DNA of 51,537 bases from assembly GCA_947260035.1 (NCBI GenBank), contig CAMYOO010000008.1, forward strand, positions 1 through 51,537, in the 5' to 3' direction. Numbering within the stretch: position 1 is the stretch's first letter; each line of letters opens with the position of its first letter. Origin of the DNA: an uncultured delta proteobacterium (GTDB taxonomy: Bacteria > Myxococcota_A > UBA9160 > JAFDET01). Below the pieces are notes generated by a model. The model made no database searches and had not been told where the DNA came from. It saw only the letters and a list, made by a program, of their open reading frames with translations. A program made the translations under genes and the position numbers. This document shows positions 1 through 51,537 of this stretch, in pieces.

Positions 1-1
1 G

Positions 2-964
2 AAGGACCTGCTGCCCGTGCTGGAGCAGGTGGCCCGCCAGGGCAAGCCGCTGCTGATCGTGGCCGAGGACATCGAGGGCGAGGCGCTGGCCACCCTGGTT
101 GTCAACAAGATCCGCGGCACGCTCAACGTGGCGGCGGTGAAGGCCCCGGGCTTCGGCGATCGCCGCAAGGCGATGCTCCAGGACATGGCCATCCTCACGG
201 GCGGCCAGGTCATCGCCGAGGAGCTGGGTCTCAAGCTCGAGAACGTGACCGTCAAGGATCTGGGCAAGGCCAAGCGGGTCGTGATCGACAAGGACAACAC
301 GACGATCATCGACGGCGCCGGCTCGAAGAAGGACATCGAGGGCCGCTGCAGCGAGATCCGCAACCAGATCGAGCAGACCACGTCGGACTACGACAGCGAG
401 AAGCTCCAGGAGCGTCTCGCCAAGCTCGTGGGCGGCGTGGCCGTGGTCAAGGTGGGTGCCGCCACCGAAGTCGAGATGAAGGAGAAGAAGGCGCGCGTCG
501 AGGACGCGCTGCATGCGACTCGCGCGGCCGTCGAGGAGGGCATCGTCCCCGGCGGTGGCGTGGCGCTGCTGCGCTCCCAGAGCACGCTGGCAGGCCTGAA
601 GCTCGACGAGGAGCAGGCGGCCGGAGCCAAGATCGTGCTCCGGGCGCTCGAGTACCCGCTGCGCAAGATCGCGAGCAACGCGGGCGTCGAGGGCTCCATC
701 GTGGTGGACAAGGTCAAGCACGGCAAGGGCGCCTTCGGCTTCAACGCCCTGAGCGAGGAGTACGAAGACCTGCTCAAGGCCGGCGTGATCGACCCCACCA
801 AGGTCGTTCGCACGGCGCTGCAGAACGCGGCCAGCGTGGCCTCGCTGCTGCTGACCACCGAGGCGATGGTGGCCGACCAGCCCGAGGAGAAGGGCGGCGC
901 CGACGCCGCGGCGGCCGCAGCCATGGCCGGCGGCATGGGCGGCGGCATGCCGGGCATGATGTAG
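2..964 (+). CDS. groEL: Chaperonin GroEL, C-terminal part (5' end outside window)
   Basis: Frame is open from the window edge. Sequence ...[24 protein letters not shown]...[41 protein letters not shown]... and the GGM-rich tail ([11 protein letters not shown]) are hallmark GroEL. Confidence 0.97.
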
Positions 965-989
965 CCGAGAGGCTCCATCGGACCGTCAA

Positions 990-1028
990 CGGCCCCGGGG
1001 CGCTAAGCGCCTCGGGGCCGTTTCTTTG
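990..1028 (+). terminator. Rho-independent terminator downstream of groEL
   Basis: 14-bp GC-rich stem (cggccccggggcgc / gcgcctcggggccg, one G.U), loop taa, followed by tttctttg. It starts 26 nt after the groEL stop. Confidence 0.75.
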
Positions 1029-1361
1029 CGCGGCTATTCTCAGGCGGCCGAGCCCCTTCGCTCGCCTGCGGCTCGCTGCGCGCGCGGCAGCAGGCTCCTG
1101 CGCACGTCCGGGCCCCGAGGGCCGCGCTTGCGGGCCTCAGGCTCCGGGGACGTATCCGCTTTCCGGCGGGGCTTAGGGCCGGCTTCAGCGCGTTTCCTGG
1201 GGAACCAGCGGGACAGTCACGCCGGCTCCCGGCAGCTAGCGAGGCTGTCCCGCAGGTTTCCGCGCCCCTCGGCCCCCCTCCCCGGGACCTCTCAAGCCGC
1301 GCCAGGCGGCTGCCGAAACGCTCTCTGGGCTCGTTTGCCTTTGTTTTCCAGGGAGTTGCGC

Positions 1362-2714
1362 ATGGATGGGGGCGATGGTGGCCGGCAGGTGGACGCGTTT
1401 CGGCGGCGTCTGGAGGCCATGGAGCTGGACTGCCGCGACGGCCCCGGGGGCCGTTCGCTGCTGGTTCGCCTGACGGCGCGCGGCGGGCCGCTGCCCACGC
1501 CTGCGGGCGATCTAGCCGTGCCCCAGTTCGTGTTCGCCACCGTCGGGGCCAACCGCATCAAGTGCATGGTGCCGCGAGCGCTCTTCTTCCTGCCGCTGAT
1601 CGGAATCGCCGATTGCGACAGCCCCGGCGCCATCGAGGCCCGCATCCGCCAGGCCTGGCGCGAGCGCCAGAACGAGCTGGGTCAGACCCGGCAGTGGCTG
1701 GAGAAGCTGGGCTGCGACGTGAAGCAGCACGCCGAGGTTCCCGTGGCCTTCGTGGAGATCGGCGCTGCGGACCGGCGCTCCGAGCTGGCCGCCGTGGAGC
1801 CCGGCGCCGTGATGCTGCCCAGCGCCGGCCCGCTCTCGGAGTTGACCCTGGAGCGGGCGGAGGATCGCATCTTCCGGCCCGAGGCCGACCTGGACACCGC
1901 CGTCGATCTGGAGATCGCGGCGGGCACGCGCATGGAGGAGTTGGTGCGGCTGCACGACCGACTCGAGCGCCAGGCCCGCGTGCGCGCCTATGCGGCCGAG
2001 CCGGAGAGCGAGCCGGCGTCACGCCACCACCGCATCCTGCTGGTGGGCCGGAGGCTGCTGGGCGACACGGGGCTGATCGAATCCCTGCGCATGCGCGGCT
2101 ACCGGATCGCCGCCGTGCGCGGCGCGGCCGAGGCCCTGGGCGCCTTCGAGCGGCGCTCCTTCGACCTGGTCCTCACCGAATCGGAGCTCGATCGCTTCGA
2201 AGGCATCGAGATGGTGCCGACATTGCGGGCGCTGCCCGGTATCGAGGAGATGCCCATCGTCGTGGTGGACACGCACCTGCGGCCGGAGCTCCGCGAGACG
2301 GCACGCCAGGTGGGCGCCGCCGGCTACGTGACCCACCCCATCGACGTGCCCCTGATCGAGGAAGGCCTGGCGCGCCTGCTCGACTCACCGGGGCGGCGCC
2401 GTTTCCGACGCTACGCGCAGCGCATCGGCGTGCGCGCGGTGGGCGCGTCACGTCCGGAGATCGTGCAGCAGATCAGCCGGGGCGGAATGCTGGTGGTCAG
2501 CGATCGCGAGGTCTCACCGCGCACGCTGCAACGCTTCGCCATCACCCTTCCGGACGGCGCGGGGGCGATCCGCGCCGACGGTGAGGTGGTCTACCGGCTG
2601 CGCTCGAACGGCGCCGGCACCAAGCCGCGCATCGGCGTCCGCTTCGAGCGGTTTCCGGACGACGACGAGCAGCGCCTGATCGCATTCCTGCGGACGCTCG
2701 ACCCGACTTCCTGA
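1362..2714 (+). CDS. Unknown N-terminal domain + atypical (pseudo-)receiver domain + C-terminal PilZ domain
   Basis: ATG at 1362 is preceded by AGGGAG 7 nt upstream. The annotated ORF start at 1026 is TTG and encodes R/P/S-rich junk. The REC-like segment is HRILLVGRR...FDLVLTESEL...PIVVVDTHL...GYVTHPI. The PilZ motifs are RRRFRR (RxxxR) and QISRGG (D/N-x-S-x-x-G-like). Confidence 0.8.
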   Translation: MDGGDGGRQVDAFRRRLEAMELDCRDGPGGRSLLVRLTARGGPLPTPAGDLAVPQFVFATVGANRIKCMVPRALFFLPLIGIADCDSPGAIEARIRQAWRERQNELGQTRQWLEKLGCDVKQHAEVPVAFVEIGAADRRSELAAVEPGAVMLPSAGPLSELTLERAEDRIFRPEADLDTAVDLEIAAGTRMEELVRLHDRLERQARVRAYAAEPESEPASRHHRILLVGRRLLGDTGLIESLRMRGYRIAAVRGAAEALGAFERRSFDLVLTESELDRFEGIEMVPTLRALPGIEEMPIVVVDTHLRPELRETARQVGAAGYVTHPIDVPLIEEGLARLLDSPGRRRFRRYAQRIGVRAVGASRPEIVQQISRGGMLVVSDREVSPRTLQRFAITLPDGAGAIRADGEVVYRLRSNGAGTKPRIGVRFERFPDDDEQRLIAFLRTLDPTS

Positions 2715-2751
2715 CCACGCCACGAGGCGGCGCCCGGCGGCGCCGGCTGGA

Positions 2752-2964
2752 TCAGCCTACCTGCCCCCGGGCGGCGTCGATGTCGCCGTCCATGATGGTC
2801 TTGCGCTTTTCGCTGGCCGCAGAATCCTGGGCCGCGCGGGCCAGCCGTGCGATGTAGTCCTCTACCGCTTGGACGGCCTTGTCCACCGCAGGCCCGGAGA
2901 CCCGGAGCCCACCGCCATGCTTCGCAAGCAGGCGCTTCACCACCGCGTTCGGAAGGTCGGCCAT
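2752..2964 (-). CDS. Histone-fold protein (archaeal HMf-like singlet, 70 aa)
   Basis: ATG at 2964 has GGGAG 7 nt upstream, and two in-frame TGA codons immediately upstream fix the start. The sequence MADLPNAVVKRLLAKHGGGLRVSGPAVDKAVQAVEDYIARLARAAQDSAASEKRKTIMDGDIDAA aligns by eye to HMfB-type histones (LP.A...R.....G..RVS, RKTI...DI..A). Confidence 0.7.
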   Translation of the reverse strand: MADLPNAVVKRLLAKHGGGLRVSGPAVDKAVQAVEDYIARLARAAQDSAASEKRKTIMDGDIDAARGQVG

Positions 2965-3059
2965 TCATCATCTCCCACCCCCCGGTCGAACGCCGCCGAA
3001 CCCATACGACGGGCCGCTGCCGAGGACGCGACCATCCTAGGAGGGCCTGAAAGGCGTTG

Positions 3060-4304
3060 TCAATCGGCCTCGCGCAACGCCGCTCGGGCCGCGTCCTCGG
3101 CCGCCCGGACCACCCGGCGCAGGGGAACCCCATGCTGGCCGGCGGAACGCTTGCAATCGTCGTATTCGGCCGAGACCTCGACGCCGCCATCCGGGTCCCG
3201 GGAGAGCTTCACGCCGATCCGGCCGTAGGGGGTGGCCACCTTGCGGGAGGCCCTGGGCACGACCAGGCGGTCCCATTCGGCGATCCGCACACCCAGGGCG
3301 CTGGACTCGGAGAAGAGGATTTCCGCCAGGGCCTCGCGATCGGAGGGCCGGCCCAGCGCCCGCACCAGGAAGCCCGGCCGGTTCTTCTTGCCCTGGCTGT
3401 GTTGAAGCGAGACGTCCAGGGCGCCGGCCTCGAAGAGCCGTTCCATGAGGTGGTCGAAGTGCTCCGGCACCAGATCGTCCAGGTTGGTCTCGAGCATCAG
3501 GATGCGGTCCCAGGTGGGGCCGCCGTCGCGCCCCAGGACCGCCCGCAGCAGGTTGGGCATGGGCCCCTTGCGGTCGTTGCCGGCACCGTGCCCGATGGCC
3601 TCCACGGTCATGGCGGGAAGGGGACGGAAGGCGTCGACGATCGTCTTCACGATGGCGGCGCCGGTGGGGGTCACGGTCTCCCAGGCCACGTCCGCGGGCA
3701 GCGTCGGAATGCCGCGCAGCAGCTCCAGGGTGGCCGGCGCCGGGAGCGGCAGCCTTCCGTGGTCGGTGTCCACGCTGCCGTGGCCCAGCGCGATGGGGGA
3801 GCAGGTCACCCGCTCGATCCCCAGGCGCTCCAGGGCGATGGCGGCCGCGGTGACGTCGACGATGGCGTCCACGGCTCCCACCTCGTGGAAGTGCACCTTC
3901 TCCAGCGGAATGCCGTGCACCCGGGACTCGGCGCGACCCAGGGCCTGGAAGATCGCCAGGGCCCGCTCGCGCACCGCCGGCGCCAGGCGGGCCGACTCGA
4001 GCACCCCGACCACGTCGCGGTAATGGCGCCCGTGGTGATGATGATGGTGGTGGCCCGCCTTCTTGCGGCGGCGCGGGGCGCTCGGCACCTCGACCCGCAC
4101 GTAGCGCGCGGCCAGCGCGCCCCGGCGCACCTTCGACACGCGCAGCTTGTGCGCGACCTTCAGGCCGGCCAGGTCCGCCTCCAGCTCCTTGCGGGACAGA
4201 CCCGCGTCCAGAAGCGCCCCCATGAACATGTTGCCGGCCACGCCGGAGAAGCAGTCCAGGTGCAGAACCCGCCCCCCGCGCAGCCCGGTCCGACGCGCGG
4301 CCAC
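3060..4304 (-). CDS. larC: Nickel insertion protein LarC (DUF111, nickel-pincer cofactor biosynthesis)
   Basis: LHLDCFSGVAGNMFMGALLDAG..., EKVHFHEVGAVDAIVDV and an internal GHHHHHHHG tract are typical of LarC. The only in-frame start after the larB stop is GTG at 4304, 2 nt after the larB TAG. The 698-aa ORF in the track is an artefactual upstream extension. Confidence 0.85.
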   Translation of the reverse strand: MAARRTGLRGGRVLHLDCFSGVAGNMFMGALLDAGLSRKELEADLAGLKVAHKLRVSKVRRGALAARYVRVEVPSAPRRRKKAGHHHHHHHGRHYRDVVGVLESARLAPAVRERALAIFQALGRAESRVHGIPLEKVHFHEVGAVDAIVDVTAAAIALERLGIERVTCSPIALGHGSVDTDHGRLPLPAPATLELLRGIPTLPADVAWETVTPTGAAIVKTIVDAFRPLPAMTVEAIGHGAGNDRKGPMPNLLRAVLGRDGGPTWDRILMLETNLDDLVPEHFDHLMERLFEAGALDVSLQHSQGKKNRPGFLVRALGRPSDREALAEILFSESSALGVRIAEWDRLVVPRASRKVATPYGRIGVKLSRDPDGGVEVSAEYDDCKRSAGQHGVPLRRVVRAAEDAARAALREAD

Positions 4305-4306
4305 GG

Positions 4307-5056
4307 CTAGAGGCGGTTGATCAGGGTCGCCACGTAGGCGGCCCCGAACCCGTTGTCGATGTTGACCACCGAGACGTTGGAGGCACAGCTGGTCAGCATG
4401 CCCAGCAGCGCCGCGACACCGCCGAAGGCGGCGCCGTAGCCGACGCTGGTGGGAACGGCGATCACCGGCTTGTCCACCAGCCCGCCCACCACCGTCGGCA
4501 GCGCGCCCTCCATCCCGGCCACCGCGATCAGCACCCGCGCCTCGCGCAGCACGTGGCTGGAGGCCAGCAGGCGGTGCAGCCCGGCAACGCCCACGTCCGC
4601 CAGCTCCTCCACCTTGTTGCCGAAGCGGCGCGCGACACCGGCGGCCTCGCAGGCGACCGGTCGGTCCGAGGTTCCGGCCGACACCACGGCGATGGCTCCC
4701 TTGCCGACCACGGGCGTCTCCGCGGGGCCGTACCAGAGCAGGCGTGAAGTGGGGTCGTAGTCGCCACCCGCCTGCAGCCCCAGCACGCGCTCCGCCGCGT
4801 CGGCCTCGACGCGCGTGGCCAGGACCGATTGGCCCTCCGCCCGCAGCACCCCCACCGCCTCTCCGATCTGCTCCGGGGTCTTGCCCGGGCCGTACACCAC
4901 CTCCGGGAGTCCCTGGCGCAGCGCGCGGTGGGTATCGATGCGCGCGTGGGGCGTGTCCACGAACGGCAGCCGCGCCAGAGCCTCCAGCGCCTGCTCGGGC
5001 TGGGTCTCCCCGCGCTGCACCGCCTCCAGAAGCTCCCTGAGCCGATCGCGATCCAT
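4307..5056 (-). CDS. larB: LarB (PurE-like pyridinium-3,5-biscarboxylic acid mononucleotide synthase)
   Basis: Shows the typical LarB/AIR-carboxylase-like fold signature: ...IAVVSAGTSDRPVACEAAGVARRFG...VLIAVAGMEGALPTVVGGLV..PVIAVPTSVGYG.... Confidence 0.88.
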   Translation of the reverse strand: MDRDRLRELLEAVQRGETQPEQALEALARLPFVDTPHARIDTHRALRQGLPEVVYGPGKTPEQIGEAVGVLRAEGQSVLATRVEADAAERVLGLQAGGDYDPTSRLLWYGPAETPVVGKGAIAVVSAGTSDRPVACEAAGVARRFGNKVEELADVGVAGLHRLLASSHVLREARVLIAVAGMEGALPTVVGGLVDKPVIAVPTSVGYGAAFGGVAALLGMLTSCASNVSVVNIDNGFGAAYVATLINRL

Positions 5057-5152
5057 GGGCGGGGAGTGTAGCGAGGGTTGCTCCGGCTCCAGGACCGCGG
5101 CCTCGGGGCCGGTCGGATGGCCTCCGACTCGTCAATCCGTCCGGACGAGCCG

Positions 5153-6901
5153 TCAATCGCCGGCGGCGGCCCCCGTCACGGGATACGTGTAGAGGGCGGT
5201 CCGCTCGGCGTGCTCCGGCCCTTCCGGGAACTCGCGGTAGTTCCAGCGCCAGCGCTCGACCTGGTATTCGACGACGCGCTCGTCCGGCGGCAGGCCCTGA
5301 TTCGCACGCAGCGCGCAGACCTCGAAGAATTCCTGGACCAGCTCCTGCTTCTCCGGCTTCCGGGCCTGGCGGAGCATCTTGCGATAGCGGCTGCCCTTCA
5401 TCACGCCGATCGCCTCACCGAGCCGGGCTTCGCGGCGCTCGCCGGAGGCGTTCACGCTGTAGACCTGGGGGTAGGTCACGTCCCCGCCGCGCCGGGCGTC
5501 CGAGTACATGCTCATGCGGGTGACCGGGTAGTAGTCGATCCAGAAGACCCAGCAGAAGATGAACACGCAGGCCACGGCCCAGGTCAGCCGCCGCAGGCTC
5601 CGGGCGGGATCCAACGCCATCCCCGCGCCGGCTGGCAGGGCCTCCGGGGCCGGACTCGCCTCCGCACGGACCGGAACGCCCCCGAGCCCGGGCAGGCGGA
5701 GACCCAGCGCCTTCAGCACCCGGTCCCACGGCACGAAGATGAACTGCAGCAGGATCAGATCGAAGAAGAGCACGTTCTGCAGCAGCAGGATCCCGATGTG
5801 CATCGTGAACATGGCCGCTGGAAACACCACCCGCGCGTAGCGGTGGAAGAGCACCAGCCCGTAGGCCACCTCGCCGCCCGCCCCGCAGATGGCCAGGAAC
5901 GTGAAGAGCGCGTCCGGGGCGCCCACACTGGCCAACCACAGGGACACCTCGAAGTCGAACTCCATGGGGTTCAGCGTGTCCCGGTACAGCCAGTAGCGGA
6001 AGCTCTCCGCCGAGAACCAGTCCAGTCCTCCAACGCGCAGCTTGCTCAGTCCGGCGGCCACGTAAGGCAGGGCCAGCGTGCACCAGCACAGGTAGCGACC
6101 CCACGCGTACACCTCCGGGCGGCGGAGCGGCACCGGCGCGCGACCACGCAGCGAGCGCAGCACGTGGTCCAGGCTCCAGCGATCGCCGCAGGGCGTGAAC
6201 GACAGCACCAGCAGCATCAGGCAGGGAATCAGGCCGGTGTGATAGAACCAGCTGTACTGCCGGACCATGGCGCCGAGGATCAGGTACCCCAGCGCGGCGG
6301 CCGGCACCGTCCAGCGCGTCCTCCAGCCCAGGCAGGCCAGGAGCAGGAGGACGACCACGCTCGTCTGGAAGACGGCCAGGGCCGTTGCGCTCGTCACGAG
6401 CCAGTCGAATCCCGGCAACGCGTAGAGAATCGCGATCAGACCGCGCGCCTTGACCATGCCGCGAGGCAGGTCGGCGCTGGTGGGGAGCTCCTCCCAGAGC
6501 GCGCTCACGAGCAGGATGCCGGCCGTCAGCATGCGCATGGCGCCCAGCGATTCGGGCCGGCCGCCCGCCACGAAGCGCGGGTAGAAGCCGGGCCAGGCCA
6601 GCAGCCGCGCCAGCCCCCAGGCGGTCATCGCGAACCCGAAGCCCAGCAGCGCGAATTGCCTGCACGGATCCAGGTAGTGGGCCAGCTCGTGTCGCTCCGG
6701 ACTGATCGCCTTGTGGAGGAAGCCGAGGAAGCGCCGTTCGTAGATGCCCTGCACCAGGTACGGCAGCACCACCAGCGAGAGCACCAGCCACGCCGCGGCG
6801 CCGACGACGGGCCACACCCAGCGGTGCGGGCGAACCGGCGTGGCGTCCAGCGGATCCGGCACTCTACTCCTCCCGCCCGCCTCCGGGGGTCGCGCTTGCA
6901 C
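5153..6901 (-). CDS. Polytopic membrane protein, HTTM (vitamin-K carboxylase-like) domain candidate, with a soluble C-terminal domain
   Basis: Many hydrophobic helices. The segment ESLGAMRMLTAGILLVSALW ... FYHTGLIPCLMLLVLSFTPCGDRWSLDH resembles HTTM-domain proteins. An alternative GTG start at 6862 lies 1 nt after the upstream gene's stop; the ATG at 6901 would overlap that gene by 38 nt. Confidence 0.6.
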   Translation of the reverse strand: MQARPPEAGGRSRVPDPLDATPVRPHRWVWPVVGAAAWLVLSLVVLPYLVQGIYERRFLGFLHKAISPERHELAHYLDPCRQFALLGFGFAMTAWGLARLLAWPGFYPRFVAGGRPESLGAMRMLTAGILLVSALWEELPTSADLPRGMVKARGLIAILYALPGFDWLVTSATALAVFQTSVVVLLLLACLGWRTRWTVPAAALGYLILGAMVRQYSWFYHTGLIPCLMLLVLSFTPCGDRWSLDHVLRSLRGRAPVPLRRPEVYAWGRYLCWCTLALPYVAAGLSKLRVGGLDWFSAESFRYWLYRDTLNPMEFDFEVSLWLASVGAPDALFTFLAICGAGGEVAYGLVLFHRYARVVFPAAMFTMHIGILLLQNVLFFDLILLQFIFVPWDRVLKALGLRLPGLGGVPVRAEASPAPEALPAGAGMALDPARSLRRLTWAVACVFIFCWVFWIDYYPVTRMSMYSDARRGGDVTYPQVYSVNASGERREARLGEAIGVMKGSRYRKMLRQARKPEKQELVQEFFEVCALRANQGLPPDERVVEYQVERWRWNYREFPEGPEHAERTALYTYPVTGAAAGD

Positions 6902-7556
6902 CCCCGGTTGTCAGCCGCACCGGAGCCGCGTCGCCCCCCTCGGCTGCATCTCCGTTCACGTGCGGCGCAATCAGCTCCACCCAGCGGGCGTAGCCGGCCT
7001 CATTCAAATGCACCCCATCAATATCGTACTCCTCGCGCAGCGATCCGTCCGCGGTTGCGAACTCCGGGTAGAGATCTGTCTGCGGGAGCTGCTCGACGGC
7101 GGCGGCTTCGCGTATGGCGTCGTTCAGCGTCAGCACGATCTCGTTGCGGTGGGGGCCGCAGGGGGGCAGCGTCATCAGATGGATGCGGGCATCGGGCAGC
7201 ATCTCCCGCAGCCGTCGGACCAGGAACAGGTAGCGGCCGGCCAGCTCGCGGCCGGGCAGCTGGTCGCGCGCGTCGTTGGTTCCGATCAACAGGAAGAGCT
7301 TCACCACGTGCAGGCCCGGGTCGGCAAGCTCATCGAGGCGGGCGAATACGTCCATCACCCGGTCTCCGCCCACCCCCAGGTTGAGCACCTCCACGTTCGG
7401 GAACGCTTCCTTCCAGGGGCCATCGTCGACCAGGCTGTCGCCCAGGAACACGACGACGTCCCGCGGCGGCTCGGGCGCGGATGCGCCGCACGCCAGCCCC
7501 ACCAGAAGCAGGAGGGCGGCGCCGAGCGCGGTTCGCAGCGAGGTCTGCGAGATCAT
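6864..7556 (-). CDS. SGNH/GDSL hydrolase lipoprotein
   Basis: SGNH blocks are present: FLGDSL (block I), GVGGD (II), GTND (III) and DGVHLN (V). Signal peptide with lipobox LVGLAC. Start is ATG 7556 or TTG 7574. Confidence 0.85.
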   Translation of the reverse strand: MISQTSLRTALGAALLLLVGLACGASAPEPPRDVVVFLGDSLVDDGPWKEAFPNVEVLNLGVGGDRVMDVFARLDELADPGLHVVKLFLLIGTNDARDQLPGRELAGRYLFLVRRLREMLPDARIHLMTLPPCGPHRNEIVLTLNDAIREAAAVEQLPQTDLYPEFATADGSLREEYDIDGVHLNEAGYARWVELIAPHVNGDAAEGGDAAPVRLTTGGASATPGGGREE

Positions 7557-7693
7557 GGGCGTTAGCGATAGCAACTTCGAGCGGCCTTCGGGGCCCGCGA
7601 ACGTCGCAGCATGGCAGCTCCCCCGGGGACCTCAGGCTCAGAGTGCCGCAGGCGCACGGGAGATGGCCACCCGGCAGGAGCTGCGGCCGGGCT

Positions 7694-8254
7694 CTACTCC
7701 AGGACCAGGACCAGGTAGCCCTGGACTTCGCGGGTGCCGTCGTAGATGGGAGACTCCAGCAGCAGCCGCTCGGGCTCGCCGGCGCGCCACGAGACCACCG
7801 AGCCCAGCGCGGCGGGCACGGCCTCCTCGGTGAGCACCGGGATCGAGGGCAGCACCACCGCGCCCAATGTGTCGGCAATGGCCGACGCATAGTGCGAGAC
7901 CAGCATGTTGCCCGCCTCGCGCACCGCCGACTCCACGGCGGACTCCAGCTCGTAGGCCTCGGCGCCCATCATCTCGGTCACGATCACTTCCAGCGACGCG
8001 CGGGAGAAGACCACGGCCATCATGCCGCCCACGCCGCCCTGGAGCTCGAAGAAGATCGCCGTGCCGTCCTCGGCCAGAGCCGCGGCGCGCGGAACGGTTT
8101 CGGCGTCGACAGGCTGCGCTCGAGGCGCGTCCATCCAGATGGTCCGGTTGATCAGGCGCGCGAGCGCGCCGGCCGCATGACCCGCTCCGATGCTGGCCAG
8201 CTCTCGCGCGCGGTCGAGCCGGGGCGGCTGCACTTCCGGCGAGAGCTCGCTCAT
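7694..8254 (-). CDS. CheC/CheX/FliY-family CheY-P phosphatase-like protein
   Basis: Two copies of the family motif at exact spacing: DRARELAS-x22-P (Asn replaced by Ser) and SAVREAGN-x22-P (canonical S-x3-E-x2-N-x22-P). ATGA overlap with the cheA stop. Confidence 0.8.
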   Translation of the reverse strand: MSELSPEVQPPRLDRARELASIGAGHAAGALARLINRTIWMDAPRAQPVDAETVPRAAALAEDGTAIFFELQGGVGGMMAVVFSRASLEVIVTEMMGAEAYELESAVESAVREAGNMLVSHYASAIADTLGAVVLPSIPVLTEEAVPAALGSVVSWRAGEPERLLLESPIYDGTREVQGYLVLVLE

Positions 8255-9387
8255 ACCAGCTGCCCCACGTCCAGCAGGAAGACCGGCCGGCCGTCGCCCA
8301 GCACCGTGAGGCCGGCCAGCGTGCGCAGCCCTGCAAAGAGCGGCGGTACCGGCTTCACGTAGATTTCCTGCTGGCCGTCGAAGCCGTCGGTGCGCAGCGC
8401 CACCCGTTGACCCCGCAGCTCGACGATGGCCAGGGCCGCCAGGGCGGGCCGCTCACCGCGCCGGGCCCAGCCCAGGCAGTCCGCCAGGTCCAGCACCAGC
8501 AGCGGCTCGTCGTCCACCATCACGAAGGCCTCCTGTCCGGCCTCCTCGATTTCCGATTCGGGCACCTCGACGAGCCGCTCCACCTTGGAAACGGAAAGCG
8601 CCACCGCTTCACCCGCCGCCTCGACCAGCAGCACGCGCTGCACCGCGGCGGTCACCGGCACCACCAGCGCGGTCGAAGTCCCGTGACCGGGCTCGCTGGC
8701 GATCTCGATGTGCCCGCCGAGACTTTCGATGGTGGTCTTCACCGCATCCATGCCGACGCCGCGGCCGGAGATTTCGGAAACACGACCCGCCGTGGAGAGA
8801 CCCGGCCGGAACACCATGGCCGCGATCTCTTCCGGCGGCAGGTCGTCGGCCAGGTCCGGATGGATGATGCCGGCCGTGACGGCCCGGGCGCGCACGCCGT
8901 CCAGGTCGATCCCGCGCCCGTCGTCCGACACGGCGATGCGGATCGAATCGCGTTCGCGGCGCGCGGCGATCTCGATGCGCCCGATCTCCGGCTTCCCCGA
9001 AGCGCGCCGATCCTCGGGCGACTCGATTCCATGATCCACGGCGTTGCGGACCAGATGGCCCAGGGGATCAGCCAGACGGTCCAGGATCGAGCGGTCCAGC
9101 TCCAGCTCGGCCCCGCTGATCTCCACCTCGACCTGACGGCCGCAGCGCTGCGCCACGTCTCGAGCGACCCGCGGCAGCGTGTCGATCACCCGCAGCAAGG
9201 GTGTGGTGCGAAGCGCCATGGCGCGCCGCTGCAGCTCGCCCACCACGCGCTCCATGCGGTCGAAGCCGGTGGTCAGCGCTCCGCGCCGCGGACTCTCCTG
9301 GGTGGCCGCGGTCGTGCGCAGCTGATTGGTGCTGAGGATCACTTCGCCGACGGCGGAGAGGAAGCGATCGAGGGTATCGGTGCGCAC
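8251..9387 (-). CDS. cheA: CheA histidine kinase core (P3 dimerisation, P4 HATPase, P5 CheW-like); frame stays open upstream to the A8 run at 9495-9502
   Basis: N box HLVRNAVDHGIE, G1 DDGRGID, G2 GRGVGMD, and a C-terminal CheW-like domain. The first in-frame start (GTG 9387) falls inside the conserved P3 opening (VRVRTDTLDRF). The upstream in-frame sequence encodes a P/A-rich linker with no stop. Confidence 0.9.
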   Translation of the reverse strand: MRTDTLDRFLSAVGEVILSTNQLRTTAATQESPRRGALTTGFDRMERVVGELQRRAMALRTTPLLRVIDTLPRVARDVAQRCGRQVEVEISGAELELDRSILDRLADPLGHLVRNAVDHGIESPEDRRASGKPEIGRIEIAARRERDSIRIAVSDDGRGIDLDGVRARAVTAGIIHPDLADDLPPEEIAAMVFRPGLSTAGRVSEISGRGVGMDAVKTTIESLGGHIEIASEPGHGTSTALVVPVTAAVQRVLLVEAAGEAVALSVSKVERLVEVPESEIEEAGQEAFVMVDDEPLLVLDLADCLGWARRGERPALAALAIVELRGQRVALRTDGFDGQQEIYVKPVPPLFAGLRTLAGLTVLGDGRPVFLLDVGQLV

Positions 9388-9482
9388 CCGTACCTGCGGC
9401 GGCGGGACCGGGGCCGTCGGACTCTCGGAGGCGCCGGCGTCCGACGTCGGCGCGGCGGCCCGCGCGGGCGGCTCTGCGCCGC

Positions 9483-9890
9483 CTAGATCAGAGCTTTTTT
9501 TTCGGTGTCGTCCGCTTCGGAAGGAGACTCGAGGGCCGCCAGGAGCGCGGCGTCTCCGTCCGGCGCGTCTCCGGTTTCCGCCACGCTGGCCAGCATGGCT
9601 TCGAGCACTTCGAGGCCGCGGAAGAGCAAGGGCAGGTCGTCGGCGCTGCCGATGCGGCCGGCCGTGCGGACCGATTCCATGCGGTCCTCCAGGCGGTGCG
9701 CGAGCAGCGAGATCGACTCGTACTCCAGCGAGGCCGCCATGCTCTTCATGGAGTGGACCATGCGGAACACGGTCTCGATGGACGGGCGGGACGCCGGATC
9801 CTTCTCCAGCTCCAGCAGTGAGCGGCTCATCTCGGCGAGGTTCTCGATGCCCTCTTCCAGGAAGAGCGCCCGATACTTCGTCATGTCCAC
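9483..9890 (-). CDS. cheA: CheA P1 (Hpt) domain, terminated 3 codons after an A8 run
   Basis: Hpt signature FRMVHSMKSMAASL (phospho-His). The ORF ends ...ADDTEKKALI*. The kinase frame is the -1 frame relative to this ORF. Confidence 0.9.
   Translation of the reverse strand: MDMTKYRALFLEEGIENLAEMSRSLLELEKDPASRPSIETVFRMVHSMKSMAASLEYESISLLAHRLEDRMESVRTAGRIGSADDLPLLFRGLEVLEAMLASVAETGDAPDGDAALLAALESPSEADDTEKKALI
9495..9502 (-). repeat. A8 homopolymer (T8 on + strand) forming A-AAA-AAA-G in the Hpt frame; candidate slippage or indel site
   Basis: Read directly: gag c tttttttt cgg on the + strand. No comparable A/T run was noticed elsewhere in coding sequence of this window. Confidence 0.95.
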
Positions 9891-9894
9891 GAGA

Positions 9895-10266
9895 TCAGTC
9901 CTGCTTCTCGAGCGCCTTGCGAAGCGTGACGACCACGGCGTCCGGCTTGAACGGCTTCACGATGAAGTCCGACGCACCGGCCTTGAGCGCTTCCATGACC
10001 AGGGCTTCCTGGCCGAGTGCGCTGCACATGACGATCTTTGCGCCCGGGTCGAGCTGGATGATCTGCTTGACCGCCTCGATGCCCGACATCTTCGGCATCA
10101 CGATGTCCATCGTGACGATGTCCGGACTGTGTTCCTTGAACGCCGTCACCGCGTCGGTGCCGTCGCCGGCCTCCGCAATCACATCGAAGCCCTCGGGCTC
10201 GATGATCTCGCGGATCATCTCACGCATGAACGATGCGTCGTCCGCCACCAAGGTTCTCGCCTTCAT
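9895..10266 (-). CDS. cheY: CheY response regulator (single REC domain)
   Basis: [13 protein letters not shown]...DIVTMDIVMPKMSG...IVMCSALG...DFIVKPF has all canonical REC residues. GGGGGAGG sits 4 nt upstream of ATG 10266. ATGA overlap with the cheW stop. Confidence 0.93.
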   Translation of the reverse strand: MKARTLVADDASFMREMIREIIEPEGFDVIAEAGDGTDAVTAFKEHSPDIVTMDIVMPKMSGIEAVKQIIQLDPGAKIVMCSALGQEALVMEALKAGASDFIVKPFKPDAVVVTLRKALEKQD

Positions 10267-10751
10267 GTCGCCTCCCCCCACTGTTCGGATTCGTTGAAAC
10301 CAGGCTCGGCCGAGCGGGCCACCAGCGCCGCCGCTCGATCGCACAGGTACTGCGCATCCAGGATCCCGATGACGCGCCCGTCGATGGGAAGCCGCGCCGT
10401 CACCGGCTCCGGCTGCCGGCTGGCCGGCGGCGGTGCGTTCACCAGGCCCAGCACGCGACCCACCGGAAGTCCAAGGCGCGGCGTATCGCCACCGTCGGCC
10501 GCCACCACCACCACGTGCTCGGGCAGCGCGCCCTCTTCAGCAGCCACGTCCAGCAACGCTGACGGGGAGACGATGGGCAGGGCGTCGCCGTGGTAGTGCA
10601 TGACGCCGCCCAGTGAGCGCGGCAGGCTGGGCACCGGCCCGATGCGCCCCACCTCGGTCACCTCGAACACGTCGAGGATCGGCAGGGCGAACGGGGAGCC
10701 ACTCACCTCGAAGGTCAGCCAGCGCTCGTCGCGAGGTTCGGACGCGCTCAC
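10263..10751 (-). CDS. cheW: CheW coupling protein
   Basis: CheW-like domain ([21 protein letters not shown]...[19 protein letters not shown]). GTGA overlap with the MCP stop. Confidence 0.85.
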
Positions 10752-12049
10752 GGCGTCTCCTCCGAGCCGCCGGTCCGGAAGCTCTGCAGCACGCCGCGCA
10801 GCTCGTCGGACAGACCGGTCACGCTCTGGGTCGAGCTCACCAGCTCTTCCATGGCAGCGAGCTGCTCGCCGGTGGTCTCCACCACTTCCTCGGTGGCCTT
10901 GGCGTTCCCCGCCGCCACACGCGCGATCTCGTCCATGGAGGACACCATCCGCGACGCGTCCCGGGTCTGGGTATCCGCCTTCAAGAAGATCTCCTCGGCG
11001 CGGTCCGACGCCTCACCGACGGCCGAGGCAATGTGCTCCAGGGACGACGCGATGGTGTTCACGTCGTCGCGGCCCTCGTTGATCACCTGGCCGGACATGC
11101 GCATCTCGTCGGCCACTTCCTGGGTGTCGGTCTGGATCTCGTGGATGAGCTTCGAGATCTCCTCACCACTGCGAGTCGCGTTCTCGGCCAGCTTGCGGAT
11201 CTCGTCGGCCACCACGGAGAAGCCGCGCCCGGCCTCTCCGGCGCGAGCCGCTTCGATGGAGGCATTGAGCGAGAGCAGGTTCGTGCGCTGGGCGACGCCG
11301 GTGATGATCTCCAGGATCTGGTGCACCTGACCGGTCTTCTCTTCCAGCGTGAAGACCTTGGCGCCCGACTGCTCGACCCGTTCGAATACGGTGCGCATCT
11401 TCTCCAGCGCCAGCCGCGAGACGTTGACGCCGGTGTTTGCCTTCTGGTTGGCTTCAGCCGCAAAGCCGAAGGCCTCGCGCGCCCGCGAAGCGTTCTCCTC
11501 GATGGCGCGGGCGATCTCGCCGATCAGGCCGCTGGCCTCCAGGAGCATCGCCTGCTCCTGGGACACGCTGCTCGCCAAGCCGGACACGGTGCTGGAGATT
11601 CCCTCGTTGTTGGACGAGAGCTCCTGTGCGGAACGAGCCAGATCCTGGGCGGCCGTGGAGGCGCGATCCGCGGTGGTCTGCACGTGGCCCACCAGCTCGC
11701 GCAGTCGCGCGGCCATGGCCTGGATGCTGCGCGCCAGGTCGTGGGTCTCGTCTTCGAAGCGGCCCGAACGCACGTCGACGCGCGCAGTCAGGTCGCCGCC
11801 GGAGATGCGATCGGTGGCACTGCGCAGCGACTGGAAGTTGTCTGTCAGCTCGCGGGACAGGAAGAAGCCCATCACCCCGCCCAGGCCGAGCGCGGCGAAG
11901 AACGAAACCCACGGCGCCACGGGAATTCCGAAGGCACCCACCAGACCCGGGAAGCCGATGGCGGCGGCGGCCAGGCACGTGGAGCCCAGCACGAACTTGT
12001 ACGTGAGCGAGAGACGCACCCCGGGCTCATCGGCAGCCGATCTGCCCAT
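10748..12049 (-). CDS. Methyl-accepting chemotaxis protein: 2 TM helices with a ~6-residue loop, HAMP, and signalling domain
   Basis: Highly conserved MCP hairpin tip: [42 protein letters not shown]. The two adjacent TM helices leave no room for a periplasmic sensor domain. Confidence 0.92.
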
Positions 12050-12100
12050 CTTGACGAAATTACCCAGGAATTCCGGGTGTCTGGAGCTCCGGTCAAAGCC

Positions 12101-13063
12101 TCAGAAGTGCCGCCAGCCGGGGGCCGCAGGGGCCTGCCGGCCCGGCCGGCGCCGCGTCACGCGGCCGATCTCCGTCACCGGAACGCCCAGACGCCGGGTC
12201 AGCTCCGGGGCCGCGGGAGCCGCCGTGCGCAGCGTGAAGAGCAGCTCGTAGTCCTCCCCACCCTGGAGGGCCAGGCGCTCGGGATCCAGCCCAGCGCGGC
12301 GGCAGGCCCCCTTGAACCCCCTGGGGAGGGGGATCCGGGCCGGCTCCAGCTCGGCAGCCAGCGGGCCCCGGTTGGATGCCGCCAGCAGGTGGCCCAGATC
12401 GGCCCCCAGGCCGTCGGAGACATCGATGCAGCCCCCCACGCCGGGCATTCGGGCCAAGGCGCGCCCAGCCTCGATACGGGGCCGGGGCACGCGCCGCACC
12501 GGTCCGCCCCGGGCTACCTGCAGGGCGATGGCGCCGAGGCTGCCGGTCACCAGGATACGGTCGCCAACCCGGACGCCGGAGCGGGTCAGGATGCGACCAG
12601 GCCGAGCCGCGCCCAGCACCGTGAGCGTCAGCGAGGTGCCCCGCGCCCGGGTGACGTTTCCGCCCACCAGCGGGCAGCCGTAGCGACGGGCTTCGGCGAT
12701 CAGGCCGCGGGCTACGCCGTCCAGCGTCGCCACCGGCAAGGAAGGCGGGGCGGCCAGGGCCAGCACGAAGCCCAGGGGTCGCCCTCCCATGGCGGCCAGG
12801 TCCGAGAGGTTGGCCGTCAGGGCGCGGCGCCCCACGGTGACCGGTGCCTGGGTCGCCCAGCGGAAGTGCACGTTCTCCACCAACGCATCGGTGCTCACCA
12901 GCAGGCGCTCGCCCGGGGGAGGCCGCAGCACGGCGGCATCGTCGCCGATGCCGAGTTCGACCGACCTCCCCTGCACACGCTCAGCGATGCGCTCGATCCG
13001 CGCAATCACCCCGAACTCACCGATCTCCGCCAGCGTGCGCGGCATTGGGGGACGTTCCTGCAT
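12101..13063 (-). CDS. thiL: Thiamine-monophosphate kinase ThiL
   Basis: IGEFGVIARI...GIGDDAAVL...VSTDALVENVHF...ANLSDLAAMGG. The start could be the second ATG at 13045 (AGGA 10 nt upstream). Confidence 0.9.
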   Translation of the reverse strand: MQERPPMPRTLAEIGEFGVIARIERIAERVQGRSVELGIGDDAAVLRPPPGERLLVSTDALVENVHFRWATQAPVTVGRRALTANLSDLAAMGGRPLGFVLALAAPPSLPVATLDGVARGLIAEARRYGCPLVGGNVTRARGTSLTLTVLGAARPGRILTRSGVRVGDRILVTGSLGAIALQVARGGPVRRVPRPRIEAGRALARMPGVGGCIDVSDGLGADLGHLLAASNRGPLAAELEPARIPLPRGFKGACRRAGLDPERLALQGGEDYELLFTLRTAAPAAPELTRRLGVPVTEIGRVTRRRPGRQAPAAPGWRHF

Positions 13064-13164
13064 AACTGCACGCAGTGCCAGACCTGCACGGGGGGACGTT
13101 CGCGTTGGGGGGCAGTCCTACGCGCTAGGAGTGGTACTGAGTGCAGTTACGCAGGAACGTCCCC
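13048..13164 (-). repeat. 24-bp inverted repeat (13048-13071 / 13141-13164) spanning the thiL start codon, with further short repeats in its 69-nt loop
   Basis: ggggacgttcctgcAtaactgcac versus the reverse complement of gtgcagttaCgcaggaacgtcccc. The single mismatch becomes a G.U pair in the minus-strand (sense) RNA. Confidence 0.85.
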
Positions 13165-13192
13165 GAACGCAGGAGTGGTACTGGGTGCGGGG

Positions 13193-15604
13193 TTAGCTGG
13201 CGGTGCGGGGGACTTTGGGCGGGGCCTGGGTGGTTGCGCGGCGCAGCTTGCGCGGAGAGGTGCGGGGGCCCGGGGTTTCCTCGAGGGCGGCCTCGAGCAC
13301 CTGGTCCATGTGCGAGACGCCGATGAAGCGGATCTTGCGCCGCAGCTCGCGGGGGATTTCATCCAGATCCTGGAGGTTGGCCTCGGGAAGGATCATGCGG
13401 GCGATGCCGGCGCGCAGCGCCGCCAGCGCCTTCTCGCGCACACCGCCCACCGGAAGCACGCGTCCGCGCAGGGTCACCTCTCCGGTCATGGCGACGTCGC
13501 CCTGCACGGGAATCCCGCTGGCCAGTGACGCCAGCGCCGTGGCCAGGGCGATGCCGGCCGACGGGCCGTCTTTGGGAATGGCTCCGGCGGGGACGTGGAC
13601 GTGCACCTGGTTGCGAACCAGGGCGGTCTCGTCGATGCCGAGGTCCGCCGAGCGCCAGCGTACGAACGAGAGAGCCGCGTGGGCCGACTCCTTCATCACG
13701 TCGCCCAGCTGGCCGGTCAGCACCAGGCCGCGCCCCCGGGTGAGGGTCGCCTCGACGCCCAGAACTTCGCCGCCGGACTCGGTCCAGGCCAGACCGTTGG
13801 TCACGCCCACCTGGCCACCGGCGGCCGGCGGATCGGGTCGCACGGGCGCCGGGCCCAGCAGCTTGCCGAGATGGGTGCGCGATACGGAAACGGGCCGTTC
13901 GTCGCCCTCGGCGGCACGCCGGGCCACCTTGCGACACACCGCCGCCAGCTTCCGCTCCAGGTTCCGGACGCCGGCCTCCTGGGTGTACTCGCACGCCAGA
14001 CGCATGAGCGCCGCTTCCGAGAGCCGCAGCCGATCCTCGGGCAGGCCGTGGCCCTCTATCTGCCGGGGCAGCAGGTGCCGCTGGGCGATATCGAGCTTCT
14101 CCTCGGGCGTGTAGCCGGAGAGCTGGATGATCTCCATGCGGTCGCGCAGAGGCGCCGGAATGGGATCGAGCTGGTTCGCCGTAGCGATGAAGAGCACCCG
14201 CGACAGGTCGAAGGGCAGGTTCAGGTAGTGGTCACTGAAGCGTGCATTCTGCTCCGGGTCCAGCACCTCGAGCAGCGCGGCCGCCGGGTCGCCGCGGAAG
14301 TCCGCGCCGAGCTTGTCCACCTCGTCGAGCATGAAAACCGGGTTGTTGGTGCCCGCCTGCTTGATTCCCTGAAGGATGCGGCCGGGAAGCGCACCGACGT
14401 AGGTGCGCCGGTGACCGCGGATCTCGGCCTCGTCGCGGACACCGCCCAGGGAGAGGCGCACGAACTCGCGACCCATGGCCCGCGCGATCGAGCGACCGAG
14501 CGAGGTCTTTCCCACGCCCGGCGGCCCTGAGAAACAGAGGATCGGACCGCGCGCGTCACGGCGCAGCTTGTAGACGGCCAGCAGTTCGAGGATGCGCTCC
14601 TTGACGCTGCTCAGGTGACTGTGGTCCTCGTCCAGGATCTCGCGCGCCCGCACCAGGTCCAGCGGCTCGGTGGAGCCCCGCGACCACGGAAGGTCGACGA
14701 GCCAGTCCAGGTAGATCCGCACCACCTGCGCCTCGGCGCCGTCGGGGTGCATGCGTTCCAGACGCCGGAGCTGCCGCTGGGCCTCGGCCAGCGACTCCTC
14801 GGGCATGCCGGCTTCCTCGACCTTCTGACGGTACTCCTCGATCTCCTCGATGCGGCTGTCGCCCTCGCCCAATTCCAGCTGGATCGCGCGCAGCTGCTCG
14901 CGCAGGAAGTGCTCGCGCTGGCCGCGGGACATCTCCTCGCGCGCGATGGACTGGATCTCGGCCTGGACCGAGGTGACCTCCAGCTCGCGACGCAGGAAGA
15001 CGTCGATCCGTCGCAGCCGCGCCAGGGGATCCACCACCTCGAGGATCTCCTGGGACTCCTCCACGCGCAGCGGTACGTTGGACGCCACCAGGTCCGCCAG
15101 CCGCCCGGGCTCCTGCACGTCGGCGGTGACCGACAGCACCTCGGGCGGCAGGTTCTTCAGCGGAAGCAGCTCTTCGACCCGAGCGCGCACCGTGCGCATC
15201 AGCGCCTCCGCCTCGACCGACCAGTCCGCCTGGACGTCCGCGGGCACCGGGGTAGCCCGGACCCACAGGGCCGGCTCCTGCTCCTGGAAGCGGTCCACGC
15301 GCGCGCGCGCGAGCCCCTGCACCAGCGTCTTCACGCGGCCGTCCGGCAGGCGCAGGATGCGCATCACCATGGCCACGGTTCCCACCGCGTGCAGGTCGTC
15401 GGGCGCCGGCTCTTCCAGGATGCCGTCGCGCTGGGTCACCAGCAGCAGCAGCCGGTCGCCGGCCAGTGCGTCCTCCACGGCCGCGATGGACCGCTCGCGG
15501 GCGACGAAGATCGGCAGGACCATGTAGGGAAAGACGACCAGCTCCCGGAGCGGGAGAACGGGGAGTTCTTCGGGGATCTCGAAGCGCGAAGTCGGGTCAC
15601 TCAC
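13193..15604 (-). CDS. lon: ATP-dependent Lon protease
   Basis: LON N-domain (LPVLPLRELVVFPYMVLPIFV), Walker A GPPGVGKTSLG, and protease domain with PKDGPSAGIA. GTG start. Confidence 0.97.
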   Translation of the reverse strand: MSDPTSRFEIPEELPVLPLRELVVFPYMVLPIFVARERSIAAVEDALAGDRLLLLVTQRDGILEEPAPDDLHAVGTVAMVMRILRLPDGRVKTLVQGLARARVDRFQEQEPALWVRATPVPADVQADWSVEAEALMRTVRARVEELLPLKNLPPEVLSVTADVQEPGRLADLVASNVPLRVEESQEILEVVDPLARLRRIDVFLRRELEVTSVQAEIQSIAREEMSRGQREHFLREQLRAIQLELGEGDSRIEEIEEYRQKVEEAGMPEESLAEAQRQLRRLERMHPDGAEAQVVRIYLDWLVDLPWSRGSTEPLDLVRAREILDEDHSHLSSVKERILELLAVYKLRRDARGPILCFSGPPGVGKTSLGRSIARAMGREFVRLSLGGVRDEAEIRGHRRTYVGALPGRILQGIKQAGTNNPVFMLDEVDKLGADFRGDPAAALLEVLDPEQNARFSDHYLNLPFDLSRVLFIATANQLDPIPAPLRDRMEIIQLSGYTPEEKLDIAQRHLLPRQIEGHGLPEDRLRLSEAALMRLACEYTQEAGVRNLERKLAAVCRKVARRAAEGDERPVSVSRTHLGKLLGPAPVRPDPPAAGGQVGVTNGLAWTESGGEVLGVEATLTRGRGLVLTGQLGDVMKESAHAALSFVRWRSADLGIDETALVRNQVHVHVPAGAIPKDGPSAGIALATALASLASGIPVQGDVAMTGEVTLRGRVLPVGGVREKALAALRAGIARMILPEANLQDLDEIPRELRRKIRFIGVSHMDQVLEAALEETPGPRTSPRKLRRATTQAPPKVPRTAS

Positions 15605-15650
15605 GTAACGATTCTTCGACGAGAATCGCCGGCAACTTGAGACGGCGAGG

Positions 15651-17648
15651 TCAGTCCAGCGACACGATCTCGCCGTCCTGCACCGACAACAAGAAAGGCC
15701 GTTTCACGGCATTCCCGTCGGGTCCGATGCTGGTGATCCCGGAGACGCCCGGGTACCCGCGTACGCTGAGCAGGCCTTCGCGCATCTCGGTCCGCGTCGT
15801 CAGACCCCGCGCCAGCTGCACCAACACCAGGTTGGTGGCGTCGAAGGTCTGCGCGGCCAACACGTCGGGCGCCTCGCCGAAGGCGGCGATGTAACGCTCG
15901 CGGAACTCGCGCACGAAGGGGAAACGACTCTCGCCAAAGAAGCTCTCGGCGAAGATCGCTCCTTCCAGGTGGTAGCCACCCACGGAGAGCAGGTCCGGGT
16001 GGTTCCAGCCGCTGGGCCCGAGAATCCGTACCTCTCGCACGTCGTGGAAGGCAAGCTGGGGCGCGATCAACGCGACCTTCTCGTGGGCGTCGGCGATGAA
16101 GAGCGCGTCGAAGTCGACGATGGGCGGCAACGGCTCCTCGTCCGGCCCGGTGAGCGCCGCGGCCTCCTCGCGCAGCAGCGCCGCTTCCTCGCGTCCGACC
16201 CGCTTGGCCCGATTCTCGAGCTTCTTGCGCTCGCGCAGCGCTTCCTTCTGCTCGTCGTCGAGGAGCATGTAGCCGGCCAGGCGGCGAATCGGCTCCCGGA
16301 AGTCCGTGGCTTCGGGGGCGTAGCGAGCCACGCCCACCACCTGACCGCCTCGGGCTTCGACCGCGTCCCAGAAGAGATCCTTCAGTCCGCGCCCATAGGC
16401 ATCGCGCGGGTGCAGGATCGCGAACCGCGCGGCACCCAGGTGCCCCACGGCGTGACCCGCGACCACTTCCACCTCGGCCCGGGGCGTCAACGCCAGGCGG
16501 AAGGCGTAGCTTCGCTCCGCCGCGACGCGCTCGCGCGGCGTCAGCGCCAGAAGCGGCACGCCTACGGCCTCGGCCGCATCGGCCGCTGCCTCGGACGGAT
16601 CCGAGAGCAGCGGGCCCACCACCGCCACCACCTCGGGGTCGGCGGCGAGTTCGGCCACCGCCCGCGCCGCGGTCTCCGGGTTGCCTCCGGAGTCGCGCAC
16701 CTGCAGGCGCAGCCCGCCCTGGCCGGCGCCGAAGATGTCGGCAGCCAGCATGGCGCCGCGCAGACAGGCATCGCCGTAGCGCGCGAACGGACCCGACAGC
16801 GGGAGCACCAGGCCCAAAGTTCCGCGCGCGCCGGCGATCTCCGGCGCCTGCAACCGCGCGACCTCGGAGAACTCGGGAAGCGGCCCCAGCGACGGGCCGG
16901 ACTCGCGTTGCGCGCGCACCCGCGCCTCCAGTGCCTCACCCGCGGGATCGGCCTTGCGGGACCGAGTCAGGTCCCGGGCGCGAGCCAGCGCTTCTTCTGC
17001 CCCGGCCACGTCCCCGCCGGCCAGCCGGCGCTCGGCCAGACGCAACCAGACGCGGTCCGCGGGCGGCGTCTTGCCCAGGCGGTCGGTCAGGTCCACGAGC
17101 CCCGGGGTGGTGATACCCGCGAGGACGGCATCGATCTCGCGCAGGGCCGCCTCGCGCTGGACGCCGGAGCGCGCGCCCGCCGCCAGCTGGCCGAGCCAGC
17201 GCAGCTGCCCCGCCCGGTCGTCCCGAGCCCCGGCGGACTCAGCCAGGAGCCGGTATGCCGCGGCTCGCTCCTCCTGCGGCAGCCGGCTGGGCCGGATCGC
17301 AGACGCAACGCGGTAGGCGTCATCCATGCGCCCGGCGTCCCGCTCCAGCCGAGCCAGCGCCAGCCGGATCGAGTCGACCCGCGGCCCGCGCGGCTGATCC
17401 CGCAGGGCCGTCTGGAGCGCCCGGGCCGCGCCCTTCGCGTTGCCGCGCTCGACGCGCAGCCGCGCCAGCTCCAGCGCGGCATCGCCCAGACGCTCGGCGT
17501 CCGGATGGGCGCGCAGGTAGGCAACCAGCGCGGCCTCACCGGCCGCCGGGTCGTTGGCGGCCAGCGCGACGGCGTTGTCATAGGCCGCGTCCTTCGGCGC
17601 CGGGGCGCGTCCCGAGGGCGCTGCGCAGGCCAGGACGAGCGCAAGCAA
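15651..17648 (-). CDS. TPR + type-1 periplasmic-binding-protein (LivK/LpoA-like) lipoprotein; start uncertain
   Basis: Lipobox LALVLAC, TPR-like N-terminal half, then GTLGLVLPLSGPFARYGDACLRGAMLAA... (PBP1 fold). TTG 17648 is the only start codon not overlapping dnaJ, but it leaves a very short signal peptide. Confidence 0.7.
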   Translation of the reverse strand: MLALVLACAAPSGRAPAPKDAAYDNAVALAANDPAAGEAALVAYLRAHPDAERLGDAALELARLRVERGNAKGAARALQTALRDQPRGPRVDSIRLALARLERDAGRMDDAYRVASAIRPSRLPQEERAAAYRLLAESAGARDDRAGQLRWLGQLAAGARSGVQREAALREIDAVLAGITTPGLVDLTDRLGKTPPADRVWLRLAERRLAGGDVAGAEEALARARDLTRSRKADPAGEALEARVRAQRESGPSLGPLPEFSEVARLQAPEIAGARGTLGLVLPLSGPFARYGDACLRGAMLAADIFGAGQGGLRLQVRDSGGNPETAARAVAELAADPEVVAVVGPLLSDPSEAAADAAEAVGVPLLALTPRERVAAERSYAFRLALTPRAEVEVVAGHAVGHLGAARFAILHPRDAYGRGLKDLFWDAVEARGGQVVGVARYAPEATDFREPIRRLAGYMLLDDEQKEALRERKKLENRAKRVGREEAALLREEAAALTGPDEEPLPPIVDFDALFIADAHEKVALIAPQLAFHDVREVRILGPSGWNHPDLLSVGGYHLEGAIFAESFFGESRFPFVREFRERYIAAFGEAPDVLAAQTFDATNLVLVQLARGLTTRTEMREGLLSVRGYPGVSGITSIGPDGNAVKRPFLLSVQDGEIVSLD

Positions 17649-17670
17649 CGCGACGGCGGCGAGGCCGCCC

Positions 17671-18798
17671 CTACCCGAAGAGATCGCGGAGCTTCTCCAT
17701 GAAGCCCCTCGACACCGGCGACACCTCGGCACCGCATTCCTCCGCGAACTCTTCGAGCAACTGGCGCGCCCGAGGCGAGAGCTTGGTGGGAACCTCGACG
17801 AAGATCTGCACGAACTGGTCCCCGCGGCCACTCTGGTGGACGCTGGGAAGCCCCTTGCCGCGCAGCCGCAGCACCTTGCCGCTCTGGGTTCCCTCGGGCA
17901 CGCGCAGCTGGACCTTGCCCTCGAGGGTGGGCACCTCCACCTCGCCGCCGAACACGGCGCTGCTGAAGGGGATGGGAACCTCGCAGTGGATCTCCTGGCC
18001 GTCGCGCTCGAAGAGCGTGTGACGCGCGATGGAGATCACCACGTACAGGTCGCCGGGCGGGCCGCCCGCGATGCCCGCCTCGCCTTCGCCGGCGACACGC
18101 AACCGCATGCCTTCTTCGACGCCCGGCGGAACCCGGACGCTGATCTTCTGCTCACCTTCCACACGGCCGGCGCCGCGGCAGTCGGAGCAGCGGTTGCGCA
18201 CGATCTCGCCCTGCCCGCCGCAGGCCTCGCACGGCCGGCTGATGCGGAAGAAGCCCTGCTGCAGGATGACCTGCCCGCTGCCGGCGCAGGTTCCGCAACG
18301 CTCGGGTTGGGTTCCCGGCTCGGCGCCGTTTCCGTCGCAGGTTGCGCAGGGCCGCGTCTTCGGCAGCTTGAGCTGCGCCTCCATGCCCTCGAGAACGTCC
18401 TCGAGTCGGATCTCCAGGTTGTAACGGAGGTCGGCGCCGCGCTGGCCGCGCCCGCGGCGGCGCCCGCCGCGCGGCCCGCGTCCGCCGAAGAGATCGCCGA
18501 ACAGGTCGTTGAAGACGTCGGAGAACCCGCCGATATCGCCGAAGTCGAAGCCGCCCGGGCCGGCGCCGTCGCCCCCCAGCCCGGCGAAGCCGAAGCGATC
18601 GTAGGCCTGGCGCTTCTCCGGATCGGAGAGCACCGCATAGGCCTCGGACGCCTCCTTGAAGCGCTCCTCGGCATTGGGATCGTCGGGGTTGCGGTCCGGG
18701 TGGTACTGAAGGGCCAGCTTCCGGTAGGCCTTCTTCAGCTGCTCCTCGGGCGCTCCCCGCTCCACGCCGAGGACTTCGTAGTAGTCCCGTTTCGACAC
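17671..18798 (-). CDS. dnaJ: Co-chaperone DnaJ
   Basis: J domain (DYYEVLGV...YHPDRN), G/F-rich region, and four CxxCxGxG zinc motifs. Confidence 0.97.
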
Positions 18799-18858
18799 GG
18801 ACGGGAGGGTAGCGGGCGCAGCAGCGAGCGGGGAGCCCGCGGCCAGGGGCGCTGCGGG

Positions 18859-20682
18859 CTACTCGCCGCCGTCGGCCCCGAGGGTCTCGTACATCTTTTC
18901 GGTCATCTTGTACGAGAGGTCCGACAGGTCCTCGATGGCGCCGCGCAGGGCCTCGACGTCGTCGCCCTGGAGGGCGCCCTCGGCCGCCACCAGCGCGCTC
19001 TCGAGGTCGTCGCGCTCTTCTTCGGAGAGGTGGTCGCCGAACTCCGCCAGCGTGCGGCGGGTGGAGTAGACCAGCCCGCTGCCGTTGTTGCACAGCTCCA
19101 CCAGCTCGGCGCGATCCTGGTCTTCGGCCGCGTGGGCCTCGGCGTCCTTGAGGAGATCGTCGACCTGAGCCTCGCTGAGTCCGCTGGAGGCCGACACACC
19201 GATCTCCTGCTTCTTGCCGGTGCCCAGGTCCTTGGCCGAGACGTTCACCACGCCGTCGGTGTCGATGTCGAAGGTCACTTCGATCTGGGGCACGCCCCGC
19301 GGCGCCGGCGGGATGTCCACCAGCTCGAACCGGCCGAGCGTCATGTTGTCCTCGGCCATGGTGCGCTCGCCCTGGAGCACGTGGATGCGCACCACGCTCT
19401 GGTTGTCCTCGGAGGTCGAGAACACCTGGCCCTTCTTGGTGGGGATCGTGGTGTTCTTCTCGATGATCTTTGTGAAGACGCCGCCCAGGGTCTCCACACC
19501 CAGCGACAGGGGCGTCACGTCGAGCAGCAGCACGTCCTGGACGTCGCCCTTGAGAACGCCGCCCTGGATCGCCGCGCCGATGGCAACCACCTCGTCGGGA
19601 TTCACGCCCCTGCGCGGCGCCTGCCCGAAGATCTCGGCCACCTTCTCCTGGATTCGCGGCATGCGCGTCATGCCGCCGACCAGGACCACCTCGTCCACCT
19701 GATCCCGGGACAGCCCGGCGTCGGTGATTGCGGTTTCGCAGGGCTCCACGAGCTGACCGATCAGGTCCGCCACCAGGGACTCGAAGGTCTCCCGGGTCAG
19801 GCTCAAGTGCAGGTGCTTGGGGCCTTCGGCGTCGGCCGCCAGGAACGGAAGATTGATGTCGGTGGTGGTGGCGGACGAGAGTTCGTGCTTGGCGCGCTCG
19901 GCCGCCTCCTTGAGGCGCTGCAGCGCCATGTTGTCGCCGGCCACGTCGATTCCGGTGTCGTCCAGGAACGCCTTCATCAGGTGCTCGACCAGACGCTGAT
20001 CGAAGTCCTCGCCGCCCAGGTAGGTATTGCCGTTGGTGCTCTTGACCTCGAAGACGCCGTCGCCCATCTCGAGGATCGAGATATCGAACGTGCCTCCGCC
20101 CAGGTCGAAGACGGCCACCTTCTTCTGCGACGAGTCCTCCAGCCCGTAGGCCAGGGCGGCGGCGGTGGGCTCGTTGATGATGCGAAGCACGTTGAGGCCG
20201 GCGATCTTGCCCGCCTCCTTGGTCGCCTGGCGCTGCGCGTCGTTGAAGTAGGCCGGAACGGTGATCACCGCCTCGGTGACGGGCTCGCCCAGGAAGTCCG
20301 AGGCCGTCTCCCGCATCTTCTGCAGGATCACCGACGAGATCTCCTGGGGAGACGCCAGGCGATCGCGCACCCGCACCCAGGCGTCGCCGTTTTCGGACGC
20401 TTCCACGGGGAAGGGCGCGATCCCGATGAAGCGTGAGACCTCTTCGCTCTCGAGCTTGCGCCCGATCAGGCGCTTGACGGCGAAGAGCGTGTGCTCGGGG
20501 TTCGTGACGGCCTGACGCTTGGCGATCTGCCCGACGAGCTTCTCGCCCGACTCGGTGAAAGCCACCATGGAGGGCGTGGTGCGCGCACCCTCGGCGTTGG
20601 CGATAACCTCGGGGTTTCCCCCCTCGATCACGGCCACGCACGAGTTGGTGGTTCCGAGATCGATCCCGATGACCTTGCCCAT
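18859..20682 (-). CDS. dnaK: Hsp70 chaperone DnaK
   Basis: [17 protein letters not shown]..., [18 protein letters not shown]. Confidence 0.98.
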
Positions 20683-20724
20683 ACCGTCGCCGGCCCCCCA
20701 TCCGGGCCGCCGTGCGACCCGGGA

Positions 20725-21375
20725 CTAGCCGTCCTCGCTCTTCTCCTCCCCGGAGCCCTCGCCGGGACCTCCGGAGACCACCACCCGGGCCGGCCTCAGC
20801 AGCCGGTCCCGAAGCCGGTAACCCTTCTGAAACACCTGCAACACGGTGTTCACGGGCGCCGACTCATGAGACTGTTGCGTCATCGCCTCGTGGAACTCCG
20901 GATCGAAGTCCTTGCCTTCCGCCTCGATGGGTGCCAGTCCGTACTGTTCGAGAGCCCCGAGAAGCTCTCGCAGTACGAGTTCGACACCCTGCAGAAGTCC
21001 TTCCAAGTCCCCGGTCTGGCTACCCCGAGCATGCTCGATGGCGCGCTCCAGGTTATCGACCGTCGGCAGCAGGTCCTTGACGATATTCTGGTGGCCGTAG
21101 CGGAACGCCTCCTCCTTTTCCCGGAGGGTCCGCTTGCGGAAGTTCTCGAAGTCGGCCTGGAGGCGCAGGAGCCGATCGTTCAGCTCGGCGGTTTCGCCCT
21201 CGCCTGCCGGCCCGCGACGCTCGTCCTCGCGGGCCTCGACCGCCTCCATGGCCTCGCGCATGGCCTCTTCCAGCTCGGCGTTGGGCGCCAGGGAGCCTCC
21301 TTCGGCCTCCTCGGACAGGGACTCCCAGCCTTCCGTGCCTTCTGCGCCTTCCAGATCCGTTTTTTTCTCGCTCAC
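20725..21375 (-). CDS. grpE: Nucleotide exchange factor GrpE
   Basis: LRLQADFENFRKR...P.DPEFHEAM....VLQKGY.L.DRLLRPA.V. Confidence 0.93.
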   Translation of the reverse strand: MSEKKTDLEGAEGTEGWESLSEEAEGGSLAPNAELEEAMREAMEAVEAREDERRGPAGEGETAELNDRLLRLQADFENFRKRTLREKEEAFRYGHQNIVKDLLPTVDNLERAIEHARGSQTGDLEGLLQGVELVLRELLGALEQYGLAPIEAEGKDFDPEFHEAMTQQSHESAPVNTVLQVFQKGYRLRDRLLRPARVVVSGGPGEGSGEEKSEDG

Positions 21376-22412
21376 GCCACCATTTTCTCCGCAACCAGCT
21401 CCGAGAGGAGCTCGACCAGGGGAACCACCCGCGGGTAATCCATTCGGCTGGGGCCCAGAACCCCCACCAGCCCAAGAGACTCCGCACCCGCCGCGCAGGG
21501 CGCCGTCACCACCGCGAAATCGCGAAGCTCCGGAAGTCCCACCTCACCGCCGAAGGTCACAGCCACACCGGGCTGCTCCAGCACGCGGTCCAGGAAGGTC
21601 AGTAGCGCCTCTCGCGCCTCCACCGCCACCAGCAGCCCGCGCAGGCGCTCGGGGTCGTGGAACTCCGGCTGCTCCAACACCGGCGTGCGCGACGAGAGCA
21701 GCACGTCACCGCGCGCGCGCGCCTCGCCGCTCAGCGCGCGCACCGCCGCCAGCAGGGTTCGGTGCTGCAGCGCGGACGCGCGGCCGCGCAGCCGCTCGCG
21801 CTCGAACTCGAGCAGCTCGCGCAGCTCGAGCAGCGAGTGCCCGCCCAGGCGTTGATTGAACTCGGCCTCGATGCGCTCCAGCTCGGCTTGTGCCCCGGAC
21901 CGATCGTCATTCAGGATGCGCTGGTAGGTGGCGCCCGAGAGCGACACCAGCACGACGAGCACACGTTCGCGGGACAGGCGGATCAGGCTCACGTGACGCA
22001 ACGCAACCCGGTCCAGACGGGGCAGTACCGCAAAGCCGAGCTGACGGGTGCGCTCCGCCAGCAGCGTCGAGGCCGCCTCGAGGGGATCGTCGAAAGCGAG
22101 CTCACCCAGCTGCATGGAGATCGTGCGACGCTCCCAACCGACGACGTCGTGCGCGCGCATCAACTCGTCCACGAACACGCGCAGGCCCTGCTCGGTGGGA
22201 AGCCGACCCGCCGACGCATGAGGCTGTTCGATCAGACCCAGCTCCGCCAGCTCCGCCATGGTGTTGCGAATCGACGCGGAGGAGAGCTTCACCGACAGCG
22301 TGTGAGACAGCGTCGTCGATCCGACCGGGGCCGCCGCGCCTACGTAGGCGCGCACCAGAGCCCGCAGCACGGTCTGCTGTCGCTCGGACAGGTGAGGACG
22401 AGATTCCTGCAC
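21372..22412 (-). CDS. hrcA: Heat-inducible transcription repressor HrcA
   Basis: LSERQQTVLRALVRAYV....PVGS..L......LSSASIRN.MAELAELGL. 4-nt overlap with the grpE start. GTG start. Confidence 0.93.
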   Translation of the reverse strand: MQESRPHLSERQQTVLRALVRAYVGAAAPVGSTTLSHTLSVKLSSASIRNTMAELAELGLIEQPHASAGRLPTEQGLRVFVDELMRAHDVVGWERRTISMQLGELAFDDPLEAASTLLAERTRQLGFAVLPRLDRVALRHVSLIRLSRERVLVVLVSLSGATYQRILNDDRSGAQAELERIEAEFNQRLGGHSLLELRELLEFERERLRGRASALQHRTLLAAVRALSGEARARGDVLLSSRTPVLEQPEFHDPERLRGLLVAVEAREALLTFLDRVLEQPGVAVTFGGEVGLPELRDFAVVTAPCAAGAESLGLVGVLGPSRMDYPRVVPLVELLSELVAEKMVA

Positions 22413-22465
22413 AGAAAACCCCGCGAAATCGACAGGTTATGGAGTACCACCGGTTCGGCTGCGCG

Positions 22466-23662
22466 TCAATCGGAAGGCCCTGGGGAAGTCTCCACGAAGG
22501 CTTCGAATACGCTGTCGGAGACGAGCCGGCCCCGCGCCGTGAGCCGGAGATCGCCGCCGGGGCCCTCCTCCAGCAGGCCGGCGCCGGCGGCGCGTGTGAT
22601 GGCGTCGGCGAAGAAGCGTCTCGGGGGGGCTCCGAATTCCTCGGCGAAACGGGCGGCATCCAGGCCGCGGCGGGTGCGCAGCGCCAGGAAGGCGGCCTCA
22701 CCCCGCGCCGTCCCGGGCTCGAGGACCTCGGTTTCGCCTTCGCGGGCCTCCCCGCCGGCAGCCGCGCGTTCCAGGTAGGCGGCCAGGCTGCGCAGGTTGC
22801 GGCGCCGGGCGCCGTGGGGCGCTCCCGGGCTGCGCGGCTCGATCGACCACGCCCCCATTCCCAGGCCGAGCACCGGCGAGCGCTCCCAGTAGCGGCGGTT
22901 GTGCTGCGACTCGAAGCCCGGGCGCGCGTAGCTGGAGATCTCGTAGGGCTCGAGGCCCGCGCCGGCCAGGCGCCGCGGCAGCGTCTCCAGCATGCGGACG
23001 CAGGCCTCTTCGGAGGGGAGCCGCAGCACGCCGCGCTCGACGCCGCGGGCGTAGGGCGTCCCCGGCTCCACCGTCAGCGCGTAGGCGGACACGTGCTCCG
23101 GCCCGAAGCGCAGCGCTTCCTCCAGGTCGGCCTCCACCTGGGCTTGCGATTGATCCGGCGCCGCCACGATCAGGTCGAGAGAGATGTTGTCGAACCCGGC
23201 TTCGCGCGCGGCGGCCAGCGTGGCGCGGCCGGCGTCGGCCCGGTGCGCGCGGCCCAGGCGCTTGAGCACCGCATCGTCGAAGGACTGGATACCGATGGAG
23301 AGCCGGTTGATGCCGGCGGCGCGAAAGCCCGGCAGGCGTTCGCGCTCCACGGTGGAGGGATTGACTTCGAGGGTCACCTCTGCGGGCCGGCCGTCGAACG
23401 CGGCGCGCACGGCGGCAACGAGCTTCGAGACGGACTCCACCTGCAACAGCGCCGGAGTTCCTCCGCCCAGGTACACGCTCTCCAGGTGCAGCCCGGCGAA
23501 GTCCGCCCGACGTCGTTCCAGCTCGGACAGCAGCGCGTCCACGTACGGGTCCTCGCGCTCGGGCTCGAGGGGCCGCGCCGCCACCACGGGAAAGTCGCAG
23601 TACGGACAGACCCGCTCGCAGAACGGAACGTGGACATAGACGCCGACGGAGGTGTCGCGCAC
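22466..23662 (-). CDS. hemW: Radical-SAM heme chaperone HemW (HemN-like, oxygen-independent coproporphyrinogen oxidase family)
   Basis: VYVHVPFCERVCPYCDF (CxxxCxxC), GGGTP, and the HemN C-terminal domain. Start chosen at GTG 23662 just upstream of the rSAM motif; the ORF-track start 23956 adds 98 junk residues. Confidence 0.85.
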   Translation of the reverse strand: MRDTSVGVYVHVPFCERVCPYCDFPVVAARPLEPEREDPYVDALLSELERRRADFAGLHLESVYLGGGTPALLQVESVSKLVAAVRAAFDGRPAEVTLEVNPSTVERERLPGFRAAGINRLSIGIQSFDDAVLKRLGRAHRADAGRATLAAAREAGFDNISLDLIVAAPDQSQAQVEADLEEALRFGPEHVSAYALTVEPGTPYARGVERGVLRLPSEEACVRMLETLPRRLAGAGLEPYEISSYARPGFESQHNRRYWERSPVLGLGMGAWSIEPRSPGAPHGARRRNLRSLAAYLERAAAGGEAREGETEVLEPGTARGEAAFLALRTRRGLDAARFAEEFGAPPRRFFADAITRAAGAGLLEEGPGGDLRLTARGRLVSDSVFEAFVETSPGPSD

Positions 23663-23717
23663 CCACGAAGAATAGCCCCCGGCGGGGTCCGGCCGTGTCG
23701 GGTACCTTCGTCCGGCT

Positions 23718-26285
23718 TTGACGGCATCCTCCGCCCATTGCGAGCGGCTCCCCAACGGTCTCGTCCTCCTCACCCACCCGTCGCGGACGGCGCCGGTGGC
23801 GGCGGTCCAGGTCTTTGCACGGGTGGGCTCCGCCGACGAACGCCCCGGCGAAGAGGGCCTGGCCCACTTCCACGAGCACATGCTCTTCAAGGGCACGGAG
23901 CGCCGCGGCGTGGGCGACGTGGCGGGCGAGGTGGAGAACGCGGGCGGCCGGATCAACGCCTACACAAGCTTTGACGTCACCTCCTACCACGCCACGGTTC
24001 CCAGCGAGGCGCTCGACCTGGCGGTGGACGTGTTGGCCGACGCGGTGTGCCGTTCGCGCTTCGACCCGGACGAGATCGCCCGCGAGCGCGAGGTGGTGCT
24101 GGAGGAAATCCGCCGCTCGGAGGACTCTCCCGGCCGCGTGTTGTCCAACGCGGTCTTCGCGGCCGCCTACCGGACGCACCCCTACCGTGCTCCCATCCTG
24201 GGAACGCCGGAGAGCGTCGCCGCGTTCGACCGCCAACGGGTCACCGCGTTCTTCCGGCGCTGGTACGGCACGGAGAATCTGCTGGTGGTGGCTGCGGGCG
24301 ACTTCGACCCGCTGCAGCTGCGGGACGCGGTGACCAAGGCCTTCGAGGGCGCGTCACGCGAGACCGCTCGACGCGCGCGCCCCAGCGAGCCCGAGCCCGA
24401 CGGCGCGCGCACGGTGGTCGTACGGCGCCCCTTCGAACGCACCTCCGTAGAGCTGGCCTGGCACACCGTTCCCTTCGCGCATCCCGACACGCCGTACCTG
24501 GATCTACTGGCCTTGATCCTGGGCCAGGGTGATTCGAGCCGCCTGGTGCGCCGGGTGAAAGAGCGCGACGGCCTGGCCGACGGGATCGATGCCTACTCCT
24601 ACACGCCGCTCGATGCGGGCCTCTTCGGCTCCACGCTGGAACTCGACGCGGAGCGCGTGCTGCCCGCTGTGGAGGCCGTGGCGGCCGAGGTGGAGCACGT
24701 GCTGCGCGAGCCGGTCCGACAGGAGGAGTTGGACAAGGCGCGGGCGAACTTCTTGGCCATGGAGCACTTCGAGCGCGAGAGCGTGGGCGGGATCGCCCGC
24801 AAGCTGGCGAACTTCGAGCTGATGGCGGGGGACTTCAGCGCGGAGGCTCGCTACCTGGAGGCGATCCGGGGCGCCCGCCCGGAGGACCTGCTGGAAGCAG
24901 GCCGGCGCTGGATCTCCCCTCAGCGCATCACCCTGGGCTGTGTCCTTCCCGAGGGCGCTCCGGCGGAGCTGGATGGGCCGGCGCTGGTCGAAGCCGTGTC
25001 CCGCGGGATCGAGCGCACCGCCCGGGCCTTCGCCCCGCCGAAACCCGCCCGCGCGTCGGATGACCTGCAGACCTACTCGCTTCCGGGTGGCGGAACGCTG
25101 CACGTGGTGCGGCGCGAAGACCCTCCTGTGGTGGCGGCGCGCGCGGCCTTCCTGGGCGGGCAGCTCGCCGAGACCGCGGAGACGGCGGGCATCACCAGCT
25201 TCCTCACCTCGCTCTGGCTGCGCGGCACCCGTGCCCACTCGGCGGGCGACTTCGCGCGCTGCGTCGAGTCGCTGGCTTCCGACGTCGACGGCTTCTCGGG
25301 GCGCAACAGCCTGGGCGCCACCTTCGAGTGCACGACCGGCTCCATCGAGCCGGTGCTCGATCTCTTCACCGAGATCATGCTGGAGCCCGCATTCGACCCC
25401 GACGAGCTCGAGCGCGAACGCCGCGACACCCTGGCCGCCATTGCGCGCAGGGAGGATCGCCTGGGAGAGCGGGCCTTCCTGCTCTTCGCCGAGAACCACT
25501 TCCACTCGCACCCGTACCGACTTCCGCTGGGCGGGACCGAGGACTCGGTGCGCAGCTTCACACGCGAGGCCCTGGCCGCGCACCAGGCGCGCCTGGTGCG
25601 CTCCGACAACCTGGTCATGGGAATCGCCGGCGACGTGGATCCCGACCAGGTAGCCGGCTGGATCTCGGCGCGCCTGGCGGATCTGCCGGCCGGCGACTTC
25701 GTGCGCCCGGCTCCTCCGATCGAGGAGCCTCAGCGCGAGATCCGCGTGGCCGAGCTGTCCAAGAACCGCGAGCAGGCCCACCTGGTGCTGGGCTTTCGCG
25801 GCCTTCAGGTGGACGACGCGGACCGCTTCGGACTCGAGGTCATCACCCAGATCCTGGCGGGCCAGAGCGGACGGCTCTTCCTCGAGCTTCGCGACCGCCA
25901 GAGCCTGGCCTACACGGTGACCGCGGTGAACGTGGAAGGCGTGCACCCCGGGACATTCGCCCTCTACATCGGAACCGCACCCGACAAGCTGGACGCCGCC
26001 CGCGCGGGAATGCTGACCGAGCTGGAGCGGCTGCTGCAGGACCCGCCCGGCGAAGCCGAGCTCGACGGCGCGCGCCGCAATCTGATCGGAAACTTCGCCA
26101 TCGACGAGCAGCGCGCCGCCGTGCGCGCGGCCCACCTCTCCCTGGACGGGCTCTACGGCCTGGGCGCAGACGCCGACCGGCACTACGCCGACGCAATCCG
26201 CGCCGTGGGCCCCGCCGATGTCCTGCGCGTGGCCCGCCGCATCATCGACCTGAACGCCTACACCCTCGCCACCATCCGCCCCTGA
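23718..26285 (+). CDS. Fused two-module M16 (pitrilysin/insulinase) zinc peptidase
   Basis: HFHEH (HxxEH zinc motif) in the first module. The second M16-like module lacks the motif. TTG start. Confidence 0.88.
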   Translation: MTASSAHCERLPNGLVLLTHPSRTAPVAAVQVFARVGSADERPGEEGLAHFHEHMLFKGTERRGVGDVAGEVENAGGRINAYTSFDVTSYHATVPSEALDLAVDVLADAVCRSRFDPDEIAREREVVLEEIRRSEDSPGRVLSNAVFAAAYRTHPYRAPILGTPESVAAFDRQRVTAFFRRWYGTENLLVVAAGDFDPLQLRDAVTKAFEGASRETARRARPSEPEPDGARTVVVRRPFERTSVELAWHTVPFAHPDTPYLDLLALILGQGDSSRLVRRVKERDGLADGIDAYSYTPLDAGLFGSTLELDAERVLPAVEAVAAEVEHVLREPVRQEELDKARANFLAMEHFERESVGGIARKLANFELMAGDFSAEARYLEAIRGARPEDLLEAGRRWISPQRITLGCVLPEGAPAELDGPALVEAVSRGIERTARAFAPPKPARASDDLQTYSLPGGGTLHVVRREDPPVVAARAAFLGGQLAETAETAGITSFLTSLWLRGTRAHSAGDFARCVESLASDVDGFSGRNSLGATFECTTGSIEPVLDLFTEIMLEPAFDPDELERERRDTLAAIARREDRLGERAFLLFAENHFHSHPYRLPLGGTEDSVRSFTREALAAHQARLVRSDNLVMGIAGDVDPDQVAGWISARLADLPAGDFVRPAPPIEEPQREIRVAELSKNREQAHLVLGFRGLQVDDADRFGLEVITQILAGQSGRLFLELRDRQSLAYTVTAVNVEGVHPGTFALYIGTAPDKLDAARAGMLTELERLLQDPPGEAELDGARRNLIGNFAIDEQRAAVRAAHLSLDGLYGLGADADRHYADAIRAVGPADVLRVARRIIDLNAYTLATIRP

Positions 26286-26286
26286 G

Positions 26287-26404
26287 CAACTAGCGGGGGC
26301 AACTAAGGGGACAGTCCCTTTAGTTGCCGGCGAGCCAGGTCATGATCAAGAATACGGAGATCGGCAACTAAAGGGACTGTCCCCTTAGTTGCCCCCGCTA
26401 GTTG
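26287..26404. repeat. 118-bp nested palindromic element: perfect 43-bp inverted arms (26287-26329 / 26362-26404), 32-nt spacer, each arm containing its own 13-bp hairpin
   Basis: The reverse complement of the left arm equals the right arm at 43/43 positions (checked base by base). Internal palindromes are at 26300-26326 and 26365-26391. The element fills almost all of the 130-nt gap between two convergent genes. Confidence 0.95.
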
Positions 26405-26415
26405 ACGTTGGTTGG

Positions 26416-28140
26416 CTAGAAGCCCAGGGCGAGGCCGTCGCGGCGGGGGTCGTTGCCGCCGTAGCGGTGGCCGGTGGCCGGATCCACGACGACGATCTCC
26501 GCGGCGGACCAGGTGCCTCCGGCTTTCACCGAGTGGCCGCGGGCGCGCAGGCCCTCGGTCACGTCCTCCGGGACGCCATCCTCGACGAAGAGTGTGTCCG
26601 GAACCCACTGGTGATGGATGCGCGGCGTAGAGACGGCGGCCTGGGCGTCCATGCCGAATTCAAGGACGTTGACGATGGTCTGGAGCGTGGTCGAGATGAT
26701 GCGCGGCCCGCCCGGGCTTCCGGTGACCATGCGCACTCGGCCGTCCTCCACCACCACCGTGGGCGTCATGCTGGAGAGCGGCCGCTTGCCGGGAGCGATC
26801 GCATTCGCGCCGCGGGTGTCCACCAGGCCGTAGAGATTGGGCTTGTCGATGTCCTTGGCGAAGTCGTCCATCTCGTTGTTGAGCAGGATGCCCGTGCCCG
26901 GAACCGTGACCCAGGACCCATAGGCCGAGTTGATCGTCTCGGTGATGGCGACAGCATTGCCCTGGGCATCCACCACCGAGAGATGGGTCGTGCCGCCGTC
27001 GTCGGGCGGCTCGCCGGGTCCCTTCACGCGGATCGCGACCTCACCGCGGCCCCAGGTCCACGGCGCGCGCTTCCAGCGCGGCGGGTTGATGCGCGCGCGC
27101 AGCCGCGCGCCGTAGGTCGGGTCGATGAGGAAGCTCACCGGTACGTCCACGAAGTCGGGATCGCCCAGCCACGCGGCGCGGTCCGCGAAGGCCAGCTTCA
27201 GGGCTTCGGCGATGCGGTGGATCGACGCCGACGATCCGGCGCCCAGGGGCTTCAGGTCGAAGCCCTCCAGGATGTTGAGCGCCTGCACCAGGGCGACGCC
27301 GCCGGACGAGGGCGGCGGAAAGCTGACCACCTGACGTCCGCGGTACTGCCCGGTGACGGCGGGGCGCACGACCGGCCGGTACGCGGCCAGGTCCTCCATG
27401 GTGATCAAACCGCCCAGGCGCTTCATCTCGTCGGCGATCGCACGGGCCACCCAGCCCCGGTAGAAGACCTCGGGCCCCTCGGCCGCGATCGCGCGCAGGC
27501 TGCGCCCCAGGTCCTTCTGCACCACGCGGAAGCCGGCGGCGAGCGCTTCCCCTTCGGGGGGATACTGGATCGCGGCAGTCGCCGGGTAGCGCTCCGGGAG
27601 CCCGTACTTCTGCATGCGGCCGAGCAGCCGCGCCTGATAGGGCCCAACGCTGTAACCGCTCTCCGCCAGGCGGATCGCGGGGCGCAGCACTTCGTCCAGG
27701 TGCTGGGTTCCGTACTCGCGCAGCGCCAGGGCGAACCCCGCGAGCAGGCCGGGCGTGCCGGCCGCCAGCGGCCCGAAGAGCGAGGCCTTGTCGTCCACGC
27801 CCTCGCGCAGATACATATCGCGGGTCGCTGCGGCCGGCGCCGTCTCGCGGCAGTCGATGGCCACGGCGGTGCCGTCGGCCAACCGGATCAGCACGAAGGC
27901 GCCGCCCCCGATTCCCGTGGACTGGGGCTGGGTCACGTTGAGGGCGAAGCCCGCCGCGATGGCCGCGTCGATGGCGTTTCCCCCGGCCCGCAGCACGGCG
28001 ACGCCGGCGCGGGTCGCGTCGACCTGGGACGTCACCACCATCGCCTCGCGACCCAAGGCCGGCGCACGCGTGGCCGCACGGGCCGGCAGGGCGAGCACGA
28101 GCAGCGCCGCGGCGGCGAGCACGGGGCGGAGGCGCGTCAT
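26416..28140 (-). CDS. ggt: Gamma-glutamyltranspeptidase
   Basis: GGTTHLSVVD (autoprocessing Thr nucleophile), GSPGGPRII, and a signal peptide. Confidence 0.95.
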   Translation of the reverse strand: MTRLRPVLAAAALLVLALPARAATRAPALGREAMVVTSQVDATRAGVAVLRAGGNAIDAAIAAGFALNVTQPQSTGIGGGAFVLIRLADGTAVAIDCRETAPAAATRDMYLREGVDDKASLFGPLAAGTPGLLAGFALALREYGTQHLDEVLRPAIRLAESGYSVGPYQARLLGRMQKYGLPERYPATAAIQYPPEGEALAAGFRVVQKDLGRSLRAIAAEGPEVFYRGWVARAIADEMKRLGGLITMEDLAAYRPVVRPAVTGQYRGRQVVSFPPPSSGGVALVQALNILEGFDLKPLGAGSSASIHRIAEALKLAFADRAAWLGDPDFVDVPVSFLIDPTYGARLRARINPPRWKRAPWTWGRGEVAIRVKGPGEPPDDGGTTHLSVVDAQGNAVAITETINSAYGSWVTVPGTGILLNNEMDDFAKDIDKPNLYGLVDTRGANAIAPGKRPLSSMTPTVVVEDGRVRMVTGSPGGPRIISTTLQTIVNVLEFGMDAQAAVSTPRIHHQWVPDTLFVEDGVPEDVTEGLRARGHSVKAGGTWSAAEIVVVDPATGHRYGGNDPRRDGLALGF

Positions 28141-28159
28141 GGCGAGGACGCTACCACGC

Positions 28160-28188
28160 TTGACAGGCCGCGCGCGCGCCCGTACCCA
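28160..28188 (+). promoter_or_regulatory. Candidate sigma70-type promoter for the cyclophilin gene
   Basis: TTGACA-N17-TACCCA in the divergent ggt/ppi spacer. AGGGGGA lies upstream of ATG 28212. The -10 element is weak. Confidence 0.3.
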
Positions 28189-28211
28189 GTCGCCTCACAG
28201 GGGGAATTCGT

Positions 28212-28763
28212 ATGCGCAGAAGTCTCGTCATCGGCGTCGCGCTGCTGCTGGCCGTGGCAGCGAGCTGCTCGCAGCCGAGCGGGCGCGGAGCCGCCATCGG
28301 GGTGGACGGATTCGGCGTCATCGAGATCGAGTTCCTGCCCGACAAGGCGCCGAAAAGCGTGGCCAACTTCATCGAGCTGGCGCAGAAGGGCTACTACGAC
28401 GGCACGACCTTCCACCGCATCATCCCCGGCTTCATGATCCAGGGCGGCGACCCCCTGACCAAGAACGACAATCCCCTGGACGACGGCATGGGCGGCCCCG
28501 GCAAGGGCATCGCCGATGAGTTCAGCGACGCGAAGCACGTGCGCGGAACCGTCTCCATGGCCAACAAGGGCTACCCCAACTCGGCCGGCAGCCAGTTCTT
28601 CATCGTGGTCGCCGACTCGACCCACCTGGATGGCAAGTACACGGCCTTCGCCCGGGTAACCCAGGGGATGGAGGTCGCCGACGCCATCGTCGCGGTCGAA
28701 GCGGACGGACGCTCCCGCCCACTCGAGAACGTGGTGGTACGCTCGGTGACCATCCTGAAGTAG
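28212..28763 (+). CDS. Cyclophilin-type peptidyl-prolyl cis-trans isomerase, lipoprotein
   Basis: FHRIIPGFMIQGGDP...GTVSMAN.G.PNSAGSQFFI. Lipobox AVAASC. Confidence 0.94.
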   Translation: MRRSLVIGVALLLAVAASCSQPSGRGAAIGVDGFGVIEIEFLPDKAPKSVANFIELAQKGYYDGTTFHRIIPGFMIQGGDPLTKNDNPLDDGMGGPGKGIADEFSDAKHVRGTVSMANKGYPNSAGSQFFIVVADSTHLDGKYTAFARVTQGMEVADAIVAVEADGRSRPLENVVVRSVTILK

Positions 28764-28850
28764 GGCACGATCCCTGCTGCGGACCCGCTCGCAACCCCAC
28801 ATCCGGCGACTGGCCCCGACCCCGGCCCGGGGCTAGATTCCCGCCTCCGT

Positions 28851-28926
28851 GGCCCGGTAGCTCAGTTGGTAGAGCACGCGACTGAAAATCGCGGTGTCGA
28901 CAGTTCGATTCTGTCCTGGGCCACCA
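28851..28926 (+). tRNA. tRNA-Phe (GAA), CCA encoded
   Basis: Cloverleaf folded by hand: acceptor ggcccgg/ctgggcc (one G.U), D-arm agctcagttggtagagc, anticodon stem cgcga/tcgcg with loop ctGAAaa, T-arm gacag-ttcgatt-ctgtc, discriminator A, then CCA. Confidence 0.93.
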
Positions 28927-28969
28927 CGGGTTCCGCGTGCGCATTCCGGCTCCGCCGGCCGCGCCGCGC

Positions 28970-30213
28970 TCACAGGTCGATTACGGCCTGGAGCCCCAGC
29001 GCCACGGCGTTGCTGCGACTCCGGTGCGGGTCGAAGAAGAGCTGCAGGCTGGGCTGGAGCCGCAGCCAGTCCGTGATCCGGGCGCGGTAGGTGAGCTCCA
29101 GCGTCGTCTGCTGGTCCGTGAGATCCAGGCCCTCCCTCGCCGTAGCGTCCAGGTAATCCCTGCTGAACGTCGTGTGGACCACGGCCAGTGCGACGGCGTC
29201 GCGATCGCGGCCGGGCAACGGGCCGAACCAGGTCAGGCCGAGGTCCACGTACCAATGCTGGACGGATCGATCTTGCCGCGGGACGTAGATGACCCGGGCG
29301 AAGGCGCCGAGCAGCGTCGAGTCCTGCGCGTCGAGAACCAGGGCCTGGTCCACCATCCCGTAGAACCCGTGGTTCTCGTCGACCAGCCGCCCGGATTCCC
29401 AGAGTAGATCCTTGGACGTCGCGAAGACAGCTCCGACGCTGTAGCTGGAGGGAAGGCCGAAGGGACGACGCTCCGTGGTGATCTCGCCCAGCATGAAGGC
29501 GCCGTTGTCGAAGCCCCAGTCGAAGCCGATGTTGTCGGACTCGTCCAGGCCCGGGTCGGCCGTATAGAAGCCGAAGCGCGCGCGCCACTTCTCCCCGAAC
29601 CGCGCCGACACCACCGCGCCAGGAGCCGCAACCGGATAGAAGGGAGCGAAGGGGCTGGCGCGGCCCACGGAGAAGCTGCCCAGGTTGGCGTTCCGGAACA
29701 CCCCGGAGTACTCGGAAACGAAGAAGTCGCGATCGGCGAGGAGTTGGCCGACCTTGACCTGCACCCGTCCCCCGACCAGCTGCTGCTCCAGGTAGATCTC
29801 GAGGAAGCGGAACGAGCGCTCCGCCTCCAGGCCACTGACGGCGCTGGCCGGGAACTGTCCGATCAGGTCGTCCGAAGGCTGGCCGCCGTGGTAGGCCGTC
29901 CAGCTCATGCGAAAGCGCGCGCCGGTCCAGCCCCCGCATCGACCCCCCAGTACGCGAAGCCCTCGTACCGCGCTCCGGTGGCGAAGCCGCCGCGCAGGTT
30001 CGACCACACACCCGCCACGTAGCGGGCGAACGGATCCAGGCCGCGGTCGGCGAGCCGCTGGCGCGCACCGCCCCACTCGCCGCTGAGGCCGAACTCCTCG
30101 CTGCGGCTCTGGCCGGACGCATCCACCGCCGGCAGCAGGAACAGGCTGGCTGCGACCAGTGCGCGGGCCACGCGGGGGCGGATACCCGGGCCGGCCCGCT
30201 CGCGCTTCCCCAT
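28970..30213 (-). pseudogene. OprB-family carbohydrate-selective porin, interrupted by a 1-nt frame change at a G5 (C5 on +) run
   Basis: The N-terminal ORF 29905-30213 carries a signal peptide, LSGEWGGARQRLADRGL and NLRGG. The remainder (WTGARFRMSWTAYHGG...FDPHRS...) is in the -1 frame from about 29930. Adding one G to the run at 29931-29935 gives ...YWGVDAGGWTGARF.... Confidence 0.8.
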
Positions 30214-30336
30214 CGGCGCCCCCTTCCCCGCGCAGTCTACCCGCTCGCCCCGGCCTCGTGCCGTGGGCTATAGAGGGACTGGAGGTCCGGAGCCGAGAAC
30301 CATCCTCTCGCGCCTCGCCCACGAGGAGCCATCCGC

Positions 30337-30954
30337 TTGCAGGACCGGGACGACCAGCGCACCGCGTGCATCGAATGCGATCTGCTCGTCTCGGTCGCCG
30401 ACGTGGCCGAGGGCCAGCGGGCCGCCTGCCCTCGCTGCGGCCACGTGCTCACCTCGCTCAGCGAGGACGGCCACAACCGCTCGCTGGCGTTCGCCCTGGC
30501 GGCGGTCGTACTGCTGCTGATGTCCAACGCCTTTCCGTTCCTGGAGCTGAAGGCCAGCGGCCTCGAGAAGGTGATGACGCTGCCCAACAGCGCCGTGGAG
30601 CTGTACCGGGACGGCTACACGACGTTGGCGGTGCTGGTGCTCGGCCCGATCATTGGCATCCCCTCCCTGATGCTCGTCACGCTGATGGCCCTGCTGGTGC
30701 CCCTGCGGAAGCGACGCGCCGTTCCCTGGCTCGTCCCGGCGGGCCGGTTCTTCTTCTTCCTGAACCCCTGGAGCATGGTGGAGGTGTTCCTGATCGGCGT
30801 CCTGGTCAGCCTGGTGAAGATCGGGGCCATGGCGACGGTGGTGATCGGGATCTCGTTCTACTCCTACGTGGCGTTCGCGATCTGCTTCACCGCCGCTCTC
30901 GCCAACCTGGATCGGCTCCAGCTGTGGCGCGAGATCGAAGCGTGCAGAGCATGA
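30337..30954 (+). CDS. pqiA: PqiA-family inner-membrane protein, first half-gene
   Basis: CIECDLLV...CPRCGH zinc-ribbon-like motif followed by TM helices. GAGGAG lies 10 nt upstream of the TTG start. Confidence 0.82.
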   Translation: MQDRDDQRTACIECDLLVSVADVAEGQRAACPRCGHVLTSLSEDGHNRSLAFALAAVVLLLMSNAFPFLELKASGLEKVMTLPNSAVELYRDGYTTLAVLVLGPIIGIPSLMLVTLMALLVPLRKRRAVPWLVPAGRFFFFLNPWSMVEVFLIGVLVSLVKIGAMATVVIGISFYSYVAFAICFTAALANLDRLQLWREIEACRA

Positions 30955-31583
30955 GCGCCGCCTACCCCAGCGGAACCGCCGCGGCGGAGGGGCTGGCCTG
31001 CTGCCACGTCTGCTACAAGCTGGCGTCGGCCGATCTGCACGAGTGCCCGCTGTGCGGCAGCTCGCTGCACGTGCGCAAGCCCGACAGCATCCAACGCACC
31101 GTGGCGCTGCTGATCACCGCCAGCCTGCTCTACATCCCGGCCAACATCCTGCCGATCATGACCACCACCCAGCTCGGGAATCCCCTCGACAGCACGATCA
31201 TCGGCGGCGTGGTCCTGCTGATCCACCACGAGTCGTACCCGATCGCGGCGGTCATCTTCATCGCCAGCGTGATGGTGCCGCTGAGCAAGCTCATCGCCAT
31301 CAGCTGGCTGTGTTGGAGCGTGTCGCGCCGGCACGGAGCCTCCCACCAGCAGCGCACCCGCCTCTACCGCGCGGCGGAGCTGGTGGGGAAGTGGTCCATG
31401 ACGGATGTGTTCGTGGTTGCCATACTCGTGGCCCTGATTCACCTGGGCGGCCTGCTTCGGATCACCCCCGGCGCGGCGGCCGTGGCCTTCGGCGGAGTGG
31501 TGATCGTGACGATGCTGGCGGCGGAGAGCTTCGATCCCAGGCTCATCTGGGACGAGCTGGGCGACGAGGACCAAGATGGCTGA
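30951..31583 (+). CDS. pqiA: PqiA-family inner-membrane protein, second half-gene
   Basis: CHVCYKL...CPLCGS motif followed by TM helices. ATGA overlap with the first half. Confidence 0.82.
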   Translation: MSAAYPSGTAAAEGLACCHVCYKLASADLHECPLCGSSLHVRKPDSIQRTVALLITASLLYIPANILPIMTTTQLGNPLDSTIIGGVVLLIHHESYPIAAVIFIASVMVPLSKLIAISWLCWSVSRRHGASHQQRTRLYRAAELVGKWSMTDVFVVAILVALIHLGGLLRITPGAAAVAFGGVVIVTMLAAESFDPRLIWDELGDEDQDG

Positions 31584-33168
31584 GGCCCGGGCCGACATCA
31601 GCGAGCGCAAGCGCATCTCCGCCATCTGGATCGTTCCGATCGTGGCCCTGGTGCTCGGGGCCTGGATGATCGTCTACACCATCCAGAACCGGGGCCCCGA
31701 GATCACGATCACCTTCACCACGGCGGAGGGCATCGAGGCCGGCAAGACCAAGGTCAAGATCCGCAACGTGGAGATCGGCCTGGTGGGGAGCGTCGGCCTC
31801 GTCGAGGACCTGAAGAGCGTCGTGATGACGGCCCAGCTCGAGAAGGACGTCACGCCGCTGCTGCGCGAGGACACCCAGTTCTGGGTGGTGCGCCCCCGGG
31901 TCGGTGCGGGCGGCGTCTCCGGGCTCGGCACCCTGCTCTCCGGCGGCTACATCCAGCTGGCGCCGGGCGAAGGCGCCGAGGGGCGTCGCGACTTCGTGGG
32001 TCTGGAAGACCCGCCGGTGACGCCGGCCGGCACGCCCGGACTCCACTTCAGGCTGGTAAGCGATGAGGCCGGCTCGGTCAGCACCGGCGACCCCATCATC
32101 TACAAGGGCTTCACCGTCGGCCGCATCGAGACCGACGAGTTCGACGTGGAGAGCCAGAAGATGCACTATGGCGCCTTCATCGCTGCGCCGTACGACGACC
32201 TGGTGAACTCCGCAACGCACTTCTGGGACGCCAGCGGGGTGTCCTTGAGCGCCACCGCCGACGGGATCGAGCTGACCACCGGGTCGCTCCAGACCCTGCT
32301 GATCGGCGGCATCACCTTCGGCCTTCCGACCGGCGTGGGGCCCGGCGGGCCCGTGGAGGCGGACACGACCTTCCGCCTCTACCCGGACCGCCAGAGCATG
32401 GACGCCCAGCCCTACGAGCGCTCGCTGGAGTACGTGGTGCAGTTCGACCAGTCCGTGCGAGGCCTCAAGCCCGGCGCGCCCGTGGAGTACCGGGGCATCC
32501 TCATCGGTCGCGTGGAGCGCGTCCTGCTGCAGGAGCTGGCCGGCAACCTGCGCGGTCAGGGCAACCCGATCCCGGTCCTGATCCGCTTGGAGCCGGGGCG
32601 ACTGACGCTGCCCGACTCCGAGGAAGGTGTCACCACGCTTTCGGAAGCGGTGGCCAACGCGGTGGGCATAGGGCTGCGCGCCAGCCTGGTGACCGGAAGC
32701 CTGCTGACAGGGAGCCTGTTCGTCTCCATGGACATCTACCCGAACGAGCCGCCCGCGGAGATGGGCACCTGGCACGACCGCCCCACCATCCCCACGATTG
32801 CCAGCGGCCTGGAGGGCATCCAGCACAAGATCTCAGCCCTGCTGGACAAGCTGAACGCGCTGCCGCTGGAAGACATCACCGAGTCCGCCGCAGGCGCTGT
32901 GGCCAACCTCGAGGCAATCCTGGCCAGCCAGGCCCTCCAGGAAATGCCGCTGGCGCTGGAGGCCACCGTCGAGGAGCTCCGCGACGTGCTGGACTCCGTC
33001 TCCAGCGACTCGGAGCTTCACGAGCGGCTGATGCGCACCACCACGGAGCTGAACCGCACCCTGCGCAGCATGCGCGAGCTGATGGACACCCTGGACGACC
33101 AGCCCAGCTCCGTGATCTTCGGCGGGGAGCAGCTCAAGGACCCCGCACCACCGGCAGGAACCCAATGA
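31576..33168 (+). CDS. pqiB: PqiB (multi-MCE-domain intermembrane transport protein)
   Basis: N-terminal TM helix (ISAIWIVPIVALVLGAWMIV), repeated MCE domains (G..AGKT.V..R.V.IG.V) and a C-terminal helical region. Confidence 0.9.
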   Translation: MAEARADISERKRISAIWIVPIVALVLGAWMIVYTIQNRGPEITITFTTAEGIEAGKTKVKIRNVEIGLVGSVGLVEDLKSVVMTAQLEKDVTPLLREDTQFWVVRPRVGAGGVSGLGTLLSGGYIQLAPGEGAEGRRDFVGLEDPPVTPAGTPGLHFRLVSDEAGSVSTGDPIIYKGFTVGRIETDEFDVESQKMHYGAFIAAPYDDLVNSATHFWDASGVSLSATADGIELTTGSLQTLLIGGITFGLPTGVGPGGPVEADTTFRLYPDRQSMDAQPYERSLEYVVQFDQSVRGLKPGAPVEYRGILIGRVERVLLQELAGNLRGQGNPIPVLIRLEPGRLTLPDSEEGVTTLSEAVANAVGIGLRASLVTGSLLTGSLFVSMDIYPNEPPAEMGTWHDRPTIPTIASGLEGIQHKISALLDKLNALPLEDITESAAGAVANLEAILASQALQEMPLALEATVEELRDVLDSVSSDSELHERLMRTTTELNRTLRSMRELMDTLDDQPSSVIFGGEQLKDPAPPAGTQ

Positions 33169-33731
33169 GAGCCATCGCCCTCGCCTCCATGCTGCTTCTG
33201 CTCGCCTGCGGCGGATCCGCGCCCGCGCGCACCCAGTACCTGCTGCGCTCCCAGGCGCCGGCGGGAACCGTCCAGGTACAGGTTCCCGCCCGGGTCGGAC
33301 TGGGGCGGGTGGTGGTGGCGCCGTACCTGGACCAGACCGGCATCATGATGGAGACGGCGCCCAACGAGGTGACGCCGGCCCAGTACCACACCTGGGCCGA
33401 GCCCCTGCACGAAGGCGCCCTGGTGTTCCTGCGGGCCGAGCTTTCGGCTGCCCTCGGCGAGGACGTGAGCTTCGACCCGTCGGATCGCACCCTGTGGAAG
33501 TACGCCGTGGAGGTCTTCGTCGAGCAGCTCCACGGCACCATGACCGGGCAGGCGGTGCTGGTCGCCTCCTACCGCATCACGCCGCGTGAAGGGGCAGCGC
33601 GCTCGGGGTACCGCTTCTCGCGCTCGGCGCCCCTGGCCAGCGAGGGCTACAGCGGCCTGGTGGACGCCGAGGCCGGCCTGCTCCGGGACCTGGCCGCGGC
33701 GATCGCCGGCTCGATCCGCGAGCAGCCGTAG
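33165..33731 (+). CDS. pqiC: PqiC/YmbA-type ABC-transport auxiliary lipoprotein (DUF330)
   Basis: Lipobox LLLLAC. Typical size and position directly after pqiB with an ATGA overlap. Confidence 0.8.
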   Translation: MRAIALASMLLLLACGGSAPARTQYLLRSQAPAGTVQVQVPARVGLGRVVVAPYLDQTGIMMETAPNEVTPAQYHTWAEPLHEGALVFLRAELSAALGEDVSFDPSDRTLWKYAVEVFVEQLHGTMTGQAVLVASYRITPREGAARSGYRFSRSAPLASEGYSGLVDAEAGLLRDLAAAIAGSIREQP

Positions 33732-33758
33732 GACGACGCCCGGCGTCCCTTCGCCGAT

Positions 33759-34796
33759 TCAGGACCGCCAGCGCCAGACGGCGCCGAGGATCGGGCCGTG
33801 CGCCACCAGGTCGAGCTGGTTCACGCCCCGGTCCAGGTCCACGCCGATGGCCCGATAGCCGATCTGCAGCGACCAGCTCTCGCCGAAGTGCCAGTCGACC
33901 ACACCCAGCGCCTGCCAGGTCACGTCGGCGGCCGAGCCGATGCCGAAGCCGCCCACGTCCGCAGAGGCGGTCAGCGTGAAGCTCCGCGCGACGTCGACGG
34001 AGGTGCGCAGACCGATCACGGCATCGACCCAGTCCAGGGTGGTCTCGAAGTCCTCGTCGAGACCGCCCACCGTGACGCCCGGAACCTTCACGTCACCGAA
34101 GTTGAGCCGCGACTGCCCCGGGCCGGGGCCGCTGACTCCCACCGCCGTCGACACGGTGAAGCCGGGCACCGAGATCGGCGGCACCGAGACGTCGGCGTCC
34201 ATGTTCACGTTCCAGTAGCGGGCGCCGGCGAAGAGATCGAGGATCAGCCGCCGGGGGTCGTCCGCCGCGGCCTCACCGAACAGCGCGCCCACGGGCGTGG
34301 CGAGCAGTCGGTAGCCACCGTACAGGCCGAACAGCAGAAGCCGCGTATCCACCTCCACGTCCACTGGTCCCACCAGCGCGGAGACCTGCGGCACGCTGAC
34401 GCCCACGCCAGCGGAGCCGCGGCCGCGCGGCCCGATGGACGTGCCGGCCGTCGCCGTGGCGGGTCCGAAGCTGACCGTGACCGGACCCGCCGAGACGTCG
34501 TCCTCGAGCAGCGCGCCCAGGCCGTCGACGACGCCGAACCAGCGGCCCTTGCGGGCCTCCGCGCGACCCATCAGGCCGAAGTTGAGCTTGTCGACGATGT
34601 CCTTGAAAGACGTGTCGATGTCCACCGTCATGTCGTCGATGGTGGCGTCGCCATTCATGGAGATGCCCCACAGATACGGGGCCACGGAGATCTCCCAGCC
34701 CGAGTCGTCGGCGGACGCAGCGGCGTCCCCCGCCCGCGCCACGCCGGGATCCGGCAGCAGCGCGAGCAGCATCACGGTCCACCCGATACGGCTCAC
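33759..34796 (-). CDS. Predicted outer-membrane beta-barrel protein of unknown function
   Basis: Signal peptide, then alternating hydrophobic beta-strand pattern (ISVAPYLWGISMNGD..., FGLYGGYRL, WSLQIGYRAIGVD). GTG start lies 3 nt after the MBL gene stop. Confidence 0.65.
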   Translation of the reverse strand: MSRIGWTVMLLALLPDPGVARAGDAAASADDSGWEISVAPYLWGISMNGDATIDDMTVDIDTSFKDIVDKLNFGLMGRAEARKGRWFGVVDGLGALLEDDVSAGPVTVSFGPATATAGTSIGPRGRGSAGVGVSVPQVSALVGPVDVEVDTRLLLFGLYGGYRLLATPVGALFGEAAADDPRRLILDLFAGARYWNVNMDADVSVPPISVPGFTVSTAVGVSGPGPGQSRLNFGDVKVPGVTVGGLDEDFETTLDWVDAVIGLRTSVDVARSFTLTASADVGGFGIGSAADVTWQALGVVDWHFGESWSLQIGYRAIGVDLDRGVNQLDLVAHGPILGAVWRWRS

Positions 34797-34799
34797 GCG

Positions 34800-36083
34800 C
34801 TACTTCTTCTTGAAGGGAAGGCCGGTGAGTCCGGGCTTGACGTCGGTGCCGTTGGCCTTGTTGAACTCCGCGATCAGCTCGTTGGTCACCCGCGCCGACT
34901 CGGGCTCGACTCCGGAGAGGCTGAACTCCGTCCACTGGTAGGCGGTCATGGAGTCGGGCGGCTGCTTGGTGCGCTGCACGGGAGCCGGGAAGCTCTCGTG
35001 GTTGGGCACGCCCATCCGCGAGCGGATCCCATCCTTGGTGACGTTCCAGACCATGAAGTCGGTCGCCAGGTCGAGCGGACCATCGTAGGTCTTGCGGATC
35101 TCGCTCAGCACCACCGGCGCCGTGTCGAAGTCGTTCTGGAAATGGTAGCAGACGGCGTGACGCGGCTTGGTCAGCGACATGATCTTGCCGAACGCCTGGG
35201 CCGCGGTGTGGCCCTGGGTTCCCACGTAGACCGCCTCGGACGGCGCCATTCCATAGCGCGCCATCATCATCTGCGGCGGGATGAAGCACTCGTGGATCGA
35301 GAGGTCCACGTTGGTGGCGTGCTCCCGCCACCACTTGTTGGGCAGCGTGTCGCTGGAGAATGCGAAGCGCAAGCCGTTCCACTCCAGGATGAAGCTCACC
35401 GACTGGTCGAGGTGGATTGCCGGCAGCGTCCGGATCACGACGCCGTTCTCGTTGTAGATGACGGTGTTGACGCCCATCCAGTCGAACTCGTTGACCTGGA
35501 GCTCCAGCCCGCGCGGATCGACCGCGCTGCCGCGACCCGCCTTCTCCCAGGCCCACTGCTCCTGCATCTTGGCGGCCCAGGTCTTGGTGCCCCACTCCGG
35601 CTTCACTCCGCTGGGTCCCCAGACGCGCAGCGGAGTCAGCCGGTTGTTGACCGGGCCGGTGAAGTAGAAGGCCGGGAAGTCGCCGGCGTGGTCCAGGTGC
35701 AGGTGGCCCAGGAAGACCTTGTCGAGCTGATCCAGCGGAATGCCCAGTGCCATGATCCGCTCGAAGGAGCCCTCGCCCATGTCGAAGATGAACTTGTCGC
35801 CGTTGCCGAGCTCCACCAGGAAGCACGCGGCGGCCTGCTTGAGCCGCGGCTGGGGCATTCCGGTTCCGCAGGCGATCACGCGCATCTCATCGGGCGCCAG
35901 GGCCTCGGTGCCCGGGAAGTAGACCTCGTGCTGGGGGAAGGGCTGGGTGCGCGACCACTCGCTCGGCCCGGCCGAGGCAGCGCCGGCCGTTCGCACACGG
36001 ACGTCCACTTCCAGGCCCCAGACCGCCAGGCCCAGGATCAGCAGCGCCGCTGCGGCGGCAAGAAAACGATTGGAAACCTTCAT
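34800..36083 (-). CDS. Secreted metallo-beta-lactamase-fold hydrolase (RNase Z-like / GntH-like subgroup)
   Basis: HLHLDHAGD (HxHxDH) motif and an N-terminal signal/TM segment. Confidence 0.8.
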   Translation of the reverse strand: MKVSNRFLAAAAALLILGLAVWGLEVDVRVRTAGAASAGPSEWSRTQPFPQHEVYFPGTEALAPDEMRVIACGTGMPQPRLKQAAACFLVELGNGDKFIFDMGEGSFERIMALGIPLDQLDKVFLGHLHLDHAGDFPAFYFTGPVNNRLTPLRVWGPSGVKPEWGTKTWAAKMQEQWAWEKAGRGSAVDPRGLELQVNEFDWMGVNTVIYNENGVVIRTLPAIHLDQSVSFILEWNGLRFAFSSDTLPNKWWREHATNVDLSIHECFIPPQMMMARYGMAPSEAVYVGTQGHTAAQAFGKIMSLTKPRHAVCYHFQNDFDTAPVVLSEIRKTYDGPLDLATDFMVWNVTKDGIRSRMGVPNHESFPAPVQRTKQPPDSMTAYQWTEFSLSGVEPESARVTNELIAEFNKANGTDVKPGLTGLPFKKK

Positions 36084-36174
36084 GAAACCCCCTCAGTTGC
36101 CGGCGGCGCAATGTTGTTCCACCGTCCTGCTCGGGAAAACCGTGAAACGGCAAGATTTCCCCGAGGGAAACAGC

Positions 36175-37119
36175 GTGATCCCCCAAGTCAAGCTAGAGCC
36201 CGGCGCGGATCTGGATCCGCTGGTCGAGGCACTGCGCGGCTGGGACCTGGAGCTGAACCCGCTCGGCCCGGCACGAGGCCCGTCCAGCGTGAGCGCGGTC
36301 GCCGGCGAGTGCTTCGTGGCCATGCGCATCGAGATCGGAGCGGCAACTCGCCAGATCGGAGCGTCGCCCCCCGGCCTGCGAACCTTCGGGCTTCCCGAAG
36401 GAAGCGACGAAGTCACGCGCTGGTGCGGCCACGCTGTGGGGCGCCGGCATCTATCGGTGTTCGACTCGGCCGGCGACTTCCGCGCGACGGCGCGGGCCGG
36501 CTTCGGCGCACAGCTCTGCTCGATCTCCGACGAGCGGCTGGCCGGCGCATGCGCTGAGCTGGGTCTCCCGGAACCGGACCGCCTGCTCGGCAGCTCGGCG
36601 CAGGTGTTCGACTGCCCGGCCGGGTCCCTCGAGATCCTGCGCGCTCGTCTGCAGCAACTCCCCAGCATGGTGGAGGCATCAAACCCCCTCGTCCTGGGTC
36701 AGGTTGGCAATGAGATCGCCTCGCAGCTGGTACAGGCGGCCGCCGCCGGCCGCGAGCTCAGGCTGCGCATCGACCTGCGCCGCAGCCAGCGCGTTCTGGA
36801 CGAGGCGCTGGCCGCGATCCATCAGGAGCCCCGGGCCGCGCACAGCGTGCGCGCCCTGTGCGAGCACACCGGCGCCAGCGAGCGCACCCTGCGCCACGCT
36901 TTTCAGCGGCGCTTCGGAGTCCCGCCGGTCACCTACCTGCGGTCGCTGCGCCTCAACGGCGCCCGGCGCGAGCTGCGGGACGCGGACCCGTCGCTCGAGA
37001 CCGTCACCCGCGTGGCGCAGCGCTGGAACTTCCGCAACGCAGGCGACTTCGCCGCCCACTACACGCGGCTCTTCGGCGAGCGGCCCTCGGAGACCCTGCG
37101 CCGGTCCGCGCGCCGCTAG
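36175..37119 (+). CDS. AraC/XylS-family transcriptional regulator
   Basis: C-terminal double HTH (SVRALCEHTGASERTLRHAFQRRFGVPPVTYLRSLRLNGARREL...VAQRWNF.NAGDFAAHYTRLFGERPSETL). Start GTG 36175 has GAGGGA 8 nt upstream. The ATG at 36082 would overlap the divergent gene's start codon. Confidence 0.82.
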   Translation: MIPQVKLEPGADLDPLVEALRGWDLELNPLGPARGPSSVSAVAGECFVAMRIEIGAATRQIGASPPGLRTFGLPEGSDEVTRWCGHAVGRRHLSVFDSAGDFRATARAGFGAQLCSISDERLAGACAELGLPEPDRLLGSSAQVFDCPAGSLEILRARLQQLPSMVEASNPLVLGQVGNEIASQLVQAAAAGRELRLRIDLRRSQRVLDEALAAIHQEPRAAHSVRALCEHTGASERTLRHAFQRRFGVPPVTYLRSLRLNGARRELRDADPSLETVTRVAQRWNFRNAGDFAAHYTRLFGERPSETLRRSARR

Positions 37120-37128
37120 GCTGGATTC

Positions 37129-38541
37129 CTAGGCTTTGCGCGTGGCCAGCTTGTGCAGCCGCTCGAACTCCTCGTCCAAGCCGACGGAGAGCTCGTGCAG
37201 GTCTGGCAATGCGTCCCAGTCCGCGTGCAGCCCCCAGTGGAGCGTGCCGTCGTAGCTGAAGAGCGCGATGCCCAGGGCCTGCTGCTGTGCCAGGGGCACC
37301 AGCGGGTAGATCGCATCCATGCGCGCGCCCAGCAGGTAGACCGGACGCGGCGGGCCCGGGACATTGGTGATGACCACGTTGAAGGTGCGCTGCCGCGTGG
37401 CGAAGCGCGCGAAGTTCATCCAGATCATCGGCGCCGTGCGATCCGAGAGATCCTCGATGAGCTGCACGCCGAAGCGTTGCCGAGAGCGCTTGGTCTCCTG
37501 CATGGTCTGGTGAACCATCTTGAGACGCTTCACGGGGTCGCCCTCGCCGATGGGCAGGGCGGCCATCAGCATGATCACGCGGTTGCCGGCCTGGCTATCG
37601 CCGGCCACGCGGGTGCTTACGGGCACCTGGGCGCGGAACGTGGCGTTCTGGACGTCGACGCCCCGGGTCTCCAGGAAGCGCCCCAGGGCTCCGGCCGCCG
37701 TGGACAGCACCACGTCGTTGAGCGTTCCGCCGAAGCGCTTGCGGATCTCACGCACGGCACTCAGGTCGTGCCGGGTCCAGTCGAAGCGCCGGTAGGGACC
37801 GATGTCCTCATTGAGTGGCGTGGACGTCGTGGGCCGCATGCCCATGGCGAGCGTCTCCTGGAGCGCCGCGGCCTGCTCCCATACGCGCCCCACGAACTCA
37901 CGAGGCCGGGTGATCGATCGCAGAGTCTCGCCGACCAGCGCCGCGGGGAAGGACGCCCGGTGCACGACTTCGTCCGCCACCATGCGTGCGCCGTCAGGCG
38001 CCGGCCGCGGGATCCAGCGGCCCGGCGGCTCGATGGTGGCGTCCGGCTCCAGGCGCATCATGCGCGCCAGCAGCTCCATGCCGGAGATGCCGTCCACCAT
38101 GCAATGGTGCGCCTTGGCGATGATGGCGAAGCGGTCGCCCTCCACACCTTCCACGACCCACATCTCCCAGAGCGGCTTCTCGCGGTCGAGCTTCTGGGAC
38201 AGGATGCGGCCGGCCAGGCGCTTCAGCTGGCGCACGCCGCCCGGGCGCGGCAGCGCCGTGTGGCGCACGTGGTAGGTCAGGTTGAAGCGCGGGTCGTCCA
38301 CCCAGACCGGATGGTCGAAGAGCGGGATGCGCGAGAGCTTCTGGCGGAAGCGGGGCGTCTCGCCCAGCGCAGACTCCACCTGATCGCGCACGCGATCCAC
38401 GTCCAGGGCGCCATCAGGCCCCAGCAAGGGGGCCGCTTCGAAGAGCGCGATGGCGGCCACATGCATGTGCACGTTGGCGTCCTCGAGCTCCAGGAACGTG
38501 GCGTCCAGTGCGCTCAGCCGGTCGTAATGCGTATAGGCCAC
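37129..38541 (-). CDS. Wax ester synthase / diacylglycerol acyltransferase (WS/DGAT) family
   Basis: Catalytic motif HHCMVDGISG (HHxxxDG) and a typical N-terminus (LSALDATFLELED...HMHV). GTG 38541 is preceded by GGGAGAGG. Confidence 0.85.
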   Translation of the reverse strand: MAYTHYDRLSALDATFLELEDANVHMHVAAIALFEAAPLLGPDGALDVDRVRDQVESALGETPRFRQKLSRIPLFDHPVWVDDPRFNLTYHVRHTALPRPGGVRQLKRLAGRILSQKLDREKPLWEMWVVEGVEGDRFAIIAKAHHCMVDGISGMELLARMMRLEPDATIEPPGRWIPRPAPDGARMVADEVVHRASFPAALVGETLRSITRPREFVGRVWEQAAALQETLAMGMRPTTSTPLNEDIGPYRRFDWTRHDLSAVREIRKRFGGTLNDVVLSTAAGALGRFLETRGVDVQNATFRAQVPVSTRVAGDSQAGNRVIMLMAALPIGEGDPVKRLKMVHQTMQETKRSRQRFGVQLIEDLSDRTAPMIWMNFARFATRQRTFNVVITNVPGPPRPVYLLGARMDAIYPLVPLAQQQALGIALFSYDGTLHWGLHADWDALPDLHELSVGLDEEFERLHKLATRKA

Positions 38542-38648
38542 GCCTCTCCCTTCGTCCCCCCGACCCTCAAGCTTGTGCGACCCGCGATCCGCGCGCAAGC
38601 TCCCTTCAGCCTGTCTCCGCCCGTGTCGACCAGCTAGGCTGGCCGGTC

Positions 38649-41379
38649 GTGCGTGCGGCCTCTCTCGCAGTCTCGCTGCTGTCGCTTCTCGCCCCGCTCC
38701 AGGCGCCGGCGGCGGAGCTGGTCGCGCAGCGCATGCTGCGGGGCAACACCGCGCGGCTCCAGGTGGGCGGGCCCGACGCCATCGCGGGAGTCGGCGACTG
38801 GGCCCTGCGCAACGGCACCCTGTGCGCCGCCGTGGCGGACCTGGATCACGGCACCGTGCTGTCGCCCCGGGGCGGCGTGCTGGTGGACCTGGGCCACTGC
38901 GGCCGGGCCGACGACCACTTCGTCCTGCTGCAGCCGCTCTTCAACTTCTCGCGGGACAACGTGCCGCCCGCTTCCGAGATCCGCGCCGAGGTCTCGGACG
39001 ACGAAGCCCGCATCGTCACCTCCGGGACCCTGCGCGGGATCCACTTCGAGACGACCTACAGCCTGGACCTCGAGGACCCGGAGCGGCTGCGGGTCGTCTC
39101 TACGCTGGAGCGCAGCGACCCCGGGGTGCGCCTCTCGGTGTTCGGCGACGTCCTGATCCACGGCACGGGCTCCCTGCTGGCCTTCACCGCCCACACACGC
39201 GAACCCGAGCTCTCGATCGGCTACCAGCACCCGCCCGTGGACCCGAACGACGCGCTCACCATGGCGCGGGCAATCCGCGCCGCGGACCTCCAGGTGGCGG
39301 TGGCGGGCGCAGCGCCGGGCATCGCCTACGGCGCCTGGCGCGCCCCGTCGTGGATCGAACGCAGCGACGGGAGCCGCCACGAGCTGCCGTCGATGGCCAT
39401 CAACGGCAAGGACTTCACGATCCTGGGCGTGTTCGCGAACCCCTTCCGGGTGGGAGGCGGCCGGATCGGCCTGCTGGAGCTGGCCCAGCTTCCCCTGATG
39501 GATCTGGCGAAGGGCGAGCGCCTGGTCTTCGAGCGCTGGATCCTGGTGGGCGAGCGCGCGGACGTAGCGTCCATCACCGACCGGATCTGGACGGACGCTC
39601 CCCGGGTCCGCGGGCGGGTGGACGACGCGTCGGCCCGGATCGCCGTGACCCGGGAGGACGGCACGCCCGCCACCGAAGTTCAACCCGACGCCCGCGGGCG
39701 CTTCTCCGTGCGGCTCCCGGCGGGCCGCTACCAGATGACCGCGCGCTCGCCCGACGGCCGCGCGCAGACACGCGCATTGAGCGTCGACGGGCCGCTACCA
39801 GATGACCGCGCGCTCGCCCGACGGCCGCGCGCAGACACGCGCATTGAGCGTCGATGCCGAACGGGACCAGGAGCTGGACGAGATCGCCCTGGGCGCCCCT
39901 GCAACGCTGATCCTCCCCTCGATCGCCCCCGCGCGTCTGGTCTTCCGGGGCGTGGACGGAACCCCGGACCCGCTCCTCTCCAGCGACGGCATCGACCTGC
40001 GCTTCGGCGACACCCCCGTGTACTCCAGCCCCGAGGCCAACCAGGTCTTCCTGGGCGGCTTTCCGAGCGACCTTCGCGAAGTCGTGGTCCCGCCCGGCCG
40101 CTACCGGGTGCTGGCCACCCGTGGCCCCGAATTCGACCTGACCGAGACCCGCGTCGATGCGTCGGCAGGGCAACGCACGCGCATCGATCTGGCCGCGCCC
40201 AAGCGGGTCCTGACGACGCCCGGCTGGGTCTCCGCCGACCTCCACGTCCATGCGGAGGCCAGCGACGATTCCTCGCAGCCCATGGAACGCCAGCTCGCCG
40301 CCTTCCTGGCCGAGGGCGCGGACGTGATCGTCTCCACCGACCACGACCGCGTCAGCGACTTCGGGCCCCTGGCCGCGCAGCTGGGTGTGGCCGGGCGCAT
40401 CGCCAGCCTGGTCGGCTCCGAGGTCACGACCACCGTGATGGGTGAAGAGACGCCCTGGACCGCCGGCCACTACAACGTGTTTCCTCTGCGACGCGACCCC
40501 CTGGCCTATCAGGAAGGCGCGCCGCGCCACGAAGGGCGCCGCCTGCGCTCCGTCATCGGCGACCTGCGCGAGAAGTCGCCCGCGTCCCTGGTGCAGCTCA
40601 ACCATCCGCGAGGCGCGACCCGCGCCAACCTGTGGTTCTTCACCCATCTCTCGGTGGGAAGTGCGTTCGACCCCACCCTCCCCCTCGGCCATCGCAGCAA
40701 CCGCTCGCTGGTGGAGCCGGAACCGGCCCGCGGCATCCGCGACCTGGACTTCCACGCCATGGAGCTGCTGAACGGCAGCAGCATGCTTCGCTACCGCCTG
40801 ACCCGCGCCGACTGGCTCTCGCTGCTGCTCCAGGGCGAGTTCAGGACCGCCACCGCCAACAGCGACACCCACAACGCGCGCCAGATCATCGCGCTGCCGC
40901 GCAACCTGGTCGCGCTTCCCCGAAGTCAGCCGTTCGACCAGCACCGCTTCCTGCAGGCGCTGCGCCGCGGACAGGTCTGCGGAACGACCGGCCCGCTCTT
41001 GGACGTCGACCTGGATGGGGCGGGTCCGGGGCAGCGGCGCACCGCCCCCACCGGAGAGCTTCGCATCGGGGTGCGCGCGGCTCCGTGGATCCCGGTCTCG
41101 CGGGCGCGGGTGTTCGTGAACGGCGACCGCGTCGCCGAACGAGGCATCGCTGCGGGCGAAGAACTTCGCATCCCCCTGACGTTCGCACGCGACGCTTTCG
41201 TATTCGTGGAGGTGGATGGAGAACCCGGCGACCTCTACCGTCAGGTGGCGCCGGGCTTCACGCCATTCGCCTTCTGCAATCCCATCTTCGTAGACGCCGA
41301 CGGCGACGGCGCGTGGGCGCCGCCCGGCCTGCCCGTGACGCCGCCCGCTGCGATCTCGGCCCCGCACTCGGTCTGGTAG
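38649..41379 (+). pseudogene. Secreted CarboxypepD_reg-like + CehA/McbA (PHP-like) metallohydrolase, split by a 67-bp tandem duplication
   Basis: Signal peptide after GTG 38649. GRFSVRLPAGRYQMTARSPDG is Cna-B/carboxypeptidase-regulatory-like. The C-terminal ADLHVHAEASDDS...VSTDHD...NHPRG...ANSDTHN is PHP/CehA-like. Removing one repeat copy gives 2664 nt, an uninterrupted 887-codon ORF. Confidence 0.85.
39721..39854 (+). repeat. Perfect 67-bp tandem direct duplication (39721-39787 = 39788-39854)
   Basis: Base-by-base identity over 67 nt, with flanks diverging at both ends. Because 67 mod 3 = 1, the reading frame shifts. Confidence 0.95.
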
Positions 41380-41392
41380 ACTGAACGGCCCC

Positions 41393-41800
41393 ATGGAAGG
41401 CTGCATCTTCTGCGCCATCGTCGCCGGCCAGACCACGTCGCATCCCATCGCGGAGGACGACGGCGCCTTGGCGTTCATGGATCTCTTCCCGGCCTCCGAA
41501 GGCCACGCCCTGGTGATTCCCAGGGCCCACGCGGAGAACCTCTTCGAGATCGAAGAGACCTGCGTCCGCGCCGTAGCCGGCCTGGCACGACGCGTAGCCG
41601 TGGCCATGCGCAGCGTCCTGGAACCCGAAGGGATGGCCGTCTACCAGGCCAACGGGCGAGCCGCGGGCCAGACGGTCTTCCACTACCACGTGCACCTGAT
41701 CCCGCGGAACGAGGGCTCTCCCCTCACCTTCCACGGACGCGCCCGCGCGGACGACGAGCGTCTGGCCGAGCTGGCGGCGGCCTACGCCGCCAAGCTCTAG
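41393..41800 (+). CDS. HIT-family (histidine triad) nucleotide hydrolase
   Basis: CIFCAIV... and the histidine triad HYHVHLIP. Confidence 0.92.
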   Translation: MEGCIFCAIVAGQTTSHPIAEDDGALAFMDLFPASEGHALVIPRAHAENLFEIEETCVRAVAGLARRVAVAMRSVLEPEGMAVYQANGRAAGQTVFHYHVHLIPRNEGSPLTFHGRARADDERLAELAAAYAAKL

Positions 41801-41853
41801 CGGGCCTGCTGCCCATCGCAGGGCGCAGCGCTGAAAGCCGACGGGCCCGGGTT

Positions 41854-42396
41854 CTACACGTCCAGGCCGGGCAGCCCGTCGATGCTTTGGGTGTTGTTGT
41901 CCCGCTGGTAGTCGACCACCACTTCGCCCTTGACCTTGGCCCAGGCTTCCAGCTGGTCGCGCTGGCCACGATAGTCGTACAGCGGCACGCCGAAGCCGCA
42001 GGAATCCGAGATGCGCGCGACCTCCACACGGACCACCGAGCGCACCCCGTGATGCTCGGGAAAACGCGCAACCAGATCGACGAAATCCGGGTGCTCTGGC
42101 GTGATCGCCTCGCCGCGCCCGTGCAGACGAACGAGAAGAGGCGGCCCCTCGAAGGCACAGAACAGGATCACGATGCGCCCGTTCTCGCGCAGGTGGGCGA
42201 CGGTCTCGATCCCGCTCCCAGTGAGATCGAGATACGCCACTGTGTGCGGTCCGAGTATTGCGAAGGAGTCGAGGCCCTTGGGCGAGAGGTTGACGTGCCC
42301 CTCCGCGGCCAGCGGCGCCGTGGCCACGAAGTACATCTGCTGCTTGCCGATGAACGCGGTCAGGCGCTCGTCGATCTCCTCGTAGACTTTTCCCAT
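41854..42396 (-). CDS. Pyridoxamine 5'-phosphate oxidase-family FMN-binding protein
   Basis: FVATAP..GHVNLSPKG....IL....VAYLDLTGSG.ET..HL.ENGRI is typical of the PNPOx-like split-barrel family. Confidence 0.75.
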   Translation of the reverse strand: MGKVYEEIDERLTAFIGKQQMYFVATAPLAAEGHVNLSPKGLDSFAILGPHTVAYLDLTGSGIETVAHLRENGRIVILFCAFEGPPLLVRLHGRGEAITPEHPDFVDLVARFPEHHGVRSVVRVEVARISDSCGFGVPLYDYRGQRDQLEAWAKVKGEVVVDYQRDNNTQSIDGLPGLDV

Positions 42397-42437
42397 GGGC
42401 TCCTCCGGTCGCGTGCCGGCCCAGCGTAGCGAGCGCG

Positions 42438-43295
42438 TCAGCTCCCGCCCGCCGGCCGGCCCGCCGCGATCCAGCCCAGGTCGTTGAACCCCTGCTGGGA
42501 GAACCCGACCCGCTCGCTCCCCAGCACGCCGCGGAAGATGTCCACGGCGGCATCCGCGTAGCCGGGCTCGGCCCAGTCTCCGAAGCCCAGCTCGCGCAGG
42601 CGCGTCAGGGCCGCGCGGCTGCGCCGGCCACCCGCCCCGTCCCCCTGGAAGAAATCGTCCACCACGACCCGCTCCACCAGCGGGTCGAGCAGCCGCGCAA
42701 GACGGGCCGGATCTCCGGGAAGCAGCGGTGCCACCGCCGCCTGGGTGCGCACGCCGGCCGCGCGCAGCCGGGCCAGGGTCTCGAGCCTCACAGCGGTGCC
42801 CGGGGCGTTGGGCTCCAACGCGCGCCGCACGCGATCGTCGTCGGTGGCCACGGTCACGCTGGCCGCGGCGCCGGGAATCCTCGCCAGCAACGCTGCATCG
42901 CGCACCACGAAGGGGCTGCGGGTCTGCAGCACCAGGGCCCGGGGCGGATGCCTCGCCAGCACCTCCAGGCAGCCGCGGGTAAGCCCCAGGCGCCGCTCCA
43001 AGGGCGTATACGGGTCGGTTACCGACGAGCAGAAGATCCGCGCCTCATCCAGCCGGCCTCGCTCCGCCTCGCGCTGCAAGAGCTCCGGCGCGTTGCGCTT
43101 GGGCGCGATCCAGTGCGACCACGGCAGGCGCTCCGGATTGGTCCTCTGCACCGTCATCTCACGCACGTAGCAGTACACGCACGAGAACTCGCAGCCCGAA
43201 TAGGGTTGGAGGGTGTGCGTATAGCCGGAGAGGTATCCGCCCGTGGGCGTCAGGATCGAGCGGGCCTCGCGTACGATGACCCGTGCGCCGGACAT
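42438..43295 (-). CDS. Radical SAM protein (SplB / DNA-repair-photolyase-like family)
   Basis: CEFSCVYCY (CxxxCxxC) near the N-terminus. Size and pattern resemble the Rv2578c/SplB-like group. Confidence 0.75.
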   Translation of the reverse strand: MSGARVIVREARSILTPTGGYLSGYTHTLQPYSGCEFSCVYCYVREMTVQRTNPERLPWSHWIAPKRNAPELLQREAERGRLDEARIFCSSVTDPYTPLERRLGLTRGCLEVLARHPPRALVLQTRSPFVVRDAALLARIPGAAASVTVATDDDRVRRALEPNAPGTAVRLETLARLRAAGVRTQAAVAPLLPGDPARLARLLDPLVERVVVDDFFQGDGAGGRRSRAALTRLRELGFGDWAEPGYADAAVDIFRGVLGSERVGFSQQGFNDLGWIAAGRPAGGS

Positions 43296-43342
43296 GGCGC
43301 CAGAGTAGCGTCGAAGGCGCGGGCCGTGGCAGCATCGGCGCC

Positions 43343-43651
43343 GTGACCCAGCGCCTCCCAGTCGCCCTGCTCCTGCTCACCGCGTGCGGCAACGGCGATA
43401 CCGGAACCCGGCACATCCGAACCCTGAGCGAAGGCGCCGAGGCGCCCGCACACCTGGAGGTGCTCGACGCCGCAGGCGACCCCCTGGAGCAGCGGCTGTC
43501 GGATGAGGAGATCGGCGAGCAGGCCATCTGGGACTGGATTCCCCATAGCGATGGCGTTTCGGTGGGGCACCTGCGGCGGAACCGCAGCGCGCTGTTGCGC
43601 GCGAGCCGACACGCCAAGGAGCGCTACCGCCAGATCCTGTCCTACAGGTAG
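43343..43651 (+). CDS. Small lipoprotein, unknown function
   Basis: GTG 43343 gives (M)TQRLPVALLLLTACGNG with a lipobox. Non-junk composition. The 3' end overlaps the convergent ilvE by 10 nt. Confidence 0.5.
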   Translation: MTQRLPVALLLLTACGNGDTGTRHIRTLSEGAEAPAHLEVLDAAGDPLEQRLSDEEIGEQAIWDWIPHSDGVSVGHLRRNRSALLRASRHAKERYRQILSYR

Positions 43652-44565
43652 CTGAGCCAGTCGCTGCGCTTGGCGTCGCGCCCGTGGACCACGTCGAAAA
43701 AAGCCTCCTGCAGGGCCTTCGTCGCGGGTCCGCGCGTGCCACTTCCGATGCTTCGCCGGTCCACCTCACGGATCGGCGTGACCTCGGCCGCCGTGCCCGT
43801 CAGGAATATCTCGTCCGCGACGTACAGCTCGTCGCGTGTGATCGAGCGCTCGACGACGGGGATGCCTTGCCCGACGGCCAGCTCCATCACCGTGGCGCGG
43901 GTGATCCCATCGAGCACGTTGGCCAGGGGAGGCGTGAGGATCCCTCCATCGCGAACCACGAAGAGGTTCTCCCCGCTGGCTTCCGCCACCAGGCCCTGGG
44001 TATCCAGCATGATGGCTTCGTCGTAGCCGTCCAGCAGCGCCTCGCGCTTGGCGAGAATGGAGTTCACATAGTCGCCGCAGGTCTTGCCCTTGGTCATCTT
44101 TGCGTTGACGTGGTGGCGCTGGTAGCTGGAGATCTTGGCGCGGATACCGCGCTCCATGCCCTCCTCGCCCAGGTACTTGCCCCAGGCGTACGCGATCACC
44201 CCCAGCCGGATCGGGTTGTCCGCGGGATTGAGTCCCATGGCGCCGTCCCCGACGAAGACCAGCGGGCGGATGTAGCCCTCGTCCAGGTGGTTGGCGCGCA
44301 GGGTCTCGAGGACGGCGTCGCAGACGACTTCCCGAGAGAAGGGAATCTCCATCAGGTTGATGTGGGCCGACTCGAACAGGCGCCGCACGTGCTCCTGAAG
44401 ACGAAACACGGCGGAGCGTCCGTCGGCGGTGCGGTAGGAGCGGATCCCTTCGAAGACGCCGAGCCCATAGTGGAGGGTGTGCGTCAGGATGTGGACCCGA
44501 GCCTCGTCCCAGTCCACCAGGTCGCCGTCGAGCCAGATCTTCTCGCCCGTGACTCCAGCGCTCAT
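43642..44565 (-). CDS. ilvE: Branched-chain amino acid aminotransferase
   Basis: IW.DG.LV.W..A.VH.L.H.LHYG..VFEG.R.Y, the PLP Lys region K....CGDYVNS, and EASGEN.F.V.DG...TP. Confidence 0.95.
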   Translation of the reverse strand: MSAGVTGEKIWLDGDLVDWDEARVHILTHTLHYGLGVFEGIRSYRTADGRSAVFRLQEHVRRLFESAHINLMEIPFSREVVCDAVLETLRANHLDEGYIRPLVFVGDGAMGLNPADNPIRLGVIAYAWGKYLGEEGMERGIRAKISSYQRHHVNAKMTKGKTCGDYVNSILAKREALLDGYDEAIMLDTQGLVAEASGENLFVVRDGGILTPPLANVLDGITRATVMELAVGQGIPVVERSITRDELYVADEIFLTGTAAEVTPIREVDRRSIGSGTRGPATKALQEAFFDVVHGRDAKRSDWLSYL

Positions 44566-44602
44566 GAATTCCCCGTCCTCTCCGGAAACCGGCGGCCGGG
44601 AG

Positions 44603-46528
44603 CTAGCGACGCAGCAGCCTCCGGACCAGACCCTTCTGCTTCTCTCGGCGAAGGTTGATGAGCCGAAGCTCCCGGAGCGCTTCTACGCAGTCCGACTTGA
44701 CCTGCACGGCCTTCACGAACATGCGCTCAGCGGGCTCGTGTCGGCCGGTCGCCTTGAGGAGCTGGCCGAGAAACAGGTAGGGCTTTTCACTATCCGGTGC
44801 CAGCTTGGCGGCCTTCCGCAGGGCCTTGACCGCCTCCTTGTGGGCCGACTCGTCGCGCTGTGCGGAGAGGAATCGCGTCCATCCCAGGTAGGCCAGATAC
44901 TCGCCCTCGTGGGGGTAGAGGTCTACGGCCGACGTGAAGGCCTCGAAAGCCGGCTGGTAGCGGCGGGACTTGAGCGCCGCGGCGCCCTTCTGGAACTCCT
45001 GCTCGGCGGCCAGGGCGCGGCGCGCTTCCTCCATCTCCTCTTCCAGACGCGCACCCTGGGCGAGCTCGAGGCGGTAGCCGTCGCGACCGCGTCGATCCGT
45101 CAGGGTCTCATGCGCCAGGGAGACGCGCCCGAACACCTCCTCCGCCAGGCGCCGGATCGCCTCGCTGGATCCGCTGTAGCGGTCCGGGTGCGTTCGCTTG
45201 GCCAGATCGACGTAGGCCGCGCGCACCACTTCGTCTTCCGCGTTCTGTGCGACACCCAGCACCTCGAACAGGTTCGCACCGCGCATGCGCTGGGCCATGG
45301 CCGTGAACTCTTCGCGAACGGCTTCTTCCTCCGGATCCCGCTGCACGGAGGCCAGGCGCGCCCGCGCCGCTGCAACGGCATTGGCCGTGACTCCCGGATC
45401 GACGGCGGACTCGCCGGCGGCGCGCAGCTCGACCACCTGAGCGGCGAGAAGCGCGTAGAGAATGCGGCGGGAAGGCTCCCCCGCATCCAACAGGTCATCG
45501 ACGGAGGCGCCTTCGGTGACCCGCTGCAGGACGCACTGGGCCGGCGCGTCGAGGGTGAGATCCTGGAACAGGTAGAAGGGGCTCTCCCCGGCGGCGACCA
45601 CGGTCTCGCCGCGGTGCCCGCTGAGCTCGGCGTCGATCCTCTCGATGGGGAAGCGGCTCGTCACGCCGTTCACGATGATGGAGGCGGGGTTGCCGTCCAG
45701 ACCCAGCGTGCTGGCGCCCTTGAGTCGGCTCTTGCGGCGGAACTCGAAGGTGCCCGAGGTCCACTCGAAGATCTCGAAGAGCTTCTCCTCGGCCTGCACG
45801 CGCAGCGCATTGGTGATCTCGGGCTCGGACAGCACCTCCATCGCCACGAGCACCTCGCCCTGCAGGCCCTCACCGCGCCGCATTCGGCGCAGGGTTTCCT
45901 TCAGGGTCTGGGCGTCGATGCGACCCATCCGAACCAGGAGGTTGCCCAGGCACTCGTTCACCTGGTTGGAGCGGACGCCCACGGGACGGCCGTCGCGAAG
46001 CTGGATGGCCTTGCGCTTCTTGCCCGAGCGAAGAAGCAGCGCGCCGCTGGCGCGCAGGCCATGCAGGTGGTGGAGCAGCGCCGGGAAGGGGAGCTCTTCC
46101 AGGGCGCCTTTCAGGACCGATGCGCGCGAGTTCTTCGCCTGCGGTTCTTGGGGCGTACCCGAAAGAGCCTTGGCTACCTGCTCCAGCAGCTGATCCAGGG
46201 GCACGGGTTTGGTCAAGAAGGAGGCGACCCGCAGCCCGGCGGCGCGCTCCTCGTAGGCCGGCGTCTTCGAGCAACCCGAGATCAGGAGCACCGGTGTTTC
46301 GCAGGCCGGGTTCGCTCGGCTGCGGATGCCTTCTACGACCTCGAAGCCGTCCTTTCCCGGAAGCAACAAGTCCATGAGCACCAGGTCCGGGGCCTCGGCG
46401 TCGAATGCCGCCAGGCCGGCGTCGCCATCGTGGGCCTTGATCACGCGATAGCCTTCGCCTTCCAAGGCCTTCGCAATGATCTGACACAGATTGCGGTCAT
46501 CGTCGACGCAGAGAACAGAGTGCGGCAT
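44603..46528 (-). CDS. Multidomain protein: canonical REC + DUF4388 (PATAN-like) + J domain (HPD) + TPR
   Basis: REC: VLCVDDD...DLVLMDLLLPGKDG...VLLISG...FLTKP. DUF4388-like: LEELPFPALLHHLHGLRASGALLLRSG. J domain: NLFEVLGV....DEVVRAAYVDLAKRTHPDR. C-terminal TPR-like repeats. Confidence 0.85.
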   Translation of the reverse strand: MPHSVLCVDDDRNLCQIIAKALEGEGYRVIKAHDGDAGLAAFDAEAPDLVLMDLLLPGKDGFEVVEGIRSRANPACETPVLLISGCSKTPAYEERAAGLRVASFLTKPVPLDQLLEQVAKALSGTPQEPQAKNSRASVLKGALEELPFPALLHHLHGLRASGALLLRSGKKRKAIQLRDGRPVGVRSNQVNECLGNLLVRMGRIDAQTLKETLRRMRRGEGLQGEVLVAMEVLSEPEITNALRVQAEEKLFEIFEWTSGTFEFRRKSRLKGASTLGLDGNPASIIVNGVTSRFPIERIDAELSGHRGETVVAAGESPFYLFQDLTLDAPAQCVLQRVTEGASVDDLLDAGEPSRRILYALLAAQVVELRAAGESAVDPGVTANAVAAARARLASVQRDPEEEAVREEFTAMAQRMRGANLFEVLGVAQNAEDEVVRAAYVDLAKRTHPDRYSGSSEAIRRLAEEVFGRVSLAHETLTDRRGRDGYRLELAQGARLEEEMEEARRALAAEQEFQKGAAALKSRRYQPAFEAFTSAVDLYPHEGEYLAYLGWTRFLSAQRDESAHKEAVKALRKAAKLAPDSEKPYLFLGQLLKATGRHEPAERMFVKAVQVKSDCVEALRELRLINLRREKQKGLVRRLLRR

Positions 46529-46576
46529 GGATTCTCATGCATCGGCCGACCGAGCTGCCAGCCGAAGTGACAATCG

Positions 46577-47632
46577 TCACGCAGCGTCGAAGAGAACCTG
46601 CAGGCTGGTTGCGTACGGCGCGCGCGCGATGCCCCGCTCGGTGACGATGGCGCCGACGAGCGCTGCGGGCGTGACATCAAAGGCTGGATGGCGCACGGGA
46701 ACACCCTCCGGCATCACGAGTTGACCGCCGAAGTGCGTCACTTCTGCCGGCCCGCGTTCCTCGATGGGGATCGCGGCCCCGTCGGGAGTCTCCAGATCGA
46801 TGGTGGAGAGCGGCGCCGCCACGTAGAACGGAACTGCGTGCTCACGAGCCAGCAACGCCACCGTATAGGTTCCGATCTTGTTGGCCACGTCCCCGTTGCG
46901 TGCGATGCGATCCGCGCCCACCACCACCAGATCCACCTCGCCGCGTGCGATCAGGTGGCCCGCCATGTTGTCGGTAATCACCGTGACCGGGATGTCGTCC
47001 CGGGCCAGCTCCCAGGCGGTGAGCCGGGCGCCCTGGAGGAAGGGTCGAGTCTCGTCGGCCAGGACTTCCACGCGGCGGCCTGCCGCCACGGCAGAGCGGA
47101 CTACCCCCAGCGCTGTGCCCCAGCCCGCAGTGGCCAGGGCGCCGGCGTTGCAGTGGGTGAGGATTCGCGCACCGTCGGGGACCAGCTCCACCCCGGCAGC
47201 GCCCAGCGCACGACAGATTGCGATGTCTTCGTCCACGAGTGTACGCGCCTGTCGCACGACCTCCGCCCGCACCGCATCGGCGTCGGCCCCTTGCGCGCCG
47301 CAGGCCCGCTCCAGAACCTCGCGCATGCGCCCCAGCGCCCAGAAGAGGTTGACCGCCGTGGGCCGCGTGCGAGCCAGGCGTTCGATGGCGGCCAGGCAGT
47401 CGCTCCGAATTCCTTCGGGCTTCTCCGCGGGACTGCGCGCCGCCGCCAGGGCCACGCCCAATGCGGCGGCGCAGCCGATTGCCGGCGCACCGCGCACCGC
47501 CAGGTCCTCGATGGCGCGCGCTACGTCCTCCACGCTGTGGAGCGCGAGGTAGATCTCCTCCGCGGGGAGCTTGCGCTGGTCGAGCAGTTCGACCACCCCG
47601 TCGGCCCATCGCAACGTGAACCAGTCACTCAC
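46577..47632 (-). CDS. mtnA: S-methyl-5-thioribose-1-phosphate isomerase
   Basis: LDQRKLP......[21 protein letters not shown] and GADRIA.NGD.ANKIGTY. GTG 47632 has AGGAAA upstream. GTGA overlap with the upstream gene's stop. Confidence 0.9.
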
Positions 47633-48750
47633 GGCTTGCTTTCCTGTGCACACGGATCCGCGCCGGATCCGCCGGCCCCCCCCGCGCCGATCTCGACCTT
47701 CACGTGCTCCAGGTCGTAGCGGCCGTCCCGCGACACGAGCTTCCCCGCCGCCGTGGCCGGCATGCCCGATGGCTTCCGGAATGCAACCGAGCCGCCGGTT
47801 TGCAGCTCCGCCGCGCTGGCGTCCAGATGGAACGGCCCGGCAAAGGGCGGGCCCGTGAGCGTCGCCTCCAGGGTCAGGTCGCCCTCGGCCCGAAGCTCCT
47901 CCACGTCGAGAACCGCGTTGGAGAGGCGCAGCCCCAGCGCCAGCCGATCCGTCTCTCCGGCCGCGCCGAGGAGATGGATCTTCCCGTCTACCGCGCCCGA
48001 CAATGCCTGGCCGCGGCGCAGATACGAACGCAGCGGAGCAAGACCGACACCGGAGAGCTCGAGGCAGAGGTCTACCGAGCGGTCCAAGCCCGCCACGCCG
48101 CTTCCCAGGATGCGGCCCGACCCCGCCAGCGTCCCAACCACCTCCAGATGGATGGGCCCGCCGGGCCCTTCGGCCTCGGCGCTGCCCGAGACGGGGCCCA
48201 GGTCCCAGGTCACCGGGGGCGAGACCGCGCTGTCATGCAGCACGATTCGCACGTCTTTCAGGGTGACGCGCTTGACGCCGAAATCCGGCTTGAGGCTGCG
48301 CTGCTTGCGCTCGGCATCGGACTTCGGCTCGCGCTCGGCCGGCTCCGGCTTCTCTTCCTTCTCCGGCGCACGCGGCCACTGGATCCCGTCGGACGTTCGC
48401 TCCAGGCGCAGCGTGGCGCCCTGGACTTCGAGCGAATCGACCACCACGGCCCCGACCAGCAGCGGAAGGAGCGAGAGCCGCAAGCCGATGGACTGCGCTT
48501 CGGCGAAGGGAGGTGCATCGGCCGTGGCCCCGGAGAGGCTGGAGCCGACCAGCTCCACCCGCGGTGGCAGGACGCGAAGCTGCAGGTCCTGCCACGCGAC
48601 CTCGCGGCCGGTCCGCTCCAGGACTTCGCGCGTGACCCGCTCGCGCACGTCGTCGCCGCCTACCAGACGGGGGAGCAGGATGGATACCGCCGCCAGCAGC
48701 AGGACCAGCAGACCCAGTACGATCGCGCCTGCGCGCATCACGCGAGCCAT
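47629..48750 (-). CDS. AsmA-family (DUF748-like) membrane-anchored protein
   Basis: N-terminal TM anchor ([22 protein letters not shown]) followed by a repetitive beta-rich region typical of AsmA-like proteins. Shorter than classical AsmA. Confidence 0.55.
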
Positions 48751-48754
48751 GGAC

Positions 48755-50203
48755 TCAGCCCTCCAGCTTTCGGGCCAGAATCTCGCGAACCGCCGGCGGG
48801 CTGGCCTTGCCCTGGGTCCGCTTCATCACCTGTCCCATGAGGAAGTTCAGCACCTTGGTCTCGCCGCCGCGATAGCGCTCGGCCATCTCCGGGTTCTCGG
48901 CCAGCACCTGGTCCGCGGCCGATTCCAGAACGCCAGTGTCGGATACGGTCTCGAGGCCGCGCTCACGGATCAGCGCTTCCGGATCGCCACCCTGCTCCGA
49001 AAGCTCGCGCAGCACGTCGCGCGCGCTCTGGGGCGTGACGCGCTCGGCATCCACCAGTCCGATCAGCGCAGCCAATGCAGCCGGCTCCAGACGCGTCGCC
49101 TGGATGTCTCCCTGGCCTTCCTTGAGTACGGCGGCCACGTCGCGCAGCATCCAGTTGGCCACGCTGCGGGCGTTCCCGTGCACACGAATGGTCGCCTCGA
49201 AGAAATCCGCAAGCGCCGGGCTTTCGGTCAGGGTCTGGGCGTCTCCGGCCGCCAGCCCATAAGACTCCTGGAACCGAGCCCGCTTGAGGCCCGGCAGCTC
49301 GGGCAGGTCGTCGCGCACCTGCGCGATCCAGGCAGGGTCCAGGTCCAGCGGAATCAGGTCCGGGTCCGGGAAGTAGCGGTAGTCGTCGGCGTTCTCCTTG
49401 ACGCGCATGAGCTGCGTGCGTCCGCTCTCCACATCGAAGAGCATGGTAGCCTGGACGATCTCGCCGCCGTCGTCGAGGACATCGGCCTGACGCACCATCT
49501 CCGCGTGAATGGCGCCCTCGACGCTGCGGAAGGAGTTCAGGTTCTTGGTTTCGGTGCGGGTCCCCAGCGTCTGGCTTCCCGGCCGGCGCAACGACAGGTT
49601 CACATCGCAACGCATCTGGCCTTTTTCCATGTCCGCGTCGGAGACGCCCGTGTAGCGGAGGATGGCGCGCAGGGCGCGCAGGAAGGCGCTGGCCTCGTCG
49701 GCGGAGCGAAGCTCCGGCTCGGAAACAATCTCCACCAGCGGAACCCCGGCGCGGTTCAGATCCATGTGCGACTCGCCGGCCGTCTCCCAATCTCCATGCA
49801 CCGACTTGCCCGCATCTTCCTCCATATGGATCCGGGTCAAGGAGACGGTCCGGACGCCGTCGTCGTCGGTCGCGATATCGACGGTTCCACCGCTGACCAA
49901 CGGATCTTCGAACTGTGAAATCTGGTAGCCCTTGGGGAGGTCCGGGTAGAAGTAATTCTTGCGCGCAAAGACCGAGCGCGGGTTCACCTTGCCGCCAACC
50001 GCCAGTCCGATACGCACCGCCCGCTCGACGGCGCCGCGATTCAGGACCGGAAGGGCGCCCGGCAGCGCCAGGCAGACCGGGCACACCTGGTGATTCGGTT
50101 CGCAGCCGTAACGAACCGGGCAGCGGCAGAAGAGCTTCGAGTCGGTCTTCAGGTGCACGTGCACTTCGAGGCCGATGACCGGCTCCCAGTCCGCCGCGCT
50201 CAC
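48755..50203 (-). CDS. gatB: Asp/Glu-tRNA(Asn/Gln) amidotransferase subunit B
   Basis: [32 protein letters not shown] and the C-terminal GatB/YqeY domain. Confidence 0.96.
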
Positions 50204-51537
50204 GGCGTCGCTCCCGGACGGCGCTGCGTCCAGTCCGTGCGCCGCTCGTAAGCGTCGGCAACGCGCAGCAGCAACGGCTCACCCAACGGCGACGCCAGAA
50301 GCTGAAGCCCGACGGGCAGTCCCCCGGCCAGACCGCACGGTGTAGACAGGCCCGGGATCCCGGCCAGCGGCGCCGACACCGTGTACACGTCGGACAGGTA
50401 CATGCGCAGGGGATCGCCGCTGCGCTCGCCCAGGCGGAAGGCGGTCTCCGGCGTGGTGGGGGTGGCGATCAGGTCGCACTCCTCGAACGCGGCTTCGAAG
50501 TCGCGCCGGATCAGCGTACGGACCTGCTGCGCCTTGCGGTAGTAGGCGTCGTAGTATCCCGCCGAGAGGACGTACGTGCCCAGCAAGATGCGCCGTTTCA
50601 CCTCGGGCCCGAAGCCTTCGGAACGCGTGCGCCGATAGAGCGCACCCAGATCGTCGCTCTCGGCGCGACGGCCGTAGCGGACTCCGTCGAAGCGGGAGAG
50701 GTTGCTGGAGGCCTCGGCATTGGCCACCAGGTAGTACGTCGCGACGGCATGCCGCGTGTGAGGAAGCGAGACCTCGCGCGTCTTCGCACCCGCCTTCTCC
50801 AGCTCGGAAACGGCCTCGCGCACTGCACCCAGCACCGCCGGGTCCACGCCCTCCTCGACGAAGTACTCCCGGGGTAGCCCTATCGTCAGACCGGAGCAGC
50901 CTCCGCCCAGGGCCGCCGTGTAGTCCGGCACCGGATCGGGAAGCGACGTCGAGTCGCGCGGGTCGTGTCCCGCCAGGACGCCCATGGCCAGCGCAGCGTC
51001 TGCGCTGGTCCTCGTCAGCGGGCCGATCTGGTCGAGAGACGACGCAAAGGCCACCAAGCCGTAGCGCGAGACCCGGCCATAGGTGGGCTTGACTCCCACC
51101 ACGCCGCACAACGCGGCGGGTTGGCGGATCGAACCTCCGGTATCGCTGCCCAGGGCCAGCGGAACGACACCGGCCGCAACCAGAGCTGCCGACCCACCGG
51201 ACGAGCCACCGGGTGCGCGCTCCGGGTCCCAGGGGTTGCGCGCCGGGCCCAGCGCGGAGTTCTCGGTGGACGAGCCCATGGCGAACTCGTCCATGTTGGC
51301 GCGGCCCACCACGATGGCGCCGGCGGCGCGCAGGCGCGCGGCCGCCGCGGAGTCGTACGGTGAGACATAGCCGTCGAGAATCCGGGAGGCGCACCCACAG
51401 GGCTCGCCGGCGACGGCGATGTTGTCCTTCAGCACGACCGGAATCCCGTCCAGGGGGGAACGCAGCTCTCCCGCGGCGCGGCGCGCATCGGCCTGGGTCG
51501 CCTCTTCGGCGGCGGCCTCGGCCCGGGTCGCCACGAT
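50200..51537 (-). CDS. gatA: Glu-tRNA(Gln) amidotransferase subunit A (5' end outside window)
   Basis: Amidase signature [16 protein letters not shown] and [11 protein letters not shown] also present. Frame is open to the window edge. 4-nt overlap with gatB. Confidence 0.95.

Follow-up and report, generated by a model that had tools for sequence, protein, structure and literature searches.

The window, the whole 51,537-nucleotide stretch of DNA analyzed here, encodes a 70-aa singlet histone-fold protein that, as a monomer, has the canonical nucleosomal-type length and the architecture of the archaeal histones that wrap DNA. It belongs to a bacterial host and differs from the alpha3-truncated type (HBb dimers, HLp/FtF tetramers) that is typical of bacteria in the literature. 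Its ORF occupies positions 2752..2964 of the minus strand, as given by the ORF listing and the sequence, and the translated protein reads MADLPNAVVKRLLAKHGGGLRVSGPAVDKAVQAVEDYIARLARAAQDSAASEKRKTIMDGDIDAARGQVG. The gene and its translation start are laid out as follows:

2752..2964, minus strand: histone-fold gene, with the ATG at 2964-2962 and 70 codons followed by TGA at 2754-2752
2965-2971, minus strand: spacer between the Shine-Dalgarno motif and the ATG, containing two in-frame TGA codons
2972..2976, minus strand: Shine-Dalgarno motif GGGAG, 7 nt 5' of the ATG, read from the sequence

An earlier note on this DNA had described a well-defined start, with GGGAG 7 nt upstream and two in-frame TGA codons, and had placed the gene 95 nt downstream of larC on the same strand. 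Both descriptions are borne out: the larC ORF ends at 3060, 95 nt from the histone ATG, and no longer start is possible because the two codons directly upstream in frame (2970-2968 and 2967-2965) are TGA. Shine-Dalgarno motifs of the GGAGG/GGGAG type lie at the equivalent place in the orthologous histone loci. The GC content by codon position (0.76/0.48/0.82) is the coding pattern typical of a contig with 70% GC. Over 390 ortholog pairs, drawn from the window gene and 28 orthologous genes, the median pairwise dN/dS is 0.17 (dN 0.19, dS 1.10). The ORF is thus a protein-coding gene under purifying selection.

The product is a real singlet histone-fold protein: profile searches, structure prediction and fold search concur on the singlet, HMf-like histone fold that had been proposed from the sequence. 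Both Pfam families concerned exceed their gathering cut-offs, PF00808 (CBFD_NFYB_HMF) with 39.1 bits against 21.4 and PF00125 (Histone) with 39.6 bits against 26.4. An AlphaFold2 model built from a shallow family alignment of 47 close relatives has a pLDDT of 92.5 and predicts helices at residues 6-16 (11 aa), 24-51 (28 aa) and 59-69 (11 aa), a helix(11)-loop-helix(28)-loop-helix(11) architecture in a single chain. All 50 matches listed in a Foldseek search of this model against the PDB are histone-fold chains. Query-normalized TM scores reach 0.84-0.88 for NF-YB, HHoB, HPhA and HMfA at an rmsd of 1.2-1.9 Å, and up to 0.90 when normalized by target length; the match to HBb has a TM score of 0.56 and an rmsd of 3.2 Å. 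Eukaryotic NF-YB/NF-YC and core histone H3 rank high in the Foldseek and profile searches and have the three-helix histone fold in common with the window protein, but they are obligate heterodimers with extra helices or tails, whereas the window protein is a bare singlet encoded by a single-copy gene.

We compared the protein with HMfB, position by position, over 126 family members. The HMfB sequence used in the earlier note is correct, the HMfB sequence of the present comparison being 100% identical to PDB 1a7w, and the aligned R11, R21-V-S and R54-K55-T56...D61 are real. The DNA-contact and loop-clamp roles of the corresponding HMfB residues are established (PMC10627809, PMC11390915). The correspondences are:

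HMfB R10: R11 in the window protein, invariant in the 126 relatives
HMfB R19 (sprocket arginine): R21, invariant in the 126 relatives
HMfB R52-K53-T54: R54-K55-T56, invariant in the 126 relatives
HMfB D59: D61, invariant in the 126 relatives
HMfB L46: position 48, S in 104 relatives and A in 22
HMfB H49: position 51, A/S/G/D/E
HMfB L62: position 64, K in 64 relatives, A in 45, otherwise T or S

The retention of the DNA-contacting residues (the helix-1 arginine, RVS, RKT and the R-T-D type motif), noticed earlier in the single sequence, therefore extends to the whole family. The complete set of invariant positions comprises P5, A7, V8, K10, R11, R21, A26, A33, E35, R40, A42, A45, A49, R54, K55, T56, M58 and D61. 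The family is basic, with a median pI of 9.45 and a net charge of +2 or +3 across the 126 relatives.

Several comparisons place the protein next to the canonical histones of archaea. Total and helix lengths equal those of HMfB/HMfA (1a7w, 1b67), HPhA (1ku5) and HHoB (9qv5), with an alpha2 of 28 aa and an alpha3 of about 11 aa; the observed 28 and 11 aa agree with the ~28 and ~10 aa given for nucleosomal, HMf-type histones (PMC11390915). The counterparts of HMfB R10, R19-V-S, R52-K53-T54 and D59 are all retained, so that of the nucleosomal features the DNA contacts and the R52-D59 clamp (R11, R21, K55, T56, R54 and D61 here) are invariant in the 126 relatives, while the positions of the four-helix bundle diverge, with S/A for L46, a variable residue for H49 and K/A for L62. 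The earlier description as HMf-like thus stands for the canonical archaeal length and the DNA-contact residues; the HMfB tetramerization residues are absent. Further differences from the archaeal proteins are the bacterial host, an L1 loop longer by one residue (H16-G-G-G-L) and an invariant Met in place of HMfB K56. The best sequence matches in the PDB are Asgard HHoB (9qv5, identified as such through bioRxiv 10.1101/2025.05.24.653377), Methanococcales HmvA, the M. kandleri doublet and HPhA, all of which align without a gap in alpha2. NCBIfam NF043032 (archaea_histone) matches the protein end to end with 43.6 bits, below its cut-off of 50.

Known bacterial histones are more distant. Bacterial singlets are described as having a shorter alpha2, which is called diagnostic, and as having lost the sprocket arginine R19 (PMC10627809); in the alpha3 family, which includes the FtF histones and the bacterial dimers, alpha3 has 3-4 residues and alpha2 is 4-5 residues shorter (PMC11390915). 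The window protein shows neither the shorter alpha2 nor the reduced alpha3 of HBb, and since it does not fit the structural definitions (PMC10627809, PMC11390915), it is not an alpha3 histone. Nucleosomal histones, in turn, have been stated to be exclusive to archaea (PMC11390915). Profile comparisons agree: hhalign pairs the family with HPhA at a probability of 95.5 (score 44.4, 64 columns) and with HBb at 84.7 (score 31.6, 51 columns, with a four-residue gap in alpha2). The core-family HMM gives 37.7 bits to an MSBL1 archaeal histone, 35.5 to HmvA, 33.8 to HPhA and 30.2 to HHoB, and 19.6, 20.2 and 8.3 bits to HMfB, HBb and HTkC. HBb relatives score a median of 20.3 bits with this HMM, whereas four of the five canonical histones from archaea that were tested reach 30-38 bits, and the HBb-family HMM in its turn gives the window family a median of 14.9 bits. 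HBb (8fvx/8cmp), HTkC (9f2c) and HLp (9qt0) are absent from the PDB sequence matches of the window protein at E<=10; with HBb as the query (sequence checked against 8fvx), HTkC and HLp are recovered. By HMM cross-scores and PDB matches, then, the family does not cluster with HBb.

HBb/Bd0055 of Bdellovibrio bacteriovorus (8fvx, 8cmp, 9ezz) is likewise a bacterial basic singlet without tetramerization residues. It has the alpha1 motif V-K-[KR]-L-[IL] and the L2 motif RKT[IV]M in common with the window family; this alpha1 motif and the Met after RKT[IV] are not found in the archaeal proteins compared. HBb differs in its alpha2, which is four residues shorter, its rudimentary alpha3, its total length of 64 aa and its lack of a sprocket arginine (PMC10627809). 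The FtF histones HLp of Leptospira perolatii (9qt0) and HTkC of Thermococcus kodakarensis (9f2c) possess the same fold and the RxTxxxxD motif, but are alpha3-truncated, whereas the window protein has a full-length alpha3. FtF histones are reported in Myxococcota (PMC11390915, PMC12701072). Their torus tetramer uses a conserved Arg at -6 and Asn at -2 relative to the RxT arginine and lacks the Lys of RKT (PMC11390915); in the 126 relatives position 48 is S/A, position 52 is D (51), N (49) or E (23), and K55 is invariant. The pseudodimeric DUF1931 histones (PF09123) are matched with 18.7 bits, below the cut-off of 21.8, and the window protein is a single 70-aa fold, not a doublet. The full-length alpha2 and alpha3 therefore set the protein apart from both the Bd0055/HBb and the Leptospira type, the bacterial cases that the earlier note had cited.

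A protein database search yielded 295 clusters at 90% identity, 69-76 aa long, some of whose members already carry labels such as 'histone H3/H4' (JGI) or 'histone-like protein [Myxococcota bacterium]' (NCBI). A genome scan found the gene in 28 species-representative genomes, all of them MAGs; every family member is known from a MAG or a metagenome. The 28 MAGs are mostly labelled Myxococcota, Myxococcales or Deltaproteobacteria, one of them, OZ245002.1, being a chromosome of 5.83 Mb. Three carry the label 'Spirochaetales' and one 'Desulfobacterales', and a further one only 'bacterium'. These Spirochaetales and Desulfobacterales labels are probably wrong, the MAGs belonging to the same lineage as the others. 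The three loci labelled 'uncultured Spirochaetales' (L003, L009, L027) and the Desulfobacterales one (L002) display the same larB-larC-histone synteny as the rest; the groEL of the former three is 83-87% identical to that of the window, and L002 gave no groEL match. The bacterial host is supported by the groEL, larBC and che genes of the 70% GC contig, and the gene order recurs in the 28 Myxococcota/Deltaproteobacteria-type MAGs. Relatives of the family were searched for on viral contigs and none was found, and a tblastn search with E. coli HU, at the level of loci rather than whole genomes, gave no match in the window or the related loci.

The surroundings of the gene in the window are the following:

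1026-2714, plus strand: response-regulator/PilZ ORF, with a receiver domain at residues 350-444 and a C-terminal PilZ domain at 457-555
3060-5056, minus strand: larB (AIRC domain) and larC (Ni_insertion, 443 bits), overlapping by a few bases
5153-6901, minus strand: 582-aa ORF adjoining larB, GC3 0.91, with no Pfam match at E<=1e-5
7694-12100, minus strand: chemotaxis-type cluster of a CheC/CheX-like phosphatase, an Hpt-domain protein and an MCP with HAMP

Wherever the sequence extends sufficiently far upstream (26 loci), larB, larC and the histone gene follow one another in this order on a single strand, in most cases preceded by a cheC-like gene; in two shorter loci only larC and the histone gene are visible. 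The convergent response-regulator/PilZ gene comes next in 17 of the 28 loci, and groEL is present in 21. Each of the 28 fetched loci has one histone copy. Nine of the 28 genomes carry an extra gene between larC and the histone gene, putatively encoding an alpha/beta-hydrolase. In L009 it spans 5032-5853 and encodes about 270 aa, its identity being read from the sequence; the same place is taken by such a putative hydrolase gene in L011, L014, L016, L018, L019, L022, L025 and L027, and the window is without it. The cheC-like gene of the window belongs to the conserved block upstream of larB. Some minor features of the neighborhood can be recorded here. The window LarC bears a run of seven histidines (HHHHHHH). 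The response-regulator/PilZ ORF has about 340 N-terminal residues without a Pfam match and an uncertain start; its counterparts in the 17 loci are 36-67% identical to it, except for the closest, L001, at 94%. The 582-aa ORF looks like a membrane protein, judging by its hydrophobic sequence. An Rfam and tRNA scan of the window found a single tRNA-Phe at 28851-28926.

Distant relatives, 35-60% identical among themselves and with equal helix lengths, come from MAGs that bear the labels Verrucomicrobiota, Acidobacteria or 'bacterium'. In one group the gene lies by argG and RNase H; another group has genes for an ABC transporter and a PpiC rotamase beside it. No lar genes lie near the histone gene in the distant-relative loci examined. 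In one subgroup (P0148, 'MAG: histone-like protein [bacterium]'; locus L029, 5765-6645, and likewise L030 and L031) the co-oriented RNase H gene begins 4 nt before the histone gene ends, an arrangement suggestive of an operon that would connect the histone with nucleic-acid metabolism.

A candidate promoter lies between larC and the histone gene, and a consensus scan returned it as its one site where 0.1 were expected:

3034..3039, minus strand: -10 element TAGGAT, separated from the -35 element by an 18-nt spacer
3058..3063, minus strand: -35 element TTGACA, overlapping the larC stop codon (3062-3060)

The form TTGACA-N17/18-TAGNAT has no other occurrence on either strand of the 51.5 kb window. 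A motif TTGAC(A/G)-N17/18-TA(G/C)NNT precedes the histone ATG by 50-100 nt in no fewer than 21 of the 28 loci, and the loci that carry the extra hydrolase gene are among them. A relaxed pattern has the site described here as its sole match in the window; over 633 kb (the window and the 28 related loci, both strands) it matches 30 times, and 22 of these 30 matches are histone promoters. Transcription would start near 3027 and leave a 5' UTR of about 60 nt. With a near-consensus promoter of its own and a conserved Shine-Dalgarno motif, the histone gene would constitute an independent transcription unit. The co-transcription with larC that the earlier note had raised as a possibility is not required, because the gene has its own conserved predicted promoter, and nine of the 28 loci have an intervening gene. 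The codon usage of the histone gene is unlike that of groEL (log-likelihood ratio -0.054, like or below bulk genes), and the usual codon signature of very high expression is therefore absent. Codons ending in A or T are concentrated at codons 2-12, which fits an open translation start. A terminator scan of 2600-3300 found none, and a candidate terminator at 2690-2770 was rejected, as its RNA fold is no better than that of shuffled sequences (z 0.47).

We favor, with some reserve, the reading that the protein is a homodimeric, non-specific DNA-binding nucleoid protein that bends or coats DNA and does not form the four-helix bundle of the HMf type. The gene would be transcribed alone, from a strong promoter of the sigma-70 type situated between larC and the histone gene, and its histone-fold product, small, basic (family pI ~9.5) and as long as a canonical archaeal histone, would pair into a handshake homodimer. 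The paired L1/L2 loops, together with the N-termini of alpha1, would let this dimer bind DNA independently of sequence: R21 would act as the minor-groove 'sprocket' arginine, held by T56, and further contacts may come from K55, the R54-D61 loop clamp, K10 and R11. The expected role would be a nucleoid-associated one, bending or compacting DNA in an uncultured Myxococcota lineage. The model for this action is HBb, whose dimers bind and bend DNA (PMC11317129); both HBb and the histones of Leptospira are nucleoid proteins present in large amounts (PMC10627809, PMC11317129, PMC12701072), and the window protein may be abundant as well. Its dimers would act singly or side by side, as for HBb, and would not build a hypernucleosome of the HMf type, because the HMfB bundle residues are replaced by small or charged ones, a dimer-only call that comes down to three alignment positions (48, 51 and 64).

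The same residues and lengths also bear on the possibility of a true nucleosomal histone, whose dimers would assemble on DNA into tetramers or hypernucleosomes and wrap it in the manner of HMfB and HHoB. The canonical alpha2 of 28 aa and alpha3 of 11 aa, the retention of the sprocket arginine and of all RKT/RD-clamp residues, and the fact that the nearest solved relatives are wrapping histones would fit such a protein, as would the invariance of D61, the partner of HMfB H49. We nevertheless regard wrapping as rather improbable: the equivalents of L46, H49 and L62 are S/A, variable and K/A, with positions 51 and 64 not conserved, and the archaea_histone score of 43.6 bits stays under the cut-off of 50. 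If it were true, the protein would be the first nucleosomal-type case in a bacterium. A chance ORF, or an archaeal contaminant in a bacterial bin, has next to no probability left. The ORF is short at 70 aa, and spurious ORFs are common in high-GC DNA; these explanations are refuted by the dN/dS of 0.17 and by the shared position of the gene among bacterial genes in 28 independent assemblies, one of them a closed 5.83 Mb chromosome, and the coding-type codon-position GC and the Pfam matches above threshold speak against them as well.

The gene order raises another alternative, namely that the protein has no nucleoid function and is a specific regulator or a protein-protein module comparable to NF-Y, TAFs or CENP-S/X, possibly tied to the LarB/LarC nickel-pincer genes. 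In its favor, all 28 genomes have the histone gene behind the lar genes in the same orientation, Foldseek ranks NF-YB subunits among its best matches, and the codons used do not point to high expression. However, the entire block (cheC-like gene, larB, larC, histone, convergent response-regulator/PilZ gene, groEL) is syntenic, so the lar linkage looks like inherited gene order. The putative hydrolase gene separates larC from the histone gene in nine of the 28 loci, the histone promoter is kept with and without this insertion, and lar genes are not among the neighbors of the distant relatives that other bacterial MAGs contain. Moreover, all residues for non-specific DNA contact are invariant, and since each locus has one histone copy, no heterodimer partner is evident. 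On balance a regulator or module is unlikely. Functional coupling to larBC in particular was considered and rejected in view of the inserted hydrolase gene, the histone gene's own promoter and the unrelated neighbors of the distant relatives.

That bacterial histones exist is already known, and annotation pipelines label the window family as histone-like. In one survey's scheme, such proteins are reportedly 'undefined' unless a tetramer is predicted. Another survey left singlets longer than 65 aa out of its alpha2 analysis (PMC10627809). Myxococcota are already among the phyla with bacterial histones (PMC11390915, PMC11317129, PMC12701072), and the supplement of Schwab et al. gives histone categories by UniProt accession. 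In the literature we found no conserved bacterial family combining a canonical alpha2 and alpha3 with the sprocket arginine. A database search with HBb for the published Myxococcota histones of Plesiocystis, Enhygromyxa and Nannocystis returned close HBb relatives only, none of them named Myxococcota.

A bolder and more doubtful possibility than the nucleoid dimer is that the family, together with its relatives in the Verrucomicrobiota, Acidobacteria and 'bacterium' MAGs, forms a distinct bacterial class of canonical length and mosaic character, which could be an intermediate between archaeal and bacterial histones or the main chromatin protein of its clade with an undescribed binding mode. 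To judge by the alignments, the mosaic would resemble archaeal histones in its alpha2 and alpha3 length, its sprocket arginine and its RKT motif, and the bacterial alpha3 histones in its VK[KR]L alpha1 motif, its RKTxM L2 motif and its want of bundle residues. As a conserved, vertically inherited bacterial histone of canonical length that keeps the sprocket arginine and lacks the bundle residues, the protein offers a third test case: it could help to identify the sequence features by which a histone comes to bend, coat or wrap DNA, and to clarify the relationship between bacterial and archaeal histones.

One more observation concerns the C-terminus. Some relatives end in short Ser/Pro/Glu-rich tails with an aromatic or hydrophobic last residue (...SPY, ...SSSSF, ...STSF, ...SPF); they include the core members P0033, P0082, P0088, P0102 and P0113 and the wider relatives P0143, P0154 and P0160. 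The window protein is without such a tail. These tails are reminiscent of the acidic C-terminal docking tip of bacterial SSB.

Follow-up and report, generated by a model that had tools for sequence, protein, structure and literature searches.

A conserved A-run at a frame break in cheA suggests programmed recoding that would yield both a free P1 protein and a full-length kinase

How is a chemotaxis kinase made when its gene appears to be broken between the phosphotransfer domain and the kinase core? The question is raised by a cheA locus in a 51,537-nucleotide stretch of DNA from an uncultured delta proteobacterium (hereafter the window, meaning the whole stretch under study, in whose positions all coordinates are given). 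The gene lies on the minus strand; its P1 (Hpt) domain is encoded in one reading frame and its P3-P4-P5 core in the -1 frame, and the two meet at a run of eight A residues (A8). The locus and its chemosensory operon are laid out as follows, in the direction of transcription:

10748-12049, minus strand: MCP gene, chemosensory operon member (Pfam)
10263-10751, minus strand: cheW, chemosensory operon member (Pfam)
9895..10266, minus strand: cheY-like response regulator gene, directly upstream of the Hpt ORF (Pfam)
9483..9890, minus strand: P1 (Hpt) zero-frame ORF, 135 aa (ORF list; Pfam Hpt, E=2.6e-11)
9495..9502, minus strand: A8 run, candidate slippery site, with the in-phase heptamer A_AAA_AAA at 9501-9495
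9394..9495, minus strand: P1-P3 linker, Pro/Ala-rich, SSDLGGAEPPARAAAPTSDAGASESPTAPVPPPQ, readable in the -1 frame only and without a start codon
9483..9485, minus strand: zero-frame stop TAG, three codons 3' of A8, where the -1 frame reads CTA-GGC
9467..9483, minus strand: GC hairpin GGCGGC-gcaga-GCCGCC, 11 nt 3' of A8, its first G being the G of TAG
8251..9393, minus strand: CheA kinase core, P3 dimerisation, P4 HATPase_c and P5 CheW-like (Pfam H-kinase_dim, HATPase_c, CheW; homologues), with its stop, TGA, at 8251-8253
7694..8254, minus strand: cheC/cheX-like phosphatase gene, its ATG overlapping the kinase stop (ATGA; Pfam)

The locus has what marks a CheA, namely P1 with its phospho-accepting histidine, P3, P4, P5 and che operon neighbours, and the window's chemosensory gene order is matched in one relative (L001). 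The histidine lies within VHSMKSM and is invariant among relatives (H46). The Hpt ORF ends in ...GAC ACC GAA AAA AAA GCT CTG ATC TAG, with the heptamer in the context GA-A AAA AAA G (9503-9494), in phase with the ORF. A -1 slip at this point gives a fusion of 546 aa in which Pfam matched Hpt, H-kinase_dim, HATPase_c and CheW and detected no P2 domain; its predicted junction tryptic peptide is SSDLGGAEPPAR. An initial annotation of this DNA had placed the Hpt ORF, the A8 run, the kinase frame, a GTG at 9387 and the hairpin just where we find them, and its claim that a -1 shift rebuilds a full-length kinase with a Pro/Ala linker is borne out by the 546-aa product and its four Pfam domains. It had also singled out the run as exceptional. 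Indeed, A8 is the longest A/T homopolymer of a window with 70% GC, where the only others of at least 6 are one T7 and one A6. The description of the run as a slippery site stands, as an in-phase A_AAA_AAA followed by G; the likeness drawn to the A_AAA_AAG of dnaX does not, the heptamer being a different one.

The ORF overlap in the window alone cannot place the shift, because the -1 frame is also open for ~390 nt upstream of A8; it extends from 9894, just past a stop at ~9896, down to its own stop (TGA, 8251-8253). Relatives set closer limits. In four of them (L025, L052, L045 and L041) the -1 frame opens just 15-33 nt upstream of the run, and across relatives the zero-frame stop lies 1-3 codons, mostly 3, on its 3' side. 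Together, these two boundaries confine the predicted shift to the A-run.

To compare the junction across relatives we used 57 distinct junction/linker sequences of frameshifted relatives (Hpt 50-84% identical), all of them from metagenome assemblies. The initial annotation had set programmed recoding beside an inactivating or phase-variable indel and a homopolymer under-call, and had called for a comparison of orthologues; in that comparison the A-run and the frame break both proved to be conserved. In all 57 relatives an in-phase A_AAA_AAA lies within a run of A7-A10, the zero frame soon reaches a stop and the kinase is encoded in the -1 frame, and every A-run relative in which both parts are visible has the Hpt in frame f and the kinase in frame f-1, with the exception of L003, which is in frame. 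A7 is found in the majority of relatives and A9-A10 in some. In the main clade, all 28 distinct sequences are A7 and frameshifted, and duplicate contigs have identical run lengths. In the window's own lineage, at least 12 independent contigs from JGI, NCBI and other assemblies all have A8 (the window, L002, L004, L008, L090 with 6 similar places, and L091), and no run-length polymorphism was seen among near-identical contigs in a contig-level comparison. Hundreds of protein clusters share the conserved cassette, and both arrangements, frameshifted and in frame, occur among them. Its carriers are largely uncultured and annotated as Myxococcota; no cultured carrier was found, and a strict-pattern scan of genome collections matched only two MAG species. 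The Hpt and kinase ORFs of the window had no counterpart in exact-sequence look-ups.

Such recurrence bears directly on the under-call, in which the true run would be A9 and cheA an ordinary single ORF. Homopolymers are error-prone on some platforms, and the contig of one relative (L010) ends inside the run. However, the identical A8 comes from independent assemblies, cheA of relatives with A7, A9 or A10 likewise requires a -1 shift, and in-frame A8 and A10 alleles assemble normally in other lineages. ORFs also stay intact at other homopolymers of the window, namely the A7 of grpE, the C7 of a radical-SAM gene and a G8 close to the end of an AsmA-like ORF. With an under-call the zero frame past the run would never be read, and the conserved TAG, which comes at the cost of a rare CTA codon, would be left unexplained. 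We regard a sequencing or assembly error as scarcely credible.

The codons at the junction themselves point to selection at the nucleotide level, since rare ones are fixed there. In these genes lysine is encoded by AAA in 23% and by AAG in 77% of cases, and the junction is fixed as AAA AAA. Likewise, CCA precedes the run in 34/57 relatives against a usage of 5%, and 42/57 have CTA, which accounts for 1.2% of Leu codons, as the -1-frame codon across the stop.

The dN/dS of the kinase is 0.05-0.24 between frameshifted lineages and, for the window, 0.12 against L002 and 0.20-0.24 against L001 and L005, which points to purifying selection downstream of the break. Taken with the recurrence of the break across contigs and relatives, these values argue that it is neither an assembly error nor the mark of a dead gene. 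A loss-of-function or phase-variable indel, with cheA switched off in this genome, is thus very improbable. Homopolymers are hot spots for indels, and in a neighbor-joining tree of the kinase frameshifted and in-frame states are interleaved, one in-frame relative (L083) resembling a frameshifted sequence plus one A. Against an indel, the state is stable within clades (A7 in the 28 main-clade sequences and, in the window's lineage, A8 in 12 contigs or more), kinase ORFs are intact, and the zero-frame stop and hairpin are conserved. Moreover, contingency loci usually have longer runs than A7. The resemblance of L083 to a frameshifted sequence with one added A suggests that the run has switched state in the course of evolution. 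Altogether four in-frame relatives retain an A-run (L083 with A8, L088 and L089 with A10, and L003 with A7); L083 has nearby stops in both alternative frames, and L088 and L003 have them in the -1 frame. L083, L089 and L003 keep a strong hairpin, which is absent from L088.

Purifying selection on the kinase would fit equally well a split system without recoding, in which free Hpt and a kinase core that lacks P1 are translated independently, the latter by internal initiation or by reinitiation after TAG, and P1 is phosphorylated in trans, in the manner of Rhodobacter CheA3/CheA4. Gene callers give two ORFs at the frame-broken loci in all these assemblies, and trans-phosphorylation of liberated P1 is known from E. 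coli and R. sphaeroides. Since CheA of E. coli that lacks P1 can phosphorylate liberated P1 in trans, a split CheA could work, given an unrecognised initiation of the kinase core. However, the kinase core appears to have no conserved start codon or Shine-Dalgarno (SD) sequence of its own. In the window, the ORF listing contains no ATG, GTG or TTG in the kinase frame between the stop at ~9896 and GTG 9387, which already falls within the VRVRT opening of P3. Among the 57 relatives, 18 have linkers without any ATG, GTG or TTG, no start position is conserved, and an SD-like motif upstream of P3 was found in none. Only 27/57 have GTG as the first Val codon of VRVRT; the window has GTA, and in the other 30/57 this position is a non-start codon (GTT, GTC, GTA, CTG or ATC). 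The linker spans 16 to 117 codons and is free of stops in the -1 frame of 57/57 relatives, compared with 25/57 for the +1 frame. A codon-position test on the linker gave a modest excess of third-position change (p=0.07; p=0.018 without the first 45 nt), which lends weak support to its translation. Finally, independent translation leaves unexplained both the fixed, rare-codon A-run and its retention by in-frame relatives. We consider a split system improbable, if less so than a defective gene.

A conserved anatomy, selection on both parts of the gene and the lack of a separate start lead us to conclude that A8 is, with high probability, a programmed recoding site within a single cheA. Standard decoding would stop at TAG, three codons past the run, to give a free P1 (Hpt) phosphotransfer protein of 135 aa, whereas a fraction of decoding events would slip to -1 on A_AAA_AAA, after which the Pro/Ala linker and P3-P4-P5 would be translated as well, to yield full-length CheA of 546 aa. 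The slip would most likely consist of -1 ribosomal frameshifting by tandem re-pairing of two tRNA-Lys, with the conserved downstream GC hairpin probably acting as the stimulator; slippage by RNA polymerase, with insertion of one A, would produce the same protein and may play a part. In this manner, the gene would set how much free P1 is made relative to complete kinase. Slippage itself, along with its efficiency, the machine that slips and a role for free P1, is what we infer from these features of the sequence. Recoding was also among the readings offered by the initial annotation, and the break at an in-phase run in 57 distinct relatives, with a kinase under purifying selection, now favors it over the other two.

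For ribosomal frameshifting the hairpin is the candidate stimulator. Within the window's subclade, 100% of hairpin cells pair, with one compensatory change from G-C to A-U (L001) and one wobble (L009), and the hairpin of the main clade shows covariation with compensatory changes (0/500 shuffles). Family-wide, the folding energy of the 40 nt 3' of the run is -18.6 kcal/mol compared with -11.8 kcal/mol in control windows (Wilcoxon p=7e-10). Other features count against recoding. Classical stimulators of -1 frameshifting are spaced 5-9 nt from the slippery site; the hairpin stands 5-7 nt from the run in some subclades, but the window has a spacer of 11 nt and the main clade one of 13 nt. When folded alone, the region in the window is unexceptional compared with shuffles (z = -1.0). 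An SD-like stimulator on the 5' side, which is an optional part of -1 frameshift cassettes of the dnaX / IS3 type, is absent from the window, where the anti-SD pairing of the 16 nt before the run does not exceed that of control windows (rank 0.47); the main clade has an SD-like G-run there, GTGGGGGGCGA, with ranks of 0.00-0.08, and an SD-like feature also occurs in L001. Searches with cmscan matched no Rfam frameshift-element family, either across the whole window at the gathering threshold or over 9300-9650 at E<=10. Furthermore, A_AAA_AAA shifts less readily than A_AAA_AAG in E. coli, according to a recoding review (PMC5009743). Two further folds were considered and rejected. A lower helix that would give the main-clade hairpin canonical spacing pairs in 40-80% of cells and shows no real covariation, and a three-way junction directly 3' of the window's run (RNAfold) has a z of -1.0 and appears, by eye, to be broken by substitutions in L002 and L004.

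The slip could instead be made by RNA polymerase, if the T8 run of the template adds one A to some mRNAs; this would be a sub-mechanism of recoding and not an alternative to it. Programmed polymerase slippage, of the kind seen in Thermus dnaX and Shigella mxiE, is efficient at A or T homopolymers of about 9, and what the family has kept is a pure homopolymer of 7-10 A and not A_AAA_AAG. At A9 and A10 loci a strong hairpin is often missing (present in 5/15, compared with 40/41 A7/A8 loci; Fisher p=8e-7), which fits a reliance of the longer runs on polymerase slippage. In addition, in-frame A8 and A10 relatives have stops in one alternative frame or in both, as in Thermus dnaX (PMC5009743), and A8 is the shortest A-run at which slippage of E. 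coli RNA polymerase is detectable (PMC6260861). By the same measure, however, the A7 of most relatives is below the limit of detection. The A7/A8 loci, including that of the window, have the conserved 3' hairpin, and the main clade has its SD-like G-run. Both are typical of ribosomal stimulators, and the polymerase, as it copies the run, cannot be influenced by a hairpin that lies 3' of it. In 55/57 loci the run's 3' end also coincides with a codon boundary of the zero frame, although we give this little weight because the sites share ancestry. On balance, -1 ribosomal frameshifting appears to be the more likely mechanism, and slippage by the polymerase as the source of the slip is possible but rather unlikely.

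A broader scenario may be put forward tentatively, at somewhat short of even confidence. The cassette could be an ancient, dnaX-like switch in cheA that fixes the ratio of P1 to kinase, and lineages could repeatedly have flipped between an arrangement in which the shift makes the long product and one in which it makes the short product. Runs of A7/A8 with a hairpin, sometimes joined by an SD-like feature, would then operate on the ribosome, and runs of A9/A10 without a hairpin on the polymerase, and the distant hairpin may be a non-canonical or regulatable stimulator.

To our knowledge, conserved programmed frameshifts in bacterial chromosomal genes are few, the familiar ones being dnaX, prfB, copA and csoS2. 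If our reading is correct, cheA would add a new conserved recoding site in a core signalling kinase, by a known kind of mechanism, and some bacteria would make free P1 alongside CheA on purpose. This would provide a genetic handle on P1 stoichiometry and trans-phosphorylation in signalling. The relatives would also form a natural test set for what makes A_AAA_AAA work, whether a hairpin can stimulate across an 11-13-nt spacer, and when genomes use ribosomal or polymerase slippage. The predicted full-length kinase is hidden by the annotation of these loci as a separate 'Hpt domain protein' and a truncated 'CheA/CheW'. No description of frameshifting or slippage in cheA was found in the literature searched, including a GeneTack survey (PMC3711429) and the consulted sections of the 2016 recoding review (PMC5009743); a +1 hotspot predicted in E. 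coli cheA (PMC2790909) is unrelated.

Among known systems, the proposed cassette resembles dnaX of E. coli in its Lys-codon A-run heptamer and downstream GC stem-loop, to which the main clade adds the upstream SD-like G-run, and in the short and long products of one gene that would share an N-terminus. It differs from the tau/gamma system of dnaX in its heptamer (A_AAA_AAA in place of A_AAA_AAG), in a hairpin 11-13 nt from the run in place of ~6 nt, and in that the long product of cheA would need the shift, the short one being the zero-frame product; cheA is, furthermore, a chemotaxis kinase without an Rfam family match. Separation of the P1 site from the kinase core, or two isoforms from one locus, is familiar from CheA-L/CheA-S of E. 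coli and CheA3/CheA4 of R. sphaeroides. However, these arise from an internal start or from separate genes, with no change of frame, and CheA-S lacks P1, whereas the additional product of the window's cheA would be P1 alone. Related species with the opposite arrangement are a further likeness to dnaX, which is described in two arrangements in PMC5009743, as cheA occurs in frame in L083, L088 and L089. Thermus thermophilus dnaX, in which transcriptional slippage occurs at A9, shares with cheA the pure A homopolymer, the alternative-frame stops of in-frame relatives and, among A9/A10 members of the cheA family, the frequent lack of a hairpin. The A8 of the window and the A7 of most relatives, in contrast, are at or below the length of detectable slippage (E. 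coli RNA polymerase, none below A8; PMC6260861), and cheA has a conserved downstream hairpin. In Yersinia pestis rcsD, as at this locus, a frame change in a phosphorelay gene gives an HPt-only protein, there altering signalling, but by a lineage-specific mutation in another pathway and with no conserved slippery cassette (PMC10191623). E. coli copA belongs to another protein family, has another slippery site and needs the shift for its short product where cheA would need it for the long one; yet there too, as described in PMC5009743, recoding frees an N-terminal domain, the CopA(Z) chaperone, that works with the full-length protein.

The initial annotation had cheA divided at an A8 run with the kinase in the -1 frame, and we reproduced its coordinates and frames, including the position of a GC hairpin downstream:

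9890..9483, minus strand: Hpt (P1, phosphotransfer) ORF, 3' end GAC ACC GAA AAA AAA GCT CTG ATC TAG
9495-9502, minus strand: A8 run in cheA
9894 to the TGA at 8251-8253, minus strand: open kinase-core (-1) frame, from the ORF listing
9467-9483, minus strand: hairpin GGCGGC-gcaga-GCCGCC, 11 nt past the run, its first G being the G of the TAG stop

In the window's ORF listing, the kinase frame has no ATG, GTG or TTG ahead of GTG 9387, which, as had been claimed, already lies within the conserved VRVRT start of P3, and a -1 slip on the run does rebuild a full-length kinase of 546 aa with the Pfam domains Hpt, H-kinase_dim, HATPase_c and CheW. The run, described as exceptional, is the longest A/T homopolymer of a window with 70% GC. 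The slippery site stood in part: what lies in phase is A_AAA_AAA with a G after it, and not the dnaX heptamer A_AAA_AAG that had been named. The operon order around cheA is MCP-cheW-cheY-[hpt|kinase]-cheC/X. At window 8251-8254 (ATGA) the kinase TGA and the start codon ATG of the next gene downstream (cheC/cheX-like) overlap, which suggests translational coupling of that gene to ribosomes in the kinase frame.

A sequencing error at the run would make the break artefactual, and a homopolymer under-call (true A9) had been offered as one possibility. We regard such an error as extremely improbable, since the same split occurs in the DNA of the closest relatives and other homopolymers of the window are intact. 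The identical junction GAA AAA AAA GCC CTG ATC TAG (A8) is found in L002, L004, L008, L090 (and six similar places) and L091, while L001 reads GCA AAA AAA GCG CTT CCG TAG and L005 reads CCA AAA AAA GTG CAC CCC TAG (both A7); all of these metagenome loci encode the kinase in the -1 frame. The nearest relative protein clusters, P0001 (94% identity, 30 members) and P0105 (77%), hold kinase-only ORFs of 378-382 aa. Window ORFs are unbroken at an A7 (grpE), a C7 (radical-SAM gene) and a G8 (late in an AsmA-like ORF). These comparisons indicate that the frame break did not arise as an error in assembling this window. The grpE A7 (window 21360-21366, minus strand), the second-longest A/T run of the window, lies in frame at codons 4-6 (GTG AGC GAG AAA AAA ACG) of an intact ORF. 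The C8 (minus-strand G8) at 47676-47683 lies ~50 nt ahead of the stop of the short AsmA-like ORF (47629-48822) and also upstream of the next gene's IF-2B-family domain, with no evident frame break. In L010 (1050-1058), the contig ends within the A-run (…CCA AAA AA), the assembly having broken at the homopolymer.

Comparison of orthologues, suggested in the initial annotation, showed the A-run and frame break to be conserved across relatives' loci. A metagenome scan with alignment of Hpt parts gave 75 loci (50-83% identity), from which we compared 60 distinct junction segments and 57 distinct linkers (run to P3). By tblastn with the fused window protein, the Hpt was in frame f and the kinase in f-1 in nearly all loci with both parts, and every such locus carries an in-phase A_AAA_AAA, within an A7 run in the majority and within a run of A8, A9 or A10 in the rest. 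The zero (Hpt) frame stops 3 codons past the run in most loci and 1 codon past it in several. In several loci the -1 frame opens just 15-33 nt 5' of the run, which confines the shift to the run. L027 and L078 belong to the same Hpt subfamily and are in frame; neither has the A-run. A main-clade Hpt, used as query against proteins, had 1048 matches at E<=1e-10, the best 120 of which were all Hpt-only ORFs (140-190 aa) from MAGs and metagenomes; where given, relatives' source names were bacterium, Deltaproteobacteria, Myxococcota or similar. L037, L043, L063 and L067 have two zero-frame stops (GTC TAG AGC TAG), a new one 1 codon past the run and the ancestral TAG at the third codon, and in L039 TAG has become CAG, with the stop 9 codons downstream. 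Some relative contigs have extra frame breaks away from the run: L003 (2500-2730) a second one in P5, L016 a -1 ORF that stops after 85 codons, and L066 three tblastn segments that differ in frame; the Hpt ORF of L091 (1-311) carries an internal deletion. Such defects could reflect artefacts of assembly or alleles in decay.

In pairwise comparisons of frameshifted lineages, dN/dS was 0.04-0.33 for the Hpt part and 0.05-0.24 for the kinase ORF (0.12 for the window and L002). The kinase values argue against the phase-variable or inactivating indel previously entertained, and an off-state or phase variation of cheA is very unlikely. Alternatively, there might be no recoding, the P1-less kinase of the split gene being translated independently. 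This too is unlikely, because a conserved start and an SD-like motif are missing and the -1 linker is always open: ATG, GTG and TTG are absent from 18 of the 57 linkers (the window's included), no start position is conserved among the 57, and GGAG, GAGG or AGGA occurs 4-18 nt ahead of P3 at none of these loci. The first VRVRT codon is GTG in only 27/57 (GTA in the window). The linker, highly variable at 16-117 codons, stays open at 57/57 loci when read in the -1 frame vs 25/57 in the +1 frame, and its zero frame always contains a stop; somewhat more variable third codon positions in the -1 frame lend weak support. The pattern argues that both halves, Hpt and kinase, are expressed and joined. 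In-frame tandem repeats occur in the linkers of L001 (3880-3990; APSRGGVPEETPA x2), L039 (PAPVSDSPGPTD x3) and L056.

Among full-length in-frame homologues, 41/115 carry KK or KKK at the corresponding point of the linker, and DNA was inspected for three of these (L083, L088 and L089). L083 (five independent assemblies) reads CGA AAA AAA AGC CCT GAG CTA GAG, an in-frame A8 equivalent to the A7 sequence of the main clade (28 distinct frameshifted relatives) plus one A; each alternative frame runs into a stop 2-3 codons later. L088 and L089 have A10 in frame and L003 has A7 in frame, the -1 frame stopping two codons on in L088 and L003; a strong hairpin is kept in L083, L089 and L003, not in L088. 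Frameshifted and in-frame sequences are interleaved in an approximate NJ tree of the kinase core. Judged by these alignments, the family conserves the slippery run in either arrangement; slippage would yield the long form in the frameshifted arrangement and the short form in the in-frame one. The same duality is described for dnaX in a 2016 recoding review (PMC5009743).

Codon usage points to nucleotide-level selection on the junction. Lys is encoded by AAG 77% of the time in these genes, yet the site never departs from AAA AAA; the codon ahead of the run is CCA in 34/57, against a 5% share among Pro codons. CTA accounts for 1.2% of Leu codons, yet is the -1-frame codon over the zero-frame TAG/TAA in 42/57, and the only sense we see in this is that the zero-frame stop itself is selected.

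In the main clade, RNAalifold places a 9-bp hairpin directly past the stop, with 96% of cells able to pair, double-sided changes at four pairs, and 10 compensated cells vs 2.7 expected (reached in 0/500 shuffles; slid controls collapse). Family-wide, the 40 nt from 5 nt past the run fold at -18.6 kcal/mol vs -11.8 for control windows taken from the same genes, and 50/56 loci are more stable than their own control mean (Wilcoxon p=7e-10). The window's subclade has a 6-bp stem with 100% of cells paired, one compensatory G-C to A-U change (L001) and one wobble (L009), its six distinct sequences being too few for significance. The hairpin starts 11 nt past the run in the window and 13 nt in the main clade, whereas classical stimulators lie closer; in some subclades the spacer is 5-7 nt. 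A lower helix closing the gap was tested and found unsupported. Upstream of the run, GTG GGG GGC GA(A/G) CCA is invariant in the main clade and pairs strongly with the anti-SD 6 nt ahead of the heptamer; the window's lineage has no such element. The invariant main-clade G6 (alignment A2 columns 13-18) could also pair with CCC of the hairpin 5' arm (columns 46-48), an alternative structure that would span the slippery run (e.g., L045:2920-2990); both are invariant, and covariation is therefore uninformative for it.

Slippage by the ribosome or by RNA polymerase would give the same protein (…EKK-SSDLGG…). Polymerase slippage is a possible but doubtful main route in the window. The runs are pure homopolymers, A_AAA_AAA shifts less readily than A_AAA_AAG in E. 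coli (PMC5009743), and A9/A10 loci often have no hairpin; however, most relatives have only A7, and slippage by E. coli RNA polymerase is undetectable on runs shorter than A8 (PMC6260861). Moreover, A7/A8 loci nearly always have a hairpin, often with an SD-like element: strong hairpins occur at 40/41 A7/A8 loci vs 5/15 A9/A10 loci (Fisher p=8e-7, phylogeny uncorrected). We would place -1 ribosomal frameshifting at the A8 run and hairpin ahead of polymerase slippage as the main route in the window. A division of labour by run length is plausible.

Recurrence, selection, the missing start and the hairpin support the proposal that recoding yields free Hpt plus full-length CheA, and programmed recoding at the A8 run of cheA is, in our judgment, probable. 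Our inference comes from comparative sequence analysis of metagenome assemblies, and this extends to how efficient the shift is, by which mechanism it occurs and what free P1 does. In the literature searched, we found no description of programmed frameshifting or slippage in cheA, the sole cheA match being a +1 hotspot predicted for the E. coli gene (PMC2790909). The first 300,000 of the 429,602 characters of the 2016 recoding review do not mention cheA, chemotaxis or Hpt, nor does the GeneTack survey, and no Rfam family matches the site. The proposed mechanism is of the same kind as that of dnaX; cheA would be an addition to such recoding, the mechanism itself being already known. In function, copA/CopA(Z), CheA-L/CheA-S and Rhodobacter CheA3/CheA4 offer parallels. 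The HPt variant of Y. pestis rcsD is a further functional parallel (PMC10191623).
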